Below are positions 1-64,000 of a DNA stretch of 64,000 bases, piece by piece; within the stretch, counting starts at the first letter, position 1, and the number at the start of each line of letters is the position of its first letter. This DNA is from a virus, in the IMG/VR virus record IMGVR_UViG_3300022752_004829, positions 19,359-83,358 of that record; one strand, written 5' to 3'. The notes beneath the pieces were generated by a model, which saw only the letters and a program-made list of their open reading frames with translations, ran no database searches and was not told where the DNA came from. The translations under genes were made by a program, and so were the position numbers.

Positions 1-2
1 TA

Positions 3-305
3 GCTTTAGGAAAACATGCAGTTATATTAAATGCTCACGCTTATAAAGATTGGGCTAATGAGAATAATTCTATTTTAATTGAGCCTAATGGTAAAATCGA
101 AGCCTATGATAATATGTTCTTTCATAAAGGCGCGCCATTTAATCAAGGTAGCATTTTTGATTTCAATGTAGATGATTTTATTAGTGGATGTGAAAAAGCA
201 ATTGAAAAAGTATCATCTAATAGACTCAATCAAGAAGGCTTAAAACTTCAAGATAAATTTAATTCTGAATCTTTTTCGAATAAAATATTATCTTATATTG
301 AGTAA
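3..305 (+). CDS. Glycosyltransferase (GT4/GT-B-like), C-terminal part, 5'-truncated by window
   Basis: The frame of ORF 114..305 is open back to position 3 (ALGKHAVILNAHAYKDW...NSILIEP), resembling the 'A.G.pvi' C-terminal segment of GT-B enzymes. Confidence 0.55.
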   Translation, partial: ALGKHAVILNAHAYKDWANENNSILIEPNGKIEAYDNMFFHKGAPFNQGSIFDFNVDDFISGCEKAIEKVSSNRLNQEGLKLQDKFNSESFSNKILSYIE

Positions 306-652
306 TGCCAATATATATCTATCAAAATCCAAAAACTGAAGAGATAATTGAATTAGTTCAATCTGTCCATGATAATCATGAATATATTGATTCGTCTGGT
401 TTAAAATGGCATAGAATATTTACTGTACCACAAGTTGGAATAGATACTAAGTTAGATGCATTTAGTACTAGTAAAGATTTTATAGAGAAAACTAAAAATA
501 AGAAAGATAATATTGGCCATTTATGGGATAGAAGTAAAGAACTCTCAGAAAAGAGAAAATCCAAATTTGGAGAAGATAAATTAAAAACTAAATACTTAGA
601 AAATTGGAGTAAAAAAAGAAAGGGTAGAAAACCACCTAATACTCTATTATGA
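305..652 (+). CDS. FmdB-like (zinc-ribbon-derived) small protein lacking the cysteines
   Basis: N-terminus MPIYIYQ....E.VQS......RIFTVP matches the FmdB 'MP.Y.Y.C...E.....R..S.P' pattern without the Cys ligands. Confidence 0.45.
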   Translation: MPIYIYQNPKTEEIIELVQSVHDNHEYIDSSGLKWHRIFTVPQVGIDTKLDAFSTSKDFIEKTKNKKDNIGHLWDRSKELSEKRKSKFGEDKLKTKYLENWSKKRKGRKPPNTLL

Positions 653-1083
653 ACTTGGATAAATATTTTTATTCAAATTATCTGTATTTAGAAAGATCTA
701 ATATTAGTGGTTATGGAGTTTTTGCTAAAAAAGATCTTGATGCGAATTCTATTATAGAATGCCCAAGATATATATTAATACCTAATTATTTTATTAAATA
801 TAAAATATATAAAATATTAAATTATATTCTTTCCCCTAGATATCAGAGGAAATTTAGTAAAGAAAACGATATATTTTATTTTAGTACCTATATATTTAAA
901 TCAAAATTCTATATAAAAAATAAAATGAATTTAATTTATTTTATACCCATAACTCAATTAGTATTTTGTAATAGTAGCAATAAACCTAATATTGAAGTTA
1001 GATATAATCCTAATTCTCAAAAAATATACTTTAAAACAATCGATATTATAACAAAAGATACAGAAATTTTACTAAAATATTAA
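649..1083 (+). CDS. SET-domain protein (putative lysine methyltransferase)
   Basis: S.I.GYGVFA.KDL motif I, FCNSSNKPN (NHS..PN variant) and C-terminal I....EILLKY (E(L/I)..DY variant). Confidence 0.7.
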   Translation: MNLDKYFYSNYLYLERSNISGYGVFAKKDLDANSIIECPRYILIPNYFIKYKIYKILNYILSPRYQRKFSKENDIFYFSTYIFKSKFYIKNKMNLIYFIPITQLVFCNSSNKPNIEVRYNPNSQKIYFKTIDIITKDTEILLKY

Positions 1084-1086
1084 TAA

Positions 1087-1602
1087 TTAAAACCATACCT
1101 CATTATGGATTAATCTGAGTATTTTAATCCAATCATCTAGATGATAAGATATTTCTTCTTTCTCTGAATTTTCAAATCCATTTTTAGCAATATTATAGTA
1201 AATGCTTTCTGATGGATAAGATCTTCTTAATTTTCTTAAATTTTTATAAAAGAATCCAAGAAAAACAGTAATTGATTTTGCAGTATCCTCATTATGCTCT
1301 AATGTAAAGAAATATTTATTTTGCAATGGAGTTTCTATTAGATCGTAGAATTTAGAACCAACTGCCTCTGATATATATTCTTTTTCTTCAAATGGGTATT
1401 TTAGATCTTTACTATATTTTATAATAGTTAGTTCTGCGAAAACTGGAAAACTAATATCAATAATACCATCTATATTTTCTTCTGACACTTTATTTAAAAT
1501 CTCTGGAAGACAATCTGGATCCTGCAGAAGTAGAAAAGTTTTCTCTGGTGATAAATTTAATTTTTTGGCAAAAAAATCTATGTCTCTTTCTGAAACCGTC
1601 AC
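1087..1602 (-). CDS. Hypothetical protein
   Basis: 171-aa ORF with GTG start, preceded by a CTGTAA motif 8 nt upstream. Confidence 0.6.
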   Translation of the reverse strand: MTVSERDIDFFAKKLNLSPEKTFLLLQDPDCLPEILNKVSEENIDGIIDISFPVFAELTIIKYSKDLKYPFEEKEYISEAVGSKFYDLIETPLQNKYFFTLEHNEDTAKSITVFLGFFYKNLRKLRRSYPSESIYYNIAKNGFENSEKEEISYHLDDWIKILRLIHNEVWF

Positions 1603-1616
1603 ATTAACTATTACAG

Positions 1617-1955
1617 TTAATTTTTATTTTTATTCATTAAATAATTTTGTATAGTCTCAAAATTACGATCTAATTTAGCTTCTATCCTATCAAAATAAGC
1701 TTCAAAAGACTCTTTAGTAACATATGTAGTACTAACTTTTAAAGCTAAATCCGCTATCTCTTGTTGATGTTTACGGCTTTCTAGTTCTACTTCTTTTCTT
1801 AAAGCTATAAAATCACTAAATGTTTTATCATTTAGATCTTTGATAAGCTTCTCTTGACGATCTGATATAGAGAATACTCTAGTAAAAAGCCATCCACCAA
1901 GAAATGATAAGGCTCCGATAACAAGGTTAAATACTGTTGTTATATCTAAATTCAC
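1617..1955 (-). CDS. Small membrane-anchored coiled-coil protein (holin/lysis-like?)
   Basis: N-terminal hydrophobic helix (VFNLVIGALSFLGGWLF) followed by a coiled-coil; the function is a guess. Confidence 0.45.
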   Translation of the reverse strand: MNLDITTVFNLVIGALSFLGGWLFTRVFSISDRQEKLIKDLNDKTFSDFIALRKEVELESRKHQQEIADLALKVSTTYVTKESFEAYFDRIEAKLDRNFETIQNYLMNKNKN

Positions 1956-1983
1956 ACATATATTTACACTTTAATATTAAATA

Positions 1984-3048
1984 TTATAGCTTAAAATCGC
2001 CAAAATCATCATCAGATATATCTGTTTTCCTTGCCCCAATTTTATATGTTGAAATTTCTGTTTCTTGTGGAGCAACTTGGACTTTGCTACTATCAAGATA
2101 GCTATCTAACCATCCAGCAATAGGATTATCTTTTTGATTAAAGATTTTCTTATATCCTAATGATCGCAAACGAGCGTCACAAAGCCACTTAGAATAACCA
2201 GCTAAAACTTCTGCGTTTAAACCTAACAAAGAACCCTTACTAAATAGATATTCAGCCCATTCAATTTCATTTTTAGCAGCTTGTTCATAAAAAGCATATA
2301 TCTTATCTTCACTCTTTTTAACTATAGAAGTAAAACCTTCTTTATCTTCTTCTTTAAGAATCTTAATTAGATTTTGAGTTGTAGCAAAATGAAGAGCTTC
2401 ATCTCTTTGAATAAATTTAATAATCTTAGCATTACCTTCCATCTTACCTCGATATCCAAAATAAAAAGAACAAGCGAATGAGACATAAAATACAAGACCT
2501 TCCATAACATTAACAGAAAGAATACAATCAAAAATCTTTTGTTTTAAATCTTTTTTATCATCATCGCCAAGGATCTTATCAAAATTATTTCTAATTAATT
2601 CTGCACGAGATACTATTTCTTTATCTTCCATAATACTATCAAAAAATTTACTAGCATCTGGATGTACGTTATTAAGTAAGTACGAATAAGAATAACTATG
2701 AATACCTTCAAATCTTTGCCAAGTATTCATGCATATTTCAAGCTCTGGATTACTGACGTAATCTTTTAAAGAATGGATACTTCTAGACAGCATACTATCT
2801 CCAAGGGTTTGGAATTTTAGATTAGTATCAAATACGAATCTTTCTTGACCAGCTAAATCTTTATAATCACTACGATCTTTATTTAGTGCTATCTCATGAG
2901 GCCACCAAAAGAATTCTTCTTGTTTCTTAAATAGTTCAAAAAATATAGGATATTTAAAACGATCATATCTTTGAAGATTAAGATCCTCTCCAAAAAATAA
3001 TGGTTGTTTCGTATGATCTATATTTTTAAGATTTAAAACGCTTTTCAT
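1984..3048 (-). CDS. nrdB: Ribonucleotide reductase class Ia beta subunit
   Basis: FWWPHEI, EGIHSYSY (radical Tyr), EGLVFYVSF, IQRDEALH diiron ligands, and VAPQETEISTY C-terminus. Confidence 0.97.
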   Translation of the reverse strand: MKSVLNLKNIDHTKQPLFFGEDLNLQRYDRFKYPIFFELFKKQEEFFWWPHEIALNKDRSDYKDLAGQERFVFDTNLKFQTLGDSMLSRSIHSLKDYVSNPELEICMNTWQRFEGIHSYSYSYLLNNVHPDASKFFDSIMEDKEIVSRAELIRNNFDKILGDDDKKDLKQKIFDCILSVNVMEGLVFYVSFACSFYFGYRGKMEGNAKIIKFIQRDEALHFATTQNLIKILKEEDKEGFTSIVKKSEDKIYAFYEQAAKNEIEWAEYLFSKGSLLGLNAEVLAGYSKWLCDARLRSLGYKKIFNQKDNPIAGWLDSYLDSSKVQVAPQETEISTYKIGARKTDISDDDFGDFKL

Positions 3049-3051
3049 AAG

Positions 3052-5313
3052 TTATAATTTACACGCTCCAGAAGAGCAATCTCGATCTTCTTTTTGATTC
3101 ATTAGTTGTTCTTTATCTCCATCGTCTGTATTATTATAATAAAGACTAATTAACCCTAAAGAATAAGCATACATAATTTCCTTCATTACTTTTGCATCTG
3201 GAAGAACATTATTTTCATAATGAGAATAGTTATAGTATACATTAGTTGATATTGCCATGTCAATATATTTTTGAATAACTGCATTTACTTTTAATAAGCC
3301 AGAGTTATCTTTGAAATTATAAGCTAATTCGTAATTATCATCATATTTTCCAACTCCAGGAACTAATACTGGTAACTTACCCATTTTACTCATTTTATAA
3401 GTAATTAAACTACGAATTGGCTCTACTCCATTGGTTGAAGATTGAATTACTGAACTACTTTCGCATGGCATACAAGATGATAAAGTTGAATGCCTTAAAC
3501 CAAATTCCTTAATATCTTTCCTTAGCTTCTCCCAGTCAAGAGATAGTTTCCTTTTACAAAATTCATCTACTTTATCTTTATAAGTATCAATAGGAAGAAT
3601 TCCTTTAGAGTATTTTGTTCTATCAAATTTTTCACACTTGCCTTTTTCTTTAGCAAGTTCTAAACTTGATTTTAAAAGATAGTATTGAAAATGTTCCATC
3701 CATTCATCAAGAACTGGAAGAGCCTTATCGGATGTATATTTTAATTCATTTTTAGCAAGATAGGCTGCTAAATTAGTTATACCTACCCCAAGACTACGAC
3801 GTTTTTTTGCAAAATTTTCAGCAGCAGTATTAAAATAATCTTGAATCTCAATAATTTCATCAAGAAATCTTACAATAAGATCGCAAGTCTTTTCAAGATC
3901 CTGCCAGTTTTTAATTTCTAGCATATTTACTGCGGAAAGAATACACATACCAATTTCACCATTTTTATCATGATAATCATTTAATGGTATTGTGGGATGA
4001 ATAACTTCTGTGCAAAGATTACTCATTGTAACTTTATCTAACCAAGCTCCATGATTATTAGCGTGATCTACATTTAGAATATAAATTCTACCAGTTTCAA
4101 CTCTTTCTTTTATAATTAAAGAAAATAGTTTACGAGCAGATACTTTTTTCTTTATCTTTAGCTTCTTCGTTTCGCATTCTTTATAGACTTTATCGAAATC
4201 TTTTGTTCCCCAAGCTTCATATAATTCTGGAACTTCTGAAGTATTGAATAGAGTAATCTCTTCATCTTTTAAAACTCTATCATAGAATAGTTTACTCATG
4301 CCAACAGTATAATCTAATTTACGGACACGATTATCATCTGTTCCTGCGTTATTTTTTAATACTACAATATCTTCAATTTCGTAGTGCCACCATTGAATAT
4401 TGCAAGTAGCACTTCCGCCACGAAGACCATTTTGTTGCCATGCCTTTACGCTACTCTCATAAATTTTAAGAAATGGAATCAATCCAGTATGAACTACTTC
4501 TCCATTTTTTATAGGAGATCCAATAGCTCTTATCTTTGATACGTCTATACCTATTCCGCACCTACTAGCTGTAGCCATACTTACGGCAGTTGCACTTGCA
4601 GTAATACTTTCTCTACTATCATCAACTCCAATCAAACAGCAACTAGCATAATTTTTACTGGGGGTTCTTACTCCAGCCATTACTGGTGTTGGGAGATTGA
4701 TTTTATGTTTGCTAATAGCATCATAAAATTTACGAACATAATTTAATCTTGTCTCTTGTGGATAGTTTATGAAAGCATAAGCTGCAATTAAAACGTAAGC
4801 GAATTGAGGAGTTTCATAAATTTTTCCTGTTACGCGATCTTTAATAAGATACTTATCGCATAATTGTTTTATTCCAGCGTATGTAAAATTATAATCTCTT
4901 TCATGATCAATAAATTCACCCATCTTATTCATTTCGTCTTCAGAGTATTTTTCTAAAATTATAGAATCATAAATTTTATTTTTTAAACCTTGATTTATAA
5001 ATTCTAATAAACGAGGAGCATGCTTACCTTTCCAAACATCTTTTCTTAGCTGATAATTCAGTAATCTTCCTGCGACATATTGATAATTTGGTTTTTCTAC
5101 AGAAATTAAATTCGCTGAAGACTCAATTAATAATTTATGTATTTCTTTTGTACTAACACCATCTGTCATATTTATCTTCGCATTGATTTCAATATCAGTC
5201 AAACTTACGTTACTCAAATCTTTCGTTGCCCAACTAATAACTCTATGAATTTTTTCTATATTAAATTTTTCAGTTGATCCATTTCTTTTTCTTACGTTTA
5301 TATTCTTACTCAT
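3052..5313 (-). CDS. nrdA: Ribonucleotide reductase class Ia alpha subunit with ATP cone
   Basis: VRKRNG ATP cone, PTPVMAG, SCCL, SNLCTE, MPCESSS, STNGVEP, LYY and C-terminal CSSGACKL; no intein or intron seen. Confidence 0.97.
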   Translation of the reverse strand: MSKNINVRKRNGSTEKFNIEKIHRVISWATKDLSNVSLTDIEINAKINMTDGVSTKEIHKLLIESSANLISVEKPNYQYVAGRLLNYQLRKDVWKGKHAPRLLEFINQGLKNKIYDSIILEKYSEDEMNKMGEFIDHERDYNFTYAGIKQLCDKYLIKDRVTGKIYETPQFAYVLIAAYAFINYPQETRLNYVRKFYDAISKHKINLPTPVMAGVRTPSKNYASCCLIGVDDSRESITASATAVSMATASRCGIGIDVSKIRAIGSPIKNGEVVHTGLIPFLKIYESSVKAWQQNGLRGGSATCNIQWWHYEIEDIVVLKNNAGTDDNRVRKLDYTVGMSKLFYDRVLKDEEITLFNTSEVPELYEAWGTKDFDKVYKECETKKLKIKKKVSARKLFSLIIKERVETGRIYILNVDHANNHGAWLDKVTMSNLCTEVIHPTIPLNDYHDKNGEIGMCILSAVNMLEIKNWQDLEKTCDLIVRFLDEIIEIQDYFNTAAENFAKKRRSLGVGITNLAAYLAKNELKYTSDKALPVLDEWMEHFQYYLLKSSLELAKEKGKCEKFDRTKYSKGILPIDTYKDKVDEFCKRKLSLDWEKLRKDIKEFGLRHSTLSSCMPCESSSVIQSSTNGVEPIRSLITYKMSKMGKLPVLVPGVGKYDDNYELAYNFKDNSGLLKVNAVIQKYIDMAISTNVYYNYSHYENNVLPDAKVMKEIMYAYSLGLISLYYNNTDDGDKEQLMNQKEDRDCSSGACKL

Positions 5314-5430
5314 ATCTTTAGTGTGAATATAAGTTTACAGTATTTTTTTAAAATATAAAAGAAAAAATATTGTGTTATTAACAAATAAATAAATCTTAAT
5401 ACATATAGGTGTACGTAATATTTATTATTA

Positions 5431-5709
5431 TCTTCCCAATGAGCTCCTGCAAAGCGAAGCTTTCCCTGTAATCAGGGTATTTAGAGCTGATTAATTCTTC
5501 TTCCCAATTGAGTCCATAAGCCTTTCGGCTTGCCTAGCACTTATCGGATGTCGGTAGGATCATCCATCGCGCGCTAGCCCTTCCACCTACACTCCCTTAA
5601 TTTCTTAAGGTTCCTCGGGTCGCAAGCTTCGTTAGCGTTGCCCGACGTTTGAATTAATCTAACTCGCTATTTATGTAAATAGCAAAACTTGTGCTTATTT
5701 GGCACTATG
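5431..5709 (-). ncRNA. Putative large structured ncRNA (or cis-regulatory leader / origin RNA) of unrecognised class
   Basis: GC-rich island in an AT-rich intergenic gap with about 10 nested stems, two GAAA tetraloops and a G-U wobble that work on the minus strand, a possible pseudoknot, and a sigma70 promoter directly upstream. Confidence 0.65.
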
Positions 5710-5715
5710 TATAGT

Positions 5716-5744
5716 ATCATACTAACTTATTTTTTATTTGTCAA
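5716..5744 (-). promoter_or_regulatory. Sigma70-type promoter driving the structured RNA / nrdAB direction
   Basis: Minus strand TTGACA (5739-5744), 17 bp spacer, TATGAT (5716-5721). Confidence 0.75.
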
Positions 5745-5765
5745 TTTTATTTTTTGTGGTATAAT
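5738..5765 (+). promoter_or_regulatory. Sigma70-type extended -10 promoter for the glycan island (overlaps the divergent promoter)
   Basis: TTGTCA (5738-5743), 16 bp spacer, TGgTATAAT (5757-5765); ATG at 5772. Confidence 0.6.
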
Positions 5766-5771
5766 ATTTAA

Positions 5772-6533
5772 ATGTTTAGTATCTATAGTTCGGCCTTTAA
5801 TCTCATTAATAATAATTTTGATTATACTGAATCTATTAATAATTTTTGTAGTTTTGCTGATGAAGTAGTAATAGCAGTAAATAAATCAGAGGATAATACA
5901 TTTGAATCGTTAAAATCATTAAATTTTCATAATTTAAAATTAATTAAAACAAACTTCTCTTATCAAGATCCGTTATTAGATGGTAAAATTAAAAATGAAG
6001 CATTACAGAATACGAAAGAAGAATTTAAGATTGGTCTTGATATGGATGAATATATTCCATTATGGCAAAAAGATATCTGGACAAATTTAGCCTATCAGTT
6101 AAGATTTGATATCTATGATTGCTATATGATACCTTCATTGAATCTCTATAAAGATAGAGACAATTATTTTTCAATAGGACATAAATGGTATTTGCACAAA
6201 GGTAATCTTTTTAGAGGAGCAGTTAATTTTGCCAAAAATAAAGACGGAACAGTTGATACCTCAAGGAGTGATACCTGTGAATTGATAGATCTAAATGGAA
6301 ATTTAGTACAATCTAAAATATTTGACAAAGATATTAATACGCTAAGATCTAAAATAGCTCCATTCGTAGTTCATAAAGGATATTTAGATTTACAGAATAG
6401 AATATTAAGAAACAAAAATTTTTGGAAACAACATTGGAAAATTGAGTCTGGAGGTTTTGAGCCAAAGCATAAAGTCCATGAATCACTGGAAGATTTTAAT
6501 GAGAACTATTATAATCATTTACTAGATATATGA
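5772..6533 (+). CDS. GT-A fold (GT2-like) glycosyltransferase
   Basis: FADEVVIAV..SED.T N-terminus and LDMDE DxD motif. Confidence 0.7.
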   Translation: MFSIYSSAFNLINNNFDYTESINNFCSFADEVVIAVNKSEDNTFESLKSLNFHNLKLIKTNFSYQDPLLDGKIKNEALQNTKEEFKIGLDMDEYIPLWQKDIWTNLAYQLRFDIYDCYMIPSLNLYKDRDNYFSIGHKWYLHKGNLFRGAVNFAKNKDGTVDTSRSDTCELIDLNGNLVQSKIFDKDINTLRSKIAPFVVHKGYLDLQNRILRNKNFWKQHWKIESGGFEPKHKVHESLEDFNENYYNHLLDI

Positions 6534-7231
6534 AGAAGTTGCCTTTATTTAACGACTCAGAAATAGAAGTAGATGATATAATTTACGATCAGATGATCGA
6601 TCAATGGTATAAGATGGAAGAGTGTATCGAAGAAGCAAAATCATCTTATAATTTTTATGATGGCGGTAACTTTTTTGATATAGGTGCTTTTAATGGCATA
6701 TATAGCTATATATTAGCCCCAAAAGCTAAAAATGATTTCTTTATCTCCTTTGAGCCAGATACAAGATTTCTGGATTTAATTAAATATGCTCTAGAAAATC
6801 TATCTAGGAAATATAGTAATATTTATCATCAACTTATTGCTACCCCAGTTGGAAACGGAGAGAATATAAGTTATAATCTACCTAATCTTGGACCAAATGG
6901 TGAAGTTGGTAATCCGTGTTTTTTTGGAGATTCAAATTCAAAAAATGGCATAAAAACCATAACAATTGATCAATACGTTAATGATACGAATATTATACCT
7001 AATATTATTAAAATTGATGTAGAGGGTGCAGAGCTTAATGTTCTTAATGGCTGTAAAGAGGTACTAACAAAATATAAACCTAAGATAATCCTTGAAATTC
7101 ATAACGATTATTTAAGAAAAAATTTTAATACCGAGCCAGTAGAAGTAATAAATTTCATAGAAAAATTTAATTATAAAGAGAATTTAAATGCAAAAAATCA
7201 AAAAGTACAAAAAATATTATATTTTGAATAA
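6530..7231 (+). CDS. FkbM-family SAM methyltransferase
   Basis: FFDIGAFNGIYS, FEPD and IKIDVEGAELNVL.G motifs. Confidence 0.9.
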   Translation: MKKLPLFNDSEIEVDDIIYDQMIDQWYKMEECIEEAKSSYNFYDGGNFFDIGAFNGIYSYILAPKAKNDFFISFEPDTRFLDLIKYALENLSRKYSNIYHQLIATPVGNGENISYNLPNLGPNGEVGNPCFFGDSNSKNGIKTITIDQYVNDTNIIPNIIKIDVEGAELNVLNGCKEVLTKYKPKIILEIHNDYLRKNFNTEPVEVINFIEKFNYKENLNAKNQKVQKILYFE

Positions 7232-8244
7232 TGAAAATAGCTTTAATAGGTAATGATTATGTTCAGCAATTTCCATTAGAAAATTATGGTGGAATTGAGA
7301 CTTGTGTTGAAAATTTAGCGCAAGGTTTATACGATAATAAAAATGATTTTTTTGTTGTTTGTCCTAAAAGAAAAAATAAGAAAGAATATCCTTTTGATAT
7401 CTATGAGACAGAAGAACAGCCTACATCAATAACGAATAAGAATAGTTCTTATTACGCCTATTCTGTAGCTAAGATTTTAAAAAACTTAGAATTTGATATA
7501 ATTTGGAGTCAAAGTAATTGGAGTATAGATCCATTATTATCATTAAAAAAACCAATTATATGTACGTTTCATGATAGTTGTGAAAAACAATATGGGTGGA
7601 TGAAAGATTTAGATAGAGTAAAATATAGATTTATTTCTAATTTTCAATACAATAACTGGGTCAAAGAAGGATGGGAAAAGCAAAAAAGTTTTATGTGTTA
7701 CACTGGTCTTTCTAATTCAGAATTTAAATTAAATAAATCTAAGAAAGATTATTTCTTATGGTGTGCTGGATTAAACTGGGGTCTAAACGCAAAAGGTTTA
7801 GATGTTTTTATAAAATTATCTGAAATTTTTAAGAATAAAAATTTTATCGCATATGGGGCAGGAAATAAACAGCTGGAAGAATATCTTTTAAATAAAAATC
7901 AAACAAATTCTAATTTTTTATTTAAAGGTAAATTAAATAGAGGAGAAGAACATGAAATAGTTTTCTCGAATGCCAAAGCTTTCTTTTTCCCAACTAGACT
8001 ACCAGAAGCATTCGGAAGAACAATTATCGAAAGCTTTTCTAAAGGAACACCTGTTTATGGATCAAGAAATGGCGCATCAGAAGAATTAATAGAAGATAAT
8101 ATAAATGGACTAAAATTTGATTTAGATAATATCAATATAAATTTAGATATTAATTTCGATTATTCCAATATATTTAATATGTCAAAAAAATTTCATATAG
8201 GAAATGAGATAGAGAAACTTTTACAAGAATCTAGAGACTTATGA
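7231..8244 (+). CDS. GT4-family glycosyltransferase
   Basis: MKIALI, P..YGGIE, KGLD and EAFGRTIIES.SKGTPV (E-x7-E). Confidence 0.88.
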   Translation: MKIALIGNDYVQQFPLENYGGIETCVENLAQGLYDNKNDFFVVCPKRKNKKEYPFDIYETEEQPTSITNKNSSYYAYSVAKILKNLEFDIIWSQSNWSIDPLLSLKKPIICTFHDSCEKQYGWMKDLDRVKYRFISNFQYNNWVKEGWEKQKSFMCYTGLSNSEFKLNKSKKDYFLWCAGLNWGLNAKGLDVFIKLSEIFKNKNFIAYGAGNKQLEEYLLNKNQTNSNFLFKGKLNRGEEHEIVFSNAKAFFFPTRLPEAFGRTIIESFSKGTPVYGSRNGASEELIEDNINGLKFDLDNININLDINFDYSNIFNMSKKFHIGNEIEKLLQESRDL

Positions 8245-8945
8245 AAATATTAGAAAATGTTACTCTTTTAACAATAATGGGCAATCCAAAGCCATCGTTC
8301 AAAGAAAACTATAATTTGATGGACAAAATAATAGATAGATCATATAGCGAGCTAAGATTTAATAGTATAAAGATACTATCCGCGCAGGATGAAGATTTTG
8401 ATTTTAAAAACAAGAATGTATCAATTATAAAAATTAATCCTATGTCACAAGCAGGATATAATGCTTTTTGCATAAATCATTTATATAAATATGTAGACAC
8501 AGACTTTGTTCTACTTTTTCAGAATGATGGGTTTATTTTAAATCCAAAACATTGGTCAGATGACTTCTTAAATTATGATTATATCGGAGCCCCATGGCCA
8601 AGTTATGAGAATTCTAGAGTAGGAAATGGAGGATTTTCTTTGAGAAGCAAAAAGTTTCTAAATGCGGTTAAAAATTTAGTTTATATAGATGGTATAGGTT
8701 TGTCTGGAGGAGAGTTTACTCCAGAAGATCATCTGCTATGTAGACATTATTATGATTACCTAATTAAATTAGGTATAAAATTTGCACCAATTGATATAGC
8801 TATTAGATTCTCTTTTGAACAAGCAATACAAGAATATCCATTTTGGAATAATGATATGTCTTTAGGATTTCATGGTTTATTTCAAAGTGGATGGGATAAT
8901 GATGAATTTAGAATTAATTTAAAAAAAGAATATAATCTATTATGA
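8241..8945 (+). CDS. DUF5672-like GT-A protein
   Basis: FQNDG, YDYIGAPW, VGNGGFSLRS, PED and GFHG motifs. Confidence 0.8.
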   Translation: MKILENVTLLTIMGNPKPSFKENYNLMDKIIDRSYSELRFNSIKILSAQDEDFDFKNKNVSIIKINPMSQAGYNAFCINHLYKYVDTDFVLLFQNDGFILNPKHWSDDFLNYDYIGAPWPSYENSRVGNGGFSLRSKKFLNAVKNLVYIDGIGLSGGEFTPEDHLLCRHYYDYLIKLGIKFAPIDIAIRFSFEQAIQEYPFWNNDMSLGFHGLFQSGWDNDEFRINLKKEYNLL

Positions 8946-9910
8946 AAGTAGCGTTTTTTAATCATCAATTATGTATAAGAGGATCTACTGTGTCTTTATA
9001 TAATTATGCGTTAGCTAATCAAACACTATTAGGCAATGAATCAATTATTGTATATATGACTGATCCAGATAATCTTCCTCACACAGATTCTACAGTATTA
9101 GAAAAGTTTAATAAAACATTTAAAACTAGGGGGTTTGATAATTGGGAAACATTAGATCAATACCTAAAAGAAGAAAAAGTTGATGTACTCTTTAAGAGTT
9201 GCGGTGGGTGGAACGATGGTAAAGTAAGTAAACATGCAAAAACGTGCGTTCAAGCAATTTTTGATATATATCAACCACACGGAGACGTTTACTCATATCT
9301 TCATGAATATATGTCAAATAAGATGACTAGCGGAAAGGCCCCATATGTTTATGGTATATGCGACTATCTGCCAGAGTCTAATTTAAATTTAAGAAAGATT
9401 TATAATATTCCATCTAGCGCAAAAGTCTTTGGTAGAATTGGAGCGAAAGATTCATTTAATGTAGATTGTGCAAAACATGCAATTATAGATTTAGTCAATA
9501 ATACAGAAGATGTTTATTTTATGTTTTTTGGTACAGATTCTTTTTATGAACATCCTAGAATTATATACTTACCAAAGTCTCATGAATATCAAGATAAATC
9601 AAATTTTGTAAATGCTTGTGATGCAATGCTTCATGCAAGAATAGATGGAGAAATTTTTAGTTTATCTATATCAGAATTTTTATGGTTTGATAAACCAATT
9701 ATTACATATCATATAGGACATCAAACTGGACATTTTGAAATTCTAAAAGATAAAGCTATAATTTATAAAGATAAAGAATCTTTATGCTCTATTATTAAAA
9801 ATTTTAATAAAAATAATTATCCTAAAAATTACTATAAATCAATTATAATAGATAATGGATTTACGACAGAAAAAGTAATGCAAAAATTTAAAGAAGTTTA
9901 TTTAAGTTAA
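8942..9910 (+). CDS. GT-B (GT4-like) glycosyltransferase
   Basis: RGSTVSLYNYA, VFGRIG..DSF and CDAMLHARIDGEIFSLSISE (E-x7-E). Confidence 0.75.
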   Translation: MKVAFFNHQLCIRGSTVSLYNYALANQTLLGNESIIVYMTDPDNLPHTDSTVLEKFNKTFKTRGFDNWETLDQYLKEEKVDVLFKSCGGWNDGKVSKHAKTCVQAIFDIYQPHGDVYSYLHEYMSNKMTSGKAPYVYGICDYLPESNLNLRKIYNIPSSAKVFGRIGAKDSFNVDCAKHAIIDLVNNTEDVYFMFFGTDSFYEHPRIIYLPKSHEYQDKSNFVNACDAMLHARIDGEIFSLSISEFLWFDKPIITYHIGHQTGHFEILKDKAIIYKDKESLCSIIKNFNKNNYPKNYYKSIIIDNGFTTEKVMQKFKEVYLS

Positions 9911-10710
9911 TGAATCTTATAATAGATAGATCAAATCGTTTAGCAAATGAATGGTGCTGGGAATGGCATTATATTATGAATATTTTTAGAGAATTAGAGA
10001 AAAATGAGTCAAATAATTATCAATATATATTTACAGATAATTTAGAAAAACTTCCAGTAGAACCAACTAAAAATACAGTAGTTTTTATTGTTTCCGATGA
10101 ACATTATACTATTCCAAAATATACAGAAAAAGTTAAAGCTATTTTTAAAAATTATGTTTTTCCAGAACAAGAGGGTTTAAGTATATACCCTATTCCCCAA
10201 GGTCATAATAAAGATTTAATTTTTTATCCTTACAAAAATATAGAAGAAAAAACCTATGATATAGGTTTTCAAGGTAATTTTCATACATCTAGACCAATAG
10301 TTATTAAAGGTATTCTTGAAGAAATAAATAAAAGAAATTTAAAATTAAATATTTTATTAAATCAAAGCTCAAATGCATTTGATTATTCTAATAATCTGTG
10401 GAATACAAAAATATCATTATCATTAGATGGCCAAGTAACACCAGAAAATTTTAGATTTTTTGAATCAAGTATCTTAGGATGCGCAATTATTGCTTCAAAT
10501 AATTTACCTAAGAATTGGATATATGATCAGAATCATTATATCAAAGTAGATTGGATGAATCCCAAACAGGTTGTAGATAATATAGAAAATTTATTAAAAA
10601 ACATAGATTTATTAAAAAAATTTTCTAAAGAATCTTATAATGCATGGAATAATATCTATAATCCTAAAAACGTATCGGACTATATAAAGAATAAATTAAA
10701 TCAATTATGA
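9910..10710 (+). CDS. Exostosin/GT47-like (GT-B C-lobe) glycosyltransferase, paralog A
   Basis: YDIGFQG, TKISLSLDG and FRFFES..LGC motifs. Confidence 0.6.
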   Translation: MNLIIDRSNRLANEWCWEWHYIMNIFRELEKNESNNYQYIFTDNLEKLPVEPTKNTVVFIVSDEHYTIPKYTEKVKAIFKNYVFPEQEGLSIYPIPQGHNKDLIFYPYKNIEEKTYDIGFQGNFHTSRPIVIKGILEEINKRNLKLNILLNQSSNAFDYSNNLWNTKISLSLDGQVTPENFRFFESSILGCAIIASNNLPKNWIYDQNHYIKVDWMNPKQVVDNIENLLKNIDLLKKFSKESYNAWNNIYNPKNVSDYIKNKLNQL

Positions 10711-11306
10711 AAAATAAAATAAAAGATATATTATTAGAATATGGACATAAAGGTATTTTTACACACGATGGACATTTTCAATGTTTAACAGATAAAGCAG
10801 CAAGATCATCTCAAGTTGGGCATTCATATGATCATGTATACCCAGATTTGTTAAATAAATTTCTTGGATTAGAAAAATTTACTATGTTTGAAATCGGTAT
10901 TCATAAAGGATATAGCTTAGAAATGTGGACAAAAATATTTCCTCAAGCAGATATTTATGGATTGGATATTGATCATTCTTTAATCGATCCTTATGCTAAC
11001 CTAAATCAAAAGAATATTACTATCCTCCCTCAAGCAAGTCAAATAGACACAAATATTTTAAACTTAATACCCAATATGGATCTAATAATAGATGATGCAT
11101 CTCATAGACCCGATCTAACTATGCGCTCATGGGAAATTTTTAAACATAAATTAAATAAAAATGGACTATATATTATTGAAGATGTACCAGATACAATTTT
11201 CAATGAACAAGTTTTCCCGAAATCTTTTAAAGATAATTTTAAATTAATAGATTTAAGATCTGTAAAAAACAGAAGCGATGACATTATTTTATATTATGAG
11301 AATTAA
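10707..11306 (+). CDS. Class I SAM-dependent sugar O-methyltransferase (MycE/Methyltransf_24-like)
   Basis: HSY..VY, EIGI.KGYSL.MW..FP.A.IYGLDI, DLIIDDASH and GLYIIEDV. Confidence 0.8.
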   Translation: MKNKIKDILLEYGHKGIFTHDGHFQCLTDKAARSSQVGHSYDHVYPDLLNKFLGLEKFTMFEIGIHKGYSLEMWTKIFPQADIYGLDIDHSLIDPYANLNQKNITILPQASQIDTNILNLIPNMDLIIDDASHRPDLTMRSWEIFKHKLNKNGLYIIEDVPDTIFNEQVFPKSFKDNFKLIDLRSVKNRSDDIILYYEN

Positions 11307-12105
11307 ATACTCAATCCAAGAAAACCCAAAAATTACAAGCCAATTTAATAATTTTCCATTTGGATGTGGAGAAATAAAATACTTCATAGATATATGTAGA
11401 GAAATTCAATCTATAAAAAATATAGATAATACAGTTTGGTATGTTGACCCAGATTATAACTATCAAAATCCACCAGATGGTTTATGTAAAGAAGATATAG
11501 TCTTTTATAAAGGAGACGAACATTATAGAATTCCTTCTTGGTATAAAGACTGCAAATTAATTTTAAAACATACAGTTAGAAATAATTTTCCAGAAAATAT
11601 TATACATATACCATTTTTATATACCTCAGATTTTATAGAATTCCCATATGTTCCATTTAATGATAGAAAAATAGATATATTTTTTACTGGAACTTGTTGG
11701 CCAGAAACAAACAGAAGATTTATTCTAGAATATCTAAAGTCAAAATTAAAAAAAGTAAATTTTATTCTTGGTGATTTTATTAATCCGAAAGAATATTATT
11801 ATATTTTAGCTAATACTAAAATCTCTTTATGCTTAGATGGAAAATGGACTCCAGAGTGCTATAGATTTTCAGAATCCGTACAAGCAGGCTCATTAGCTTT
11901 CTCATCTAATTTATCCTATTCAAGACTATTTGATAATTGTCCATATATAGAAACTAACTGGTCAAATCTTGATCAAGTCATAGATCAAATATATTTTTAT
12001 TTAAATAATAAAAATTCTGAAGAAATTTCAATTCAGGCTCATAACTTTTGGTTGAATAATTGGCATCCTAAAAAATGGGCAGAATTAATTCTAGCTAGGA
12101 TTTAA
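11278..12105 (+). CDS. Exostosin/GT47-like glycosyltransferase, paralog B
   Basis: IDIFFTG, TKISLCLDG and YRFSES..AG; shares motifs with 9910..10710. The true start may be the ATG at 11296. Confidence 0.6.
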   Translation: MTLFYIMRIKYSIQENPKITSQFNNFPFGCGEIKYFIDICREIQSIKNIDNTVWYVDPDYNYQNPPDGLCKEDIVFYKGDEHYRIPSWYKDCKLILKHTVRNNFPENIIHIPFLYTSDFIEFPYVPFNDRKIDIFFTGTCWPETNRRFILEYLKSKLKKVNFILGDFINPKEYYYILANTKISLCLDGKWTPECYRFSESVQAGSLAFSSNLSYSRLFDNCPYIETNWSNLDQVIDQIYFYLNNKNSEEISIQAHNFWLNNWHPKKWAELILARI

Positions 12106-13055
12106 TGATAATAGCCAAGACACCATTTAGGATTTCACTGGCTGGAGGATCTACAGATCTTGAATCTTTTTTAGATTTATATGGGCAAGGGTCTGTCATA
12201 AGTTTTCCATGTAATCTTTATACCTATATATCAATTTTTGATGATAAATTAGGTTTTAATTCTTATGATAAGAAATATATAGTTGCATATTCTAAAAGAG
12301 AAGCGACCAATCAAGTAGATAAGATAAAGAATGATATTGCAAGAATTATTCTAAAGAAATATAATATCGCTCCAATTAATGCTACATTTAATTCTGATAT
12401 ATTTAGTTCAAACTGTGGGCTGGCTTCATCTAGTTCTTATACATTATCATTTTTAAATGCTATTTTAAAATTCAAAGGATTAGATTACTCTAATATAGAT
12501 TTATGTAAAGAGGCTTTAGCCATAGAAAGAGAATTCAACCCATTAACTGGACAGCAAGATATTTTTGGATGTGGTATAGGTGGATTCAAAAAGATGGATT
12601 TTTTTAAAGAGAAGAATCCAACATTTAAATATCTCAACGCAGATATGTTTAATAGATATGATTTTAGTTTAATATATACAGGGGTATTGAGATCTTCAAC
12701 TAAAATATTAAAAGAAATAGACCCAAGGAAATCATTTTCTTTACTTAATTTGGTACAGGAAATGGAAATAGCCATAGAAAAAAATAGACATAAAGATTTT
12801 ATCTCTATAATAAAAGAGGGTTGGGTAAAAAAGAAAGAATCAAATCCAAATATTGTATCTAATAAAATAATTAAAAAAATTGATGAAGACCTATCAAATG
12901 ATAAATCTATTTTAGCTCATAGATTATGTGGAGCAGGAAATGGTGGATATTTTTTAGCTATAAAAGAGAAAAGATCAAAAATAAATTTGAATACTAAGTC
13001 TAATATTATTAATATACTTTATGATAAAGAAGGACCAAGGTGCTACAGGATTTAA
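12105..13055 (+). CDS. hddA: GHMP kinase, D-glycero-D-manno-heptose-7-phosphate kinase (HddA-like)
   Basis: KTPFRISLAGGSTD, GLASSS, GQQD..GGF and LCGAGNGG; adjacent to gmhA. Confidence 0.85.
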   Translation: MIIAKTPFRISLAGGSTDLESFLDLYGQGSVISFPCNLYTYISIFDDKLGFNSYDKKYIVAYSKREATNQVDKIKNDIARIILKKYNIAPINATFNSDIFSSNCGLASSSSYTLSFLNAILKFKGLDYSNIDLCKEALAIEREFNPLTGQQDIFGCGIGGFKKMDFFKEKNPTFKYLNADMFNRYDFSLIYTGVLRSSTKILKEIDPRKSFSLLNLVQEMEIAIEKNRHKDFISIIKEGWVKKKESNPNIVSNKIIKKIDEDLSNDKSILAHRLCGAGNGGYFLAIKEKRSKINLNTKSNIINILYDKEGPRCYRI

Positions 13056-13569
13056 AAATAGCATTGATTTGATTAGTAGACTTATAGCTAAAATAACTAA
13101 TGCAGATTTAGTTAAATTCAGAGAAATAATATTTGATTATGATAATATTATTATTATAGGAAATGGCGGAAGCAATTCAATATCTAGTCATATAGCTGTA
13201 GATTATAATAAATTTCTTAAGAAGAGAACATTAGCATTTACTGATCCATCAATGCTTAGTGCATACTTTAATGATTATGGTTTTGAAAAAGTATACGTTA
13301 AGTTTATCGAGCAGAATTTAACCAAAAAAACATTGGTGATATTAATATCTTCTTCTGGAAATTCTTTAAATATTTTAGAATGTGCTAATTTCTGCGAAAA
13401 AAATAAAATAGGATTCTGCTCTTTTACTGGTTTTAATAAAGATAATAAACTTAAAGTAAAATCAGAAAAATCTAAGAATTGCAAATTTAATTATTGGGTC
13501 GAATCAAAAAGCTATGGAGTAGTAGAAAATTGTCATCAAATATTTTTGCATGCGGTTGTCGTAAATTAA
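13021..13569 (+). CDS. gmhA: Phosphoheptose (sedoheptulose-7-phosphate) isomerase, SIS domain
   Basis: IGNGGS..SH, ND.G, ISSSGNS.NI, FTGF and VENCH..LH. Confidence 0.85.
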   Translation: MIKKDQGATGFKNSIDLISRLIAKITNADLVKFREIIFDYDNIIIIGNGGSNSISSHIAVDYNKFLKKRTLAFTDPSMLSAYFNDYGFEKVYVKFIEQNLTKKTLVILISSSGNSLNILECANFCEKNKIGFCSFTGFNKDNKLKVKSEKSKNCKFNYWVESKSYGVVENCHQIFLHAVVVN

Positions 13570-13570
13570 T

Positions 13571-14899
13571 ATGAGATATTGCTTAGATTTAGATAATACA
13601 ATTTGTATAACCGAGAAGAGTGATTATAATAACTCGAAATTAATAGAAAAAGCTAAGACCTTAATTAATAAACTATACGATAATGGAAATTATATTATTA
13701 TAAATACAGCAAGAGGTGCGTCTTCTGGTATAGATTGGACGGATTTTACTAAGAAACAATTAATAGATTGGGGAATTAAATATCATGAGCTTATTATGAA
13801 TGCAAAGCCTAATGCAGATATATTCGTTGATGATAAAAATATTTCTATAGAAGAATGGTATAATTCCGATAAATCTCCAAAAGGATTTATAGCTGGCACA
13901 TTCGATCTTATACATAATGGATACATTAAACTTTTTGAATTTGCAAAACAACATTGTAATAAACTAATTGTAGCAATTCATGAAGATCCATCTTTAGAAA
14001 AGAAAGAGAAAAGCAAGCCTATTCATAGTATAGAAGAAAGAATTGAGATTTTAAAGTCAATTAAGTATATAGACGATATCTTAATATATCAAACAGAAGA
14101 AGATTTATACGAATTAATAAAATTAATGAAACCTAGCATAAGATTTTTGGATGAAACATATAAAAATAAGAAAATAACTGGAGAAAATCTATGCCCAATT
14201 ATGTTTCATGAGAGAAAACATAATTATTCTTATACAAATTTAAAAAATAAAATTTTTGGTGATGAAGCTTTATCAAATAAAATTAATCAAATTATTTTAG
14301 ACTTAGTAGAAAAAGATAATGCTAATATTGATCTTCCGAATCCATTACCTAATGAAATTTTAATAAATTCTTTTATAGATACGGCAATTTCTAATATTAC
14401 CATTAAAAATGGTTTAGTATTAGAATTTGGAGTTTATCAAGGAAGAACGATAAACTATATTGCTTCAAAATTCCCAGATAATATAATATATGGATTTGAT
14501 TCATTCGAAGGTCTTCCAGAGCAATGGAATGATAAGAATCCAAAAGGAATATATACATTGGATGGTAACTTGCCTAAAGTCGAAAAAAACGTTAAATTAA
14601 TTAAAGGATGGTTTAACGAAACTTTACCTACTTTTGTAGCGGAGCATAAAGACCCAATTTCCCTACTGCACGTAGATTGTGATATTTATTCTTCTACAGT
14701 ATGCGTTTTAGAATCATTAAAAGATCAAATTATTGATGGAACAGTAGTTATATTCGATGAAATTTGGAAATATCCAAATTATAAAGAACACGAGATAAAG
14801 GCTTTTGCAGAATTTCTTTTGAAATATGATTTTAAATATGAATGCATCAGAACACTTAAATCAAGATACGCAAAAGCTATATTTATATTAAAAAAATGA
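13571..14899 (+). CDS. Tri-domain fusion: HAD phosphatase + HIGH-type nucleotidyltransferase + TylF-like O-methyltransferase
   Basis: DLDNTI..TARG..KP..FVDDK (HAD); GTFDLIHNGY..KPI.S.EER..SYT (cytidylyltransferase family); LEFGVYQG.T..GFDSFEGLPE..GWF..LHVDCDIYSS..FDE (TylF-like). Confidence 0.85.
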   Translation: MRYCLDLDNTICITEKSDYNNSKLIEKAKTLINKLYDNGNYIIINTARGASSGIDWTDFTKKQLIDWGIKYHELIMNAKPNADIFVDDKNISIEEWYNSDKSPKGFIAGTFDLIHNGYIKLFEFAKQHCNKLIVAIHEDPSLEKKEKSKPIHSIEERIEILKSIKYIDDILIYQTEEDLYELIKLMKPSIRFLDETYKNKKITGENLCPIMFHERKHNYSYTNLKNKIFGDEALSNKINQIILDLVEKDNANIDLPNPLPNEILINSFIDTAISNITIKNGLVLEFGVYQGRTINYIASKFPDNIIYGFDSFEGLPEQWNDKNPKGIYTLDGNLPKVEKNVKLIKGWFNETLPTFVAEHKDPISLLHVDCDIYSSTVCVLESLKDQIIDGTVVIFDEIWKYPNYKEHEIKAFAEFLLKYDFKYECIRTLKSRYAKAIFILKK

Positions 14900-15786
14900 A
14901 AACTAAAGTAATCGTAACAGGCGGATGTGGCTTTATAGGAAGTCATGTAGTAGATCTATTAATAGAAAAGAATTTCGATGTGCATGTAGTAGATAATATT
15001 TCTACTTCAAAAAATAATAAATATATACATCAAGATGCTGTGTACTTGAACCTAGATATAACTCAAAATGTTGAAAAATTAAAAGAAGTATTTAACGGAG
15101 CTAAGTATATATTTCATTTAGCAGCTTTTGCGAGAGTAATTCCATCTATACACGATCCAGTTACTTTTCATAATATAAACGTTAATGGATCTTTAAATGT
15201 TTTCTTAGCGGCGAAAGAAGTTGGGGCAAAAATTATATTTTCTTCTTCATCATCAGTATATGGAAATCCAATAGAATTACCAGTAAAAGAAACTCATAGA
15301 CTAGACCCAATGTGTCCATATGCACTTCATAAGCAAATAGGCGAAGAATATCTTCAATTATTTAATAAAATCTATTCTCTAAATAGTGTTTCTTTACGAT
15401 ATTTTAATGTCTTTGGAGAGAGAGCCCCAAGAGAAGGAGCTTATGTTCCAGTAGTTGGAATATTTTTAAGGCAAAAAGAAGCTGGTGAATCACTAACTAT
15501 AGTTGGTGATGGACTCCAAAATAGAGACTTCGTTCACGCAAAAGATGTAGCTAGAGCAAATTTAGCCGCAGCTTTAGATGAAAGAAGCGGGGCATTTGCA
15601 TATAATGTTGGTTCTGGTAAATCATTATCGGTAATAGAAATAGCAGATAAAATATCAAAAAATATAGTCCATATACCAGAAAGATTTGAATACAAAAGCG
15701 CAAGAAGCGATGTTACTAAAATTAAAAAAGAATTAGGCTGGGAATATGAAATTGAATTAATGCAATGGCTTGAGAAATACGTATGA
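14896..15786 (+). CDS. NAD-dependent nucleotide-sugar epimerase/dehydratase (extended SDR)
   Basis: VTGGCGFIGSH, HLAA, SSSSVYG, YALHK, RYFNVFG and GDGLQNRDF. Confidence 0.92.
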   Translation: MKTKVIVTGGCGFIGSHVVDLLIEKNFDVHVVDNISTSKNNKYIHQDAVYLNLDITQNVEKLKEVFNGAKYIFHLAAFARVIPSIHDPVTFHNINVNGSLNVFLAAKEVGAKIIFSSSSSVYGNPIELPVKETHRLDPMCPYALHKQIGEEYLQLFNKIYSLNSVSLRYFNVFGERAPREGAYVPVVGIFLRQKEAGESLTIVGDGLQNRDFVHAKDVARANLAAALDERSGAFAYNVGSGKSLSVIEIADKISKNIVHIPERFEYKSARSDVTKIKKELGWEYEIELMQWLEKYV

Positions 15787-16556
15787 AAATAATTGATTGT
15801 TTTCTTTTCTCAAATGAATTAGATATACTTGAGATTCGTCTAAATGAATTAAATGATAAAGTAGATAAATTCCTTATCTGTGAATCAAAAGAGACTTTTG
15901 CAGGAAATTCGAAAGAACTTATATATGAAAAAAATAAAAATAGATTCTATCAATTTAATGAAAAGATTATTCATATAATAGTTGATAAATTTCCGCAAAA
16001 TATTTCAGCCGAAAATAGAGAATATTTTAATAGAAATTATATTTTAAATGGTATACCAAACTCATTTACTGATGAAGATATAATTATATTCTCAGATGTA
16101 GATGAAATTCCTAAAATAAACAATCTCAATAAATCCTTAGATCTTTCTGTTTTTAGGCAAGATATGTATTATTTTAATTTCAATACTAAATTTATAGAAC
16201 CAAATGATCACGCTAATTGGCATGGCTCAATAGCATTCAAAGCTAAATTTAAAAGTCAAGTAAATTTACAAAACCTTAGATTTAATAGATACAATATAAA
16301 TACAGTAGTACAAGATGGTGGATGGCATTTTTCTTACTTTAGTAATCCACAGAATGTTATCAATAAAATTAAAAATGGAGGGCATACGGAAATGTTTGAT
16401 TTAAGTCTAAACGAGAATATAATTGCGGAAAGAATTGAGAAAAGAATTGATGTTCTTGGCAGAACTGGTTATATATTAAAAGGAATAGAAAATAATAAAG
16501 ATTTACCAAAATATGTCTTAGACAATAAAGAAAAGTATAGACATCTATTTTACTAA
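15783..16556 (+). CDS. GT17-family glycosyltransferase (MGAT3-like)
   Basis: IDCF.F.NELD.LEIRL.EL...VD.F, SDVDEIP and GGWHFSY. Confidence 0.88.
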   Translation: MKIIDCFLFSNELDILEIRLNELNDKVDKFLICESKETFAGNSKELIYEKNKNRFYQFNEKIIHIIVDKFPQNISAENREYFNRNYILNGIPNSFTDEDIIIFSDVDEIPKINNLNKSLDLSVFRQDMYYFNFNTKFIEPNDHANWHGSIAFKAKFKSQVNLQNLRFNRYNINTVVQDGGWHFSYFSNPQNVINKIKNGGHTEMFDLSLNENIIAERIEKRIDVLGRTGYILKGIENNKDLPKYVLDNKEKYRHLFY

Positions 16557-16577
16557 TAGATATTATATTAAATAAAA

Positions 16578-17576
16578 ATGAATAAAAAACTTTTAATAAC
16601 TGGCGGTGCAGGAATGATAGGATCGGTATTAGCTAGATTTTTTATTGATAAAAAATATCAAGTTATTGTTCTGGACGATTTAAGCGGTGGGTTTATAGAG
16701 AATATTCCCCAACAAGCAAAATTTTATTTAGGTAATATTTGTGACCAAAATTTTATTAATAAAATCTTTGAAATTGAAAAACCACATTTTGTAATTCATT
16801 GCGCGGCTTATGCAGCTGAAATACTTAGCCCTTTTATAAGAAACTATAATTATCAAAATAATCTAATTGGATCAATAAATATTATCAATGCATGCATTAA
16901 TAATGATGTTGACAAAATTATTAATTTTTCTAGTTTTGCTACTTATGGAGAAGGTAAACCGCCATTCAAGGAATCAGATCAAAGAGATCCGAAAGATTGT
17001 TATGGAATAGCTAAATTAGCCGTAGAGATGGACTTGAAAGAGGCGCATGAGCATTTTGGATTAAGGTATTCGACAATACTCCCGCATAATGTAGTTTCTA
17101 AATATCAAAATTATTGGGATAGGTATAGGAATGCAATAGCTATATGGATTAGACAATGTTCACTTGGCGAAGATATAACTATATATGGAGATGGTTTACA
17201 AACAAGAGCTTTTTCTGATTGTAAATATTTATGCGAACCAATTGAAAAATTACTTTATTCTTTTGATAATAATTTTTACAATATTGGATCAGATAATCCA
17301 ATTACAATTAAAGACGCAGCGGAGTTAGTATTAAAAGTGGGAACAGAGTTTGGGTTCAATAAATCTAAGTTAGTTTTTCTTGAGAAAAGGAAAGAAGTAA
17401 TCCATGCATATTGCGACCATGAAAAAGCCAAAAAAGATTTAAATTTCGATGATCATACCAATTTAGAATCTCTGATAAAGGATATGTATAGTCATTATCT
17501 CATTTTTCCAGAAAAAAAAGTTGAATATATGAAATATGAAATAGAAAAAAATATGTATAGTTTTTGGAAAAAATAA
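16578..17576 (+). CDS. NAD-dependent nucleotide-sugar epimerase (extended SDR)
   Basis: ITGGAGMIGS, DDLSGG, HCAAYAAE, YGIAK and YGDGLQTRAF. Confidence 0.9.
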   Translation: MNKKLLITGGAGMIGSVLARFFIDKKYQVIVLDDLSGGFIENIPQQAKFYLGNICDQNFINKIFEIEKPHFVIHCAAYAAEILSPFIRNYNYQNNLIGSINIINACINNDVDKIINFSSFATYGEGKPPFKESDQRDPKDCYGIAKLAVEMDLKEAHEHFGLRYSTILPHNVVSKYQNYWDRYRNAIAIWIRQCSLGEDITIYGDGLQTRAFSDCKYLCEPIEKLLYSFDNNFYNIGSDNPITIKDAAELVLKVGTEFGFNKSKLVFLEKRKEVIHAYCDHEKAKKDLNFDDHTNLESLIKDMYSHYLIFPEKKVEYMKYEIEKNMYSFWKK

Positions 17577-17577
17577 T

Positions 17578-18228
17578 ATGAAATTTGAAAATACAGATCT
17601 TGTCATTGCTAGATACAATGAAGATGTAGATTGGATTAAATCTGAATATTCTAGGATTTTTATTTATAATAAAGGACAACATCTAAACAGAAAGGATGAA
17701 ATATCTTTACCTAATATAGGAAGAGAATCTCAAACATATTTGCATCATATTGTAGAAAATTTTAATAACTTAAATAATATAACAATATTTACCCAAGGAA
17801 ATCCAGATGTTCATTATTTTCATAATAGACATTATAATGAAGAATATTTTTTTGAAATGAAAAAACAAGCAGAAATATATGGCTATTCTTTAAATAAAGA
17901 TTACTATCCAAATGTTATGTTTGGTGGATACAAAGATGGAAATTATAGAGATCATCACCCAACGCTTAGAGATCCAAATATACCGTTATCTAGATTTGCG
18001 ACTATAGGTAAATTTCACGAATATATTTTTGGAAAATCATTTGATCAGTATAAATGGTATGCGAATGGAATATTCGCTATATCGAAAGAAAAAATTTTAT
18101 CAAGAAGCATAGATTTTTATAAAAAAATTCTACTAGACGAAGAACAATTTTATATATCAGGAGAACTAGGCTCTTACTTAGAGAGGACTTGGACCTTAAT
18201 ATTCAATATTCCAGACAATGAAGTATGA
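17578..18228 (+). CDS. DUF3431-like protein (putative glycosyltransferase)
   Basis: LVIARYNEDVDW, IYNKG, LPNIGRESQTYL.HIV, FTQG and LERTW. Confidence 0.8.
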   Translation: MKFENTDLVIARYNEDVDWIKSEYSRIFIYNKGQHLNRKDEISLPNIGRESQTYLHHIVENFNNLNNITIFTQGNPDVHYFHNRHYNEEYFFEMKKQAEIYGYSLNKDYYPNVMFGGYKDGNYRDHHPTLRDPNIPLSRFATIGKFHEYIFGKSFDQYKWYANGIFAISKEKILSRSIDFYKKILLDEEQFYISGELGSYLERTWTLIFNIPDNEV

Positions 18229-19309
18229 TTTTCTAATAGTTGGATGTGGTCTATTTGGAGTAACATTCGCCCAGCAAGCAAAAGAAAAGGGCAAGAGATC
18301 CTTAATCATTGATTCCAGAAACCATATTGGTGGAAATGTTTACACAGAGAATAAAGATGGTATTAATATTCATACTTATGGCGCACATATATTTCATACG
18401 AATAATGATGAAATATGGAATTATATAAATAAATTTACAAAATTTAACCACTTTGTCAACAGGCCTAAAGTAAACTACAAAGATAAAATTTATTCATTTC
18501 CAATTAACTTATTTACCTTATATCAACTCTGGGGAGTAAAAAATCCAGAAGAAGCCAAAATAAAATTAGAGTCTGTAAAAGTAAAGATTCAAGAGCCAAA
18601 GAATCTCGAAGAATGGATACTATCGCAAGTCGGAGAAGAGATTTATTATACCTTTATTTATGGATACACAAAAAAGCAATGGAATAAAGAACCCAAAGAT
18701 CTTCCTTCCTTTATTATAAAAAGATTACCGATTAGATTGAATTTTGATGATAATTACTTTTTTGATAAATATCAAGGTATTCCAATTGGAGGATATACAA
18801 AAATTATAGAAAATATGACAGAAGGAATAGAAGTAATATTAAATGAAAATTATTTTGATAGGAGAGATTACTGGGATCAAAAAGCTAAAAAAATTATTTT
18901 TACTGGTAAGATAGATGAATTTTATAATTATAAATATGGAGAATTAGAGTATAGATCTTTAAAATTTGAGGAAATTAGATTAGATATAAAAGACTATCAA
19001 GGTAATTCATGCGTTAACTATACAGACGAAAATATCCCATACACAAGAATAATAGAACATAAACATTTTGAGTTCGGACAACAAGACCTGACCTATATCA
19101 CTAAAGAATATCCAGCAAATTATATTAAAGAATTAAATACGCCATACTATCCGATAAATAATGATGTAAATAATGATTTATATAAAAAATATAGACAAAT
19201 GAGCGAAAAGGAGAATAATATATTATTCGGAGGTAGATTAGCTGAATATAGATATTATGATATGCACCAAATCATCGGATCAGCATTACAAAAAAGCAAA
19301 ATCATATAA
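18218..19309 (+). CDS. glf: UDP-galactopyranose mutase
   Basis: IVGCGLFG, HIGGN, HTYGAHIFHT, YQGIP..GY, TRIIEHKHF, PYYP and GRLAEYRYYDM. Confidence 0.95.
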   Translation: MKYDFLIVGCGLFGVTFAQQAKEKGKRSLIIDSRNHIGGNVYTENKDGINIHTYGAHIFHTNNDEIWNYINKFTKFNHFVNRPKVNYKDKIYSFPINLFTLYQLWGVKNPEEAKIKLESVKVKIQEPKNLEEWILSQVGEEIYYTFIYGYTKKQWNKEPKDLPSFIIKRLPIRLNFDDNYFFDKYQGIPIGGYTKIIENMTEGIEVILNENYFDRRDYWDQKAKKIIFTGKIDEFYNYKYGELEYRSLKFEEIRLDIKDYQGNSCVNYTDENIPYTRIIEHKHFEFGQQDLTYITKEYPANYIKELNTPYYPINNDVNNDLYKKYRQMSEKENNILFGGRLAEYRYYDMHQIIGSALQKSKII

Positions 19310-20454
19310 TGAATATAAATCTTATGGAAACATATCATGGTAAAAAAATAGACACAGCCAATATCTTAAATATTGAAGATGCGAGTAGACTTATAAAAGG
19401 AAGAAAAACTGTAGTTATAACTGGAGTCACAGGTCAAGATGGTAGTCATATGGCCGACTTTCTTTTAAAGAATACCGATTTACTAATTTTTGGAGGAGTA
19501 AGAAGATTAAGCGTATATAATCATGAGAATATTAAGCATATTCAATCTGATAGATTCCATTTAATTAATTTTGATTTAACAGATTCTCATGCTATAGCGC
19601 GTACAGTAGAAAAACTGCAGCCAGATTATTTTATTAATTTTGCAGCTCAAAGTTTTGTGGCTAGTAGTTGGGACTTTGCAAAACAAACATGGGCGACAAA
19701 TTCTACCAGTGTTTTAGATATACTTGAAGCGATTAGACTTTATAAACCATCTTGTAGATTATATCAAGCAGGATCTAGCGAAGAATTTGGTAATGTATTG
19801 TATAGCCCACAAGATGAGAAGCACCCACTAAGGCCAAGGAGTCCATATGGAGCAAGCAAAGCGGCCTCTAGGCAATTAATTAAAGTATATAGAGACTCTT
19901 ACAATCTTTACGCAATTCAAGGCTGGTTATTTAATCACGAAGGGACAAGAAGAGGTGAAGAATTTGTTACGAGAAAAATTACCAAGAATATAGCAAGAAT
20001 ACATAATGCTTTAAAAAATAATCAAGAATTTAAGCCTATGGAGCTTGGAAATATGGAAGCAAAAAGAGATTGGAGTGATGCAGAAGATTTCATAGAAGGA
20101 GTTTGGAGAATGTTAAATCAAGATGAATACAATACAGAATATAATGGAATACCAGAGGAATATGTATTTTCATCTAATGAAACTCATACTATTAAGGAAT
20201 TTGTAGAAAAAGCTTTTAGTGTGGCTGGTATTAAAGGAAGTTGGATAGGTGAAAATGAGCATACTATGTATATATCAAATGATAATAAAATCCTAGTGCA
20301 AGTTAATCCTAAATTCTATAGACCAGCCGAAGTAGAATTATTGTTGGGAAATTCGAATAAAGCAAGAAAAGAGCTTAATTGGAAACCTAAAATTTCATTT
20401 GACAATCTTGTTGAAAAGATGGTAGAATGTGATATTGAAAAATATAAATCATAA
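19309..20454 (+). CDS. gmd: GDP-mannose 4,6-dehydratase
   Basis: ITGVTGQDGS, AAQSFV, SSEEFG, PRSPYGASK, LFNHE, FVTRKI, KRDW and RPAEV. Confidence 0.93.
   Translation: MNINLMETYHGKKIDTANILNIEDASRLIKGRKTVVITGVTGQDGSHMADFLLKNTDLLIFGGVRRLSVYNHENIKHIQSDRFHLINFDLTDSHAIARTVEKLQPDYFINFAAQSFVASSWDFAKQTWATNSTSVLDILEAIRLYKPSCRLYQAGSSEEFGNVLYSPQDEKHPLRPRSPYGASKAASRQLIKVYRDSYNLYAIQGWLFNHEGTRRGEEFVTRKITKNIARIHNALKNNQEFKPMELGNMEAKRDWSDAEDFIEGVWRMLNQDEYNTEYNGIPEEYVFSSNETHTIKEFVEKAFSVAGIKGSWIGENEHTMYISNDNKILVQVNPKFYRPAEVELLLGNSNKARKELNWKPKISFDNLVEKMVECDIEKYKS
20399..20428 (+). promoter_or_regulatory. Sigma70-type promoter inside the gmd 3' end, upstream of the replication module
   Basis: TTGACA (20399-20404), 18 bp spacer, TGgTAGAAT (20420-20428). 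Confidence 0.55.
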
Positions 20455-20779
20455 ACTTTGTCAATTCATAGTTAAAAAATATATAAAAGTAAATATAAAT
20501 TGGCCAAGAGAAATTAAAATAGCTCAAAGATTAATTAAAAGATTTAAAGAGTTCGAATTTTGGGACAATCTTCAAGAACTTAAAAGCCCACCTCCATCTC
20601 TAGCTTGGTTTCTTAAACCAGAAGGTAAAGCTTTTTTATTAGCTGAATATGAAAAATTTAAATTAAATTTAAATCAAAAAGAAATAAAAATAGAAAAATA
20701 TAAAATAAATGAAGATAAAAAGATTTGCCAAAAGCCTAAAACTCTGTTAGAATTTATAAGATATGGGAAGAAAACCTAA
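20429..20779 (+). CDS. Hypothetical protein
   Basis: 116-aa ORF bridging gmd and the RecA-like gene; start codon uncertain. Confidence 0.55.
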   Translation: MILKNINHKLCQFIVKKYIKVNINWPREIKIAQRLIKRFKEFEFWDNLQELKSPPPSLAWFLKPEGKAFLLAEYEKFKLNLNQKEIKIEKYKINEDKKICQKPKTLLEFIRYGKKT

Positions 20780-21905
20780 AGAAGAAGTAGTTCAATCTAT
20801 CGGTCCATCAGCATCGGATAGATTATTATCATTTTTAAAGGATAATAAAGAAGATCATTATAACTTTGAAGAAGAAATTTATTATAAAGTATCTACTGGT
20901 AGTCTTAATCTGGATATAGCTACAAGCGGTGGTCTATCTCCTGGTCTTCATAGATTTATAGGCATGAATGAAGGTGGTAAAACTTCAGAGGCGCTAGAAG
21001 TTGCTAAAAATTTTCTCAAAACAGTAGAGAATTCAAGAGCTTTACTTTTTAAAGCAGAAGGTCGCCTAAGTAAAGAGATCAAGGAAAGATCAGGAATTAA
21101 ATTCGTTACAGATCCTAAAGAATGGGTAGATGGAACATGTTTCGTATTTGAATGTAATATTTTTGAAACAGTATCTGAATTAATGAAAGACTTAGTTCAA
21201 TCAAATGACGAAAACAAAAGATATATGTTCATACTTGATTCTGTTGATGGCCTTATTACAAAAGGTGATAAAGATAAAACTTTAAGTGAAGCAACTAAAG
21301 TTGCAGGAGGAGCAGTTATATCTTCTATGCTTATGAAGAAAATTTCATTAGCACTATCAAAGCGCGGTCATATGGCAATTTTTATCAGTCAAGTTCGTTC
21401 TGATATTAAACTTGATCCTTACGCAGCAAATAAAGAAGTAAGACAAACTACAGCGACTGGCGGAAATGCATTATTACATTTTGCAAATTGGATTCTTGAA
21501 TTCGAACCTCGTTACAATAAAGATCTTATTCTTGAGAAACCAAATGAAAAATATGATCCAGTGAAAAATAAAATTATTGGACATAATGTAAAAATTGCAA
21601 TTAAAAAATCTACAAATGAATCAACAAACTCCAAGATTCAATATCCAATCAAATACGGAAGAAAAGAAGGTTCTTCTGTATGGAAAGAATACGAAGTAAT
21701 TGATCAAATTCTTGCTTGGGAATTTGCAACAGCTAAAGGGGCATGGGTTACTTTCTCTGATGAAATTATAGAAGAACTCAAAAAATCAAATATTGAACTT
21801 AAAAAACAACATCAAGGCGTAGATAATCTTCGACTTTATCTTGAAGAAAATAAATTAATAGTTGATTATTTTTATAATAAGTTTATTCAAACATTAGCGT
21901 CATGA
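20763..21905 (+). CDS. RecA/UvsX-like recombinase
   Basis: VSTGSLNLDIA..GG, Walker A GMNEGGKT, Walker B FILDSV, FISQVR and TGGNAL. Confidence 0.9.
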   Translation: MGRKPKEEVVQSIGPSASDRLLSFLKDNKEDHYNFEEEIYYKVSTGSLNLDIATSGGLSPGLHRFIGMNEGGKTSEALEVAKNFLKTVENSRALLFKAEGRLSKEIKERSGIKFVTDPKEWVDGTCFVFECNIFETVSELMKDLVQSNDENKRYMFILDSVDGLITKGDKDKTLSEATKVAGGAVISSMLMKKISLALSKRGHMAIFISQVRSDIKLDPYAANKEVRQTTATGGNALLHFANWILEFEPRYNKDLILEKPNEKYDPVKNKIIGHNVKIAIKKSTNESTNSKIQYPIKYGRKEGSSVWKEYEVIDQILAWEFATAKGAWVTFSDEIIEELKKSNIELKKQHQGVDNLRLYLEENKLIVDYFYNKFIQTLAS

Positions 21906-22321
21906 GATTGTTAAATATTAACGGGAAACTCGTTAATAAAAATGTAAGAAATAATCTGGTAGACTGGCAGGGTAAAAGCCGCAGTAAATTACAATTTAAA
22001 TTTAAACAATTTTTTTATCCATATTGGAAAAATCATATAGTCTACGAAGAGTTTCCTGTTTATGGCACTATGCTTAAAGTAGACATATTAAATGCAACAA
22101 AACGAATAGCAATAGAGGTGCAAGGTAATCAACACGAATCATTTAATCAATTTTTTCATGATAATTCTCGTCTTAAATACCTTGAGAGTATAAAAAGGGA
22201 CGTTAAAAAAGAAAAATGGTTAGAAATGAATGGATTTAAATTCTTAGAACTATATGAAAGTGATTTAAAAAGTTTATCACCACAATATATAGAAGAAAAA
22301 TTTGGAATTTTAATCATTTAA
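21902..22321 (+). CDS. Vsr/DUF559-like PD-(D/E)XK endonuclease
   Basis: EEFPV..VD......IAIEVQG.QH..RD..K..W...NG. Confidence 0.75.
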   Translation: MRLLNINGKLVNKNVRNNLVDWQGKSRSKLQFKFKQFFYPYWKNHIVYEEFPVYGTMLKVDILNATKRIAIEVQGNQHESFNQFFHDNSRLKYLESIKRDVKKEKWLEMNGFKFLELYESDLKSLSPQYIEEKFGILII

Positions 22322-22336
22322 GTGTAAAAGTTTTAG

Positions 22337-22612
22337 GTGACAAACAAGAAAAAAACTTTTAAAATTCCCGATTCGCTACTAAAGCAGATTGATGAATGTA
22401 GTTTTGGTGGATATATTATGTTTAATTTTTCAAGCAAAGGGGAGCCTCAAGTCTTTACTAAATTCGATAATCAGATAAATGCTATGGCACTCTTATATTA
22501 TGTTAATACTTGGAGTCAAAGTGTAGATCAATTAAATTTGGAAGCAACGACAGATCAAATAGCTCGCACAAATCAAGAAGATGATTTTGATGAGCCAGAA
22601 GATAAAGATTAA
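22337..22612 (+). CDS. Hypothetical protein
   Basis: 91-aa ORF with an acidic tail, preceded by GTGTAA 9 nt upstream of GTG. Confidence 0.6.
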   Translation: MTNKKKTFKIPDSLLKQIDECSFGGYIMFNFSSKGEPQVFTKFDNQINAMALLYYVNTWSQSVDQLNLEATTDQIARTNQEDDFDEPEDKD

Positions 22613-22615
22613 AAC

Positions 22616-22644
22616 TTGACTTTTAATTTCTAGTTTGGTATCAT
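22616..22644 (+). promoter_or_regulatory. Sigma70-type promoter for dnaB
   Basis: TTGACT (22616-22621), 17 bp spacer, TATCAT (22639-22644) with extended TG. Confidence 0.7.
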
Positions 22645-22653
22645 ATATAAAGG

Positions 22654-24138
22654 ATGATTTATTCTTTACAAGTAGAAAGACATGTATTAAGTGGTTTATT
22701 AAAACATCAAGATTTATTTGCAGATATTGATGTATTTTTAACTGAAAATGATTTTTATAATGATGTTCACTCATCAATATATACTGTATTTAAAAATATA
22801 AAACATAAAGGTGAAAAAGTAGATAAAGTACTTCTAGCTGAAAAGATTAAAAATCTTGGAATAACATTTAAGGATGAGATTAATATTTTCGATTATATTG
22901 ATAATCTAAGCTTTTCTCAGATTACAGAAGAAGCAACAATGAATGCTTGTAAGGAATTAATTAAATTAAGAATTCGAAGGGAGATATCTCAAACTGCCGA
23001 CAAACTAAAAGAATATATAAATAAGAATTCAGAAGATTCTATAGATGATATTATAGGTAAGATAGATCAAATATATAATAAAAAAATTTCAGCATATTCA
23101 GAAAATGATATGCCAGTTAATATCTTTGCGGAAGTCGAAGATCTTATTGAAGAAATTGGTAATTCTCCAAAAGAAGATACTGGATTAATTACTCCATATT
23201 CTGAATTTAATAGAATGTACGGTGGTCTAAAGAATGCGAATATTTACGCTATCGCAAGTAGACCTGGTCAAGGAAAATCTACATGGTTAAACGATATTTG
23301 TTTTAAAACTTCTATTAATCCTAAAAATAAAACTAAGACGCTTATTCTTGATACAGAAATGCAAACTGTAGATATTCAATTAAGAATGGTCGCATCATTA
23401 ACTGATGTACCTGTATGGTATCTTGAAACAGGAAATTGGCGTAAAAATGAAGAAATGACTAAAAAAGTCCGAGCTGCTTGGGCAAAAGTTAAAACATATG
23501 AATATTTTCATTATCATGTAGGTAATAAAAATATAGATCAAGTCTGCTCTCTTATTAGAAGATGGTATCTTTCAAAAGTTGGAAGAGGCAATCAAGCGAT
23601 GATCGCGTATGATTATATCAAATTAACTGGTGAGAAGGTTGGTCAAAATTGGGCAGAGCATCAAGCTATTGGAGAAAAAATTGATAAACTAAAAAGAATA
23701 TCTGAAGAAATACATTGCCCAATCATTACTGCTATGCAATTAAATAGAACTGGAGAGAACTTTAATAGAAATTCAAATAACGTTGTAGATGATAGTTCAG
23801 TTATTTCTTTATCAGATAGACTTCAATGGTTTGCTTCATTTGTAGCAATTTTCAGAAGAAAAACTCTTGATGAAGTGACACTTGATGGACAAGCGTTTGG
23901 GACACATAAATTAATTCCAACAAAAACAAGATTCCAAGGGAAAGATGCAGCTGGACATCAAGATCTAGTTAGAAGACTAGATTCAACAGGCAAAGAAATA
24001 TGGGCCCAAAATTATCTTAATTATCAGGTTACAAATTTTAATATTGAAGAAAGAGGATCTTTGAGAGATGTCGCAGAAAGACAAAGAGAGCAATACGAAC
24101 TCACCGATCAAAATGCAAATGATGGAGAATTACTATGA
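22654..24138 (+). CDS. dnaB: Replicative DNA helicase
   Basis: DnaB N-domain (E..VL...DFY..H..IY), ASRPGQGKS Walker A, TEM, YDYI and QLNR. Confidence 0.93.
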   Translation: MIYSLQVERHVLSGLLKHQDLFADIDVFLTENDFYNDVHSSIYTVFKNIKHKGEKVDKVLLAEKIKNLGITFKDEINIFDYIDNLSFSQITEEATMNACKELIKLRIRREISQTADKLKEYINKNSEDSIDDIIGKIDQIYNKKISAYSENDMPVNIFAEVEDLIEEIGNSPKEDTGLITPYSEFNRMYGGLKNANIYAIASRPGQGKSTWLNDICFKTSINPKNKTKTLILDTEMQTVDIQLRMVASLTDVPVWYLETGNWRKNEEMTKKVRAAWAKVKTYEYFHYHVGNKNIDQVCSLIRRWYLSKVGRGNQAMIAYDYIKLTGEKVGQNWAEHQAIGEKIDKLKRISEEIHCPIITAMQLNRTGENFNRNSNNVVDDSSVISLSDRLQWFASFVAIFRRKTLDEVTLDGQAFGTHKLIPTKTRFQGKDAAGHQDLVRRLDSTGKEIWAQNYLNYQVTNFNIEERGSLRDVAERQREQYELTDQNANDGELL

Positions 24139-24791
24139 ATGTCGAATTAGTTTCAATTACAAAACCAGAAATAAAAAACTTACAGAAAGCTGAAGATCTT
24201 GTAGCGTACTGCGCTAGAGTCAGCAATCCTTCTAATCAATTAAATACAGAGACTGCTCCAAAACTATTAAAATTTTTAATTAAAAATAAACATTGGAGTC
24301 CATTTGAATTAGTAGATATGTGTGTTGAGATAAAAACCAGTAGAGCAATCGCAGCGCAAATTCTACGTCATAGATCATTTTCATTTCAAGAATTTAGTCA
24401 AAGATATAGTTTAGCTAACGAATATGAAGATGTAGAACTAAGATTACAAGGCGACAAAAACAGGCAAGTGGGAGAGAAACTTTTACCAACAAATACGGAT
24501 GCTTATGATGATATATCGCATCTCGTAGCAGAATCTATATCATTAGCCCAGCATTGTTATGATACAATGATAGAAAATGGAGTAGCAAAAGAAGTGGCAA
24601 GAATGATTCTACCGCTAACTACTCAAACTACAATGTATATGAAAGGTTCTTTAAGAAGTTGGATACATTATATAGAGTTGAGAACTGAACAGAATACTCA
24701 GAAAGAACATCGAGAAATTGCAGAAAGATGTAGAAAAATTTTTGTAAAAGAATTTCCAATTATAAGTGAGGCTTTGGAATGGAACAGATAA
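24135..24791 (+). CDS. thyX: Flavin-dependent thymidylate synthase
   Basis: HWSPFE, RHRSFSFQEFSQRY ThyX signature and KEVARMILP. Confidence 0.96.
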   Translation: MNVELVSITKPEIKNLQKAEDLVAYCARVSNPSNQLNTETAPKLLKFLIKNKHWSPFELVDMCVEIKTSRAIAAQILRHRSFSFQEFSQRYSLANEYEDVELRLQGDKNRQVGEKLLPTNTDAYDDISHLVAESISLAQHCYDTMIENGVAKEVARMILPLTTQTTMYMKGSLRSWIHYIELRTEQNTQKEHREIAERCRKIFVKEFPIISEALEWNR

Positions 24792-25684
24792 GCGTTTACG
24801 AAATTCTTACAGAATTAGGCTATAAGCTTAAAGACTATGGTAAAGAGTTTAGAACAAAACCTCTATATAGAGATAGCGATAATGATACAGTATTAAGAAT
24901 CTATAAAGATACTGGTAAGTGGTTTGATTTTAAGCAGAACATTAGTGGAGACATAAATTCATTAATAAGACTCACTTTAAAAATTGATGATCCAGAGAAA
25001 GCTCAAGAATGGTTAAAGAATAAAAACTTTCATGTTAATTACAATATTGAATATGTAAAACCGATTTTAAAGTCAACTCAAAAATTTGATATTAATTTAT
25101 TAGAGAATCTTGAGAATAATAATTCATACTGGAATAAAAGAGGTATCACGGACGATATCTTACTACAATTCAAAGGTGGAGTCGGAAAAGCTGGCAAAAT
25201 GAAAAATAGATATGTATTTCCAATATTTGATGCAAAAGGCGATATAATAGGATTCTCTGGAAGAGATATCACAAATCTATCTAAAATTAAATGGAAACAT
25301 TTAGGAGAAAAGAATGATTTTGTTTATCCATTGTTCTTAAATAATAAATCAATTGAAGAACAAAAAGAAGTGATCTTAGTTGAAAGTATTGGGGATATGC
25401 TAAGTCTTTACCAAGCTGAAATAAAAAATGTTTTAGTTACATTTGGGACAAATCTAAGTCTATCAATTTTAAATTATTGTTTAAAGATGGATATTCGTAA
25501 AATCTTTATAAGTTTAAATAATGATATAGAAAAGAATATGGCTGGAAATATTGGTGCAGAAAAAATATATTCAAGACTTAAAAGATATTTTGATGATAAA
25601 CAATTAAAAATAGCACTGCCAACGAAAAAAGATTTTGGCGAAATGACGGAAGAAGAGATTTTACAATGGAAAGCAAATCTTTAA
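24779..25684 (+). CDS. DnaG-like primase (TOPRIM)
   Basis: W.DF...SGD N-domain, NRYVFPI..G..IGFSGR, LVESIGD, TFGT and KDFGE. Confidence 0.85.
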   Translation: MEQISVYEILTELGYKLKDYGKEFRTKPLYRDSDNDTVLRIYKDTGKWFDFKQNISGDINSLIRLTLKIDDPEKAQEWLKNKNFHVNYNIEYVKPILKSTQKFDINLLENLENNNSYWNKRGITDDILLQFKGGVGKAGKMKNRYVFPIFDAKGDIIGFSGRDITNLSKIKWKHLGEKNDFVYPLFLNNKSIEEQKEVILVESIGDMLSLYQAEIKNVLVTFGTNLSLSILNYCLKMDIRKIFISLNNDIEKNMAGNIGAEKIYSRLKRYFDDKQLKIALPTKKDFGEMTEEEILQWKANL

Positions 25685-26631
25685 AAGTATTATCCGCTTC
25701 CAGAATAAAAACTCTTGAGACTTGTTCTTGGGTCTATTGGAATAACTATCACACCAAAGTCCCTCAGACTCAAAATGATGGCGCTCTTAGAGGCACAATC
25801 TGTCATACAGTTTTTGAACTACTTTTAAATCCAAAGCATAAAAATCATTTTAATAAAATAATAAAAAAGAATTCTATTAAAGGAAGTAAAGCAATTACAA
25901 GATTAGTCAAGAGATTAAAAGCTAAAGTTGGGCTAGATGAGTCAAATTTTGATATTTTAGATCAAATGATTATGGTTGGTCTAAAACATGACTTTTTTGG
26001 CGAGAAAGATGGCGAGATTGTTTCTCCAGAATACGCCTTTGAAATCAAAAATGATACGCCTAAATATCATATTAAGGGATTCATTGACAAGCCCATTAAA
26101 TCAAAGAATAAAATGGTTATAATTGACTACAAAAGCTCAAAGGCTAAATTTAGAGGAGATGATCTTGAGGCAAATATCCAAGCAATGATGTATAGTCTTG
26201 CTAGTAAAAAATTGTGGCCAAAACTTAAACCTATTGTAAGATTTTTATTTCTTAGATTTCCAAAGCAGCCCATACAAGAACTTCAATTTACAGAAGATCA
26301 AATAAATGGTTTTGAGCATTACCTAGAGCATATAAATGATTATATTAATAAATTTGATTATAATGCAGCTAAAGCTAATTTTGCTATAGATAATGACAAA
26401 AGCAAATGGATGTGTGGAGTTGGCAATTGGAGATGTCCTTATAGAGATCCTTATGAATATTACGTTAAATTAAACGAAAAAGGCGAAATCCTAGAATCTA
26501 GTCTGGATGGTAAATTTAAAGATATAAAAGGATTCCAGATAGAAAAAAGAAAATATGAGGGATGTCCAAAATTTAATACCTTTAATAAAGATAAATTTTT
26601 AGATAAAAAAGAAGACGAATTTTTAGATTGA
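25666..26631 (+). CDS. PD-(D/E)XK (RecB/Cas4-like) exonuclease
   Basis: LSASRI..C, RGTICH, KGFIDK..IIDYKS, QAMMY and C-terminal C....CPY. Confidence 0.85.
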   Translation: MESKSLKVLSASRIKTLETCSWVYWNNYHTKVPQTQNDGALRGTICHTVFELLLNPKHKNHFNKIIKKNSIKGSKAITRLVKRLKAKVGLDESNFDILDQMIMVGLKHDFFGEKDGEIVSPEYAFEIKNDTPKYHIKGFIDKPIKSKNKMVIIDYKSSKAKFRGDDLEANIQAMMYSLASKKLWPKLKPIVRFLFLRFPKQPIQELQFTEDQINGFEHYLEHINDYINKFDYNAAKANFAIDNDKSKWMCGVGNWRCPYRDPYEYYVKLNEKGEILESSLDGKFKDIKGFQIEKRKYEGCPKFNTFNKDKFLDKKEDEFLD

Positions 26632-26656
26632 TTGTCAATAAAATCTAAGTTATAAT
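26628..26656 (+). promoter_or_regulatory. Sigma70-type promoter for the polymerase cassette
   Basis: TTGATT (26628-26633), 17 bp spacer, TATAAT (26651-26656). Confidence 0.65.
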
Positions 26657-26663
26657 ACATAAA

Positions 26664-27413
26664 ATGATACCCTTATTTAAGTCTCATTATTCATTAGGCA
26701 GGTCTATACTTACCCTTGAAGACAAAGAAGAGAGGGATGACTATCCAGACTCTATAATTCAAATAGCTAAAGAAAATAATCTGAAACAAGTACATATTGT
26801 GGAAGATAACATGTCATCATTTTTAGAGGCATATACAAATACAAAAAATAACAATATTAGTCTCAATTATGGATTGAGAATCTCTATAACAGAATCTATA
26901 GAAGATAAAACCGAAGAGTCTAGAGCCAAAACATCCAAGATTGTTATTTTTATAAAAAATAAACAAGGATATGAATCATTAATTAAACTATTTAGTATCG
27001 CCGCAAAAGCAGGATTCTATTATGAGCCAAGGCTAGATTATCAAACTTTAAAAAATAATTGGTCTAATAATTTAATACTTTGTATACCATTTTATGATTC
27101 ATTTATATTTAATAACACATTAAAGAATTTTATATGTATACCACAATTTGATTTCGCAAAACCAATATTTCTTCTAGAGGATAATGATTTACCTTTTGAT
27201 TTTATTATAAAAGATAAGATCAATAAATATATAAAAGAAAACAATTACGAACTTTACAAAGCAAAAAGTATCTATTATAATAAGAGAAATGATTTTAAGA
27301 CATATCTTACATTTAGATGTATCAATAACAGAACTATTTTAAATAAACCAGAGCTTGAGCATATGAGTAGCAACGAATTTTCTTTTGAGAGTTGGAAGGA
27401 GATGGATAAATGA
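26664..27413 (+). CDS. Stand-alone PHP domain of DNA polymerase III alpha (degenerate metal ligands)
   Basis: KSHYSLGRSI, AKE..L....EDN, KNKQGYESLIKL.S.A...GFYYEPRLD, which matches the DnaE N-terminal PHP region. Confidence 0.85.
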   Translation: MIPLFKSHYSLGRSILTLEDKEERDDYPDSIIQIAKENNLKQVHIVEDNMSSFLEAYTNTKNNNISLNYGLRISITESIEDKTEESRAKTSKIVIFIKNKQGYESLIKLFSIAAKAGFYYEPRLDYQTLKNNWSNNLILCIPFYDSFIFNNTLKNFICIPQFDFAKPIFLLEDNDLPFDFIIKDKINKYIKENNYELYKAKSIYYNKRNDFKTYLTFRCINNRTILNKPELEHMSSNEFSFESWKEMDK

Positions 27414-27973
27414 AACTTCAAGATCCACAAAAAATTGTAAATAAATATGCACAAAAAGTGAATGATTATGGCCAAAAAGATAAGCAGCGATTAGATGACG
27501 AAGATAGATCTGCGGGCTATAGAAGAATGATATATAAAGAAAATGGGCTATACTCGACTGATGTAGATTTAATGTGTATAAAAGAGCAAAGAAATAAACA
27601 AGCCGAAGTTGTAGCTGGATTAGAGCTTACTATGATAAGTGATCATACCTCAAGACCACATAATAATTATTTTGCTAGCATTATGGCTAGATATAGAAAA
27701 GATGGCCAAGGTAAGTACAGCATAATGATAACAGGCTTCTGCAAAGCTCCATCTATAATAGTAGCTTTCTCTAGAGATCTTATGAATTTCTATTTATATA
27801 ATTTAACAAAAGATAATGGCATGTGGTATTACCAAAATAAACTAAGACATCTAGAATGGCATTATAAAATTAGAGATGTAGCACCACCAGAAGATTTATA
27901 TACAAAAAATAAAATGGACTCTTATCAAGAAAAATTTTTAGTCGAGGTCCCATCATGGATGATCACTTACTAA
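27410..27973 (+). CDS. Hypothetical protein, possibly PD-(D/E)XK-like
   Basis: 187-aa ORF overlapping both neighbours; TDVD....LELT is weakly nuclease-like. Confidence 0.5.
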   Translation: MKLQDPQKIVNKYAQKVNDYGQKDKQRLDDEDRSAGYRRMIYKENGLYSTDVDLMCIKEQRNKQAEVVAGLELTMISDHTSRPHNNYFASIMARYRKDGQGKYSIMITGFCKAPSIIVAFSRDLMNFYLYNLTKDNGMWYYQNKLRHLEWHYKIRDVAPPEDLYTKNKMDSYQEKFLVEVPSWMITY

Positions 27974-28593
27974 GGTACAATAATAAAAAGAACTTAGTCT
28001 TCGTGGACTGCGAGACTTTTAATCTTTGCTTAAATTTCTGCCATAATCTTCCATGGCAGATCGCTATGATTAAAGTGCAGGGAGATAAAAAAATTGATGA
28101 AAAGAATTACTATCTTAAATGGCAAACCGAATTAAAAATAAGCCAAGACGCAGCAAGAATTACGAGGTATGATCATAAAAAAGTACAGAAAGAAGGCCAT
28201 GACCCAAAAGAAATATTTCCCACAATTAAAGATTGGCTAGATCATGCAGATTATATAATTGGTCACAATACTATAGGATTTGACATTTATCTTATAAAAG
28301 AGTATTATAAGTATATGGGTTGTAATTGGCGACATTTAACAAATAAATTTATTGATACAAATGCGATAGCTCGTGGAATTAAATATGGCATGCCTTATAA
28401 TTCAAAGGAAAGCTTAATAGAATATCAATATAAGATATATCATACAAGAAAGAAAAATGTTAAAAGCTCTTTAACAACACTAGGTAAAGAAAATGGTATA
28501 GACCATGACTATGATAAGTTGCATGATGCTATAAATGATCTTGACTTAAACTTAAAAGTATGGAATAAATTAAAGTGGCAGGCAGAGGTATAA
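27955..28593 (+). CDS. DEDDh 3'-5' exonuclease (Pol III epsilon-like)
   Basis: VDCETF (ExoI), GHNTIGFD (ExoII) and LHDAIND (ExoIII). Confidence 0.88.
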   Translation: MDDHLLRYNNKKNLVFVDCETFNLCLNFCHNLPWQIAMIKVQGDKKIDEKNYYLKWQTELKISQDAARITRYDHKKVQKEGHDPKEIFPTIKDWLDHADYIIGHNTIGFDIYLIKEYYKYMGCNWRHLTNKFIDTNAIARGIKYGMPYNSKESLIEYQYKIYHTRKKNVKSSLTTLGKENGIDHDYDKLHDAINDLDLNLKVWNKLKWQAEV

Positions 28594-28594
28594 A

Positions 28595-28810
28595 ATGGCA
28601 TCATTAGATGATATTTATGATATGGTTCAAAAATTAGATGATTCTAATATAGAATATCTTTTAATTACAATCCAAAAAGGTAAAAAGAATGGTAAGGCGG
28701 ATGTCTTTTATTCTTTAAAAGATAAAAATTCAATGAAAATACTAACTCATGGATTAAATCAATTTAGTAAAGAAGTAGATAGGTTAGATGATGAAGGAAA
28801 ATTTGAATAA
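28595..28810 (+). CDS. Hypothetical protein
   Basis: 71-aa ORF with a GAGG RBS, between the exonuclease and the polymerase core. Confidence 0.55.
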   Translation: MASLDDIYDMVQKLDDSNIEYLLITIQKGKKNGKADVFYSLKDKNSMKILTHGLNQFSKEVDRLDDEGKFE

Positions 28811-31385
28811 TATTTTAGACGATAAAGATTTTTTTTCTAAATTCGAAGATTTAGATTTAGGTTTGCATGGAGTAAGACTTCCAGAATTTGATATTGAGTC
28901 TTCGGCTAAAAGACATCTTAATGTTAGTGAAGATGTATCCAACTATGATTTTCTTAGAGCCTTAGCTTTAAATGGCTTCAAAGATTTAAAAATAGATAAA
29001 AATTTACCAGAATATAAAAAATATGTAGATCGTGCTAAGTATGAACTTGAAACCTTAAAAGAACTTGGTTTTATTGACTACATTTTGCTTGTATGGGATG
29101 TTATTAATTTCTGTAAAACAAATAATATTCCAGTTGGCCTTGGTAGAGGTTCAGCCGCTGGATCTTTGATTCTCTATTTGATAGGAGTAACAAGAATCGA
29201 TCCAGTTAAATATAATCTTTATTTTGAAAGATTTATATCTAAGATTCGAGCTAAAAAGCAGGTTGTTGATGGGATAACATATCTAGATGGTAGTTTGATG
29301 TGTGACGTAGATCTTGATATTTGTTATTATAATCGCCATAAAGTATTGGAATATCTAGAAACTAAATTCAAGGGTAAAACAAGTAAGATTTTAACACTTA
29401 ATACCTTAAGCGGAAAACTTTTGATTAAAGAATGCGGAAAAATTGTTGGTGAAAAAACAGAAGAGGAGATGACCACAATTTCTTCTTTAATTCCTAAGAT
29501 CTTTGGTCAAGTCAAAGATATTACAACCGCTTATCAGGATGTATCTAAATTTAAAGAATGGTGTGATGAAAATATAGAGGTATACAAGATCGCTTTAAAA
29601 TTAAGAGATTTAATTAAAAATAAAGGGGTACATCCATCTGGAGTCTTGTTATCTTGCAATGATCTAGAAAAAACTTGCCCAACTGAATTTTCATCTGATA
29701 AAGAATCAGTATCAAGTTTTGACATGAATTGGGTTAGTTTATTTAATATAAAACTAGACATTTTAGGTTTAAGAAGCGTCTCCGTTGTTGATGATGTCTG
29801 TAAAAATATTGGAATCAAAGTCCAGGATATTGATTTAAATAATTTATCAATTTATCAAAATCTTCAAGATTTAAAATCTCCACATGGGTTATTTCAAATC
29901 GAAGCAGATACAAACTTTAAAGTATGCCAAAAGGTAAAGCCTAAGAATCTAGAAGAACTTAGCGGAGTTCTAGCTCTAGCAAGACCAGGCGCTTTACAAT
30001 TCGTTGATAAATATGCTAAATATACAAACACTGGTGATTATGAAGGTATTCATCCATTTTTCGATGATATCTTAAAACAAACTGGTGGAGTCGCACTTTA
30101 CCAAGAGCAATTAATGCAAATGGCGCATAAAATTGGATTTAATCTTGATGAAGCAGAAATCTTAAGAAGAATTGTGGGTAAAAAAAAGATTGACGAAATT
30201 AAAGCTTGGCAAAAGAAAATTGATACAAAAATAAAACAGAATAAATTACCCAAAGAAGTCGGTGAAATTTTATGGAAAATTATGGAAGATTCCGCTAACT
30301 ATTCTTTTAATAAATCCCATTCATTAGCTTATGCAGCCTTAGCTGCAGTTACAATATATCTCAAATTCAATTACCCACAGCAGTTTTTCCTTTCTTTACT
30401 TAAAATGAGCAGAAATGAACCAGATCCAATCGGAGAGATTTCTAAAATCCAAAAAGAAATGTATGAATTTAATATCAAACTACTACCCCCACATATAATA
30501 AAGTCTGATATGGATTTCTCTATTGAAGATAAAGACATTAGATTTGGTCTTTTATCAATAAAGGGAATTTCTGATAAATCAATAGAGAAACTAAACAGTT
30601 TTAGAAATAAATATTCAAATAAATTTGAGATATTTCAAGCCGCAGAAGAAGCAGGCTTAAACATAGGAGTTCTTTCCGCATTAATTCAAGCGGGAGCATT
30701 AAGTGGTTTTAACCAATCAAGATCAAAGATCGTATTGGAGGCTCAACTTTGGAATATATTAACCTCTAAAGAAAAGAAATATGCCATATCATTTGCTGAA
30801 AAATTTGAATATGATTTAATTAGGATTATTAAACATTTAAATAAGTTTACTGATGAAAAAAATAATATTGTTATCAAAAATACAAGGCTAGATACAATCA
30901 AATCAAAATATGAGCCTTATTTAAAAATTTATAACCAAAACAGTAAAAGTGAAACATTTGCGAATTGGTATTATGAGAAGAAACTTCTTGGATATACCTA
31001 CAATAAAAATCTAAAAGAAATATTTACTGAAAAAAGAGAAAATTTAAAATATATATCAGATATTGCAGATGAACCAATTAACTCTAAAGTAGTATTTGTT
31101 GGACAAATTGACGATGTATATTCTGGAATATCTAAAAATCAGAAGAAAACAAGATATCTAAGATTAAAAATATCAGACGAAACTGGGATAGCTACAGCAT
31201 TAATATTTAATGATAATATTGAAAATAATAAATTATTAAATAATAAATCTTTTGAAAAAGGTAATATAGTTATTGTTAAAGGATTAAAGAAAGATGATTG
31301 TATATTTGCAGATCTAATAGCTATACAAGATCAAGATATTTATATGAAATTAAATGATTTAAAGAAAAATGATAAAAATAGTTGA
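28788..31385 (+). CDS. dnaE: DNA polymerase III alpha (family C) core lacking the PHP domain
   Basis: GRGSAAGSL, DP..Y.L.FERF, DVDLD catalytic, HPSGV, KLDILGL, YQEQLM, YSFNKSH, IRFGL.SIKG and a C-terminal OB fold. Confidence 0.93.
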   Translation: MMKENLNNILDDKDFFSKFEDLDLGLHGVRLPEFDIESSAKRHLNVSEDVSNYDFLRALALNGFKDLKIDKNLPEYKKYVDRAKYELETLKELGFIDYILLVWDVINFCKTNNIPVGLGRGSAAGSLILYLIGVTRIDPVKYNLYFERFISKIRAKKQVVDGITYLDGSLMCDVDLDICYYNRHKVLEYLETKFKGKTSKILTLNTLSGKLLIKECGKIVGEKTEEEMTTISSLIPKIFGQVKDITTAYQDVSKFKEWCDENIEVYKIALKLRDLIKNKGVHPSGVLLSCNDLEKTCPTEFSSDKESVSSFDMNWVSLFNIKLDILGLRSVSVVDDVCKNIGIKVQDIDLNNLSIYQNLQDLKSPHGLFQIEADTNFKVCQKVKPKNLEELSGVLALARPGALQFVDKYAKYTNTGDYEGIHPFFDDILKQTGGVALYQEQLMQMAHKIGFNLDEAEILRRIVGKKKIDEIKAWQKKIDTKIKQNKLPKEVGEILWKIMEDSANYSFNKSHSLAYAALAAVTIYLKFNYPQQFFLSLLKMSRNEPDPIGEISKIQKEMYEFNIKLLPPHIIKSDMDFSIEDKDIRFGLLSIKGISDKSIEKLNSFRNKYSNKFEIFQAAEEAGLNIGVLSALIQAGALSGFNQSRSKIVLEAQLWNILTSKEKKYAISFAEKFEYDLIRIIKHLNKFTDEKNNIVIKNTRLDTIKSKYEPYLKIYNQNSKSETFANWYYEKKLLGYTYNKNLKEIFTEKRENLKYISDIADEPINSKVVFVGQIDDVYSGISKNQKKTRYLRLKISDETGIATALIFNDNIENNKLLNNKSFEKGNIVIVKGLKKDDCIFADLIAIQDQDIYMKLNDLKKNDKNS

Positions 31386-31410
31386 CATTTATTCATACTT
31401 AATATAATAT
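31382..31410 (+). promoter_or_regulatory. Sigma70-type promoter
   Basis: TTGACA (31382-31387) followed by TATAAT/TAATAT at 31403-31410. Confidence 0.6.
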
Positions 31411-31417
31411 AAGCTAT

Positions 31418-31966
31418 ATGATTTCATTTTATAAACCAAATAGTAAAAATACTGGAACTGCTTGCAGTTTCACGGTAAATGCAAAGGATGCCTCAATATG
31501 GGGATCTTTAATAAAACAATCTTCATGGAACGAAGTAAAAAAGATAGGTTCATTTTCAGAAAATCAAAATAATCCAAATAAAAGCGTAAAAATTAAATTT
31601 TCTTTAACAGAAGCCGCTGGTATATTAGACGCAATAGAGAGGAATGTCGAATTTTCGGCATACCACACTTCAGAAAAACAAACAACTAGAATAAAATTCT
31701 GTCCTTATATTAAAGAAGAAAAGCAAGTGGGATATTCATACTCTGTAAATAAAGAGGATAAGCAAAATAGCGAAAATAAACAATCTTATTTAATTGGATT
31801 TTATTTTAATGAGGCTACTCTTATAAGAGAATTTTTAAAATTTGCATTGAATAATATATTTCATCAACAAGAAATAGAAAATATTAAAAAATTAAAAAAT
31901 AGAAAGATTGAAGCTAAACCTCCAACCGAATCTAATCAAGAAGATGGAGATGGCGAAATTTGGTGA
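31418..31966 (+). CDS. Putative ssDNA-binding protein (Whirly/PC4-like) with acidic C-terminal tail
   Basis: FYK......A.SF..W...K.KFSLTE pattern, C-terminal EDGDGEIW, and position right after the polymerase. Confidence 0.5.
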   Translation: MISFYKPNSKNTGTACSFTVNAKDASIWGSLIKQSSWNEVKKIGSFSENQNNPNKSVKIKFSLTEAAGILDAIERNVEFSAYHTSEKQTTRIKFCPYIKEEKQVGYSYSVNKEDKQNSENKQSYLIGFYFNEATLIREFLKFALNNIFHQQEIENIKKLKNRKIEAKPPTESNQEDGDGEIW

Positions 31967-33879
31967 AAAAGAAAAAAGTTTTAATACAAACAGATTTTGC
32001 CTTAGCGAAAACAGGCTTCGGTAGAAATGCGAAAGCATTATTAAAATATCTATATAATTTAAATAAATATGATATCACACATTACTGCTGTGGTATGCCA
32101 TGGAGTCATCCAGAATTAAAAAGAACTCCATGGAAATCCTTTGGGTCACTACCAGACACACAACAAGAATTGGAATTATTAAATAGAGATCCTAATCTAG
32201 CTAGAATGGCTAGTTATGGCGCGCACTTTTTAGATAGAATAATTGAACAAGAAAAGCCAGATATATACATTGCGATCCAAGATATTTGGGGGGTTGATTT
32301 TGCAATAGATAAACCTTGGTTTAATAAAATAAACTCAGTTATTTGGACTACGTTAGATTCTTTGCCTATATTAGATTCTGCGATATCATGCGCTCCTAAA
32401 GTTAAAAATTATTGGATATGGAGTAATTTCGCAACTAAAGCTCTAAATAATATGGGATTTGGTCATGTCAAAACTGTTCATGGATGTCTAGAAACTAAAG
32501 ATTTTTATAAACTATCAGATTTTGATAGAAAAAAGCTAAGAAATAAATATAACTTGCCTCAAGATGCATTCATAATTGGGTATGTATTTAGAAATCAATT
32601 AAGGAAAAGCGTTCCTAATTTATTAGAGGGATACGCTTTATGGAAAAAGGAAAATCCAAATATAAAAAATACTTTTTTACTTTTGCATACTCACTGGGGA
32701 GAAGGCTGGAATATTCCAAAGCTTTGTAGTGAACTTGGAGTAAATATTCAAGAAGTTTTAACAACTTACGTATGTAGAAATTGTGGCGAATATGAAATTA
32801 AGAATTTTGCTGGACAGGATCTAAATTGTAAATACTGCGGAGCAGAAAAGAGTCAAACAACCACAAACGTTAGCATCGGAGTATCAGAAGAACAACTTAA
32901 TGAAGTATATAACCTTATGGATGTTTATTGCCATCCATTTACTAGTGGTGGTCAAGAAATTCCTATTCAAGAAGCTAAATTAACAGAACTCATTACTTTA
33001 GTTACAAATTATTCTTGTGGCGAAGAAATGTGTGAAAAAGACGCGTATTCTATTCCATTAGAATGGTCAGAATATAGAGAGCATGGAACAGAATTTAGAA
33101 AAGCTTCAACCTGTCCAAAATCTATAGCAAAAAACTTAAATAAAGTATATAAGATGTCTAAAACGGAAAAGATTGAAATGGGTAAGAATGCTAGAGATTG
33201 GACTATAAAAAATTTCTCAGTAGAATCTGTAGGATCATTTATATCAAATTTCATCGATAATTGTGAATATGTAGATCTTGATTTATCTCAAAGTCATATC
33301 GAAAGAAATCCTAATGTAGTAATTCCAGATATAAAAGATAATAAAGAATGGATATTATACTTATATCATAATGTTTTATGTCTTAAGAATATAAATGAAA
33401 AAGACTCTGGATTTATATACTGGATGGATCAAATTTCCAAAGGAATGCCTAGGAATGAAATAGAAACTTACTTTAGGAAAGTCGCCTCAGAAGATTTAAA
33501 TAAAAATAAACAAATCCCATTCGAAGAAATCTTAGATAAAGATGATAATGGTAAAAGAATCTTAGTTGTTATGCCAGAAAGCGCTGGAGATGTTTTCATG
33601 ATCACTAGCCTATTGCCATCCATAAAAAATATATATCCAGAATATAATATATACTTTGCTACAAAACCAGAATATTTTTCAATTTTAAATGGAAATAAAT
33701 ATATTCATAAAACTATACCATACATTCCTCAAATGGACAATTTAATGTGGTTAGAAGGAGCTGGCGACCATAAAGGTTTTTTTGAAATAGCATTCCTACC
33801 TCACATAGGAACACAGAGAATTTTAAATTATTTGCATAATGGCAAAGATAAAATAGAATTTAAAATTAAAAATTTTTAA
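31960..33879 (+). CDS. Multidomain glycosyltransferase: GT4-like with Zn-finger insert + DUF4214-like + GT9 N-lobe
   Basis: TGFG, RNQLRK, CRNC..CKYC, MDVY.HP..SGGQEIPIQEA; LY..VL...DSG..YW...I..G; ILVV.PESAGDV.M.TSLL..IK..YP. Confidence 0.75.
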   Translation: MVKKKKVLIQTDFALAKTGFGRNAKALLKYLYNLNKYDITHYCCGMPWSHPELKRTPWKSFGSLPDTQQELELLNRDPNLARMASYGAHFLDRIIEQEKPDIYIAIQDIWGVDFAIDKPWFNKINSVIWTTLDSLPILDSAISCAPKVKNYWIWSNFATKALNNMGFGHVKTVHGCLETKDFYKLSDFDRKKLRNKYNLPQDAFIIGYVFRNQLRKSVPNLLEGYALWKKENPNIKNTFLLLHTHWGEGWNIPKLCSELGVNIQEVLTTYVCRNCGEYEIKNFAGQDLNCKYCGAEKSQTTTNVSIGVSEEQLNEVYNLMDVYCHPFTSGGQEIPIQEAKLTELITLVTNYSCGEEMCEKDAYSIPLEWSEYREHGTEFRKASTCPKSIAKNLNKVYKMSKTEKIEMGKNARDWTIKNFSVESVGSFISNFIDNCEYVDLDLSQSHIERNPNVVIPDIKDNKEWILYLYHNVLCLKNINEKDSGFIYWMDQISKGMPRNEIETYFRKVASEDLNKNKQIPFEEILDKDDNGKRILVVMPESAGDVFMITSLLPSIKNIYPEYNIYFATKPEYFSILNGNKYIHKTIPYIPQMDNLMWLEGAGDHKGFFEIAFLPHIGTQRILNYLHNGKDKIEFKIKNF

Positions 33880-33888
33880 TATAAATAT

Positions 33889-35067
33889 ATGCATATATTA
33901 GAACAATACGCATTAAATTGTGGGGTATCTATATCCAAGCCATTTATAAATGAAGAATTTTTTCCATTACCATTTGAAAAGTATATAACCCTACATCCAA
34001 AAGGAAAATTCCATTCCAGAGAATATGATTATTGGGAGGAAGTAACTACTAATCTTTATCCGATCCTAAATAAGCATAATATTAAAATTGTTCAAATTGG
34101 AAATAAAGAGGATAATCTTATCCCCTTCTGTTATTCAATAAACGGTCAGACTAACTTGAATAATTTAGCTTATATAATAAAGAATTCGCTTTTGCATCTA
34201 GGAATAGATAGCCTTCCAATTCATTTAGCTTCTGCTTATGATAAAAAAATAGTTGGATTATATTGCAACATGTATCCAAATCAATCTAAACCATATTGGT
34301 CAGATTCAAATGATTACGAGATTTTATTTGCAGATCTAAAAGATAAAAAGCCTTCATACGCAGCTATAGAAAATCCAAAAACAATAAATACCATAAAACC
34401 AGAATCTATAGTTAACGCAGTTTTAAAAAAATTAAATATAAATGAAAAAATTACTAATAAAACAATTTATAATGGTGAATCAAGTCATTTAAGATCTATT
34501 GAGATAATACCAGATCATGTTCCAAACTTGTCTTCTTTTAATATAAATATTGCTAATATAAGAATGGATTATCATTTTGACGAACAATTTTTATTTAATA
34601 TTCTTAGCGTATATCAAAGCAATATATTAACAAATAAAGCTATTAATATAAATCAACTAATTAAATTTAAGAAGAATATATTAAATATTTTCTTTATCAT
34701 AGATAGTGAATCAAATTTTGATATTAAATTTATAAAGAATTTAAAAGCAAATGGAATAAAATTCTCCATTATATCTTTTATATCAGAAGAAAAGATTGAA
34801 AAATTTAAAATTGATACAATGGATTTCTCTAACATTATAATTAAGAATTTAGAAAAAAACAAAGATACAATAAAATCATTCTATAAAGATAATCTTAAGT
34901 TTAAATCAAGTAAGCTTCTCCTAAGTCAGGGTAAAATGTACCCATCTTTTGGAAGCTTTAAATCAAATATACATTATAAAGAATCCCTCCATGAATATTT
35001 TGATTTTGATAATAAAGACGATCTTTATAAAGAATTGGAAAATTTTTATATTTTTAGCATTGACTAA
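33889..35067 (+). CDS. GT9 (heptosyltransferase-like) C-lobe plus C-terminal extension
   Basis: ITLHP..R.Y..W, VQIG, G.TNL..LA..I....LHLGIDS.P.HLA.A..K.IVGLY. Confidence 0.75.
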   Translation: MHILEQYALNCGVSISKPFINEEFFPLPFEKYITLHPKGKFHSREYDYWEEVTTNLYPILNKHNIKIVQIGNKEDNLIPFCYSINGQTNLNNLAYIIKNSLLHLGIDSLPIHLASAYDKKIVGLYCNMYPNQSKPYWSDSNDYEILFADLKDKKPSYAAIENPKTINTIKPESIVNAVLKKLNINEKITNKTIYNGESSHLRSIEIIPDHVPNLSSFNINIANIRMDYHFDEQFLFNILSVYQSNILTNKAININQLIKFKKNILNIFFIIDSESNFDIKFIKNLKANGIKFSIISFISEEKIEKFKIDTMDFSNIIIKNLEKNKDTIKSFYKDNLKFKSSKLLLSQGKMYPSFGSFKSNIHYKESLHEYFDFDNKDDLYKELENFYIFSID

Positions 35068-35088
35068 TATAATAATTTCGGATATCAT
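35060..35088 (+). promoter_or_regulatory. Sigma70-type promoter
   Basis: TTGACT (35060-35065), 17 bp spacer, TATCAT (35083-35088); ATG at 35095. Confidence 0.65.
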
Positions 35089-35094
35089 ATATAA

Positions 35095-35910
35095 ATGAAT
35101 CCAAAAAACAAGAAAGAAGAGAATACAATTTCTATTGGTAGCTCAGAACTTTCAAATTTCATTTCTCAAAAAATTGAAATTAATTCAATTGATGCAGTCG
35201 AATCAATAACTCAAATTCCACCAAATATTATTTCAAGAAACAAATATGGTCTTTTAGAAAATTCAAACGTAAATTATATCTATAATGAAGATGGTACAAT
35301 TAATTGGCGAAAAATGGTAAAGACAGAGTACCTAGTTCCAAATCGTCAAAAGACACAAGAGACGGACGTATCTAAATTAGAAGATAAAGATCTATTAATT
35401 TTACTTGGAGGAATTAAAGAGCTCGCTCAAATACGTGGATATACAAGCGTTGAGTATAAAGTTATTTCAGCTTCAGAAAACTATTTCGCTACTTCATGTA
35501 AGATTAAATGGATTCCAAATTACGAAACAGATAATCGAGCTATAGAATTTGAAGCGCTTGCGGATGCTACAAGTAATAATACAAAGTCTTTTGCTCGTTT
35601 CTTTTTGGCTGCAATCGCAGAAAATAGGGCTTTTGTAAGATGTGTCCGTAATTTTCTTAAGATTAATATTGTATCTCAAGAGGAACTTGGAGATGTAAAG
35701 CTACTAGAAGATTCTTCAGCAAATCAAGACAATCCTACATCTCCACACACATTACTTGATAAAGTAATGAAACATAAATCTATTTCCTTCGAGCAGCTAA
35801 AAAAGAAATTAATTAAAGAAAATTTCGAAAATGCAGAAGGTATAAATGAATTATCCGATATTCCAAAAGCAAAAATTTTTGAACTTATTGAAAGAATTAA
35901 GAAATCTTAA
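35095..35910 (+). CDS. Putative single-strand annealing protein (Rad52/RecT/ERF-like fold)
   Basis: GIKELA..RG, beta-rich middle and AIAENRAFVRCVR helix, typical of annealase-like phage proteins; inferred. Confidence 0.45.
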   Translation: MNPKNKKEENTISIGSSELSNFISQKIEINSIDAVESITQIPPNIISRNKYGLLENSNVNYIYNEDGTINWRKMVKTEYLVPNRQKTQETDVSKLEDKDLLILLGGIKELAQIRGYTSVEYKVISASENYFATSCKIKWIPNYETDNRAIEFEALADATSNNTKSFARFFLAAIAENRAFVRCVRNFLKINIVSQEELGDVKLLEDSSANQDNPTSPHTLLDKVMKHKSISFEQLKKKLIKENFENAEGINELSDIPKAKIFELIERIKKS

Positions 35911-36704
35911 CTTAAAATATAAGTTGAAAAGTTTATAGAAACCTTACCATTTTCACTAACATTTAAATTTAAATCCTCATTATTTTTAATAATATTATTA
36001 AATGTAAAAGATAAAATATTTTCTAGAGTAGAATATTTTTTAAAATTTACCTGCATAGATTGTATCTGTCCGTTTAGCAAAAAAGATCGCATATTAGACA
36101 TCATAAAGTTATCTATATCTAAATCAAAAGAAAAATTAATTTTTATTGGATAGCTTACTAATACTTGATTAGGATAATACTCTCCAATATCATATTGAGG
36201 TATACGATCTGTTGATATCGTCATCTCAAAAGAGCTTAATCGATTCGATGTTGCCTCATTGAATATTATTTCAGTATAACATATATCATAAGGATCTATA
36301 TTATAATTTAAAGGCGCATTTACACTAATACCAGTATTCTCTGCAAAAGCTCCATAGACATCTATATTTGCTCGACATACCACTGGATTCTCTATAGAAC
36401 TCTTTATATTATATCTAGTTAAATATCCGCTCGTAAAATTTACATATTTATTTGCATATCCAAAAGTACCACTTATAGGAGCTTCTCCCGTAAAAGAAAG
36501 TAAGGGATCAATATTAGAAGGAATGTATTCAATAGATAATGAAGATTTATTTTGATCGGTTACTAAATAATTGAATCCTGTATCCTCTAAAGCTAAAGAT
36601 GGAAATATATTGGTATCATATGATACACCAAAAGATTGAACTCCAGATACAAACTGGTTATTTAGATAAATATTTTGATTTTGTTTAGAAGAAAAGATAG
36701 GCAT
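35907..36704 (-). CDS. Tail-tube-like / baseplate structural protein
   Basis: SGVQSF.VS, R.P.Y.IG...P...YPI and beta-rich pattern resembling the tube protein at 54790..55929; GTGTAA upstream. Confidence 0.45.
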   Translation of the reverse strand: MPIFSSKQNQNIYLNNQFVSGVQSFGVSYDTNIFPSLALEDTGFNYLVTDQNKSSLSIEYIPSNIDPLLSFTGEAPISGTFGYANKYVNFTSGYLTRYNIKSSIENPVVCRANIDVYGAFAENTGISVNAPLNYNIDPYDICYTEIIFNEATSNRLSSFEMTISTDRIPQYDIGEYYPNQVLVSYPIKINFSFDLDIDNFMMSNMRSFLLNGQIQSMQVNFKKYSTLENILSFTFNNIIKNNEDLNLNVSENGKVSINFSTYILS

Positions 36705-36713
36705 TTAATATAA

Positions 36714-36736
36714 TTACACCATTAAAACAAGTGTAA
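36714..36736. promoter_or_regulatory. Back-to-back GTGTAA phage promoter motifs
   Basis: TTACAC (36714-36719) and GTGTAA (36731-36736) between two divergent structural genes. Confidence 0.65.
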
Positions 36737-36757
36737 TTATTTAAAAGGTATAAGGTC

Positions 36758-37300
36758 ATGGCAAGTATATACGATACAGTTTCTGGCTGGTCTAGCGCTG
36801 TTAACTATATTAAATACAATATAGTTTCTGGATCAGATTCTAGATATTATTATTCTATTATAAATAATAATAGTGGAGCAGGAAATAATCCAACTTCGCT
36901 GGCCAATCTTCAAACTCAATGGGATGGATATATAAATATTAATGGAACGCTAATGCCTAATTTCTTCTGGAAACCATCCTATACAAGTACATTGAATATT
37001 AATCCATATACAAATGTTATTCAATTTGGTAATGGATATCAGCAAAGAATTAATCAAACAATTAACCCTAATCTATCTGAATTTGAAGCGCAATTTGATA
37101 ATAGAACTGAGTTTGAATCTGTCTCTCTACTTCATTTTTTAAATGCTAGATCTGCAAAAGAAGCTTTTATATATAATGTTCCAACAATATTTAGGAAATC
37201 TACTTTTTCCACTAAATTTATATCACCAAATTGGTCAGTTACATATAATTCATATAATAATTATTCAATAAAAGTTAAACTTCAAGAGGTCTCTGCATAA
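36758..37300 (+). CDS. Minor tail protein, lambda gpM-like (distal tail)
   Basis: F.WKP, IQFGNGYQQR and FL..R...EAF.Y. Confidence 0.8.
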   Translation: MASIYDTVSGWSSAVNYIKYNIVSGSDSRYYYSIINNNSGAGNNPTSLANLQTQWDGYININGTLMPNFFWKPSYTSTLNINPYTNVIQFGNGYQQRINQTINPNLSEFEAQFDNRTEFESVSLLHFLNARSAKEAFIYNVPTIFRKSTFSTKFISPNWSVTYNSYNNYSIKVKLQEVSA

Positions 37301-39108
37301 TGCCAACTCAACAAGAAGTATTTAATGAAATTGTAAGTGGATATAAATCTTTAAATGCAGAACTATCCAAATTAGAACCAAGTACTCCAATCTCTTTCTA
37401 CGAAATAGATCTTAACGAAATCTATCCCAAGGCAAATTATGCTCAATCAGATCAGCCCATTGTAAATGGTATTCTAAGAATATATAATGATTACAATTTA
37501 TTTAACATTTCATCTAATCCTTATGGGACAATAAATTGGCAAGGTAATTATTATTATCCATTTCCTATATACGCAGAAGGATTTGACCTAACCTCTTCTA
37601 CTACATTACCGACACCCATGGTTTCTTTTTCTAATTTTTCGCCAGATTTATCTAATAATTCATTTTATAAATATATTAGAATGCAAGTAGAATCATTAGG
37701 TGATATTGTAGGCTGTAAATTTACTAGAATAAGAAGTTTCTTAAAATATCTAAGATCTAGTAATTTTTCAAATAATATAAATCCTTACAATACCGATCCT
37801 TCAATTGTAGAAATAGAATTACCAAGAGATATATATTATATTGATAGAAAAAATTTAGAAACAAGATCAAAATTAGAATTTACATTGTCTTCTATATTAG
37901 ATGTAGAAAATGTAAATCTACCTGGAAGAATGATTTTAGGAACAAGATGCCCCTATCAATATAGAGGTGAAGGTTGTTTATATGAATATGAAAAAAGAAA
38001 AACTTATATTCACAGCGGAATATATGGACAAGTGGTTAATCCAGATATTAATATTACGTTACCATTAGAAGCACCACCAGTTGCAACAGATAATGATGAA
38101 TTATTTATTGGAACAATATTTACTGGAAATTCTGAAGCAGCAAGGTTTAGCGGACTAGATTATAAAAGAGTTGGTACTGGTAATTATGGAAATTTAAGTC
38201 AATGGACTTTTACAAATTATACTCGTGGTGGAGCTGGAACAGATTTAGCTGCAGCAACAATTTTGAATGATGGAAACGGAGCAGTTGCAGGAATTACTTC
38301 TCAGGCTTCAATTGGAGTTGTACAATTAAATCTAAATACTGGAGCCGAAATTACAAGAATTAGATTGACATCAATTACGACTATTAATAATAATTATCAA
38401 GTTCAATTTTCAATGAATAATGGATCATGGAATACAGTTAGAAATGTTAGTGGTTTAGATTTAACATGGCCATTAAATGGTAGTGCATCAGGAACATATC
38501 AACTTGATTTTCCATCTAGAGGAATACATACTGGGTGGAGATTAATAACGACTAATTCTTCTGCTGGCACGCAAATCTCCGAATTAAATTTTAGTGGTCA
38601 GTATAGGGTCGGAGACGAAGGATTATGGAACACGGGTATTGCGTATGAAAAAGGAGATTATGTATATTTAGAAAAAGAAGGAATAAAATACTACTTTGTT
38701 TCAATTACTGGTCATACATCTGATGTTTTTAATAATCCACCAAATAGAAATTATTGGGGTTCAGATAATTGTAGTAAAACAATATATGGTTGTAATCTTA
38801 GATGGCTAAAGAATCCTTATTTCAGACCAGTCTTATGGCCAACTACAAGAGAAGGTTGGGATCAAGATGGTTTTATACGTAGGTATCAAATTACGGGTAC
38901 TGGAGGACTTAATTCAAATACAAATATTAGAAGACTAATTACTCCTCCTTGGTATAGGACTGGAATAAATGATGGTTGGCCAAGAAGACCTGATGTTCAT
39001 GACCCAAATAGTAATTATGCACATGGATTACCAAAAGATATTAGTGGAGAATATCTAAATGGATTTATTCCATTCGGAGGATTTCCAGGAGTAGAAAAAT
39101 TACAATGA
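37300..39108 (+). CDS. Minor tail protein, lambda gpL-like with insertions
   Basis: FYEID, I.WQG..Y.PFPI.AEGF, P.D.YYIDRK, LPGR....CPYQYRG.GC.Y, D.CSK...GC.LR and PFGGFPG. Confidence 0.85.
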   Translation: MPTQQEVFNEIVSGYKSLNAELSKLEPSTPISFYEIDLNEIYPKANYAQSDQPIVNGILRIYNDYNLFNISSNPYGTINWQGNYYYPFPIYAEGFDLTSSTTLPTPMVSFSNFSPDLSNNSFYKYIRMQVESLGDIVGCKFTRIRSFLKYLRSSNFSNNINPYNTDPSIVEIELPRDIYYIDRKNLETRSKLEFTLSSILDVENVNLPGRMILGTRCPYQYRGEGCLYEYEKRKTYIHSGIYGQVVNPDINITLPLEAPPVATDNDELFIGTIFTGNSEAARFSGLDYKRVGTGNYGNLSQWTFTNYTRGGAGTDLAAATILNDGNGAVAGITSQASIGVVQLNLNTGAEITRIRLTSITTINNNYQVQFSMNNGSWNTVRNVSGLDLTWPLNGSASGTYQLDFPSRGIHTGWRLITTNSSAGTQISELNFSGQYRVGDEGLWNTGIAYEKGDYVYLEKEGIKYYFVSITGHTSDVFNNPPNRNYWGSDNCSKTIYGCNLRWLKNPYFRPVLWPTTREGWDQDGFIRRYQITGTGGLNSNTNIRRLITPPWYRTGINDGWPRRPDVHDPNSNYAHGLPKDISGEYLNGFIPFGGFPGVEKLQ

Positions 39109-39839
39109 AACTTAATAAAATTAAAAAATTTATTAAAAATCATGCTTTAGAAGAATTTCCTAAAGAATGTTGTGGTTTTATAGTAGAAAAAGAAAATGAC
39201 TTCTATTGCATTAAATCAGATAATATAGCTAAAATACCAACTAGAGACTTTAAAATAAAAATCTCTGATTATCTAAATATAAAAAATCAATATAATATAT
39301 TATATATATATCATAGTCATTGCGATGAAAAGTATACAGAATTTTCTGGAAAAGATATTTTAAGTTCCGATGGAATAGGAATTAATTATCTATTACATGT
39401 AGTAAATACTGATATATTTAAAACATATGAAGCAAATAGTTTTTCTAAAAAATATATTGGAAGAATTTATGAATATAAAAAATATGATTGTATGACTTTA
39501 ATTTTAGATTTCTTAAAAAATGAATTTAATCTTTCTATAAATGTTGATTCACTATATGATTTCTTTGAGAAAAATGGATATATGCATGCAGATGTAACGA
39601 ATCTCGTAGAAAAGGTTTTTCTTGAATCTAAAAAATTAGAAAAGATAAATGATTTAGAAAATATTAAAAAAAATGATATATTCTTAATGAAAAACCATCT
39701 AAATAAAGCTTGTCATTTTTCAATTTATATGGGAGATGATAAAGTGCTTCATCATACACCAGATCGCTTTTCTAGAATAGAAGATTATTCTAGTGGATGG
39801 AAAAAAAAGACAGTCTTAGCATTTAGGGTTAATAATTAA
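39105..39839 (+). CDS. Tail assembly protein, lambda gpK-like (JAB/MPN + NlpC/P60)
   Basis: HA.EE.P.ECCG, YHSH......S..D; GR.Y....DC and H..IY.G...LHH. Confidence 0.88.
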   Translation: MKLNKIKKFIKNHALEEFPKECCGFIVEKENDFYCIKSDNIAKIPTRDFKIKISDYLNIKNQYNILYIYHSHCDEKYTEFSGKDILSSDGIGINYLLHVVNTDIFKTYEANSFSKKYIGRIYEYKKYDCMTLILDFLKNEFNLSINVDSLYDFFEKNGYMHADVTNLVEKVFLESKKLEKINDLENIKKNDIFLMKNHLNKACHFSIYMGDDKVLHHTPDRFSRIEDYSSGWKKKTVLAFRVNN

Positions 39840-39840
39840 T

Positions 39841-40620
39841 ATGGTAAAAGTAACTTTACATGGAAAATTAGGTGAAGACATAGGTCCTGAATGGGATCTA
39901 GATGTCAAAAGCGTACAGGAAGCATTTCGGGCAATTGAGGCTAATACTAGAAAATTAAAAAAATGGATGTTTAATCAAGGCTCTCAATATTCTTTGTCTA
40001 TCTTTATAAATAAAAAACCAATTGATCTTAGTAATCAAAAAAATATTAAATCTTCCGAGATATTTTTTATTTTTAATAATCAATTAAAATCTATAGATGT
40101 TATTCCAGATATAGAAGGATCTATAACATTACCAAGTTGGGCAGAGAGGTGGGCTTCTCCAGTTTTAGGAATAGTGGGTGGTGCAGCTAGTATCGGCGCG
40201 GGAGTTTGGTTAGACAATGATTTTTCTCCATACTTAGTAACTGCAGGAGTAGGCCTAATAAGCGCTGGCGTAACCTCATTATTAGCTAAACCTCCACCAA
40301 ATATACCTTATCAAGCTCAACAGGCCACAACTCAAACTCAAGGAGCAATCGGGCAAAATGGAGGTCCACAATCTTACCTGTTTAATGGCCCAGTAAATAT
40401 TGTTGGAGAAGGTGGTCCAGTTCCAGTAGGTTATGGGCAATTGATGGTTGGAAGTAATGCTGTTAATGTCTTTTATGAAAATCTTTATCTTACAAATAGG
40501 AGGAGTGTATATACTGATCCGACGGATGTTAGATATCTACAAGATACAAATCAAGGTTATCAATATCCATTTAATGAGCAAATGATGCTTATTAGTCAAA
40601 AAGCAGGATATAACGTTTAA
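39841..40620 (+). CDS. Tail assembly protein, lambda gpI-like
   Basis: V.LHG.LG, EA.RA ubiquitin-like N-terminus, SYLFNGP.N and PVPVGYG.L.VGS. Confidence 0.88.
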   Translation: MVKVTLHGKLGEDIGPEWDLDVKSVQEAFRAIEANTRKLKKWMFNQGSQYSLSIFINKKPIDLSNQKNIKSSEIFFIFNNQLKSIDVIPDIEGSITLPSWAERWASPVLGIVGGAASIGAGVWLDNDFSPYLVTAGVGLISAGVTSLLAKPPPNIPYQAQQATTQTQGAIGQNGGPQSYLFNGPVNIVGEGGPVPVGYGQLMVGSNAVNVFYENLYLTNRRSVYTDPTDVRYLQDTNQGYQYPFNEQMMLISQKAGYNV

Positions 40621-40623
40621 TTT

Positions 40624-43600
40624 ATGCCTGGAAATCCAAATCTTTTTAGTGAGGGGTATGAAGGCATAGATTATGTCAGTAATATGGGAATCATGTGGGG
40701 TAATTCTGATATTCCAGATTCATATGCAGCAAGGCATTTTGGTGGAGGTCATACTCTAATTTTTAGTGGTTATGATTGGTGGGGAGCTAATGCTTTTAAT
40801 ACTACTTTATCTTATGCATGGAGTGGTATAGTAGGACCAAGATCACCAATTATAGATTTAACTGGCTCAATGTGGAATGGAAGTGGTACATCAAATATTT
40901 GGCCAAATAATATATTTTTCCAAACAGGAAATACTAGAATACATTGGGATACTCGAAGAGGAGTAGGAGTAGTTACAGATGAAGTTGGAAGATTTTGGAC
41001 TGTTCCACCAGATCCAGATTTTCAAAGACTTTATCATACGGGTGCGCCTAGTTTAAGAACATTATATACTATTCCAAATAGAGTTGGATATAGAGAATTT
41101 TATAATGTTCGTCCATCAGAATCAGGATACTATGATGTCTCAATATCTACATCTCAAAATGTTCACATTTTAGATTTAATATCCGAAGGACCAATTGAAG
41201 GGCTTGTAACAGGATTATATACATATAATGTAAGTGGTAAATCTGCTGGAGATATTGGTTATACATCTTATACTTTTAACCCATTTACTTCACAGAATGC
41301 AGGAGTAGTTTCATCTATATTGGATCCTAGTATAACTATTCCACCAGAAGCTAGATCAATATATTGGAATGATACCCCAGTAGCTACAAATGACGGACTT
41401 TTAAATTTTAGATATACAAACTATAAATTTGATTATGGATCAACAAATATACATACCGTTTCTCAACCATATGTTTATCTATACGAAGATAGATTTCATT
41501 ACGATGGTTACCAAGTTGATAAAAATAAAGTTCCAGTATTGACCGCAAATACTACTCAAGTAAATGAAAGATTATATGGACCATTTTTCTATAGTGGTAT
41601 TGTCTCAGGTTTAATACCTCAGAAAAAATATTATGTATATAATACAGACGCGGACGCAATTAAAATTATTTATAATGTTAATGCTTTATATTCAAATATT
41701 GTTTCTGGAGAATACGCTGGTACATCACTAAGAGACCAAATAAAAATGGGTGTTAAATTATATAGAGTATTTTCTGATAGAAGAGAATCTTTAGCTACTA
41801 CAAGATATATTCAATCAAATCCAGAAAAATGGGCAAGCGATAGCTTTCTTATAAAAGGAAAAATTACTCAACCAGCTTTGATGCATTATACTTTTTGGCT
41901 AAGGCCTTATGCAGATAATGGATTTTTAGTTGAAGTTTTACCAGATCAAATTGGTTGGGCAATTGAAGTACAGAAAATTACAGAAGAATTTTCTCAAAGC
42001 GCAAGATCAAATGCGACTTTCGTTAATAGTATTACAGAAGTATACGCGAATAGATTTACATATCCAAACTCAGCAATGATGTATAATGTATTTAATTCAA
42101 AGTATTTCTCTGAAATTCCAACTAGAAAATATAAAGTACGGCTTTTAAAAGTTAAAGTCCCAATAAATTATGATCCAATAGGCAAAACATATAGTGGGGC
42201 ATGGAATGGACAATTTAAATTAGCCTGGACAGATAATCCAGCCTGGTGTTTTTATGATATAGTAACGAGCAATAGATTTGGATTAGGAAAATATATAAAT
42301 AGTGCTTTGGTTGATAAATGGTCTCTATATGAAATTTCTCAATATTGTGATCAATTAGTTCCAGATGGATATGGAGGATTAGAGCCTAGATTTACATGTA
42401 ATTTACTTATGACAGCTAGAGAAGAAGCCTATAAAGTATTAAATGATATGGCTTCTATTTTTAATGGTTTAGTTTATTATAATGCTGGTTTAATTTTCGT
42501 TAGTCAAGATCGCCCAAAAGATCCAATTTATACTTTTAACTCAAGTAATGTTGTTAATGGTGAATTTAGATATTCAAATAGCTCAAAAAGAGTGCGCAGA
42601 TCTGTTGCCCTTGTTAGATTTAATGATGAATATAATAATTATTTACCTGCAGTTGAATATGTAGAAGATAGAAATAGCGTATTAAAATATGGCATTAGAG
42701 AAGTAGAAGTTACAGCATTTGGATGCACAAAAAGAAGTCAAGCGAGAAGATTAGGAAAATGGTATTTGACTAGTGAAAATCTAGAAACAGAAACGGTAAA
42801 CTTTGATGTTGGTTTAGATGGAAATTTTCTAAGACCAGGAGATATCATAGATCTATATGATGAAAATAGAAAGAATAGGGTCTTCGCAGGTAGGACTTTA
42901 ACGTTTAATAGTAGTGAAGCAATACTAGACGTACCGTATAATAATTCAAATTTATTTGCTTTTACTGGAGTTGTGAATCCAATTTCTATTAATTTTTTAA
43001 CACCAACATATAATTTAAATTTTGGAACTTATTTGGGAGATTTATATATAACTGGATTTCCAAATTCTACCAGTTCTAGCGGAATTTCAGGAATTAATTC
43101 TAATTTTATAAGAAGATCGCAAATTCAAAAATTAACAATAACAGACCCAAAAAATTACGCTTCTCAAGGCACTGGTAATTATACAGGATTTTTAAGAATA
43201 ACATTTCCTTCTGGTCTTAATAGCACAGATTATATTCTTCCAAATAATACAGTCTGGACCATAGACTATAATGCGGCAATTTATTCTGGAAGTAATTTAG
43301 GATTGAATAATAGATATAATATAAATAGTCAAAAAGATCAAAATTTACTTTATCCTGGTTGGTACTTAGAGGGTTACCTAAATGATATAAAACCTTATAG
43401 AATAGTAGATGTAAGGCATAAAGAAGATTCGATATATTCCGTAACAGCGCTTGAGTATACTCCACAGAAATATACAGATATTGTTACTGGCGAATCTTTA
43501 ATTTCTGTTCCTACTAAAATACCTGCTCCAGATTCGCCATCTCTTTCTCTTTCTATTTTATATAGAGATCCAGCTGGAAATTATGGGCCAAATGGAAGTT

Positions 43601-44004
43601 CGCCAGCTTATACAATTGATAAAACTGGAGTTAATTCTGTAGCTTATTCAATAACTCCTCCTTCAAATTCTGGCGTAGTTTCATTTTATAATATATATAG
43701 AAGATTAGGATCTAATTTTAATACCCCAATTCAAGCAGGAGACTTATTTGATGTTCAATCCGCGAATCTAAGAGGCCAAACTTTAGTATTACCTATAGCT
43801 AGCATTTCTGGAAATACTCCACCATTTTTCACGCCAACAGGCATTGGTACTTGGTATATAGGTTTAGAAGCAGTAAATGCATATGGAGAAAAATCTCCAT
43901 TTGTAAGCGGAACAATAACACTAAGTTCTCAAGCTCCATTAGCTACTGTATTAGCTTCTGGATTTAATATTGTTGGTGGTAATAATTTACCAGATAATAT
44001 ATAA
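40624..44004 (+). CDS. Central tail tip / host-specificity protein, lambda gpJ-like
   Basis: DLISEGPIEGL, KVKVP.NYDP..Y.G.W.G.FK.AWTDNPAW, EPRFTCN, AFGCT..QA.R.G.W and PGDII. Confidence 0.92.
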   Translation: MPGNPNLFSEGYEGIDYVSNMGIMWGNSDIPDSYAARHFGGGHTLIFSGYDWWGANAFNTTLSYAWSGIVGPRSPIIDLTGSMWNGSGTSNIWPNNIFFQTGNTRIHWDTRRGVGVVTDEVGRFWTVPPDPDFQRLYHTGAPSLRTLYTIPNRVGYREFYNVRPSESGYYDVSISTSQNVHILDLISEGPIEGLVTGLYTYNVSGKSAGDIGYTSYTFNPFTSQNAGVVSSILDPSITIPPEARSIYWNDTPVATNDGLLNFRYTNYKFDYGSTNIHTVSQPYVYLYEDRFHYDGYQVDKNKVPVLTANTTQVNERLYGPFFYSGIVSGLIPQKKYYVYNTDADAIKIIYNVNALYSNIVSGEYAGTSLRDQIKMGVKLYRVFSDRRESLATTRYIQSNPEKWASDSFLIKGKITQPALMHYTFWLRPYADNGFLVEVLPDQIGWAIEVQKITEEFSQSARSNATFVNSITEVYANRFTYPNSAMMYNVFNSKYFSEIPTRKYKVRLLKVKVPINYDPIGKTYSGAWNGQFKLAWTDNPAWCFYDIVTSNRFGLGKYINSALVDKWSLYEISQYCDQLVPDGYGGLEPRFTCNLLMTAREEAYKVLNDMASIFNGLVYYNAGLIFVSQDRPKDPIYTFNSSNVVNGEFRYSNSSKRVRRSVALVRFNDEYNNYLPAVEYVEDRNSVLKYGIREVEVTAFGCTKRSQARRLGKWYLTSENLETETVNFDVGLDGNFLRPGDIIDLYDENRKNRVFAGRTLTFNSSEAILDVPYNNSNLFAFTGVVNPISINFLTPTYNLNFGTYLGDLYITGFPNSTSSSGISGINSNFIRRSQIQKLTITDPKNYASQGTGNYTGFLRITFPSGLNSTDYILPNNTVWTIDYNAAIYSGSNLGLNNRYNINSQKDQNLLYPGWYLEGYLNDIKPYRIVDVRHKEDSIYSVTALEYTPQKYTDIVTGESLISVPTKIPAPDSPSLSLSILYRDPAGNYGPNGSSPAYTIDKTGVNSVAYSITPPSNSGVVSFYNIYRRLGSNFNTPIQAGDLFDVQSANLRGQTLVLPIASISGNTPPFFTPTGIGTWYIGLEAVNAYGEKSPFVSGTITLSSQAPLATVLASGFNIVGGNNLPDNI

Positions 44005-44006
44005 TT

Positions 44007-44843
44007 ATGAATAAGATATTCTCAAAAGATATAGAAATTAAATGGAATATATATCCTAATATTCCAGCATATATTAGTAAAGAATTAGATTTTTTCAACA
44101 TGTTATCTTTTAATGTTTCTATTATTAATCCAGATGGTATTATGCTGGACAGAAAAAATCAAGTATTATCTATCAATAATGAATTTATCATAGATGCAGA
44201 TAGCTTAAATGAATATTTTGATGGAAATAGACCAGTTTTGTATGAATATGCTTCGGGAAATACTCGCGGATTATATGAGATTACAGAAGTAAAAAAGATA
44301 CTGCCTCAGAATTTTATATATACATTAGAAGATAATTATAATCACTTTTTAAAATTATATAATAAAAAAGGATTTTTTAAATCACTTTCTTTTGAAATTA
44401 AATATGATAATTTTGATATTTATAAAAAATTAGATATAGAATATGATATTTTTAAAATAGAAGATTTTAATAAAATTTTCTTAAATATCTATAAAAATTC
44501 TGATGATTTATCATTAAAATTTAAGATAAATAAAAAAGAATATTTCAATTCAAAATCTAATGGACTCTATATTATTCCTTATGATTTAAAGACAAATAAA
44601 CAGTTAAATACAATTTATATAAATAATATACATGATAAATGGCTTAATACATCCGAAGAAATAAAAATTCTAACGACTCCATTTAATGATAATTCAATTA
44701 TTGAAAGCAATTTTCTAAAATTAGATATATTTTATTTTAATGAATCTCAATCTAAAATTTTAGATTTTTTTAAAGATAAAATGTCTGATATAGAGTTTCA
44801 AGATTTTAAAAAGAATATTTTAAAGATCAAACTTATAATATAG
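44007..44843 (+). CDS. Hypothetical protein (possibly the 5' part of a frameshifted gene)
   Basis: 278-aa AT-rich ORF ending just after an in-frame T TTA AAG heptamer. Confidence 0.55.
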   Translation: MNKIFSKDIEIKWNIYPNIPAYISKELDFFNMLSFNVSIINPDGIMLDRKNQVLSINNEFIIDADSLNEYFDGNRPVLYEYASGNTRGLYEITEVKKILPQNFIYTLEDNYNHFLKLYNKKGFFKSLSFEIKYDNFDIYKKLDIEYDIFKIEDFNKIFLNIYKNSDDLSLKFKINKKEYFNSKSNGLYIIPYDLKTNKQLNTIYINNIHDKWLNTSEEIKILTTPFNDNSIIESNFLKLDIFYFNESQSKILDFFKDKMSDIEFQDFKKNILKIKLII

Positions 44844-44845
44844 GA

Positions 44846-45490
44846 ATGGTCTATAAAGAAAATCTTATAAATCAGACTATTTCTTATTTTCAAGCACCAT
44901 TATATCTATTTAATTCTGAAAGTTTATCTAATATTTCTTGGCCTACAGAAGAAGTTGATGTTTTTGGATGTAACTTTAAGAACTATTTCCCAATCTCTAA
45001 TAAAGAATCAGACAATTTTACATTTTCGTTATCCAAGATACTTAGCATTGAAGATTCTACGGCTAATGATTACAAAAATTCTGAAAATATACCTAATAAT
45101 TTATTAGGGTTTTTTATAAAGAATGAAAACAATCAATTTATATATAAAGATATAAATTCAGATCTACCATATTTTAAATATTCAAATATAAGAAATGCTT
45201 CGATCTTAAAGATAGAAAAAACAGAGTCTATTACAAGAATTTATATTGAATTTGTCACTTTATTCCCTAACTATAATTCAATATACATAGAAAATATAAG
45301 CCAAAATTTATATTTCTTACAGAAATATTATAAATCATTTAGTGAAAATACTTATGCAACCTTTTTATTCTATTATGAATATGACAATAAATTAACCCAA
45401 GATTATTTAACTAGTAATCCACAAGATGCAAATAGAATTATACAAGATTCAAAACTAATTAATTTTAGTTTAAAGTTACTTCCTCAATAA
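44846..45490 (+). CDS. Hypothetical protein (possibly the 3' part of a frameshifted gene)
   Basis: 214-aa ORF whose frame is open back to 44810, i.e. the -1 frame of the upstream ORF. Confidence 0.5.
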   Translation: MVYKENLINQTISYFQAPLYLFNSESLSNISWPTEEVDVFGCNFKNYFPISNKESDNFTFSLSKILSIEDSTANDYKNSENIPNNLLGFFIKNENNQFIYKDINSDLPYFKYSNIRNASILKIEKTESITRIYIEFVTLFPNYNSIYIENISQNLYFLQKYYKSFSENTYATFLFYYEYDNKLTQDYLTSNPQDANRIIQDSKLINFSLKLLPQ

Positions 45491-48400
45491 TCCACCTGGT
45501 CTTTGCTGCTCAGTTATTACTTTTATAACTTCGTTTCTTATCTTATTAGATAACTCTTTCGCTTTTGTGGCATAATCTGAGGAAGAAGTTTCTTGATTAT
45601 TATTGTCCATATTAGTTGCGGTTGCCGAACTATCTCCCAGATTAACAGAGATAGATATATTATTAACAAGTGAAGGCTCAATATTTGTTGCTCGTGAATT
45701 ATCTTTAATGTCCATGTTAGTGCCATCATTTGCTACATATCCACCATCAGCAAATTTTCTTATCTTGCCATTATTTAAGTTTTCAAAGAATTTTTTACCG
45801 TAAGTATTAACTGCGTCTTTCCTTATAACATATTCTCCACCCATTAACATTGCTGGAATATCATCCTTACCACTAGGCCCACCTTCTGCGAATTTAATAA
45901 ATCCTCCATCTTTAACATATTTAGCATATTTATAAGGATCAAAATCACCTGTCGCACTTCGATTTGCTGGGGTTGCTCTTCTAACCTGATTAGATCCAAA
46001 TAAGCTATAGAGACCTTCTCTAATTTTTGGTGCTCCGTATTTTTGAAAAGCTCCAGCGCCAATTGAGCCAGCTGCTCCTAAAAGACCACCTAATAAAGTG
46101 TTTTGTTGTTGATTACGAAAATTCTCTCTATTTTGTCTATTAATTTCATCTACCCTTATTCTTTCTTGGCGATTTCTTTCTATAGTATCAAGTATCGCCT
46201 GTTTATTGCTTTCATATAATGATAATCCTTCAGCAAGATAACTAATTAAAGCTTCTCTTTTTTCTATTGCAGATCTATTTTGTGGATCATTTTCATTTAA
46301 AATAGCATAGCTTGATAATAAAGGATCAAGTACGTATTCTCCAGCGCTTGGAAATCCTGGATTATCATATCTGTAAAATCCAGCTAGATTCGCTCTAAAT
46401 TCTCCAACAGAGGATACAAAATCAGAATATTGGCTAGTAATATTTATATCTTTATATTCTTCTATTGCTTTTAAGGCGCTTTCTAATTTATTCTTTGTAT
46501 TTAAATCTATTACTCTTCCATCTCCTTCTTTTGTAGAGTCTCTCAACATTTGAGCAAGCACTTGTTCTTGTTGGCTTAATTTAGATTCATCTACAGCAGG
46601 AATATCTAATTGTTGGGAAATATTCTTAGTCGTCTTGCTTTCGCTTAAATCAAAAGACCTTCCTCCACCGCCACCCATAGAAGGATAAAAGTCACGATCT
46701 ATTCCTGTTTCTGGATCAAATTCTCCACCATTAGCCATCTTTATTCCACCACCTTGATTTAATGCATGTAAGAAATTTTCCCCATATTTTCGGACTGAAG
46801 ATTTTTTAATAACATACTCGCCTTGACTCAACATCGCTGGTACATCGTCTTTTGTTCCTGAACCGCCTAATACTTTTCCTCCATTTGAAAATCTTTGTAT
46901 TCTATTGCTAGTTACATAACCACCTCCAGCGCCACCTAAAGGATTTTTGAAAAAGCTTGGGATTCCACCGATACTACTAAATAAAGAATTAGTTATTGCA
47001 TTAGTCGTCATCTCTAAAGCTAATTGCTGAATTCTTCTGCTAACATTTAAGGCCATGCTTTGGAATGCGTCTCCAACATTTTGAGTTCCATCTATAATAG
47101 ATTGGAATGCTTCATTAAACTGAGATTTCATTGTTCGAGCTGTATCAGAAGCAATATTATTTAAATCCCTAAATGCATCTTGAGTACCATATGTCATTTC
47201 ATCACTAAAAGCTCCAAATATATCAGTGACGCTACCTTGACCACTTCTAATCTTCTTCTCGCGTGCTGCATTTTGTAATTGTTTATATTCATCAGCAAAT
47301 AAAGTACCTTCTTTAAACCCAGCAATAGCTTTAAGACTATCAACTGCCGCAGATGTTGCATAATTTAATTTTATAATATTATCTCCAAGTTCTTTTTTCA
47401 ATTCGGATTCTCTTGCCGTATATATATTTAAAACTTCTGTTCTTAATGCAGCATCTCCAATAGAACTTCCTAGATCAACTGCATTCTTAGTAGTCATTGC
47501 TGCTGAATTAGCACTATTTTGCAAATTAATTTGTAAATTAGCAAATGCAAGATCTACGCTCCCACCTTTAGCTACAGTACTAGCAAAAGCTTTAAAAGCT
47601 GCTTCCCTTTCCTTGTCACCTTGAAGTCTTTTCTTCTCATCCAAAGTCGCTGCGCCAACTGCGCCAACATTTCCAGCATATAAATCTTTTAAAATTTGAC
47701 CTGGCTGAAGATCTGGTCTTCCTCTCATATATTCTTGATATAAATTATTAAAATCAGAAGATTGAATATTTTCTAATGCAAAATTTTTAATAGATTCATC
47801 TGGAGAAAATAGCTGATTAAATCTTGTAGCGAAATTTGTTAAATTTAATTCTGCTTTTTTTAATTCTTTTAATTGTTGCGTTACTAAAGCGCTTGCATTC
47901 TGAACATCTCCAAATACTTTTTGTAATATTTTTATTTTCTCTGTTAATGGTACAGTCTCATCTTTGAGTAAACGATCCAATTCATTTGCTAGTGAATTGG
48001 CTTTTTCTGGCTCAAGTTCTCCAATTTTACCTAAATTTAACACAAAAGATTTTAATTCAAGAGTTGAATTTTCAAATGCAGATGCTAAATCTTTTTCGTA
48101 AGCAAGTCTTTCTTTTTCGATTTGATAGACTCTTTGTTGTCTTTCTTCTGGATTTAATTCATATATATTTTTTGGAGGATTATTGGGATTAAAAGGATAA
48201 GGCGTTGTTCCAAATCCTCTTGGTTGATTATCTCCAAAATTTAATAATCCCCTAGTATTAAAACCAAATAAATCATTATCGGTAAATTCATTAATACTCA
48301 TTGTAGCTCTATCCGCAGCAACAGATGCAGCTTCAATAGATTCTGCGACTTGATTATTTAAATTATAATATTTTTCAGAAGCATTTGCTAGAATATCAAA

Positions 48401-51400
48401 TGACCCAAATAAATTTTTTTGTTCTATTAATAAATCTCCAATGTATTTACCACTAGTAGTTCGTATAGAAGTAAATTGTCTTAATAAATCTGTAAGATCT
48501 AAATTTTTTGCTCCATTTTTTAAATCTTTATCTACTCTCTCAATGAATTGATTAACAAAGTTTGCAGAAGCAATTTCATCTTGGGCAGCTTGAAGTGCAG
48601 CTTGTAACCCTTGCTCATTTGAATTAATATAAGCTTCTTCTAAAGCTTTCTGAACTTTTGGACTTACAGAGCTATAAATTCTTGCTAAAGCAGAGTCTCT
48701 TTCAGATTCAATTTTAGCCAAATCTGTAGGTGTTCCAGTTATATTTCCACTTTCAATACCAGCAGCTTTTTCTCTAGAAATTAAAAATGATTGAACATCT
48801 TCAGAAAATCTAGATACACGATTAGCAGAATCTCTAGAGTTTCTAGCTAATAATTCTGCATTATCATTTAAATTTTTAAACGCTTTAGTTAAACCAATTG
48901 TAACACCAATTAATCCTCCTATTGCTGCCCCGTAGGGACCAAATAAAGCTCCAGTTCCAGCAAATGCAGCAGTATCCCCTAAAACTGTCGTTCCAAATTT
49001 AACGGCTTTATTCTCTGGAAAAAATTCCTGCGCAATTTGACTAGTTATTGGAACTGCGATACTCGCTCCTATACCAATTCCTTGCAATCGAGAAGCAGCA
49101 GCCGATCTAGCGGCTCTACCTTGTTCAAGTCCTCCTCTAGCTAATTCTCCCGCTACACCACCTTGAGCAGCCCTTCTTTCTAATTGTTCTAGAGCTCTTC
49201 TTCCAGTAAAAATTCTTCCAGATTGTGATACTAAAGCTTCAGTTTCTGTTACTAATCTTCTATTAACTAAATCTGCCTGTCTTAAAGAATTATTTAATCT
49301 TGATAAAGAAGGTTCAGCAATATCAAACTGTCTAGAAAGTTGATCAATATTGAGTTTAGCTTCGCTAAAAGACTTTGATCCGTTTAAAACACTTTTAATT
49401 AAAGAACTAACTGCTACTTCTAATTCTTTTGATCCTTGACTTAAAATCGGACCCTGCTCCGCTTGGGAAGCGGTATATATTGCATAATTAGGTATAAATC
49501 CATTAGAAGCCCCAGCTTGTCTAGCATCTTGAAGAGAACTAAAACGGCTTATGCCTTGAGATAAACCCCTTGGTTCGTCTTTTGTGTTGTAAACTCCAAG
49601 TCCCATTGGATTTTTATTAGACATTAATAGTCTACTTTTACCAATTCTAATTGATTCCGCTGGAATACCTGCTTCAAGTTCTCTTCCTATAGAGGAAGCT
49701 AAAGCAGAAAAATTAGGTATATAACCTACAGAGGCTTTTGTTTTTACTCCACTTTTTAATTTATATCCCTTGGAAGAAGCGATTTTATTAGCCATACTTT
49801 CTGCATTTGAATCGTTTAAAGCATTTTTTACTTCTCCAATTGTAAATTTCCCTAAACCTTTTGCTCCTTTAAATGTTCGACTAAGTTTAGCTAATTCTGA
49901 TTGAGACAAATCTAGCGGAGCATTTGGATCATCAACAGCGCTAAAAATAGCAGATTTTAACCCTGCTTCAAAAACACCTCCAAGAGCAGATTCAATTGTA
50001 GATCTATTAACATTTGTATTTACATAATTCTCAAATCTTGCATCATCAAATAAATCTTTTGGCGTTAATGCTGCGTCATTTATAAATTTATATACAGATT
50101 GTTTTAATTTTCCTTGAATATCGTTATATAATTCTTCTCCAAGTCCAGCTGTTTGACCAGGAAATCCGAATGTTGAAAATAGAAAAGATGGAGATTCACC
50201 ACTATTTCGACTTACATATTTATTTGCTCTAGCAGATGTTGAACCAAGTCCTCCTCCTCCAAATGAAGGGTATACTAAAACTGCGCCAGTCCTTTCTATA
50301 TCTCCATCGCTTAATACTCCTCGCCCTCTACCAAGCAATCTAGATTCAGTTTTTAATTTATAAGCTTTTAGAGCTCTATCTTCAACAGATGAATCTAAGA
50401 AGAATCCACTAGTAGCACTGCCTCTAATATATTTTGAAAACTCTATATCTTTAGATAAGACTTCTGCCTGCTCATTGCTTATTTTTTTGAAACCTTGATT
50501 GACCAAACTGGCAGTAGAGACAAAATTAGGAATAAATCCTCGATTAGAATATGGATTAAAACCATATATAGAAGAAAAATTATTTTTATAGTTTGATCCT
50601 GCTCGACTATTCGAAGGAGGCATGATTGCTGGCTGAGAAAAACCAGGAAATCTTTTTACTTTTTCTGCTGAATTATAAATTGTTCTGCCCATTCCTGGTA
50701 TGTTCATTTCTTTAATTTTACCAGGCTTATAACCTCCAGCGAGAGCTCCATAGATTTCATCCATTACAAAATTAGGTATAAAACCACTAGACTTAGTTGT
50801 TATTTGCCCACCTTTTACAGTAACTCCTTTTCCTAATAATCCTCCTGTAATTGTAGATGATAATGTAGCAGCTTGTTGACGCAATAAATTTTGTTCTCTT
50901 AAAATATTTAAAATTTTATTTTCAACATCTAGAACAGTAATTTGCTTTGCATTGATTGCAGCTAAAAGCTGTGGCTCTTGAGCTAAGATTGATGAAATTT
51001 TGCCTTCAATTTGAGCTCTTTGCTCTGCTTGTTTACCTATTCCTAATAAAGTTTTTGCAGAAGTTGCTGCGAATTTTGTTAAATCTAAGAATAATTTTCC
51101 TATTACTGCTGTAACTAAAAGTAGACCTGGCCCAGATATAAATGTAGATAAACCTCCTAGTATTCCTTGTCCTATTTTTGTACCAACGCTCTCTGTATCT
51201 TGATTTGATACTATTTCTAATACATTATTTATATTTTTTAAAGTACTTTCTAAAGCAGGTTGAAATGCGCCAGCACCTATTTTTGCACCAAGTTGAGTAA
51301 AGTTTGTTAAAGTTCTATTAACTAAAGCTGATAACGTCTCATTTAGAGCTTCGTTTCTTTTTATAGCTTGATCAGTTGCGCTTCTTGAAGTATTTAAAGC

Positions 51401-52402
51401 ATTATTATATACAGAATACTCTTTACCTAAATCTCCTAAAGCTGCTTTTAAAATATTAATTTGGAAAACACCGCCAACGCTCTCAGCTACTTGAGACCTT
51501 TGAGAATCAGATAATGTATCGAATGTTGAGGCTAATTCTTGTAAAATAGAAATTGCTGGACGTGTACTGCCATCGAGATCTCTTACCCTTAACCCTAAAT
51601 TTTCTAATTGATCGAGTACATCTGTTCTTTGAATTCTTGTAAAGATTGTTTTTAATGAGTTACCAATAACTGCACCACCTCTAGCAGTTGTTTGTTGAAC
51701 GCTTGTAACGATAGCTAATAATTCATCAAAATTTACCCCTGCATCTTGAGCAGAACTACCTACTCGTTGTATTGCATTTGCTAAATCGCCAGAACTAACA
51801 GCAAAAGCTGCATCAACATTCGCTAATTTATTAATAATCTGTGTTGAATCTAGCGCAGCTTTACTAAAACTGTTAATTGTAGCCGTCAATGCTTCTACGG
51901 AACTAACAGTATCTAATCCACTTAATCTAGTTAGAATTAGTGCATCTCTTGTTCTTTTTAATGTTTCTTCGACTCCTAAACCTTGACGCGCTAATTCTGT
52001 AGCCGCCCCAGCTACTGCATCAAATGATTGACCAGTACTCTTAGCAATATTGAATAAATCCCCTCCAAATTTCTGTAGACCTTTAGATGTAGTATTTAAT
52101 ATAACATTAATATCTGTAAGGGATTTCTCTACATTTATAGTACTTTTAATTAAATCTATAAAAGCCCTTTCTACTGCAAAAATTGCTCCAGCACTTGCTC
52201 CGAATGCGATAACACGAGCATTTGAAGCATCTAATGATTTTTGAAATTCATTAGAAGCTCCTGTTATACGACCTAATGGCTGAGTAAATGCTTTTTCATT
52301 AAGTCCTTTAAATTTAAAATCGCGAGATAATGCATTTTGAATATCTCTTTCTAATTGCCTTGTATCTGCACCAACCGATATTTGAGCGGTAGTTCTAGCC
52401 AT
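45476..52402 (-). CDS. Tail tape measure protein (TP901-family N-terminus) with accessory modules
   Basis: 2308 aa; ELARQGL, INKLANVD..FAVSS..LA.AI.R.GS and G.VIGNSLKTIFTRI; Gly/Ala helices; duplicated DD.PAML..GEYVI; follows tube and chaperone genes. Confidence 0.92.
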   Translation of the reverse strand: MARTTAQISVGADTRQLERDIQNALSRDFKFKGLNEKAFTQPLGRITGASNEFQKSLDASNARVIAFGASAGAIFAVERAFIDLIKSTINVEKSLTDINVILNTTSKGLQKFGGDLFNIAKSTGQSFDAVAGAATELARQGLGVEETLKRTRDALILTRLSGLDTVSSVEALTATINSFSKAALDSTQIINKLANVDAAFAVSSGDLANAIQRVGSSAQDAGVNFDELLAIVTSVQQTTARGGAVIGNSLKTIFTRIQRTDVLDQLENLGLRVRDLDGSTRPAISILQELASTFDTLSDSQRSQVAESVGGVFQINILKAALGDLGKEYSVYNNALNTSRSATDQAIKRNEALNETLSALVNRTLTNFTQLGAKIGAGAFQPALESTLKNINNVLEIVSNQDTESVGTKIGQGILGGLSTFISGPGLLLVTAVIGKLFLDLTKFAATSAKTLLGIGKQAEQRAQIEGKISSILAQEPQLLAAINAKQITVLDVENKILNILREQNLLRQQAATLSSTITGGLLGKGVTVKGGQITTKSSGFIPNFVMDEIYGALAGGYKPGKIKEMNIPGMGRTIYNSAEKVKRFPGFSQPAIMPPSNSRAGSNYKNNFSSIYGFNPYSNRGFIPNFVSTASLVNQGFKKISNEQAEVLSKDIEFSKYIRGSATSGFFLDSSVEDRALKAYKLKTESRLLGRGRGVLSDGDIERTGAVLVYPSFGGGGLGSTSARANKYVSRNSGESPSFLFSTFGFPGQTAGLGEELYNDIQGKLKQSVYKFINDAALTPKDLFDDARFENYVNTNVNRSTIESALGGVFEAGLKSAIFSAVDDPNAPLDLSQSELAKLSRTFKGAKGLGKFTIGEVKNALNDSNAESMANKIASSKGYKLKSGVKTKASVGYIPNFSALASSIGRELEAGIPAESIRIGKSRLLMSNKNPMGLGVYNTKDEPRGLSQGISRFSSLQDARQAGASNGFIPNYAIYTASQAEQGPILSQGSKELEVAVSSLIKSVLNGSKSFSEAKLNIDQLSRQFDIAEPSLSRLNNSLRQADLVNRRLVTETEALVSQSGRIFTGRRALEQLERRAAQGGVAGELARGGLEQGRAARSAAASRLQGIGIGASIAVPITSQIAQEFFPENKAVKFGTTVLGDTAAFAGTGALFGPYGAAIGGLIGVTIGLTKAFKNLNDNAELLARNSRDSANRVSRFSEDVQSFLISREKAAGIESGNITGTPTDLAKIESERDSALARIYSSVSPKVQKALEEAYINSNEQGLQAALQAAQDEIASANFVNQFIERVDKDLKNGAKNLDLTDLLRQFTSIRTTSGKYIGDLLIEQKNLFGSFDILANASEKYYNLNNQVAESIEAASVAADRATMSINEFTDNDLFGFNTRGLLNFGDNQPRGFGTTPYPFNPNNPPKNIYELNPEERQQRVYQIEKERLAYEKDLASAFENSTLELKSFVLNLGKIGELEPEKANSLANELDRLLKDETVPLTEKIKILQKVFGDVQNASALVTQQLKELKKAELNLTNFATRFNQLFSPDESIKNFALENIQSSDFNNLYQEYMRGRPDLQPGQILKDLYAGNVGAVGAATLDEKKRLQGDKEREAAFKAFASTVAKGGSVDLAFANLQINLQNSANSAAMTTKNAVDLGSSIGDAALRTEVLNIYTARESELKKELGDNIIKLNYATSAAVDSLKAIAGFKEGTLFADEYKQLQNAAREKKIRSGQGSVTDIFGAFSDEMTYGTQDAFRDLNNIASDTARTMKSQFNEAFQSIIDGTQNVGDAFQSMALNVSRRIQQLALEMTTNAITNSLFSSIGGIPSFFKNPLGGAGGGYVTSNRIQRFSNGGKVLGGSGTKDDVPAMLSQGEYVIKKSSVRKYGENFLHALNQGGGIKMANGGEFDPETGIDRDFYPSMGGGGGRSFDLSESKTTKNISQQLDIPAVDESKLSQQEQVLAQMLRDSTKEGDGRVIDLNTKNKLESALKAIEEYKDINITSQYSDFVSSVGEFRANLAGFYRYDNPGFPSAGEYVLDPLLSSYAILNENDPQNRSAIEKREALISYLAEGLSLYESNKQAILDTIERNRQERIRVDEINRQNRENFRNQQQNTLLGGLLGAAGSIGAGAFQKYGAPKIREGLYSLFGSNQVRRATPANRSATGDFDPYKYAKYVKDGGFIKFAEGGPSGKDDIPAMLMGGEYVIRKDAVNTYGKKFFENLNNGKIRKFADGGYVANDGTNMDIKDNSRATNIEPSLVNNISISVNLGDSSATATNMDNNNQETSSSDYATKAKELSNKIRNEVIKVITEQQRPGGLLRK

Positions 52403-52473
52403 TCCTTTTACCTTTCCTATTATAGATTACACGAAATATAACTTAATTTTCTATTCGATAAGGTTATTTTGTC

Positions 52474-53478
52474 CTAAATTCCATGTAATTTTAAAAGGTC
52501 TTGCATATTTAATGTGCCACCCCTTTTCTTAGCTTCTTCATCTAAACTAATATTTTTAGTTTTCTGATCTAAACCTGCTTTCTGTAAATCTTCCTTAGAT
52601 GCACCTACTATTGAAGTCGCAACAGTATCACCCTTATTTTTGCTTTTTTCTAGTAATTCTTCAGCATTCTTACTACTTTCAAGCCATTCAATCAATTTAT
52701 CTGGATCTTCAAAATATTCATCTGAAGGTTTATGTTTCGCATAACTTAATTGATTCTTAAAGAATTTAGCGTAAGAGAACGTCTCTATTTGATAAAATGT
52801 TAGATTTATTATACTTTTACCATACATATGATATGGGTTATCATCGGAAGCATTAAATAAAGTTAGATGACTATTTAGTAAAGAAATTTTTTTTAAATTT
52901 TTCTCATTAAAATTAGATAGCGTATTATTATATAATTCTACAAGATTTGTAATATCTAGATTTTCTAGCTCTTCAAATTCAGACTCAGAGAAGAAATTCT
53001 TCTTCAATTCTTCGTCTTTATATATTGATATATACATATAATATTCATTTATTTTTTTATTGGCATAATCTTCGGCAGTAAAACCTATTAATTCTTTTTT
53101 TTCTAAATTTAACTTAAGAAGTTTAGTGCTTTCCTGTTTAATCTGATTATTTATAACTTCTAAATCTGCATTTCTAAATAATTTAGATTTAGTCTTCTTA
53201 AGACCAATAAGATATTCTTTTATTTTTTCTATTTCTTTATTTTTTTCTTCGGACCAAAGATTCTCTTTTAAAATATATTCTTCCTGATCTTTTAATGAAG
53301 GTAATTTTTTACTAATAGCTTTATCATAAAATTCTTGTTTTTTTAAGTCAATTTCACCAGATGATAATGAATCCATATGTTTAATATATATGGATTGGTT
53401 ATTGAATAAAGCTTTAGAATACCCTTTTAAAATATCTACTAAATATAGTCTTAAGAAATTTTTATTCTGGCTTTCCAC
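52474..53478 (-). CDS. Hypothetical protein, probable tail assembly chaperone
   Basis: Helical, charged ORF directly upstream of the tape measure gene; positional inference. Confidence 0.5.
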   Translation of the reverse strand: MESQNKNFLRLYLVDILKGYSKALFNNQSIYIKHMDSLSSGEIDLKKQEFYDKAISKKLPSLKDQEEYILKENLWSEEKNKEIEKIKEYLIGLKKTKSKLFRNADLEVINNQIKQESTKLLKLNLEKKELIGFTAEDYANKKINEYYMYISIYKDEELKKNFFSESEFEELENLDITNLVELYNNTLSNFNEKNLKKISLLNSHLTLFNASDDNPYHMYGKSIINLTFYQIETFSYAKFFKNQLSYAKHKPSDEYFEDPDKLIEWLESSKNAEELLEKSKNKGDTVATSIVGASKEDLQKAGLDQKTKNISLDEEAKKRGGTLNMQDLLKLHGI

Positions 53479-54214
53479 TCTTCGTTTCTTCTAGATTAAA
53501 TAATTTTTCAAATTCTTCTTGAGTAGAAGCTCTACCCATATACCAGAAACTAATTAATAAAACTAATTTTTGGCACAATTTTTCAAAAAATGAATCACTT
53601 GTTTCTTCAAGACGATCATATTCTTTTAATTTTTCTTCAAAAGATCCGTCCCCAAAAATAGCCTTTAAGGAACCATCTTCTTGTCTTTCGTAAGAAAGAT
53701 TTAATACCCAGAACATAATAGTTTTATTTCTAGCTCTATTCTCTGCGGTTTGATCAAAAAGACTAGCTTGGGCAAATTCATAATCTTGAATTTTTTCTCT
53801 AACTTGAGTAATCTCTTTAATTAAAGATTCATATTCATCTTTTTCTTCTTGAGTCTTATCTTCTTTTATTGAGATTCTTTGAAAATCATTTTGGAGTTGA
53901 AATAGTTTTAAATATAAACGAGTATATTCTTCTTTATCTATTTCACTAAATATACCACCATCATTTGTAAATCTTTTTGCTAATAGCGCTCTTGTTAATA
54001 AACCTGCTTTAATACCTTCAGACAAGCGAACTCCATAGAATAATTCCGCTTCATCAAACATACTCCTTGTGGGTTTTTTTATCAAAAAGTATTTTGCTAC
54101 TTCTTTTTTTACATTTTTAGAGATTTGAATTTCTTCGCCCTTTTCATTCTTTTCTACATTAGTTTCTTTAACTTCTATTTGTTTATTTAAAGAGAATTCG
54201 TACAGTTTTTTCAT
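53462..54214 (-). CDS. Hypothetical protein, probable tail assembly chaperone
   Basis: Acidic helical ORF between the tail tube and tape measure genes; TAE..A motif shared with 52474..53478. Confidence 0.5.
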   Translation of the reverse strand: MKKLYEFSLNKQIEVKETNVEKNEKGEEIQISKNVKKEVAKYFLIKKPTRSMFDEAELFYGVRLSEGIKAGLLTRALLAKRFTNDGGIFSEIDKEEYTRLYLKLFQLQNDFQRISIKEDKTQEEKDEYESLIKEITQVREKIQDYEFAQASLFDQTAENRARNKTIMFWVLNLSYERQEDGSLKAIFGDGSFEEKLKEYDRLEETSDSFFEKLCQKLVLLISFWYMGRASTQEEFEKLFNLEETKSGKPE

Positions 54215-54480
54215 AATTTATTTCTTTCTAGATTTTCTAAGAATCTTTTTACTTTAGAAAAGTATACAACACCACCAATAGTTTTAATAAATTTATTTCT
54301 TTTTTCCTCATTCCATGAATCATAAAATTTTAAAAAATTTAAACTTGTAAGATTTGTATAATTTGGATTTTTAACTCCAAATTCATTAACTAAAGTTCGT
54401 TGAATAGTCTGTAGAGATAAATTATTCTCTATAATTTTCTCTATTGGGATAGATTGATAAAAATTTATTTTCTTTTTCAT
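54211..54480 (-). CDS. Hypothetical protein
   Basis: 89-aa ORF translationally coupled (ATGA overlaps) to its neighbours. Confidence 0.55.
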   Translation of the reverse strand: MKKKINFYQSIPIEKIIENNLSLQTIQRTLVNEFGVKNPNYTNLTSLNFLKFYDSWNEEKRNKFIKTIGGVVYFSKVKRFLENLERNKL

Positions 54481-54698
54481 TTTAGATTTACGTCTATTGT
54501 TTCGAAATGTTCTTCTATTTCTCTTATTGCATCATTTGCATTATCAAGTATTCTTTTGCGTATTTTTTGATAAGTTTCATCAGGTATATTATATCCAGAA
54601 TCTGACAAATCTTCTAGAATAAAAAAGAAATTCTTATATGTATTAATGATTTTTCGCTTTATTTGAAATAAAGTTATTTCTTTAATTTTATGCTCCAT
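54477..54698 (-). CDS. Hypothetical protein
   Basis: 73-aa ORF with GTGTAA and AAGG-rich RBS upstream. Confidence 0.6.
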   Translation of the reverse strand: MEHKIKEITLFQIKRKIINTYKNFFFILEDLSDSGYNIPDETYQKIRKRILDNANDAIREIEEHFETIDVNLK

Positions 54699-54736
54699 AT
54701 ACCTTTAACCAACCTTTACCTTAATACTATTTACAC

Positions 54737-54767
54737 AAAAAATAACCCCCGTAGAAACGGGGGTTAT
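54737..54767 (-). terminator. Rho-independent terminator after the major tail gene
   Basis: 11-bp perfect stem ATAACCCCCGT/ACGGGGGTTAT with a 4-nt loop and a T-run on the minus strand. Confidence 0.9.
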
Positions 54768-54789
54768 CTTTATAATTTATTCTTAATTA

Positions 54790-55929
54790 TTAGGCTTGAC
54801 CGCTGATGAATAATCCGCGAACTGTATCTTGAGGTCCACCGATTTGTGCGCTAAACGTAAGAGTAACCGTTTTATTACTACCAATATCTGAACTATATTC
54901 TTGACTATCAAGTTTAGCACCTTTAAGGGTATATTTAGCCACAACATTATTATTTCCACAGGCTGGATTTTTGATGGATATTGATGGATTATATGTGTTC
55001 GTGTCATTACAAATTAGATCATTGATGCTTCCTTCATTAAGATCTGTTACTTGAGCATCAACGCTTAGAGTTACAGTTAATGGGAAATCAATTGGTCTAG
55101 AGAATGCAAATTTACTACCAAGTTTTTGAATTGGGGTACGAGCCAAATCAAAACTTAATGTATAGCTTTGAACATTCATTGTAGTAGTATTTACTCCACC
55201 ACCAGATGTTTGAGGAATTGTTATAGTTATATCTCCTGGGCGCAATGCGCTTACTCCACTAGCTAAACCAGTAGAAGAAGTCATTGCTGCGGTTGGAAGA
55301 GTATAATAATTTGATACTGAAGTTCCATCGGCAGGATTTATAGCAGGAATATAATTTCCAGTTGTTCCTTTTTGGAAATTCATATTTAGTCCTTCAACAT
55401 TAATAGTTGTTGTTGGGAAGTTACCTACAGAACCTTCTGTAGAATAAGAGCTAATAAAACCGTTTCCGATTCCAATAACTCCGTTATCTGCGGCGGTAGT
55501 ACTATCATAATTTACAGCATCATTACCTTCTGGAACAGTACGGATAAAATAATTTCTTTCGTCTTGGGTTCCATTTAGGAATCCAGATATTGCAGAAACT
55601 TCTGTTGTATCGCCAGATTTATTTAATGTAAATCCTAAAGCTGATTCATTAGCAAGATTTGCTAAAAGATAGCTAAAATCTAATGAAACTGTTGGATTGG
55701 TCAATATTACTCGATCAATAGCTGCTAATTGACCAAATTGATTAACGTCTGTGCGATTTACTGTAAAGCTATAATTGGCTGTTTGAATTCTTTGAAGTTG
55801 TTTAACTAAAGAATTTCCAGTTGGTCCGACCCAAGGAGTGTTAGCTCCAGAAGTTAAGTGAAAACCTGTGGCTGGTGCTGGACCAGCATATAAAGCTTCA
55901 GATTGATAAATTATACGATTTCTTGCCAT
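54790..55929 (-). CDS. Major tail (tube) protein
   Basis: Beta-rich, small-residue-rich protein with GGAG RBS, its own GTGTAA motif and terminator (highly expressed); sits between neck genes and the chaperone/TMP genes. Confidence 0.7.
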   Translation of the reverse strand: MARNRIIYQSEALYAGPAPATGFHLTSGANTPWVGPTGNSLVKQLQRIQTANYSFTVNRTDVNQFGQLAAIDRVILTNPTVSLDFSYLLANLANESALGFTLNKSGDTTEVSAISGFLNGTQDERNYFIRTVPEGNDAVNYDSTTAADNGVIGIGNGFISSYSTEGSVGNFPTTTINVEGLNMNFQKGTTGNYIPAINPADGTSVSNYYTLPTAAMTSSTGLASGVSALRPGDITITIPQTSGGGVNTTTMNVQSYTLSFDLARTPIQKLGSKFAFSRPIDFPLTVTLSVDAQVTDLNEGSINDLICNDTNTYNPSISIKNPACGNNNVVAKYTLKGAKLDSQEYSSDIGSNKTVTLTFSAQIGGPQDTVRGLFISGQA

Positions 55930-55986
55930 ATTATTGTTTCTCCATTTACTGTTATTACACTATATTTTTTATTTTTTCCACTTTTT

Positions 55987-56853
55987 TTATGATAATCTTG
56001 GATATCTATTAGAAGATAGTTCAAAATCAATAAACGCAGTAAATAAATTAGGATTTAACTTATTATAGGTATTGCTAAGCCTGCTGTCAACTTTAGATAT
56101 ATTTACTTCATCTATGAAAAGATAATCCTTATCTACAACCTTATTTTGAGTTATTTCAACATAATTAAAGCACGTTCCAGTGCAACTTCCGAGTGAATTA
56201 AATGGCATTTCATTAGAATATATTAATGGCATTAATGTCCTTGATGTATCTCTAAATATACTAGCTACAGCATCTAATTTAAATATATCATCTGATAAAA
56301 CAATAGCCCTTATTCTATATATAGTTTGATCTAAACCTCCAAAAGCTAATGGTTCATTAATGCTTCCTTGGTTTTTTAGATATACCGCTGGATATGTTTC
56401 AGCGTTAGTAGGAAGACCAGTAGGATTCTGATAAGTCTTTGGATTTATCTGAAATTGAGTCTCGAACAATAAATCCTCCTCGGTTTCGCTCGTTAAAAAT
56501 ATATTAAAATCTTTTACCGCATAATTACCACTTATAGATGTTGATGGATTCTGTATGATGCTACTGAAATATAGTTGACCTTGAGAAGCATTAATTCCAC
56601 TTAAAGTTCCCTGCCCTGGCATAGTAAATACTCCGCTAACATATACCCCACTAATAATATTCGCGCCGCTTATAGACTCGTCAATAACTAACTGTTTAAA
56701 TGGTGCACCATAGGTATTATATCCATAATATAAATTATTTAATGGATAAAAATAACTAGAGTAATTAGTAAAAGCTTCTCCTTTAGTTAATAGTTTATTA
56801 TCAAACCAAAATAACATACTGCTCATTACTATATTATCTAATTGAGGTTTCAT
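55987..56853 (-). CDS. Putative tail terminator / neck protein
   Basis: YPAVYL....EPLAFGG.D...IRAIV pattern; lies upstream of the tube gene. Confidence 0.5.
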   Translation of the reverse strand: MKPQLDNIVMSSMLFWFDNKLLTKGEAFTNYSSYFYPLNNLYYGYNTYGAPFKQLVIDESISGANIISGVYVSGVFTMPGQGTLSGINASQGQLYFSSIIQNPSTSISGNYAVKDFNIFLTSETEEDLLFETQFQINPKTYQNPTGLPTNAETYPAVYLKNQGSINEPLAFGGLDQTIYRIRAIVLSDDIFKLDAVASIFRDTSRTLMPLIYSNEMPFNSLGSCTGTCFNYVEITQNKVVDKDYLFIDEVNISKVDSRLSNTYNKLNPNLFTAFIDFELSSNRYPRLS

Positions 56854-57434
56854 TATTTGAAGCTCCCTATGAATTTATTATATAAAAAAGAAAAATATTT
56901 TACAGGTTTATAGTTACCACGGCGAATACGATTCTCTGTTTGTATACCAGTTCCAGATCGGCTTCTTGGAAATATTAATCCAAATAAATAATTACTAAAT
57001 CCAGATATTCCCCTTTCAATTCCTTTCAACCAACTATTTCCGCCTTCAAATGGCATAGGAGTAATAGATTTTAATTCATCTAAGGATGGAGTTAAAACTT
57101 GAAATTTAAATATACCATCTTTAGAAGAGATTTCTTTTAGCTCTGTATTAGTCTTTATGTATCCAACTACTTCTCCAATAGGATCGTTACCTTGATCAAA
57201 ACCTATAAAACTAAATAAGTTTCCTTGTCCATTTAATGTTCTTGAAATATTTTCTGATTCAGAACCGTTTTTTAATTCTACGGAAACAGGATGATTTTCA
57301 ATCTCATTTAGATAGATTTGCTTTTTCTCTTCTAAAATAGAATTAGCAAAATTAAAAGCTTCTTTTCTTATCGCTTCAGTTTGAGCGGCTAAAGTTTCTT
57401 TTCTTAATAAATCTTTATTTATCCTTGAAGCCAT
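56853..57434 (-). CDS. Putative neck / tail-completion protein
   Basis: GNLFSFIGF, W..GIE.G and a basic C-terminus; positional inference. Confidence 0.45.
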   Translation of the reverse strand: MASRINKDLLRKETLAAQTEAIRKEAFNFANSILEEKKQIYLNEIENHPVSVELKNGSESENISRTLNGQGNLFSFIGFDQGNDPIGEVVGYIKTNTELKEISSKDGIFKFQVLTPSLDELKSITPMPFEGGNSWLKGIERGISGFSNYLFGLIFPRSRSGTGIQTENRIRRGNYKPVKYFSFLYNKFIGSFK

Positions 57435-57871
57435 TACTTTGTTTCCTCCAAAAAGTATTGATAATATGTATTATTAAGATATTTTCTTACTGCATAAGTT
57501 GAAATAGAATTGTAGGTTTTTCCATCAAATTCTATTTTTATAGTTTTGCCTTCTGATATAAAATCTTTAGCGGCTTCTTTTACTATTATAGAAGTTTTGC
57601 CTTGCGGTATGTTTACCCTCAAATCGGCTAACAGATCTTCGACTTGATTCTTCTGGTAAGATATTCTAGCCATAAAAACCCCAGTAACAGGAATATAGGT
57701 ATAATTAGTATCGTTTGATTGACTATTATAGCCATATAAATTTGTTTGTTGTACTTGATTTATTACTTGTATAGGCTCCTTATGAACAACAATTGGCCTT
57801 GCAAAATAATCAAAAAAGCTTTCAAATTCTGCCGAAAAACTTGCCGCAACTCCTGAGTCTATAAAGCTCAT
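57434..57871 (-). CDS. Putative head-closure (stopper) protein
   Basis: Small beta protein (ARI.Y..KIEFDG..Y) in the neck cluster. Confidence 0.45.
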   Translation of the reverse strand: MSFIDSGVAASFSAEFESFFDYFARPIVVHKEPIQVINQVQQTNLYGYNSQSNDTNYTYIPVTGVFMARISYQKNQVEDLLADLRVNIPQGKTSIIVKEAAKDFISEGKTIKIEFDGKTYNSISTYAVRKYLNNTYYQYFLEETK

Positions 57872-57879
57872 AAACCAAT

Positions 57880-58380
57880 TTATGGATTATAATATCCACG
57901 ATATCCTGGGTCTCCAATATAATGTCTATAAGAACCTGGAATAGTGTCATCGCCAGCCACTTGTATTGGACGTATCTCATTTATTCCATATTGATCTACT
58001 AAAGATTTTAGCTCATCATACTCTTGTTTTCTAATAGATAAATAATTTTTTAAAACTTCATTTTTATTTATTTTTTGTACGGAACCGTAATCATCTTTTA
58101 TAGATGTAAAATCAGAAATAGCTAAGCTCCCAGTACTTTTAATTTTTAGGTCATAATAGTATATATTATACATCTTTTTAAAGATATATTTTTGAGTATC
58201 ATTAAGAGCGGGAGCTATTTCTAATCCTTGATCATTAATTGAAAAGGACTCATTTAAAATATTATTCAAACCGCCAATATTTCTTCTTAACCAAGCTGAA
58301 ATAGCGGCTATACTAAAATCTGAAGGCTCGCCTAATTCTTCAAATATCTCTTGAGCTATAGAAGCAACATAATTAGTCAT
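57880..58380 (-). CDS. Putative head-tail adaptor protein
   Basis: Helical 166-aa ORF, first gene of the neck cluster, with GTGTAA 8 nt upstream. Confidence 0.4.
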   Translation of the reverse strand: MTNYVASIAQEIFEELGEPSDFSIAAISAWLRRNIGGLNNILNESFSINDQGLEIAPALNDTQKYIFKKMYNIYYYDLKIKSTGSLAISDFTSIKDDYGSVQKINKNEVLKNYLSIRKQEYDELKSLVDQYGINEIRPIQVAGDDTIPGSYRHYIGDPGYRGYYNP

Positions 58381-58420
58381 ACACTAAATTACACTATAAT
58401 ATAGCTTTTCAAATATTAAT

Positions 58421-59290
58421 TTAAGATAAACTCTTTAGGATTTCTTCTTTATTAAAAGCTTGAGATAAGTTAAAGTTGCATTGATGTGGAAGCCCAGCAA
58501 ACTCTTTCTCCATTATAATTCCATCTATATTATGAGAAAATATCTTTGCCTGATCATTAGCAATGATATTTTTATGTATATTATACCCTAATTTTTGAGG
58601 AGATGTGCCAATCCAGCATACCGTTGAAGGAAGCATAAGAGCTGCGGCTGCATGTTGAGCGAATGAATCTATTAATAGTCTTTTTTCAGTTAAGGCAAGC
58701 AAAGAGAAAAGTTCTCTAAAATGCGTATCGATTTTTTCAGTATTTTCATAACTAATCTGATCTCTTCTAGCAATATGAAATATATGATAGTCATTTTTTA
58801 ATGAATCAATTAGATCTTTTACTAAGAAATCTGGTAAGTCTCTTGCCCAATTATAATTTACTCCCTCATTACCACCCCCATTCGTTTGAATAATTAAACA
58901 TTTTTTATTTCTATTATATTTTCTTGCCGTATCGATTATTTCTGCGTAATTTAAAAATAGCCTTGGGTTTTCTCCTCCATATTTTAAACCAAACATATTG
59001 CACCATGATTCAATCAAATGCTTATTTTCTGCGACATATTGATGACTTTGATAAACTTCATTACCTAAGAATATAGTATCTTTATCTTTTATAAAATCTT
59101 CATAAAAATATTGCACACCATTCGATTTGTAAATTCTATATACAAATGGATTATTCAAAAAAACTTCTGGATAAGGACAAACTACTATTAATTTTCTATC
59201 TGGAAAATTTTTGGAAATATTTTCAGCTACTGCAGTCGCAGCAATATGCTTACCAATTCCACCCTGCAAAAAGAATACTACAGTTTTCAA
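58421..59290 (-). CDS. GT9-like (heptosyltransferase-type) glycosyltransferase
   Basis: GGIGK.IAAT.V...I..NFPDR.L.V, F.NNP.V and IDSF.QHAAAA...PS.V.W; TTG start. Confidence 0.75.
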   Translation of the reverse strand: MKTVVFFLQGGIGKHIAATAVAENISKNFPDRKLIVVCPYPEVFLNNPFVYRIYKSNGVQYFYEDFIKDKDTIFLGNEVYQSHQYVAENKHLIESWCNMFGLKYGGENPRLFLNYAEIIDTARKYNRNKKCLIIQTNGGGNEGVNYNWARDLPDFLVKDLIDSLKNDYHIFHIARRDQISYENTEKIDTHFRELFSLLALTEKRLLIDSFAQHAAAALMLPSTVCWIGTSPQKLGYNIHKNIIANDQAKIFSHNIDGIIMEKEFAGLPHQCNFNLSQAFNKEEILKSLS

Positions 59291-59324
59291 CTTACTATAT
59301 TATATTGATATATTTAAAAATTAT

Positions 59325-60047
59325 CTATAAATTATACTTTAATTTTAAACTATTATAATTTTGCAAAATTTCTATATCAGATAAACCACGATTATATATA
59401 AGATATTCATATATTATTAATCCAGGATATGTTTGGATTCTAGATCCAGCTACAATGGTATTTGAGAAATCTACATTTTGTACTATAGTAGCTTGAGTTT
59501 GAGTAACTCCATTAACCAATATTTTTATACTATTATCTGCGTTTCTAGCCATTCCTAAACAAATTTTTTTTGGTAATTCAATTGTAGGAAAATTATATCC
59601 CAAGCTATTACCAAGACCATCTGGTTGAGTAATTGCCCAATATATTGTAATTTGATTTGGAGAACCACTGCTTCTAGTAAACCATACATCATATCCTGCT
59701 AATAGTGGTCCGCTTGTAGACCCAAGAATATCATAACCATTATCTAAAGGATATGATACATTTGGAAATTCTAGTACAATAAAAAATGTACATTCATTAT
59801 TTGAGCTATTAAAATTTTTATTAAATGTAATACTAGAGTCTACATCCTGCATTTCAAACCCTTTATTATTTAAAAAAGAAACTTCAGATAATGTTCCATT
59901 CAAGTTTATATTTGTTAAATCTTTAATTGTTGATCCAGAACCAGAGTAGCAATTAATATTACTACCATCAACACGTAAAACTAAATTTTGTGGAATAAAA
60001 AAATTAGAATTTTGAACGCCACAACTAACGCTTGGAAAATTTATCAT
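59325..60047 (-). CDS. LamG/concanavalin-A-like lectin-fold structural protein
   Basis: LVL.VD.....YSGSGST..DL....NGTL and IYNR.LS..EILQNYN. Confidence 0.7.
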   Translation of the reverse strand: MINFPSVSCGVQNSNFFIPQNLVLRVDGSNINCYSGSGSTIKDLTNINLNGTLSEVSFLNNKGFEMQDVDSSITFNKNFNSSNNECTFFIVLEFPNVSYPLDNGYDILGSTSGPLLAGYDVWFTRSSGSPNQITIYWAITQPDGLGNSLGYNFPTIELPKKICLGMARNADNSIKILVNGVTQTQATIVQNVDFSNTIVAGSRIQTYPGLIIYEYLIYNRGLSDIEILQNYNSLKLKYNL

Positions 60048-63000
60048 AAAGACGTATTACCATACATAATATATCCATTATTTCCAGTATGAAGAAGTGA
60101 AATTGAAGCAAATTGACCTGCTGTTTTATATTGATTGTTATAACTATTAATTGATACTCCAATTCCTAGGCCAGTAATTTGAATTTGTCCTGCACCTATT
60201 TGTATGATTGAAGCATTGAATCCTGTAGGATTTCCACTTATTAAAGTTCCAGTTATTTGAGATGAATTCGCGGCTAAAATCATTCTGCTATTATAATTAC
60301 CAGATATATTAAAATTAGAATTTACATTAATTATTTCTGGAGTCATTCCAAACACTTTTTTATCTGAGAAATAAACTCCACTAGAGAAATCTAATGTTAA
60401 TGAATTTGAACTATATGATCTATGTATTCTATCTTCTGCATCAGATATGACAATAGAGCCACTATGATTATTTAATATGCTAATTAATTTACCACCGATA
60501 GCAGTATTATAATTTCCGCTTATAGTATGATTTTCGCCATTTATAATAGAATTATAATTGCCAGATTGTATATGATTAACAATTCCATTAATAATAGAAT
60601 TATTAGAAAAATTTATTAAATTAAAAGAAGACGAAGAAGTAAGACTTCCAGTTAAAATTGGTCCGATTGCATTTCCAGAACCATTAATAATAGATGATTG
60701 ACGCCCGATCATCCTATTATTTTTTCCATTTAGAATAACGCTATGACATCCCATGGATTGATTATTTGAACCATTACCAATAAGCTGATTAATTCCGTAT
60801 CCAACAGGTTGACCAACAGTTATATCTAATCTTCCATATATTGCATTTGATGATCCTCCTAAAATAACCGATTCATTAGACAAGCCTGCGCCAGTTCCAA
60901 CTATGTTTGAATATCCACCTAAAATAATCCCATAAGGAGCATTTACTATATAATTATTTTGTCCACCAAGTATATTTGTACAACTTGAACTAGCAGTATT
61001 AGAATCTCCACCAAGTATAATAGAGCTGGATGCATTTATTGTATTATTAGATCCTCCTCCTATAAACGAATTGTAAGCATTAGAAACTATAGCGTTAGAT
61101 GCTCCTGCACCTATAAAACTTCCAAAACTACCTATATTATTATTTTGTCCGCCACCAATAAAACTCCAACATACTGGAATAGGTATTGGCCCTGGTATGA
61201 CACCATTAATATAATTACTGCTTCCACCGCCAATAAAAGAAGCTTGTCCATAATTTATATTGTTATTGCCACCGCCTACAAATGTTCTAAATCCAGCAGC
61301 AATATTTTCTCTACCACCAACAACAATTGAACTTGTTTCTAAACCTGAATTACAAATTCCTCCAGCAACTAGACTATATGGTTTGGCAGCAGTATTACAT
61401 TGACCACCAAGAACACTCGCGTATGCGTCTAAACTTCTATTACATAATCCTCCTAGAACCAAAGAACTCTGTCCTGTAGCACAATTACTATTTCCTCCAA
61501 ACACAGAAGCGTAACTCGCTGTTGATTGATTTAAAAATCCACCAACTACAGTAGATCTATAGTCAGTAGATATATTTTGTTCTCCACCAAAAATCGAAGC
61601 TCCTTCTCCAGATGCATAATTTTTATATCCTCCACCTATAAAAGATCTTAATCCTATACCTGTATTAACTTCTCCACCTACTATGATTGAGCTTAAACCA
61701 GAAGTATAATTACGTGTGCCACCTACAATTATACTATAATTTCCATCCACTGAATTATATTGACCACCTCCAATAAATGTATCATTTCCTACGCCTGAGT
61801 TACTATTTCCACCCACAATAATCGAACGATTTCCAGATATCATATTATTCGTTCCACCAGCTAAAACTATATTGTTGCCGCTATAAGAATTTTGATTTCC
61901 AAATATTTTTAATCCTGATATATATTGTATACCCGATGTATATACAATATTTTCTCCAGTCACATTAAATGATCCTCCTCCTATACCAGTTGATACTGGA
62001 TTTCCAGATATATATATCCATCCTCCACTTACGTAAACATTACCATCAATTAAATTTATATTTGCGCCAGAAAGTTGAAATTCGCTAATATTACTTAAAT
62101 CTAAATCATTGAAAATACCAGTTCCTTGAACTTCAATATTATTTATAAAACTTTTATTTCCACTAATAGTCTGATTTCCAGTTGTATAGACTATTGTAGT
62201 TGGTAATCCAGCGGCCTCTCCACTAAGTAATACTCCAGTCCCATTAACTGTTGGTCTAGAAGAGAAATCTTTAACTCCACTAACAGTCTGATTTCCTGTT
62301 GTAGAGACAAAAATATTATTATTCTTTAAATAAGATATAGTTGGTGAATTTGCATCTATTTTTTCCCAAGTTTTTCTTGCTGCTCCATATAATCTATTAG
62401 TATAAATATATGATACAGAATTTTTATAATATACTGTTTCTGATAAATCTGGATCTATAACCATTGACTCAGGAATGTTGGTGGTATCAAGCTCATAACC
62501 AGAAATTTTTATAAATTCTTGAGGCATATCATTTATTCTAGTAAAATCAATTGTAATCTGGTCTCCAACTCTTTGATTTCCACTAGATAATATTAAATTT
62601 ATATCTCCCGTGGGATTAAAGCTTATTACTCTAATAATTGCATTTCTATATCCTGTTGGTAAATAGTACATTCCGCTATTTGGTGATTGATAAGATACTG
62701 AATATTCAAAAATACTTGGTGTTGCGACGGCTTCTCCACTAAGAAGCACTCCAGTATTATTTACGGTTGGACGAGAATAAAAGTTTTTAACTCCAGAGAC
62801 ATTTTGATTTCCAGTATTATAGATTAAATTAGAGGCAATTGCATCTCCTTCTACTTTTAGATTGCCACCGCTAATATGAACTTTTTCTGTTGGAAACAAT
62901 GTTCCAATACCTACTTTACTTTCGATTTTTTCAGATATTAAAACTCCAGACGCGCCAATTCTAACGAATGGACCATCACTGAAAGCGGTAGAAAGTCCAC

Positions 63001-64000
63001 CAGTTTCCCAAATTTTTATTTCTCTTTTCCCATATAATGAATTTATTGATTCACCTAAAATACCTGTTTCAGGTCCTATAGAAATTCTAGTATTAGTAAA
63101 TGGTTGAGTTAGTAAGTTTATATCAACATCTTGCGTATTTAAAAGCGTTCTATAAAATGTAATTCCAGAATTGAAAGTTAAATTATTATTAAATGTTTTT
63201 TCATCTGATATAGTCTGATTTCCAGTTGTAAAAACAACATAATTATTTAAATTATTAATTTCAGTTTGCAGAGTATTTCCTGTCGCAATTAAATTAGTTA
63301 TTGTTGCAAATTTACTATCTGCTACCCCACTATAAGCAATAATATTTTGTACAGATGCTATATCATCTAATGGACTTAGGTCACTATTTCTTGTGCTTAT
63401 GCCAAATTTAAATTTATTGCTATGATCAAATCCTATAATTGGTCCAGGATCATTTAAACCAGTTAATCCAGATCCAGTAACAAAGAAAATTCCACCATCA
63501 TTTGCTCCACCAGTAAGATTTAAAAGAATATAAGGGCTAGATACATTAAATTGAGTTGTATTTACTATAGTTTGAGTTCCAGTAACAACTAAATTATTAA
63601 TTGTTGTATTTCCATTAAAAGTTTTATTTCCTAATATAAGTTGATCACCATAAGTAAGCACAGATACTCCGCTAAGATCATCTATTTTTTTACTTAAATC
63701 ATTCCCCGTAGAAATAAGATTCGTTGAAAGCGTATTCCCTGTCGTAATTAAATTCGTTGCAAGCGTATTGATATTCGTTTGGAGCGTAGTTCCAGTCGTA
63801 GTTAAGTTCGTTTGTAACGTAGTTCCAGTCGTAGCAAGATTCGTTGAAAGCGTATTCCCTGTCGTAATTAAATTCGTTGCAAGCGTATTGATATTCGTTT
63901 GGAGCGTAGTTCCAGTCGTAGTTAAGTTCGTTTGTAACGTAGTTCCAGTCGTAGCAAGATTCGTTGAAAGCGTATTCCCTGTCGTAATTAAATTCGTTGC
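60044..64000 (-). CDS. Long tail fibre / adhesin-like protein, 5'-truncated by window
   Basis: The frame of ORF 60044..63661 is open to the window end; six TGNQT(I/V)SG.K.F-type motifs, many ~15-aa 'S.I.GG..N' beta-roll repeats and Thr-rich coiled-coil repeats. Confidence 0.8.
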   Translation of the reverse strand, partial: ATNLITTGNTLSTNLATTGTTLQTNLTTTGTTLQTNINTLATNLITTGNTLSTNLATTGTTLQTNLTTTGTTLQTNINTLATNLITTGNTLSTNLISTGNDLSKKIDDLSGVSVLTYGDQLILGNKTFNGNTTINNLVVTGTQTIVNTTQFNVSSPYILLNLTGGANDGGIFFVTGSGLTGLNDPGPIIGFDHSNKFKFGISTRNSDLSPLDDIASVQNIIAYSGVADSKFATITNLIATGNTLQTEINNLNNYVVFTTGNQTISDEKTFNNNLTFNSGITFYRTLLNTQDVDINLLTQPFTNTRISIGPETGILGESINSLYGKREIKIWETGGLSTAFSDGPFVRIGASGVLISEKIESKVGIGTLFPTEKVHISGGNLKVEGDAIASNLIYNTGNQNVSGVKNFYSRPTVNNTGVLLSGEAVATPSIFEYSVSYQSPNSGMYYLPTGYRNAIIRVISFNPTGDINLILSSGNQRVGDQITIDFTRINDMPQEFIKISGYELDTTNIPESMVIDPDLSETVYYKNSVSYIYTNRLYGAARKTWEKIDANSPTISYLKNNNIFVSTTGNQTVSGVKDFSSRPTVNGTGVLLSGEAAGLPTTIVYTTGNQTISGNKSFINNIEVQGTGIFNDLDLSNISEFQLSGANINLIDGNVYVSGGWIYISGNPVSTGIGGGSFNVTGENIVYTSGIQYISGLKIFGNQNSYSGNNIVLAGGTNNMISGNRSIIVGGNSNSGVGNDTFIGGGQYNSVDGNYSIIVGGTRNYTSGLSSIIVGGEVNTGIGLRSFIGGGYKNYASGEGASIFGGEQNISTDYRSTVVGGFLNQSTASYASVFGGNSNCATGQSSLVLGGLCNRSLDAYASVLGGQCNTAAKPYSLVAGGICNSGLETSSIVVGGRENIAAGFRTFVGGGNNNINYGQASFIGGGSSNYINGVIPGPIPIPVCWSFIGGGQNNNIGSFGSFIGAGASNAIVSNAYNSFIGGGSNNTINASSSIILGGDSNTASSSCTNILGGQNNYIVNAPYGIILGGYSNIVGTGAGLSNESVILGGSSNAIYGRLDITVGQPVGYGINQLIGNGSNNQSMGCHSVILNGKNNRMIGRQSSIINGSGNAIGPILTGSLTSSSSFNLINFSNNSIINGIVNHIQSGNYNSIINGENHTISGNYNTAIGGKLISILNNHSGSIVISDAEDRIHRSYSSNSLTLDFSSGVYFSDKKVFGMTPEIINVNSNFNISGNYNSRMILAANSSQITGTLISGNPTGFNASIIQIGAGQIQITGLGIGVSINSYNNQYKTAGQFASISLLHTGNNGYIMYGNTSL
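63716..64000. repeat. Perfect 120-bp tandem repeat (at least 2.3 copies) built from 33+33+21+33-bp subunits
   Basis: 63721-63840 is identical to 63841-63960 and continues to 64000; it encodes NLATTGTTLQT-NLTTTGTTLQT-NINTLAT-NLITTGNTLST. Confidence 0.95.

What the first reader, a model, noticed from the sequence alone, without database searches (positions are those of the whole stretch)
5431..5709. Unannotated ~280-nt multi-stem, pseudoknotted RNA with its own promoter at the nrdA / glycan-island divergence
Seen (plus-strand coordinates): closing stem 5489-5497/5651-5659 (9 bp) enclosing 5615-5619/5641-5645, 5595-5600/5605-5610 (GAAA loop on minus), 5510-5513/5591-5594, 5534-5540/5571-5577 (G-U pair only on minus), 5546-5550/5561-5565 and 5518-5522/5527-5531 (GAAA loop on minus). 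The loop 5554-5558 is complementary to 5586-5590, a possible pseudoknot. A 3' three-way domain (5442-5446/5484-5488 with 5451-5463 and 5464-5477) and 5' hairpins (5666-5683, 5691-5705) flank it. A TTGACA-17-TATGAT promoter points into it, it has no ORF, and it is visibly GC-richer than its flanks. I recognise no tRNA, tmRNA, RNase P, intron or riboswitch. Inference: a novel phage ncRNA class, a nucleotide-sensing leader of nrdAB, or a replication-primer RNA.
Basis: partly seen in the sequence, partly recalled or inferred. Interest (0 to 1): 0.8.

Follow-up and report, generated by a model that had tools for sequence, protein, structure and literature searches.

The report
Stand-alone knotted twin-box phage RNA
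The GC-rich gap before nrdA is a real, separately transcribed gene for a roughly 283-base pseudoknotted RNA of uncultured lake phages that matches no catalogued RNA family, does not control nrdA, and carries two short purine-rich stretches that always mutate together, by a mechanism still unknown.

Summary
Window 5428-5710 (minus strand) folds far better than shuffles (z -4.87). It has a near-consensus promoter, no ORF of 40 aa or more on its strand and no Rfam match.

Homologues occur in 48 of 80 related IMG/VR loci and in at least 4 more records.

It is not an nrdAB leader:
- In two subfamilies it lies downstream of and convergent to the nrd operon, back to back with a phage tmRNA.
- In L012 another gene separates it from nrdA.
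- nrdA keeps its own conserved upstream block with or without the RNA.

The most telling feature is a pair of single-stranded boxes 65-75 nt apart. They are identical over at least 10 nt in 50 of 50 distinct RNAs despite 14 sequence variants, with a 15th in an independent contig. I found no third covarying site, antisense target, reverse transcriptase or hidden ORF.

The function is unknown. My best guess is a trans-acting RNA whose twin boxes engage one common partner. This scan had already found the same family on other phage genomes.

The parts
5716..5744 (-). Sigma-70-type promoter of the RNA: -35 TTGACA, 17-nt spacer, -10 TATGAT
   Evidence: 11 of 12 consensus matches; 53 of 57 RNA loci have exact TTGACA-17-TAnnnT, then 5-9 nt to the A[C/A/U]AU start.
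5428..5710 (-). The RNA gene (283 nt as matched by the model). It starts at the conserved ACAUAG. The 3' end has not been mapped experimentally.
   Evidence: (298.9 bits to model R1).
5691..5705 (-). 5' hairpin P1 (GUGCC..GCAC)
   Evidence: A hairpin occupies this place in every subfamily. Not scored for covariation.
5666..5683 (-). Hairpin P2
   Evidence: helix 2: 3 of 5 pairs show changes on both sides.
5651..5665 (-). 5' strands of the long-range closing helices P3 (5661-5665) and P4 (5651-5658)
   Evidence: helix 3: 8 of 13 pairs show double changes. helix 2: 7 of 7.
5484..5497 (-). 3' strands of P4 (5490-5497) and P3 (5484-5488)
5617..5643 (-). Hairpin P5x/P5 (GGG CAACGCU ... AGCUUG CGA CCC)
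   Evidence: helices 4 and 5. helices 3 and 4: all 5 pairs covary between subfamilies.
5595..5610 (-). Hairpin P7 with a GAAA loop
   Evidence: helix 6: 3 of 6 pairs show double changes.
5586..5590 (-). Pseudoknot 5' strand, GUAGG
   Evidence: helix 6: 96% of cells paired and 2 of 5 pairs show double changes (GUAGG/CCUAC, GUAGC/GCUAC, GUGGC/GCCAC)..
5534..5577 (-). P8 (5571-5577/5534-5540) enclosing P9 (5561-5564/5547-5550). The P9 loop holds the pseudoknot 3' strand CCUAC (5554-5558).
5519..5530 (-). Hairpin P10 with a GAAA loop
   Evidence: helix 10.
5499..5515 (-). Module 1: GGA-CUCA plus twin box 1 (AUUGGGAAGA at 5499-5508). It lies in the central junction just 5' of the P4 3' strand.
5451..5476 (-). 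3' domain hairpins P11 (CCCUG..CAGGG) and P12 (AAAGC UUCG CUUUG)
   Evidence: helices 11 and 12.
5431..5447 (-). Module 2: GGAG-CUCA plus twin box 2 (AUUGGGAAGA at 5431-5440). GGAGCU (5442-5447) is predicted to pair with AGUUUU (5684-5689).
   Evidence: (helix 1: 100% paired in 50 sequences, little variation).
5314..5427 (-). nrdA's own upstream region (GTACAC .. TGTTAATAAC .. TTTTCTTTT .. CTGTAA), which is not part of the RNA
   Evidence: the same block stands upstream of nrdA in loci with and without the RNA.

Best explanation
This is a stand-alone gene for a roughly 283-nt non-coding RNA. It is transcribed by the host RNA polymerase from its own near-consensus sigma-70 promoter, so presumably early in infection.

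The RNA folds into a compact multi-helix core. Two long-range helices (P3/P4) close the core, and a pseudoknot between the P9 loop and the strand before P8 locks it.

From this scaffold it presents two copies of one module: GGA, then UCA, then a purine-rich 10-13-nt box. One copy sits in the central junction and the other at the 3' end.

Shown: the gene, its promoter, the fold, its independence from nrdA, and the strict identity of the two boxes through at least 15 sequence variants.

Inferred: the RNA acts in trans, and the two boxes are its working parts. Both must be read by one and the same partner. The most likely arrangement is a bivalent decoy or scaffold that holds two copies, or two sites, of a host or phage factor. 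The alternative is that the boxes contact each other.

I put about 0.9 on the gene and fold part and about 0.35 on the common-partner decoy mechanism. The confidence given is for the whole statement.
For: Fold and family.
- z -4.87 against shuffles.
- 48 of 80 related loci carry a full-length match. At least 4 more records do as well.
- On 19 distinct close homologues, 66 pairs are 99.5% paired and 22 pairs show double changes. Slid controls give 29-52% paired.
- On 50 distinct RNAs of five subfamilies, 31 pairs including the pseudoknot are 95.2% paired and 23 pairs show double changes. 0 of 500 shuffles reach the observed covariation score, percentage paired or number of pairs with double changes.

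Own transcription unit. 53 of 57 loci have exact TTGACA-17-TAnnnT followed by the conserved start.

Trans-acting, not a leader.
- Its position varies: upstream of nrdA, upstream of another gene, or convergent to the nrd operon beside the tmRNA gene.
- nrdA has its own conserved upstream block.

Twin boxes.
- 50 of 50 distinct RNAs share at least 10 identical nt between the boxes, with 14 variants of the shared string.
- Single lineages changed both copies: L068 ACUGGGAAGU, L069 AUUGGAAAGUA, L072 AUUGGGAAUUU.
- A diverged contig from another lake run shows U>A in both boxes.
- A constant 1-nt difference just before the boxes (an extra A in box 1) is kept in every subfamily. This argues for selection rather than blanket gene conversion.
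- The boxes are predicted to be less paired than the rest: unpaired probability 0.66 and 0.58 against 0.41.
Against: No partner was found.
- No segment of the RNA complements the boxes consistently across subfamilies.
- No third site changes along with the box in L068, L069 or L072.
- No antisense copy occurs in 11 phage records that are 30-87% complete.
- No SmpB, RtcB or CsrA gene occurs in 6 records.

A partner outside the RNA would have to change along with 15 box variants. That is demanding.

The 3' end is not defined: no consistent terminator follows box 2. Read-through into nrdA in this phage therefore cannot be excluded.
Confidence: 0.4

Rival explanations
1. Self-assembling 'ornate' RNA. 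The two boxes pair like with like (A-A, G-G, U-U), within one molecule or head-to-tail between copies, and build a dimer or larger RNA-only assembly. Identity is then the pairing rule itself, so no third partner is needed.
For: Identity covariation without any third covarying site. The boxes are purine-rich and unpaired in Watson-Crick terms.

Precedent: the OLE RNA dimer is held by four symmetric A-A pairs between identical strands, and GOLLD and ROOL, phage RNAs found near tRNA islands, form homo-oligomers (PMC12286853; abstract and passages read). This RNA sits beside the phage tmRNA in two subfamilies.
Against: Position-by-position identity implies parallel strands, which is rare in RNA. 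The boxes contain U, and in L068 C, and their homo-pairs are not isosteric with purine pairs.

In the predicted fold the boxes lie at opposite ends of the P3/P4/closing-helix stack, so contact within one molecule looks strained. No structure or assembly data exist.
Confidence: 0.12
2. Primer or R-loop RNA of a replication origin. The transcript stays hybridised through its purine-rich tracts and is processed to prime DNA synthesis, as in ColE1 RNA II or T4 oriF/oriG (mechanisms recalled from memory, not read here).
For: Strong promoter. Purine-rich RNA tracts followed by very AT-rich DNA. No terminator. The cumulative GC-skew minimum of the window falls in the bin 4001-6000. The locus neighbours nucleotide-metabolism genes.
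Against: The skew minimum coincides with the switch of gene orientation, so it is confounded. The RNA occupies different places and orientations in different subfamilies.

A primer model does not explain an elaborate covarying core or why box 1 must equal box 2.
Confidence: 0.1
3. Template with realignment. A polymerase copies the stretch up to one box, and the product re-pairs with the other identical box. Telomerase, the DRT2/DRT10 ncRNAs and retroviral R repeats work this way. The mechanism would keep the boxes identical.
For: Two identical direct repeats flank a unit of constant length, 65-75 nt, with no third site. An earlier agent of this scan proposed this idea.

DRT2 and DRT10 template RNAs are described in the listings and passages seen.
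Against: No RVT_1 reverse transcriptase in the phage's own record or in 4 of 4 RNA-bearing records 63-87% complete.

The concatenated inter-box unit is open in some frame in only 9 of 50 RNAs, all with unit lengths divisible by 3, so there is no Neo-like hidden ORF.

The inter-box unit holds the 3' strands of P3 and P4, which are structural.
Confidence: 0.07
4. Cis-acting leader or riboswitch of nrdAB.
For: In this window and in 25 of the 48 other RNA-bearing loci the RNA lies 110-135 nt upstream of nrdA on the same strand, and no terminator is detected.
Against: 22 of those 48 loci have the RNA downstream of the nrd operon and convergent to it. L012 has a 371-aa gene in between. Three records have the RNA beside the tmRNA gene and outside the 8-kb nrdA loci of the same records, which hold no match.

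nrdA's upstream block is the same with and without the RNA. No riboswitch family matches.
Confidence: 0.03
5. A ribozyme, or a precursor cut at two equivalent sites. The boxes are the two processing sites, which release or remove the 65-75-nt 3' domain.
For: A compact pseudoknotted core with many invariant unpaired positions. Two equivalent sites, one of them at the apparent 3' end.
Against: No internal guide complementary to the boxes. No match to any ribozyme family in Rfam. No RtcB ligase. Cleavage sites need not be identical at variable positions.
Confidence: 0.07

Closest known systems
GOLLD (RF01998), ROOL (RF03087) and OLE: large 'ornate' RNAs of phages, prophages and bacteria (PMC12286853; abstract and passages read)
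   Same: Phage-encoded and separately transcribed. Heavily structured with pseudoknots. Unknown function. Located next to stable-RNA genes (tmRNA here, tRNA islands there). OLE uses a like-with-like A-A bridge.
   Different: No sequence or structure homology: no Rfam hit at gathering score or at E up to 10. Only about 283-320 nt, against more than 500-800. Oligomerisation is untested. Twin boxes are not described for those RNAs in the passages I read.
ColE1 RNA II and T4 oriF/oriG R-loop transcripts (recalled, no paper read)
   Same: A promoter-driven structured transcript without a clear terminator, with purine-rich tracts followed by AT-rich DNA.
   Different: No fixed genomic position. No origin evidence beyond a confounded skew minimum. 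Twin-box identity has no role in those systems.
Telomerase RNA and DRT2/DRT10 template ncRNAs (listing and passages)
   Same: Identical short sequences at the two borders of a defined unit, which would allow a product to realign.
   Different: No reverse transcriptase in 5 of 5 records searched. No open concatemer frame. The unit is part of the structural core.
nutL/nutR boxB pairs of lambdoid phages (recalled, not read)
   Same: Two near-identical RNA sites in one phage. They differ between phages because one phage protein reads both.
   Different: Those sites are hairpins in two different transcripts. They act in cis on RNA polymerase and have a known protein partner. Here both sites are single strands in one stable RNA, and no partner is known.
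Candidate structured RNAs predicted from IMG/VR (PMC10690425; passages read)
   Same: The same data source (IMG/VR intergenic regions) and the same kind of evidence (covariation).
   Different: Those candidates are 29-151 nt long, and the passages mention no nrd- or tmRNA-linked 280-nt RNA.

Membership tests
Any Rfam 15 family | Covariance-model score at or above the family's gathering score | tested here: not met
   0 matches in the whole window. In 5300-5800 at E up to 10 there were only mir-944 (E 1.1) and a snoRNA (E 4.6). In 6 related loci only tmRNA matched.
Riboswitch or cis-leader of nrdAB | Constant position in the 5' UTR of the regulated gene across homologues | tested here: not met
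   22 of 48 RNA-bearing loci have it convergent and downstream of the operon. L012 has another gene in between. Three records have it beside the tmRNA gene and not within 3 kb of nrdA.
Riboswitch or cis-leader of nrdAB | An expression platform (terminator or RBS-sequestering helix) linked to the aptamer | tested here: not met
   No terminator-like site. No consistent hairpin plus U-run after box 2 in 16 representatives. nrdA has its own conserved upstream block.
tmRNA / tRNA | tRNA-like acceptor and T arms; tag reading frame | tested here: not met
   ARAGORN finds nothing in the window, although it and Rfam both find the true phage tmRNA in relatives and in the phage's own record.
GOLLD / ROOL ornate phage RNAs | Homology to the family model | tested here: not met
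GOLLD / ROOL ornate phage RNAs | Homo-oligomeric RNA-only assembly | not testable with these tools
   Needs native gels, mass photometry or cryo-EM.
Template RNA of a reverse transcriptase (DRT2-like, telomerase-like) | A reverse transcriptase encoded with the RNA | tested here: not met
   PF00078 is absent from the phage's own record and from G003, G040, G041 and G042. The control genomes gave hits.
Template RNA of a reverse transcriptase (DRT2-like, telomerase-like) | Repeat at both borders of the template | tested here: met
   Twin boxes 65-75 nt apart in 50 of 50 RNAs.
Template RNA of a reverse transcriptase (DRT2-like, telomerase-like) | Stop-free frame in the concatenated unit (DRT2 type only) | tested here: not met
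   9 of 50 have any stop-free frame.
Mini-CRISPR array / RNA anti-CRISPR (repeat mimic) | Whole repeats identical, with a variable spacer between them | tested here: not met
   Only the last 10-20 nt of the two modules agree. The stretch between them is conserved and forms the 3' strands of P3/P4 and P11.
Replication primer RNA (ColE1 RNA II type) | Transcript ends at a mapped origin and forms a persistent hybrid | not testable with these tools
   The only indirect evidence is a GC-skew minimum at the locus, confounded with gene orientation.

The most novel reading that the evidence does not exclude
The two boxes stay identical because identity is the pairing rule. They would form a like-with-like, parallel purine zipper (A-A, G-G, U-U), either inside one RNA or head-to-tail between copies, so that this small phage RNA self-assembles into an RNA-only complex. 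It would be the first natural RNA in which homo-base pairing is revealed by 'identity covariation', which would give a new signature to mine for in other RNAs.
Probability: 0.1. Interest if true: 0.9.

Novelty: categorically new. Interest (0 to 1): 0.78.

Why it matters
Phage-encoded structured RNAs of unknown function, such as GOLLD and ROOL, are a long-standing puzzle. This one is small enough for direct biochemistry: 283-320 nt, with one promoter and a clear covariation-backed fold.

It also comes with a built-in genetic handle. Its two 10-13-nt boxes have changed together at least 15 times, and no known pairing rule, partner or copying enzyme accounts for that. Changing one box, then both, is a clean test that would distinguish a common partner, self-pairing and templated copying.

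The RNA is common in a widespread group of uncultured lake phages that also carry their own tmRNA. It may therefore point to an unrecognised layer of host take-over or defence evasion that acts through RNA.

For annotation, the result shows that the 'GC-rich gap before nrdA' is a gene in its own right and not an nrdA regulatory region.

Tried and rejected
Expression data. The look-up of sequencing runs listed 19 runs, of which 17 hold part of the stretch. None is on record as RNA: no RNA holder is listed, so expression and transcript ends could not be examined. Read laying on four DNA runs (Logan contigs only) showed no joint across the boxes, but contigs cannot show rare variants.

Host or bacterial copies. 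A genome-contig scan with a 21-letter pattern from the core found 0 stretches.

GenBank phages. blastn of 5400-5760 gave no match. The best cultured nrdA relatives are Pelagibacter and Synechococcus myoviruses at only 50-53% identity, so the host stays unknown.

Partner searches.
- RNAduplex of the box against its own RNA and against the phage tmRNA of three subfamilies gave no consistent site.
- Antisense copies were absent from G000-G002, G036-G039 and G003, G040-G042.
- G036 has a third same-strand copy of its 10-mer at 12936, which I take for chance.
- TTGGGAA is not enriched in the window: 12 found against 10.9 expected.

Coding. The inter-box unit gives no conserved frame. I read the short frames across the boxes by eye and dropped them, because the two boxes fall in different frames.

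The genome search with model R1 on 32 records that seemed to lack the RNA reported 1 hit. This negative result is unreliable: direct cmsearch on the tmRNA flanks of three of those records found the RNA at 33.6-45.7 bits. I therefore do not claim absence for the 28 records still without a hit; 25 of them are no more than 53% complete, G023 (48%) among them, and the other three are G004-set records G010-like in size only in part: G028 43%, G031 74% and G013 53% are the largest.

NrdR boxes. I recalled a consensus and saw ACAC-rich words after the RNA. The comparison shows a conserved block but no clear palindrome, so I make no NrdR claim.

Literature. Three searches and passages of PMC10690425 and of bioRxiv 10.64898/2026.09.22.753630 gave no description of this RNA. 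Supplementary tables were closed, so a partial motif among the 8,495 IMG/VR candidates cannot be excluded.

Rows dropped. The twin-box and A5 counts use 50 distinct RNAs. I left out L031, L054, L003 and L014, which are exact duplicates or have the same score and coordinates as a kept row. I also left out L122, L158 and L082, which have the same scores as kept rows and were not compared letter by letter, and L176, L177 and L180, which were found later. Their boxes, read, are the subfamily B form in both copies.
Full report
WHAT IS THERE. The window is part of an 83-kb IMG/VR virus record that is AT-rich and estimated 54% complete. Between the start of nrdA (3052-5313, minus strand; Pfam ATP-cone, Ribonuc_red_lgN and Ribonuc_red_lgC) and a plus-strand glycosyltransferase and methyltransferase cluster lies a 458-nt gap. 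Its middle is much richer in G+C than its surroundings: 0.43-0.55 against 0.15-0.27.

On the minus strand the stretch 5431-5709 folds to -89.1 kcal/mol, against -68.5 +/- 4.2 for 200 shuffles (z -4.87, none as good). The plus strand gives z -2.96. A TTGACA-17-TATGAT promoter on the minus strand (5744..5716) points into it. There is no ORF of 40 aa or more on that strand, no tRNA or tmRNA, and no Rfam family, either at gathering score for the whole window or in any meaningful way at E up to 10 for 5300-5800.

A FAMILY WITH A COVARYING FOLD. I used the nrdA protein to fetch 80 related IMG/VR loci. nhmmer found the RNA in 21 of them. A covariance model built from 20 close homologues found full-length matches in 48 of the 80 loci plus the window. 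Twenty of these are close (285-328 bits) and 28 are divergent (31-58 bits).

A DNA-pattern scan of IMG/VR returned 89 stretches. Of the 80 loci handed over, 24 hold the RNA, and 7 of those lie on contigs not seen before.

The sequences fall into five subfamilies, which I call A (this window), B, C, D and E.
- On 19 distinct A sequences, a structure of 66 pairs is 99.5% paired. 22 pairs changed on both sides, and slid controls give 29-52% paired.
- On 50 distinct RNAs of all subfamilies, the 31 pairs that a plain sequence alignment keeps in register are 95.2% paired. 23 pairs show double changes, and 0 of 500 shuffles reach the observed covariation score.

Two pairings are not supported:
- The 4-bp pairing 5510-5513/5591-5594 is broken in five A sequences.
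- The '3' three-way' closing helix 5442-5446/5484-5488 conflicts with the well-supported P3 (5484-5488 with 5661-5665).

The promoter is part of the family. 53 of 57 loci have exact TTGACA, a 17-nt spacer and TAnnnT, and 5-9 nt later the conserved start A[C/A/U]AU.

NOT AN nrdA LEADER.
- In 22 of the 48 RNA-bearing loci the RNA lies 1.4-2.7 kb downstream of nrdA's end on the opposite strand. It therefore converges on the nrd operon.
- In subfamilies B and C it is transcribed back to back with a phage tmRNA gene.
- In L012 a 371-aa gene separates it from nrdA.
- Three records hold no match in their 8-kb nrdA loci but have the RNA beside the tmRNA gene.
- A conserved block (GTACAC .. TGTTAATAAC .. 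TTTTCTTTT .. CTGTAA or ATGTAATAT) precedes nrdA in loci with the RNA upstream, with the RNA elsewhere, and without a detected RNA. nrdA thus has its own control region downstream of the RNA gene.

This phage's own tmRNA lies about 11 kb away, outside the window. The RNA is thus a stand-alone gene. In this subfamily read-through into nrdA remains possible, because no terminator follows it.

THE TWIN BOXES. Each RNA carries two copies of one module: GGA, 1-3 nt, UCA (UUA in subfamily C), then a purine-rich box. One copy lies in the central junction just before the 3' strand of P4. In the window this is module 5499-5515, with the box at 5499-5508. The other lies at the 3' end: module 5431-5447, box 5431-5440.

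In 50 of 50 distinct RNAs the two boxes are identical over at least 10 nt, 65-75 nt apart. The shared string has 14 variants, for example AUUGGGAAGA (this window), AUUGGGAAAAU, AUUGGGAAAUA, AAAGAAAAGUU and AGGGAAAAAGUUU. Single lineages changed both copies: L068 U>C, L069 G>A, L072 G>U.

An independent, diverged contig from another lake metagenome shows U>A at the same position of both boxes. No sequence with unequal boxes was seen.

A 1-nt difference just before the boxes (box 1 has one more A) is kept in every subfamily. The two modules are therefore not simply being homogenised, and identity looks selected. The boxes are predicted to be less paired than the RNA as a whole: 0.66 and 0.58 against 0.41.

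WHAT THE BOXES DO NOT DO.
- They have no consistent complement within the RNA.
- In the three lineages with private box changes, no third position changed in step.
- No antisense copy exists in 11 phage records that are 30-87% complete, and there is no consistent site in the phage tmRNA.
- No reverse transcriptase is encoded in the phage's own record or in four RNA-bearing records 63-87% complete.
- The concatenated inter-box unit is stop-free in only 9 of 50 RNAs.
- No SmpB, RtcB or CsrA gene was found in six records.
- The core motif is absent from 185,579 prokaryote species genomes, so the RNA does not look borrowed from a sequenced host.

HOW IT MOST LIKELY WORKS. Shown: a strongly promoted, separately encoded RNA with a rigid, pseudoknot-locked scaffold and two equivalent exposed boxes. 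Inferred: it acts in trans and the boxes are its working parts.

I commit to a bivalent decoy or scaffold that engages one partner through both boxes, at about 0.35. The known precedent for twin RNA sites that drift yet stay alike is a single reader (the lambdoid nut sites, recalled from memory). The weakness of this model is that the partner must have followed 15 box variants, and I could not find it.

The leading alternative needs no partner: the boxes pair like with like. The OLE RNA dimer is welded by four symmetric A-A pairs between identical strands, and the phage RNAs GOLLD and ROOL are RNA-only homo-oligomers (PMC12286853; abstract and passages). Templated realignment, a primer or R-loop role, and two-site processing remain possible at lower odds. 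The nrdA-leader reading is essentially excluded.

COMPARISON AND NOVELTY. The RNA works most like the 'ornate' phage RNAs, but it is not a member of any of those families. Three literature searches and two papers read in part gave no description of it.

This scan had already met the same family on other phage genomes, and earlier agents reached similar readings. I had seen the twin boxes and the tmRNA neighbourhood before opening those notes.

My own additions:
- the 50-of-50 identity count with 14 variants, plus a 15th from independent contigs;
- the preserved 1-nt offset;
- the third-site test;
- the exclusions of a reverse transcriptase, a hidden ORF and an antisense target;
- the conserved nrdA upstream block;
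- the OLE precedent for like-with-like pairing.

LIMITS.
- There are no expression data.
- The 3' end and the host are unknown.
- The cross-subfamily alignment keeps only 31 pairs in register.
- The shuffle control ignores phylogeny, so the slid controls are the fairer comparison.
- Absence of the RNA from the 28 remaining related records cannot be claimed, because the whole-record search missed at least three true copies.

Noticed in passing
G000:C1:13011-13402 (about 6 kb before the window start); also L020:7807-8196, L059:7691-8107, L171-L173, L176-L180: The phage and all 10 relatives checked encode a full-length one-piece tmRNA (92-112 bits to RF00023). ARAGORN predicts unusually long tags of 24 residues. 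No SmpB gene was found in 6 records.
   Followed up: partly
window 5314-5427 (minus strand) and the 130 nt upstream of nrdA in 15 loci: A conserved block GTACAC .. TGTTAATAAC .. TTTTCTTTT .. CTGTAA/ATGTAATAT precedes nrdA whether or not the RNA gene is there. It is a candidate phage-specific promoter or operator of the nrd operon. I recalled NrdR boxes but could not confirm a palindrome.
   Followed up: partly
window 5738-5765 (plus strand): A second strong promoter-like site (TTGTCA-16-TATAAT with a TG extension) overlaps the RNA promoter back to back and faces the glycan gene cluster that starts at 5772.
   Followed up: no
records G005, G010, G018 (loci L176, L177, L180): the genome search with the RNA model reported no match in these records, yet direct cmsearch on the tmRNA flanks finds the RNA at 33.6-45.7 bits. 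Whole-record RNA searches gave false negatives here.
   Followed up: yes
window, bins 4001-6000 and 42001-44000: Cumulative GC skew has its minimum at the RNA locus and its maximum near 44 kb. Both coincide with switches of gene orientation, so the skew alone cannot mark an origin or terminus.
   Followed up: partly
L012:1790-2905: In one relative a 371-aa gene sits between the RNA gene and nrdA, so this intergenic slot accepts insertions. I did not run the gene against Pfam.
   Followed up: no
L020:7282-7713 (minus strand): In subfamily B a 143-aa ORF without a Pfam match lies directly upstream of the RNA promoter on the same strand. It is absent at that place in subfamily C, so I did not treat it as a partner.
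   Followed up: partly
G036:C1:12936-12945: A third same-strand copy of L068's private box variant (ACTGGGAAGT) lies 14 kb from the RNA gene. One such hit is roughly what chance allows, and no other record shows one.
   Followed up: no
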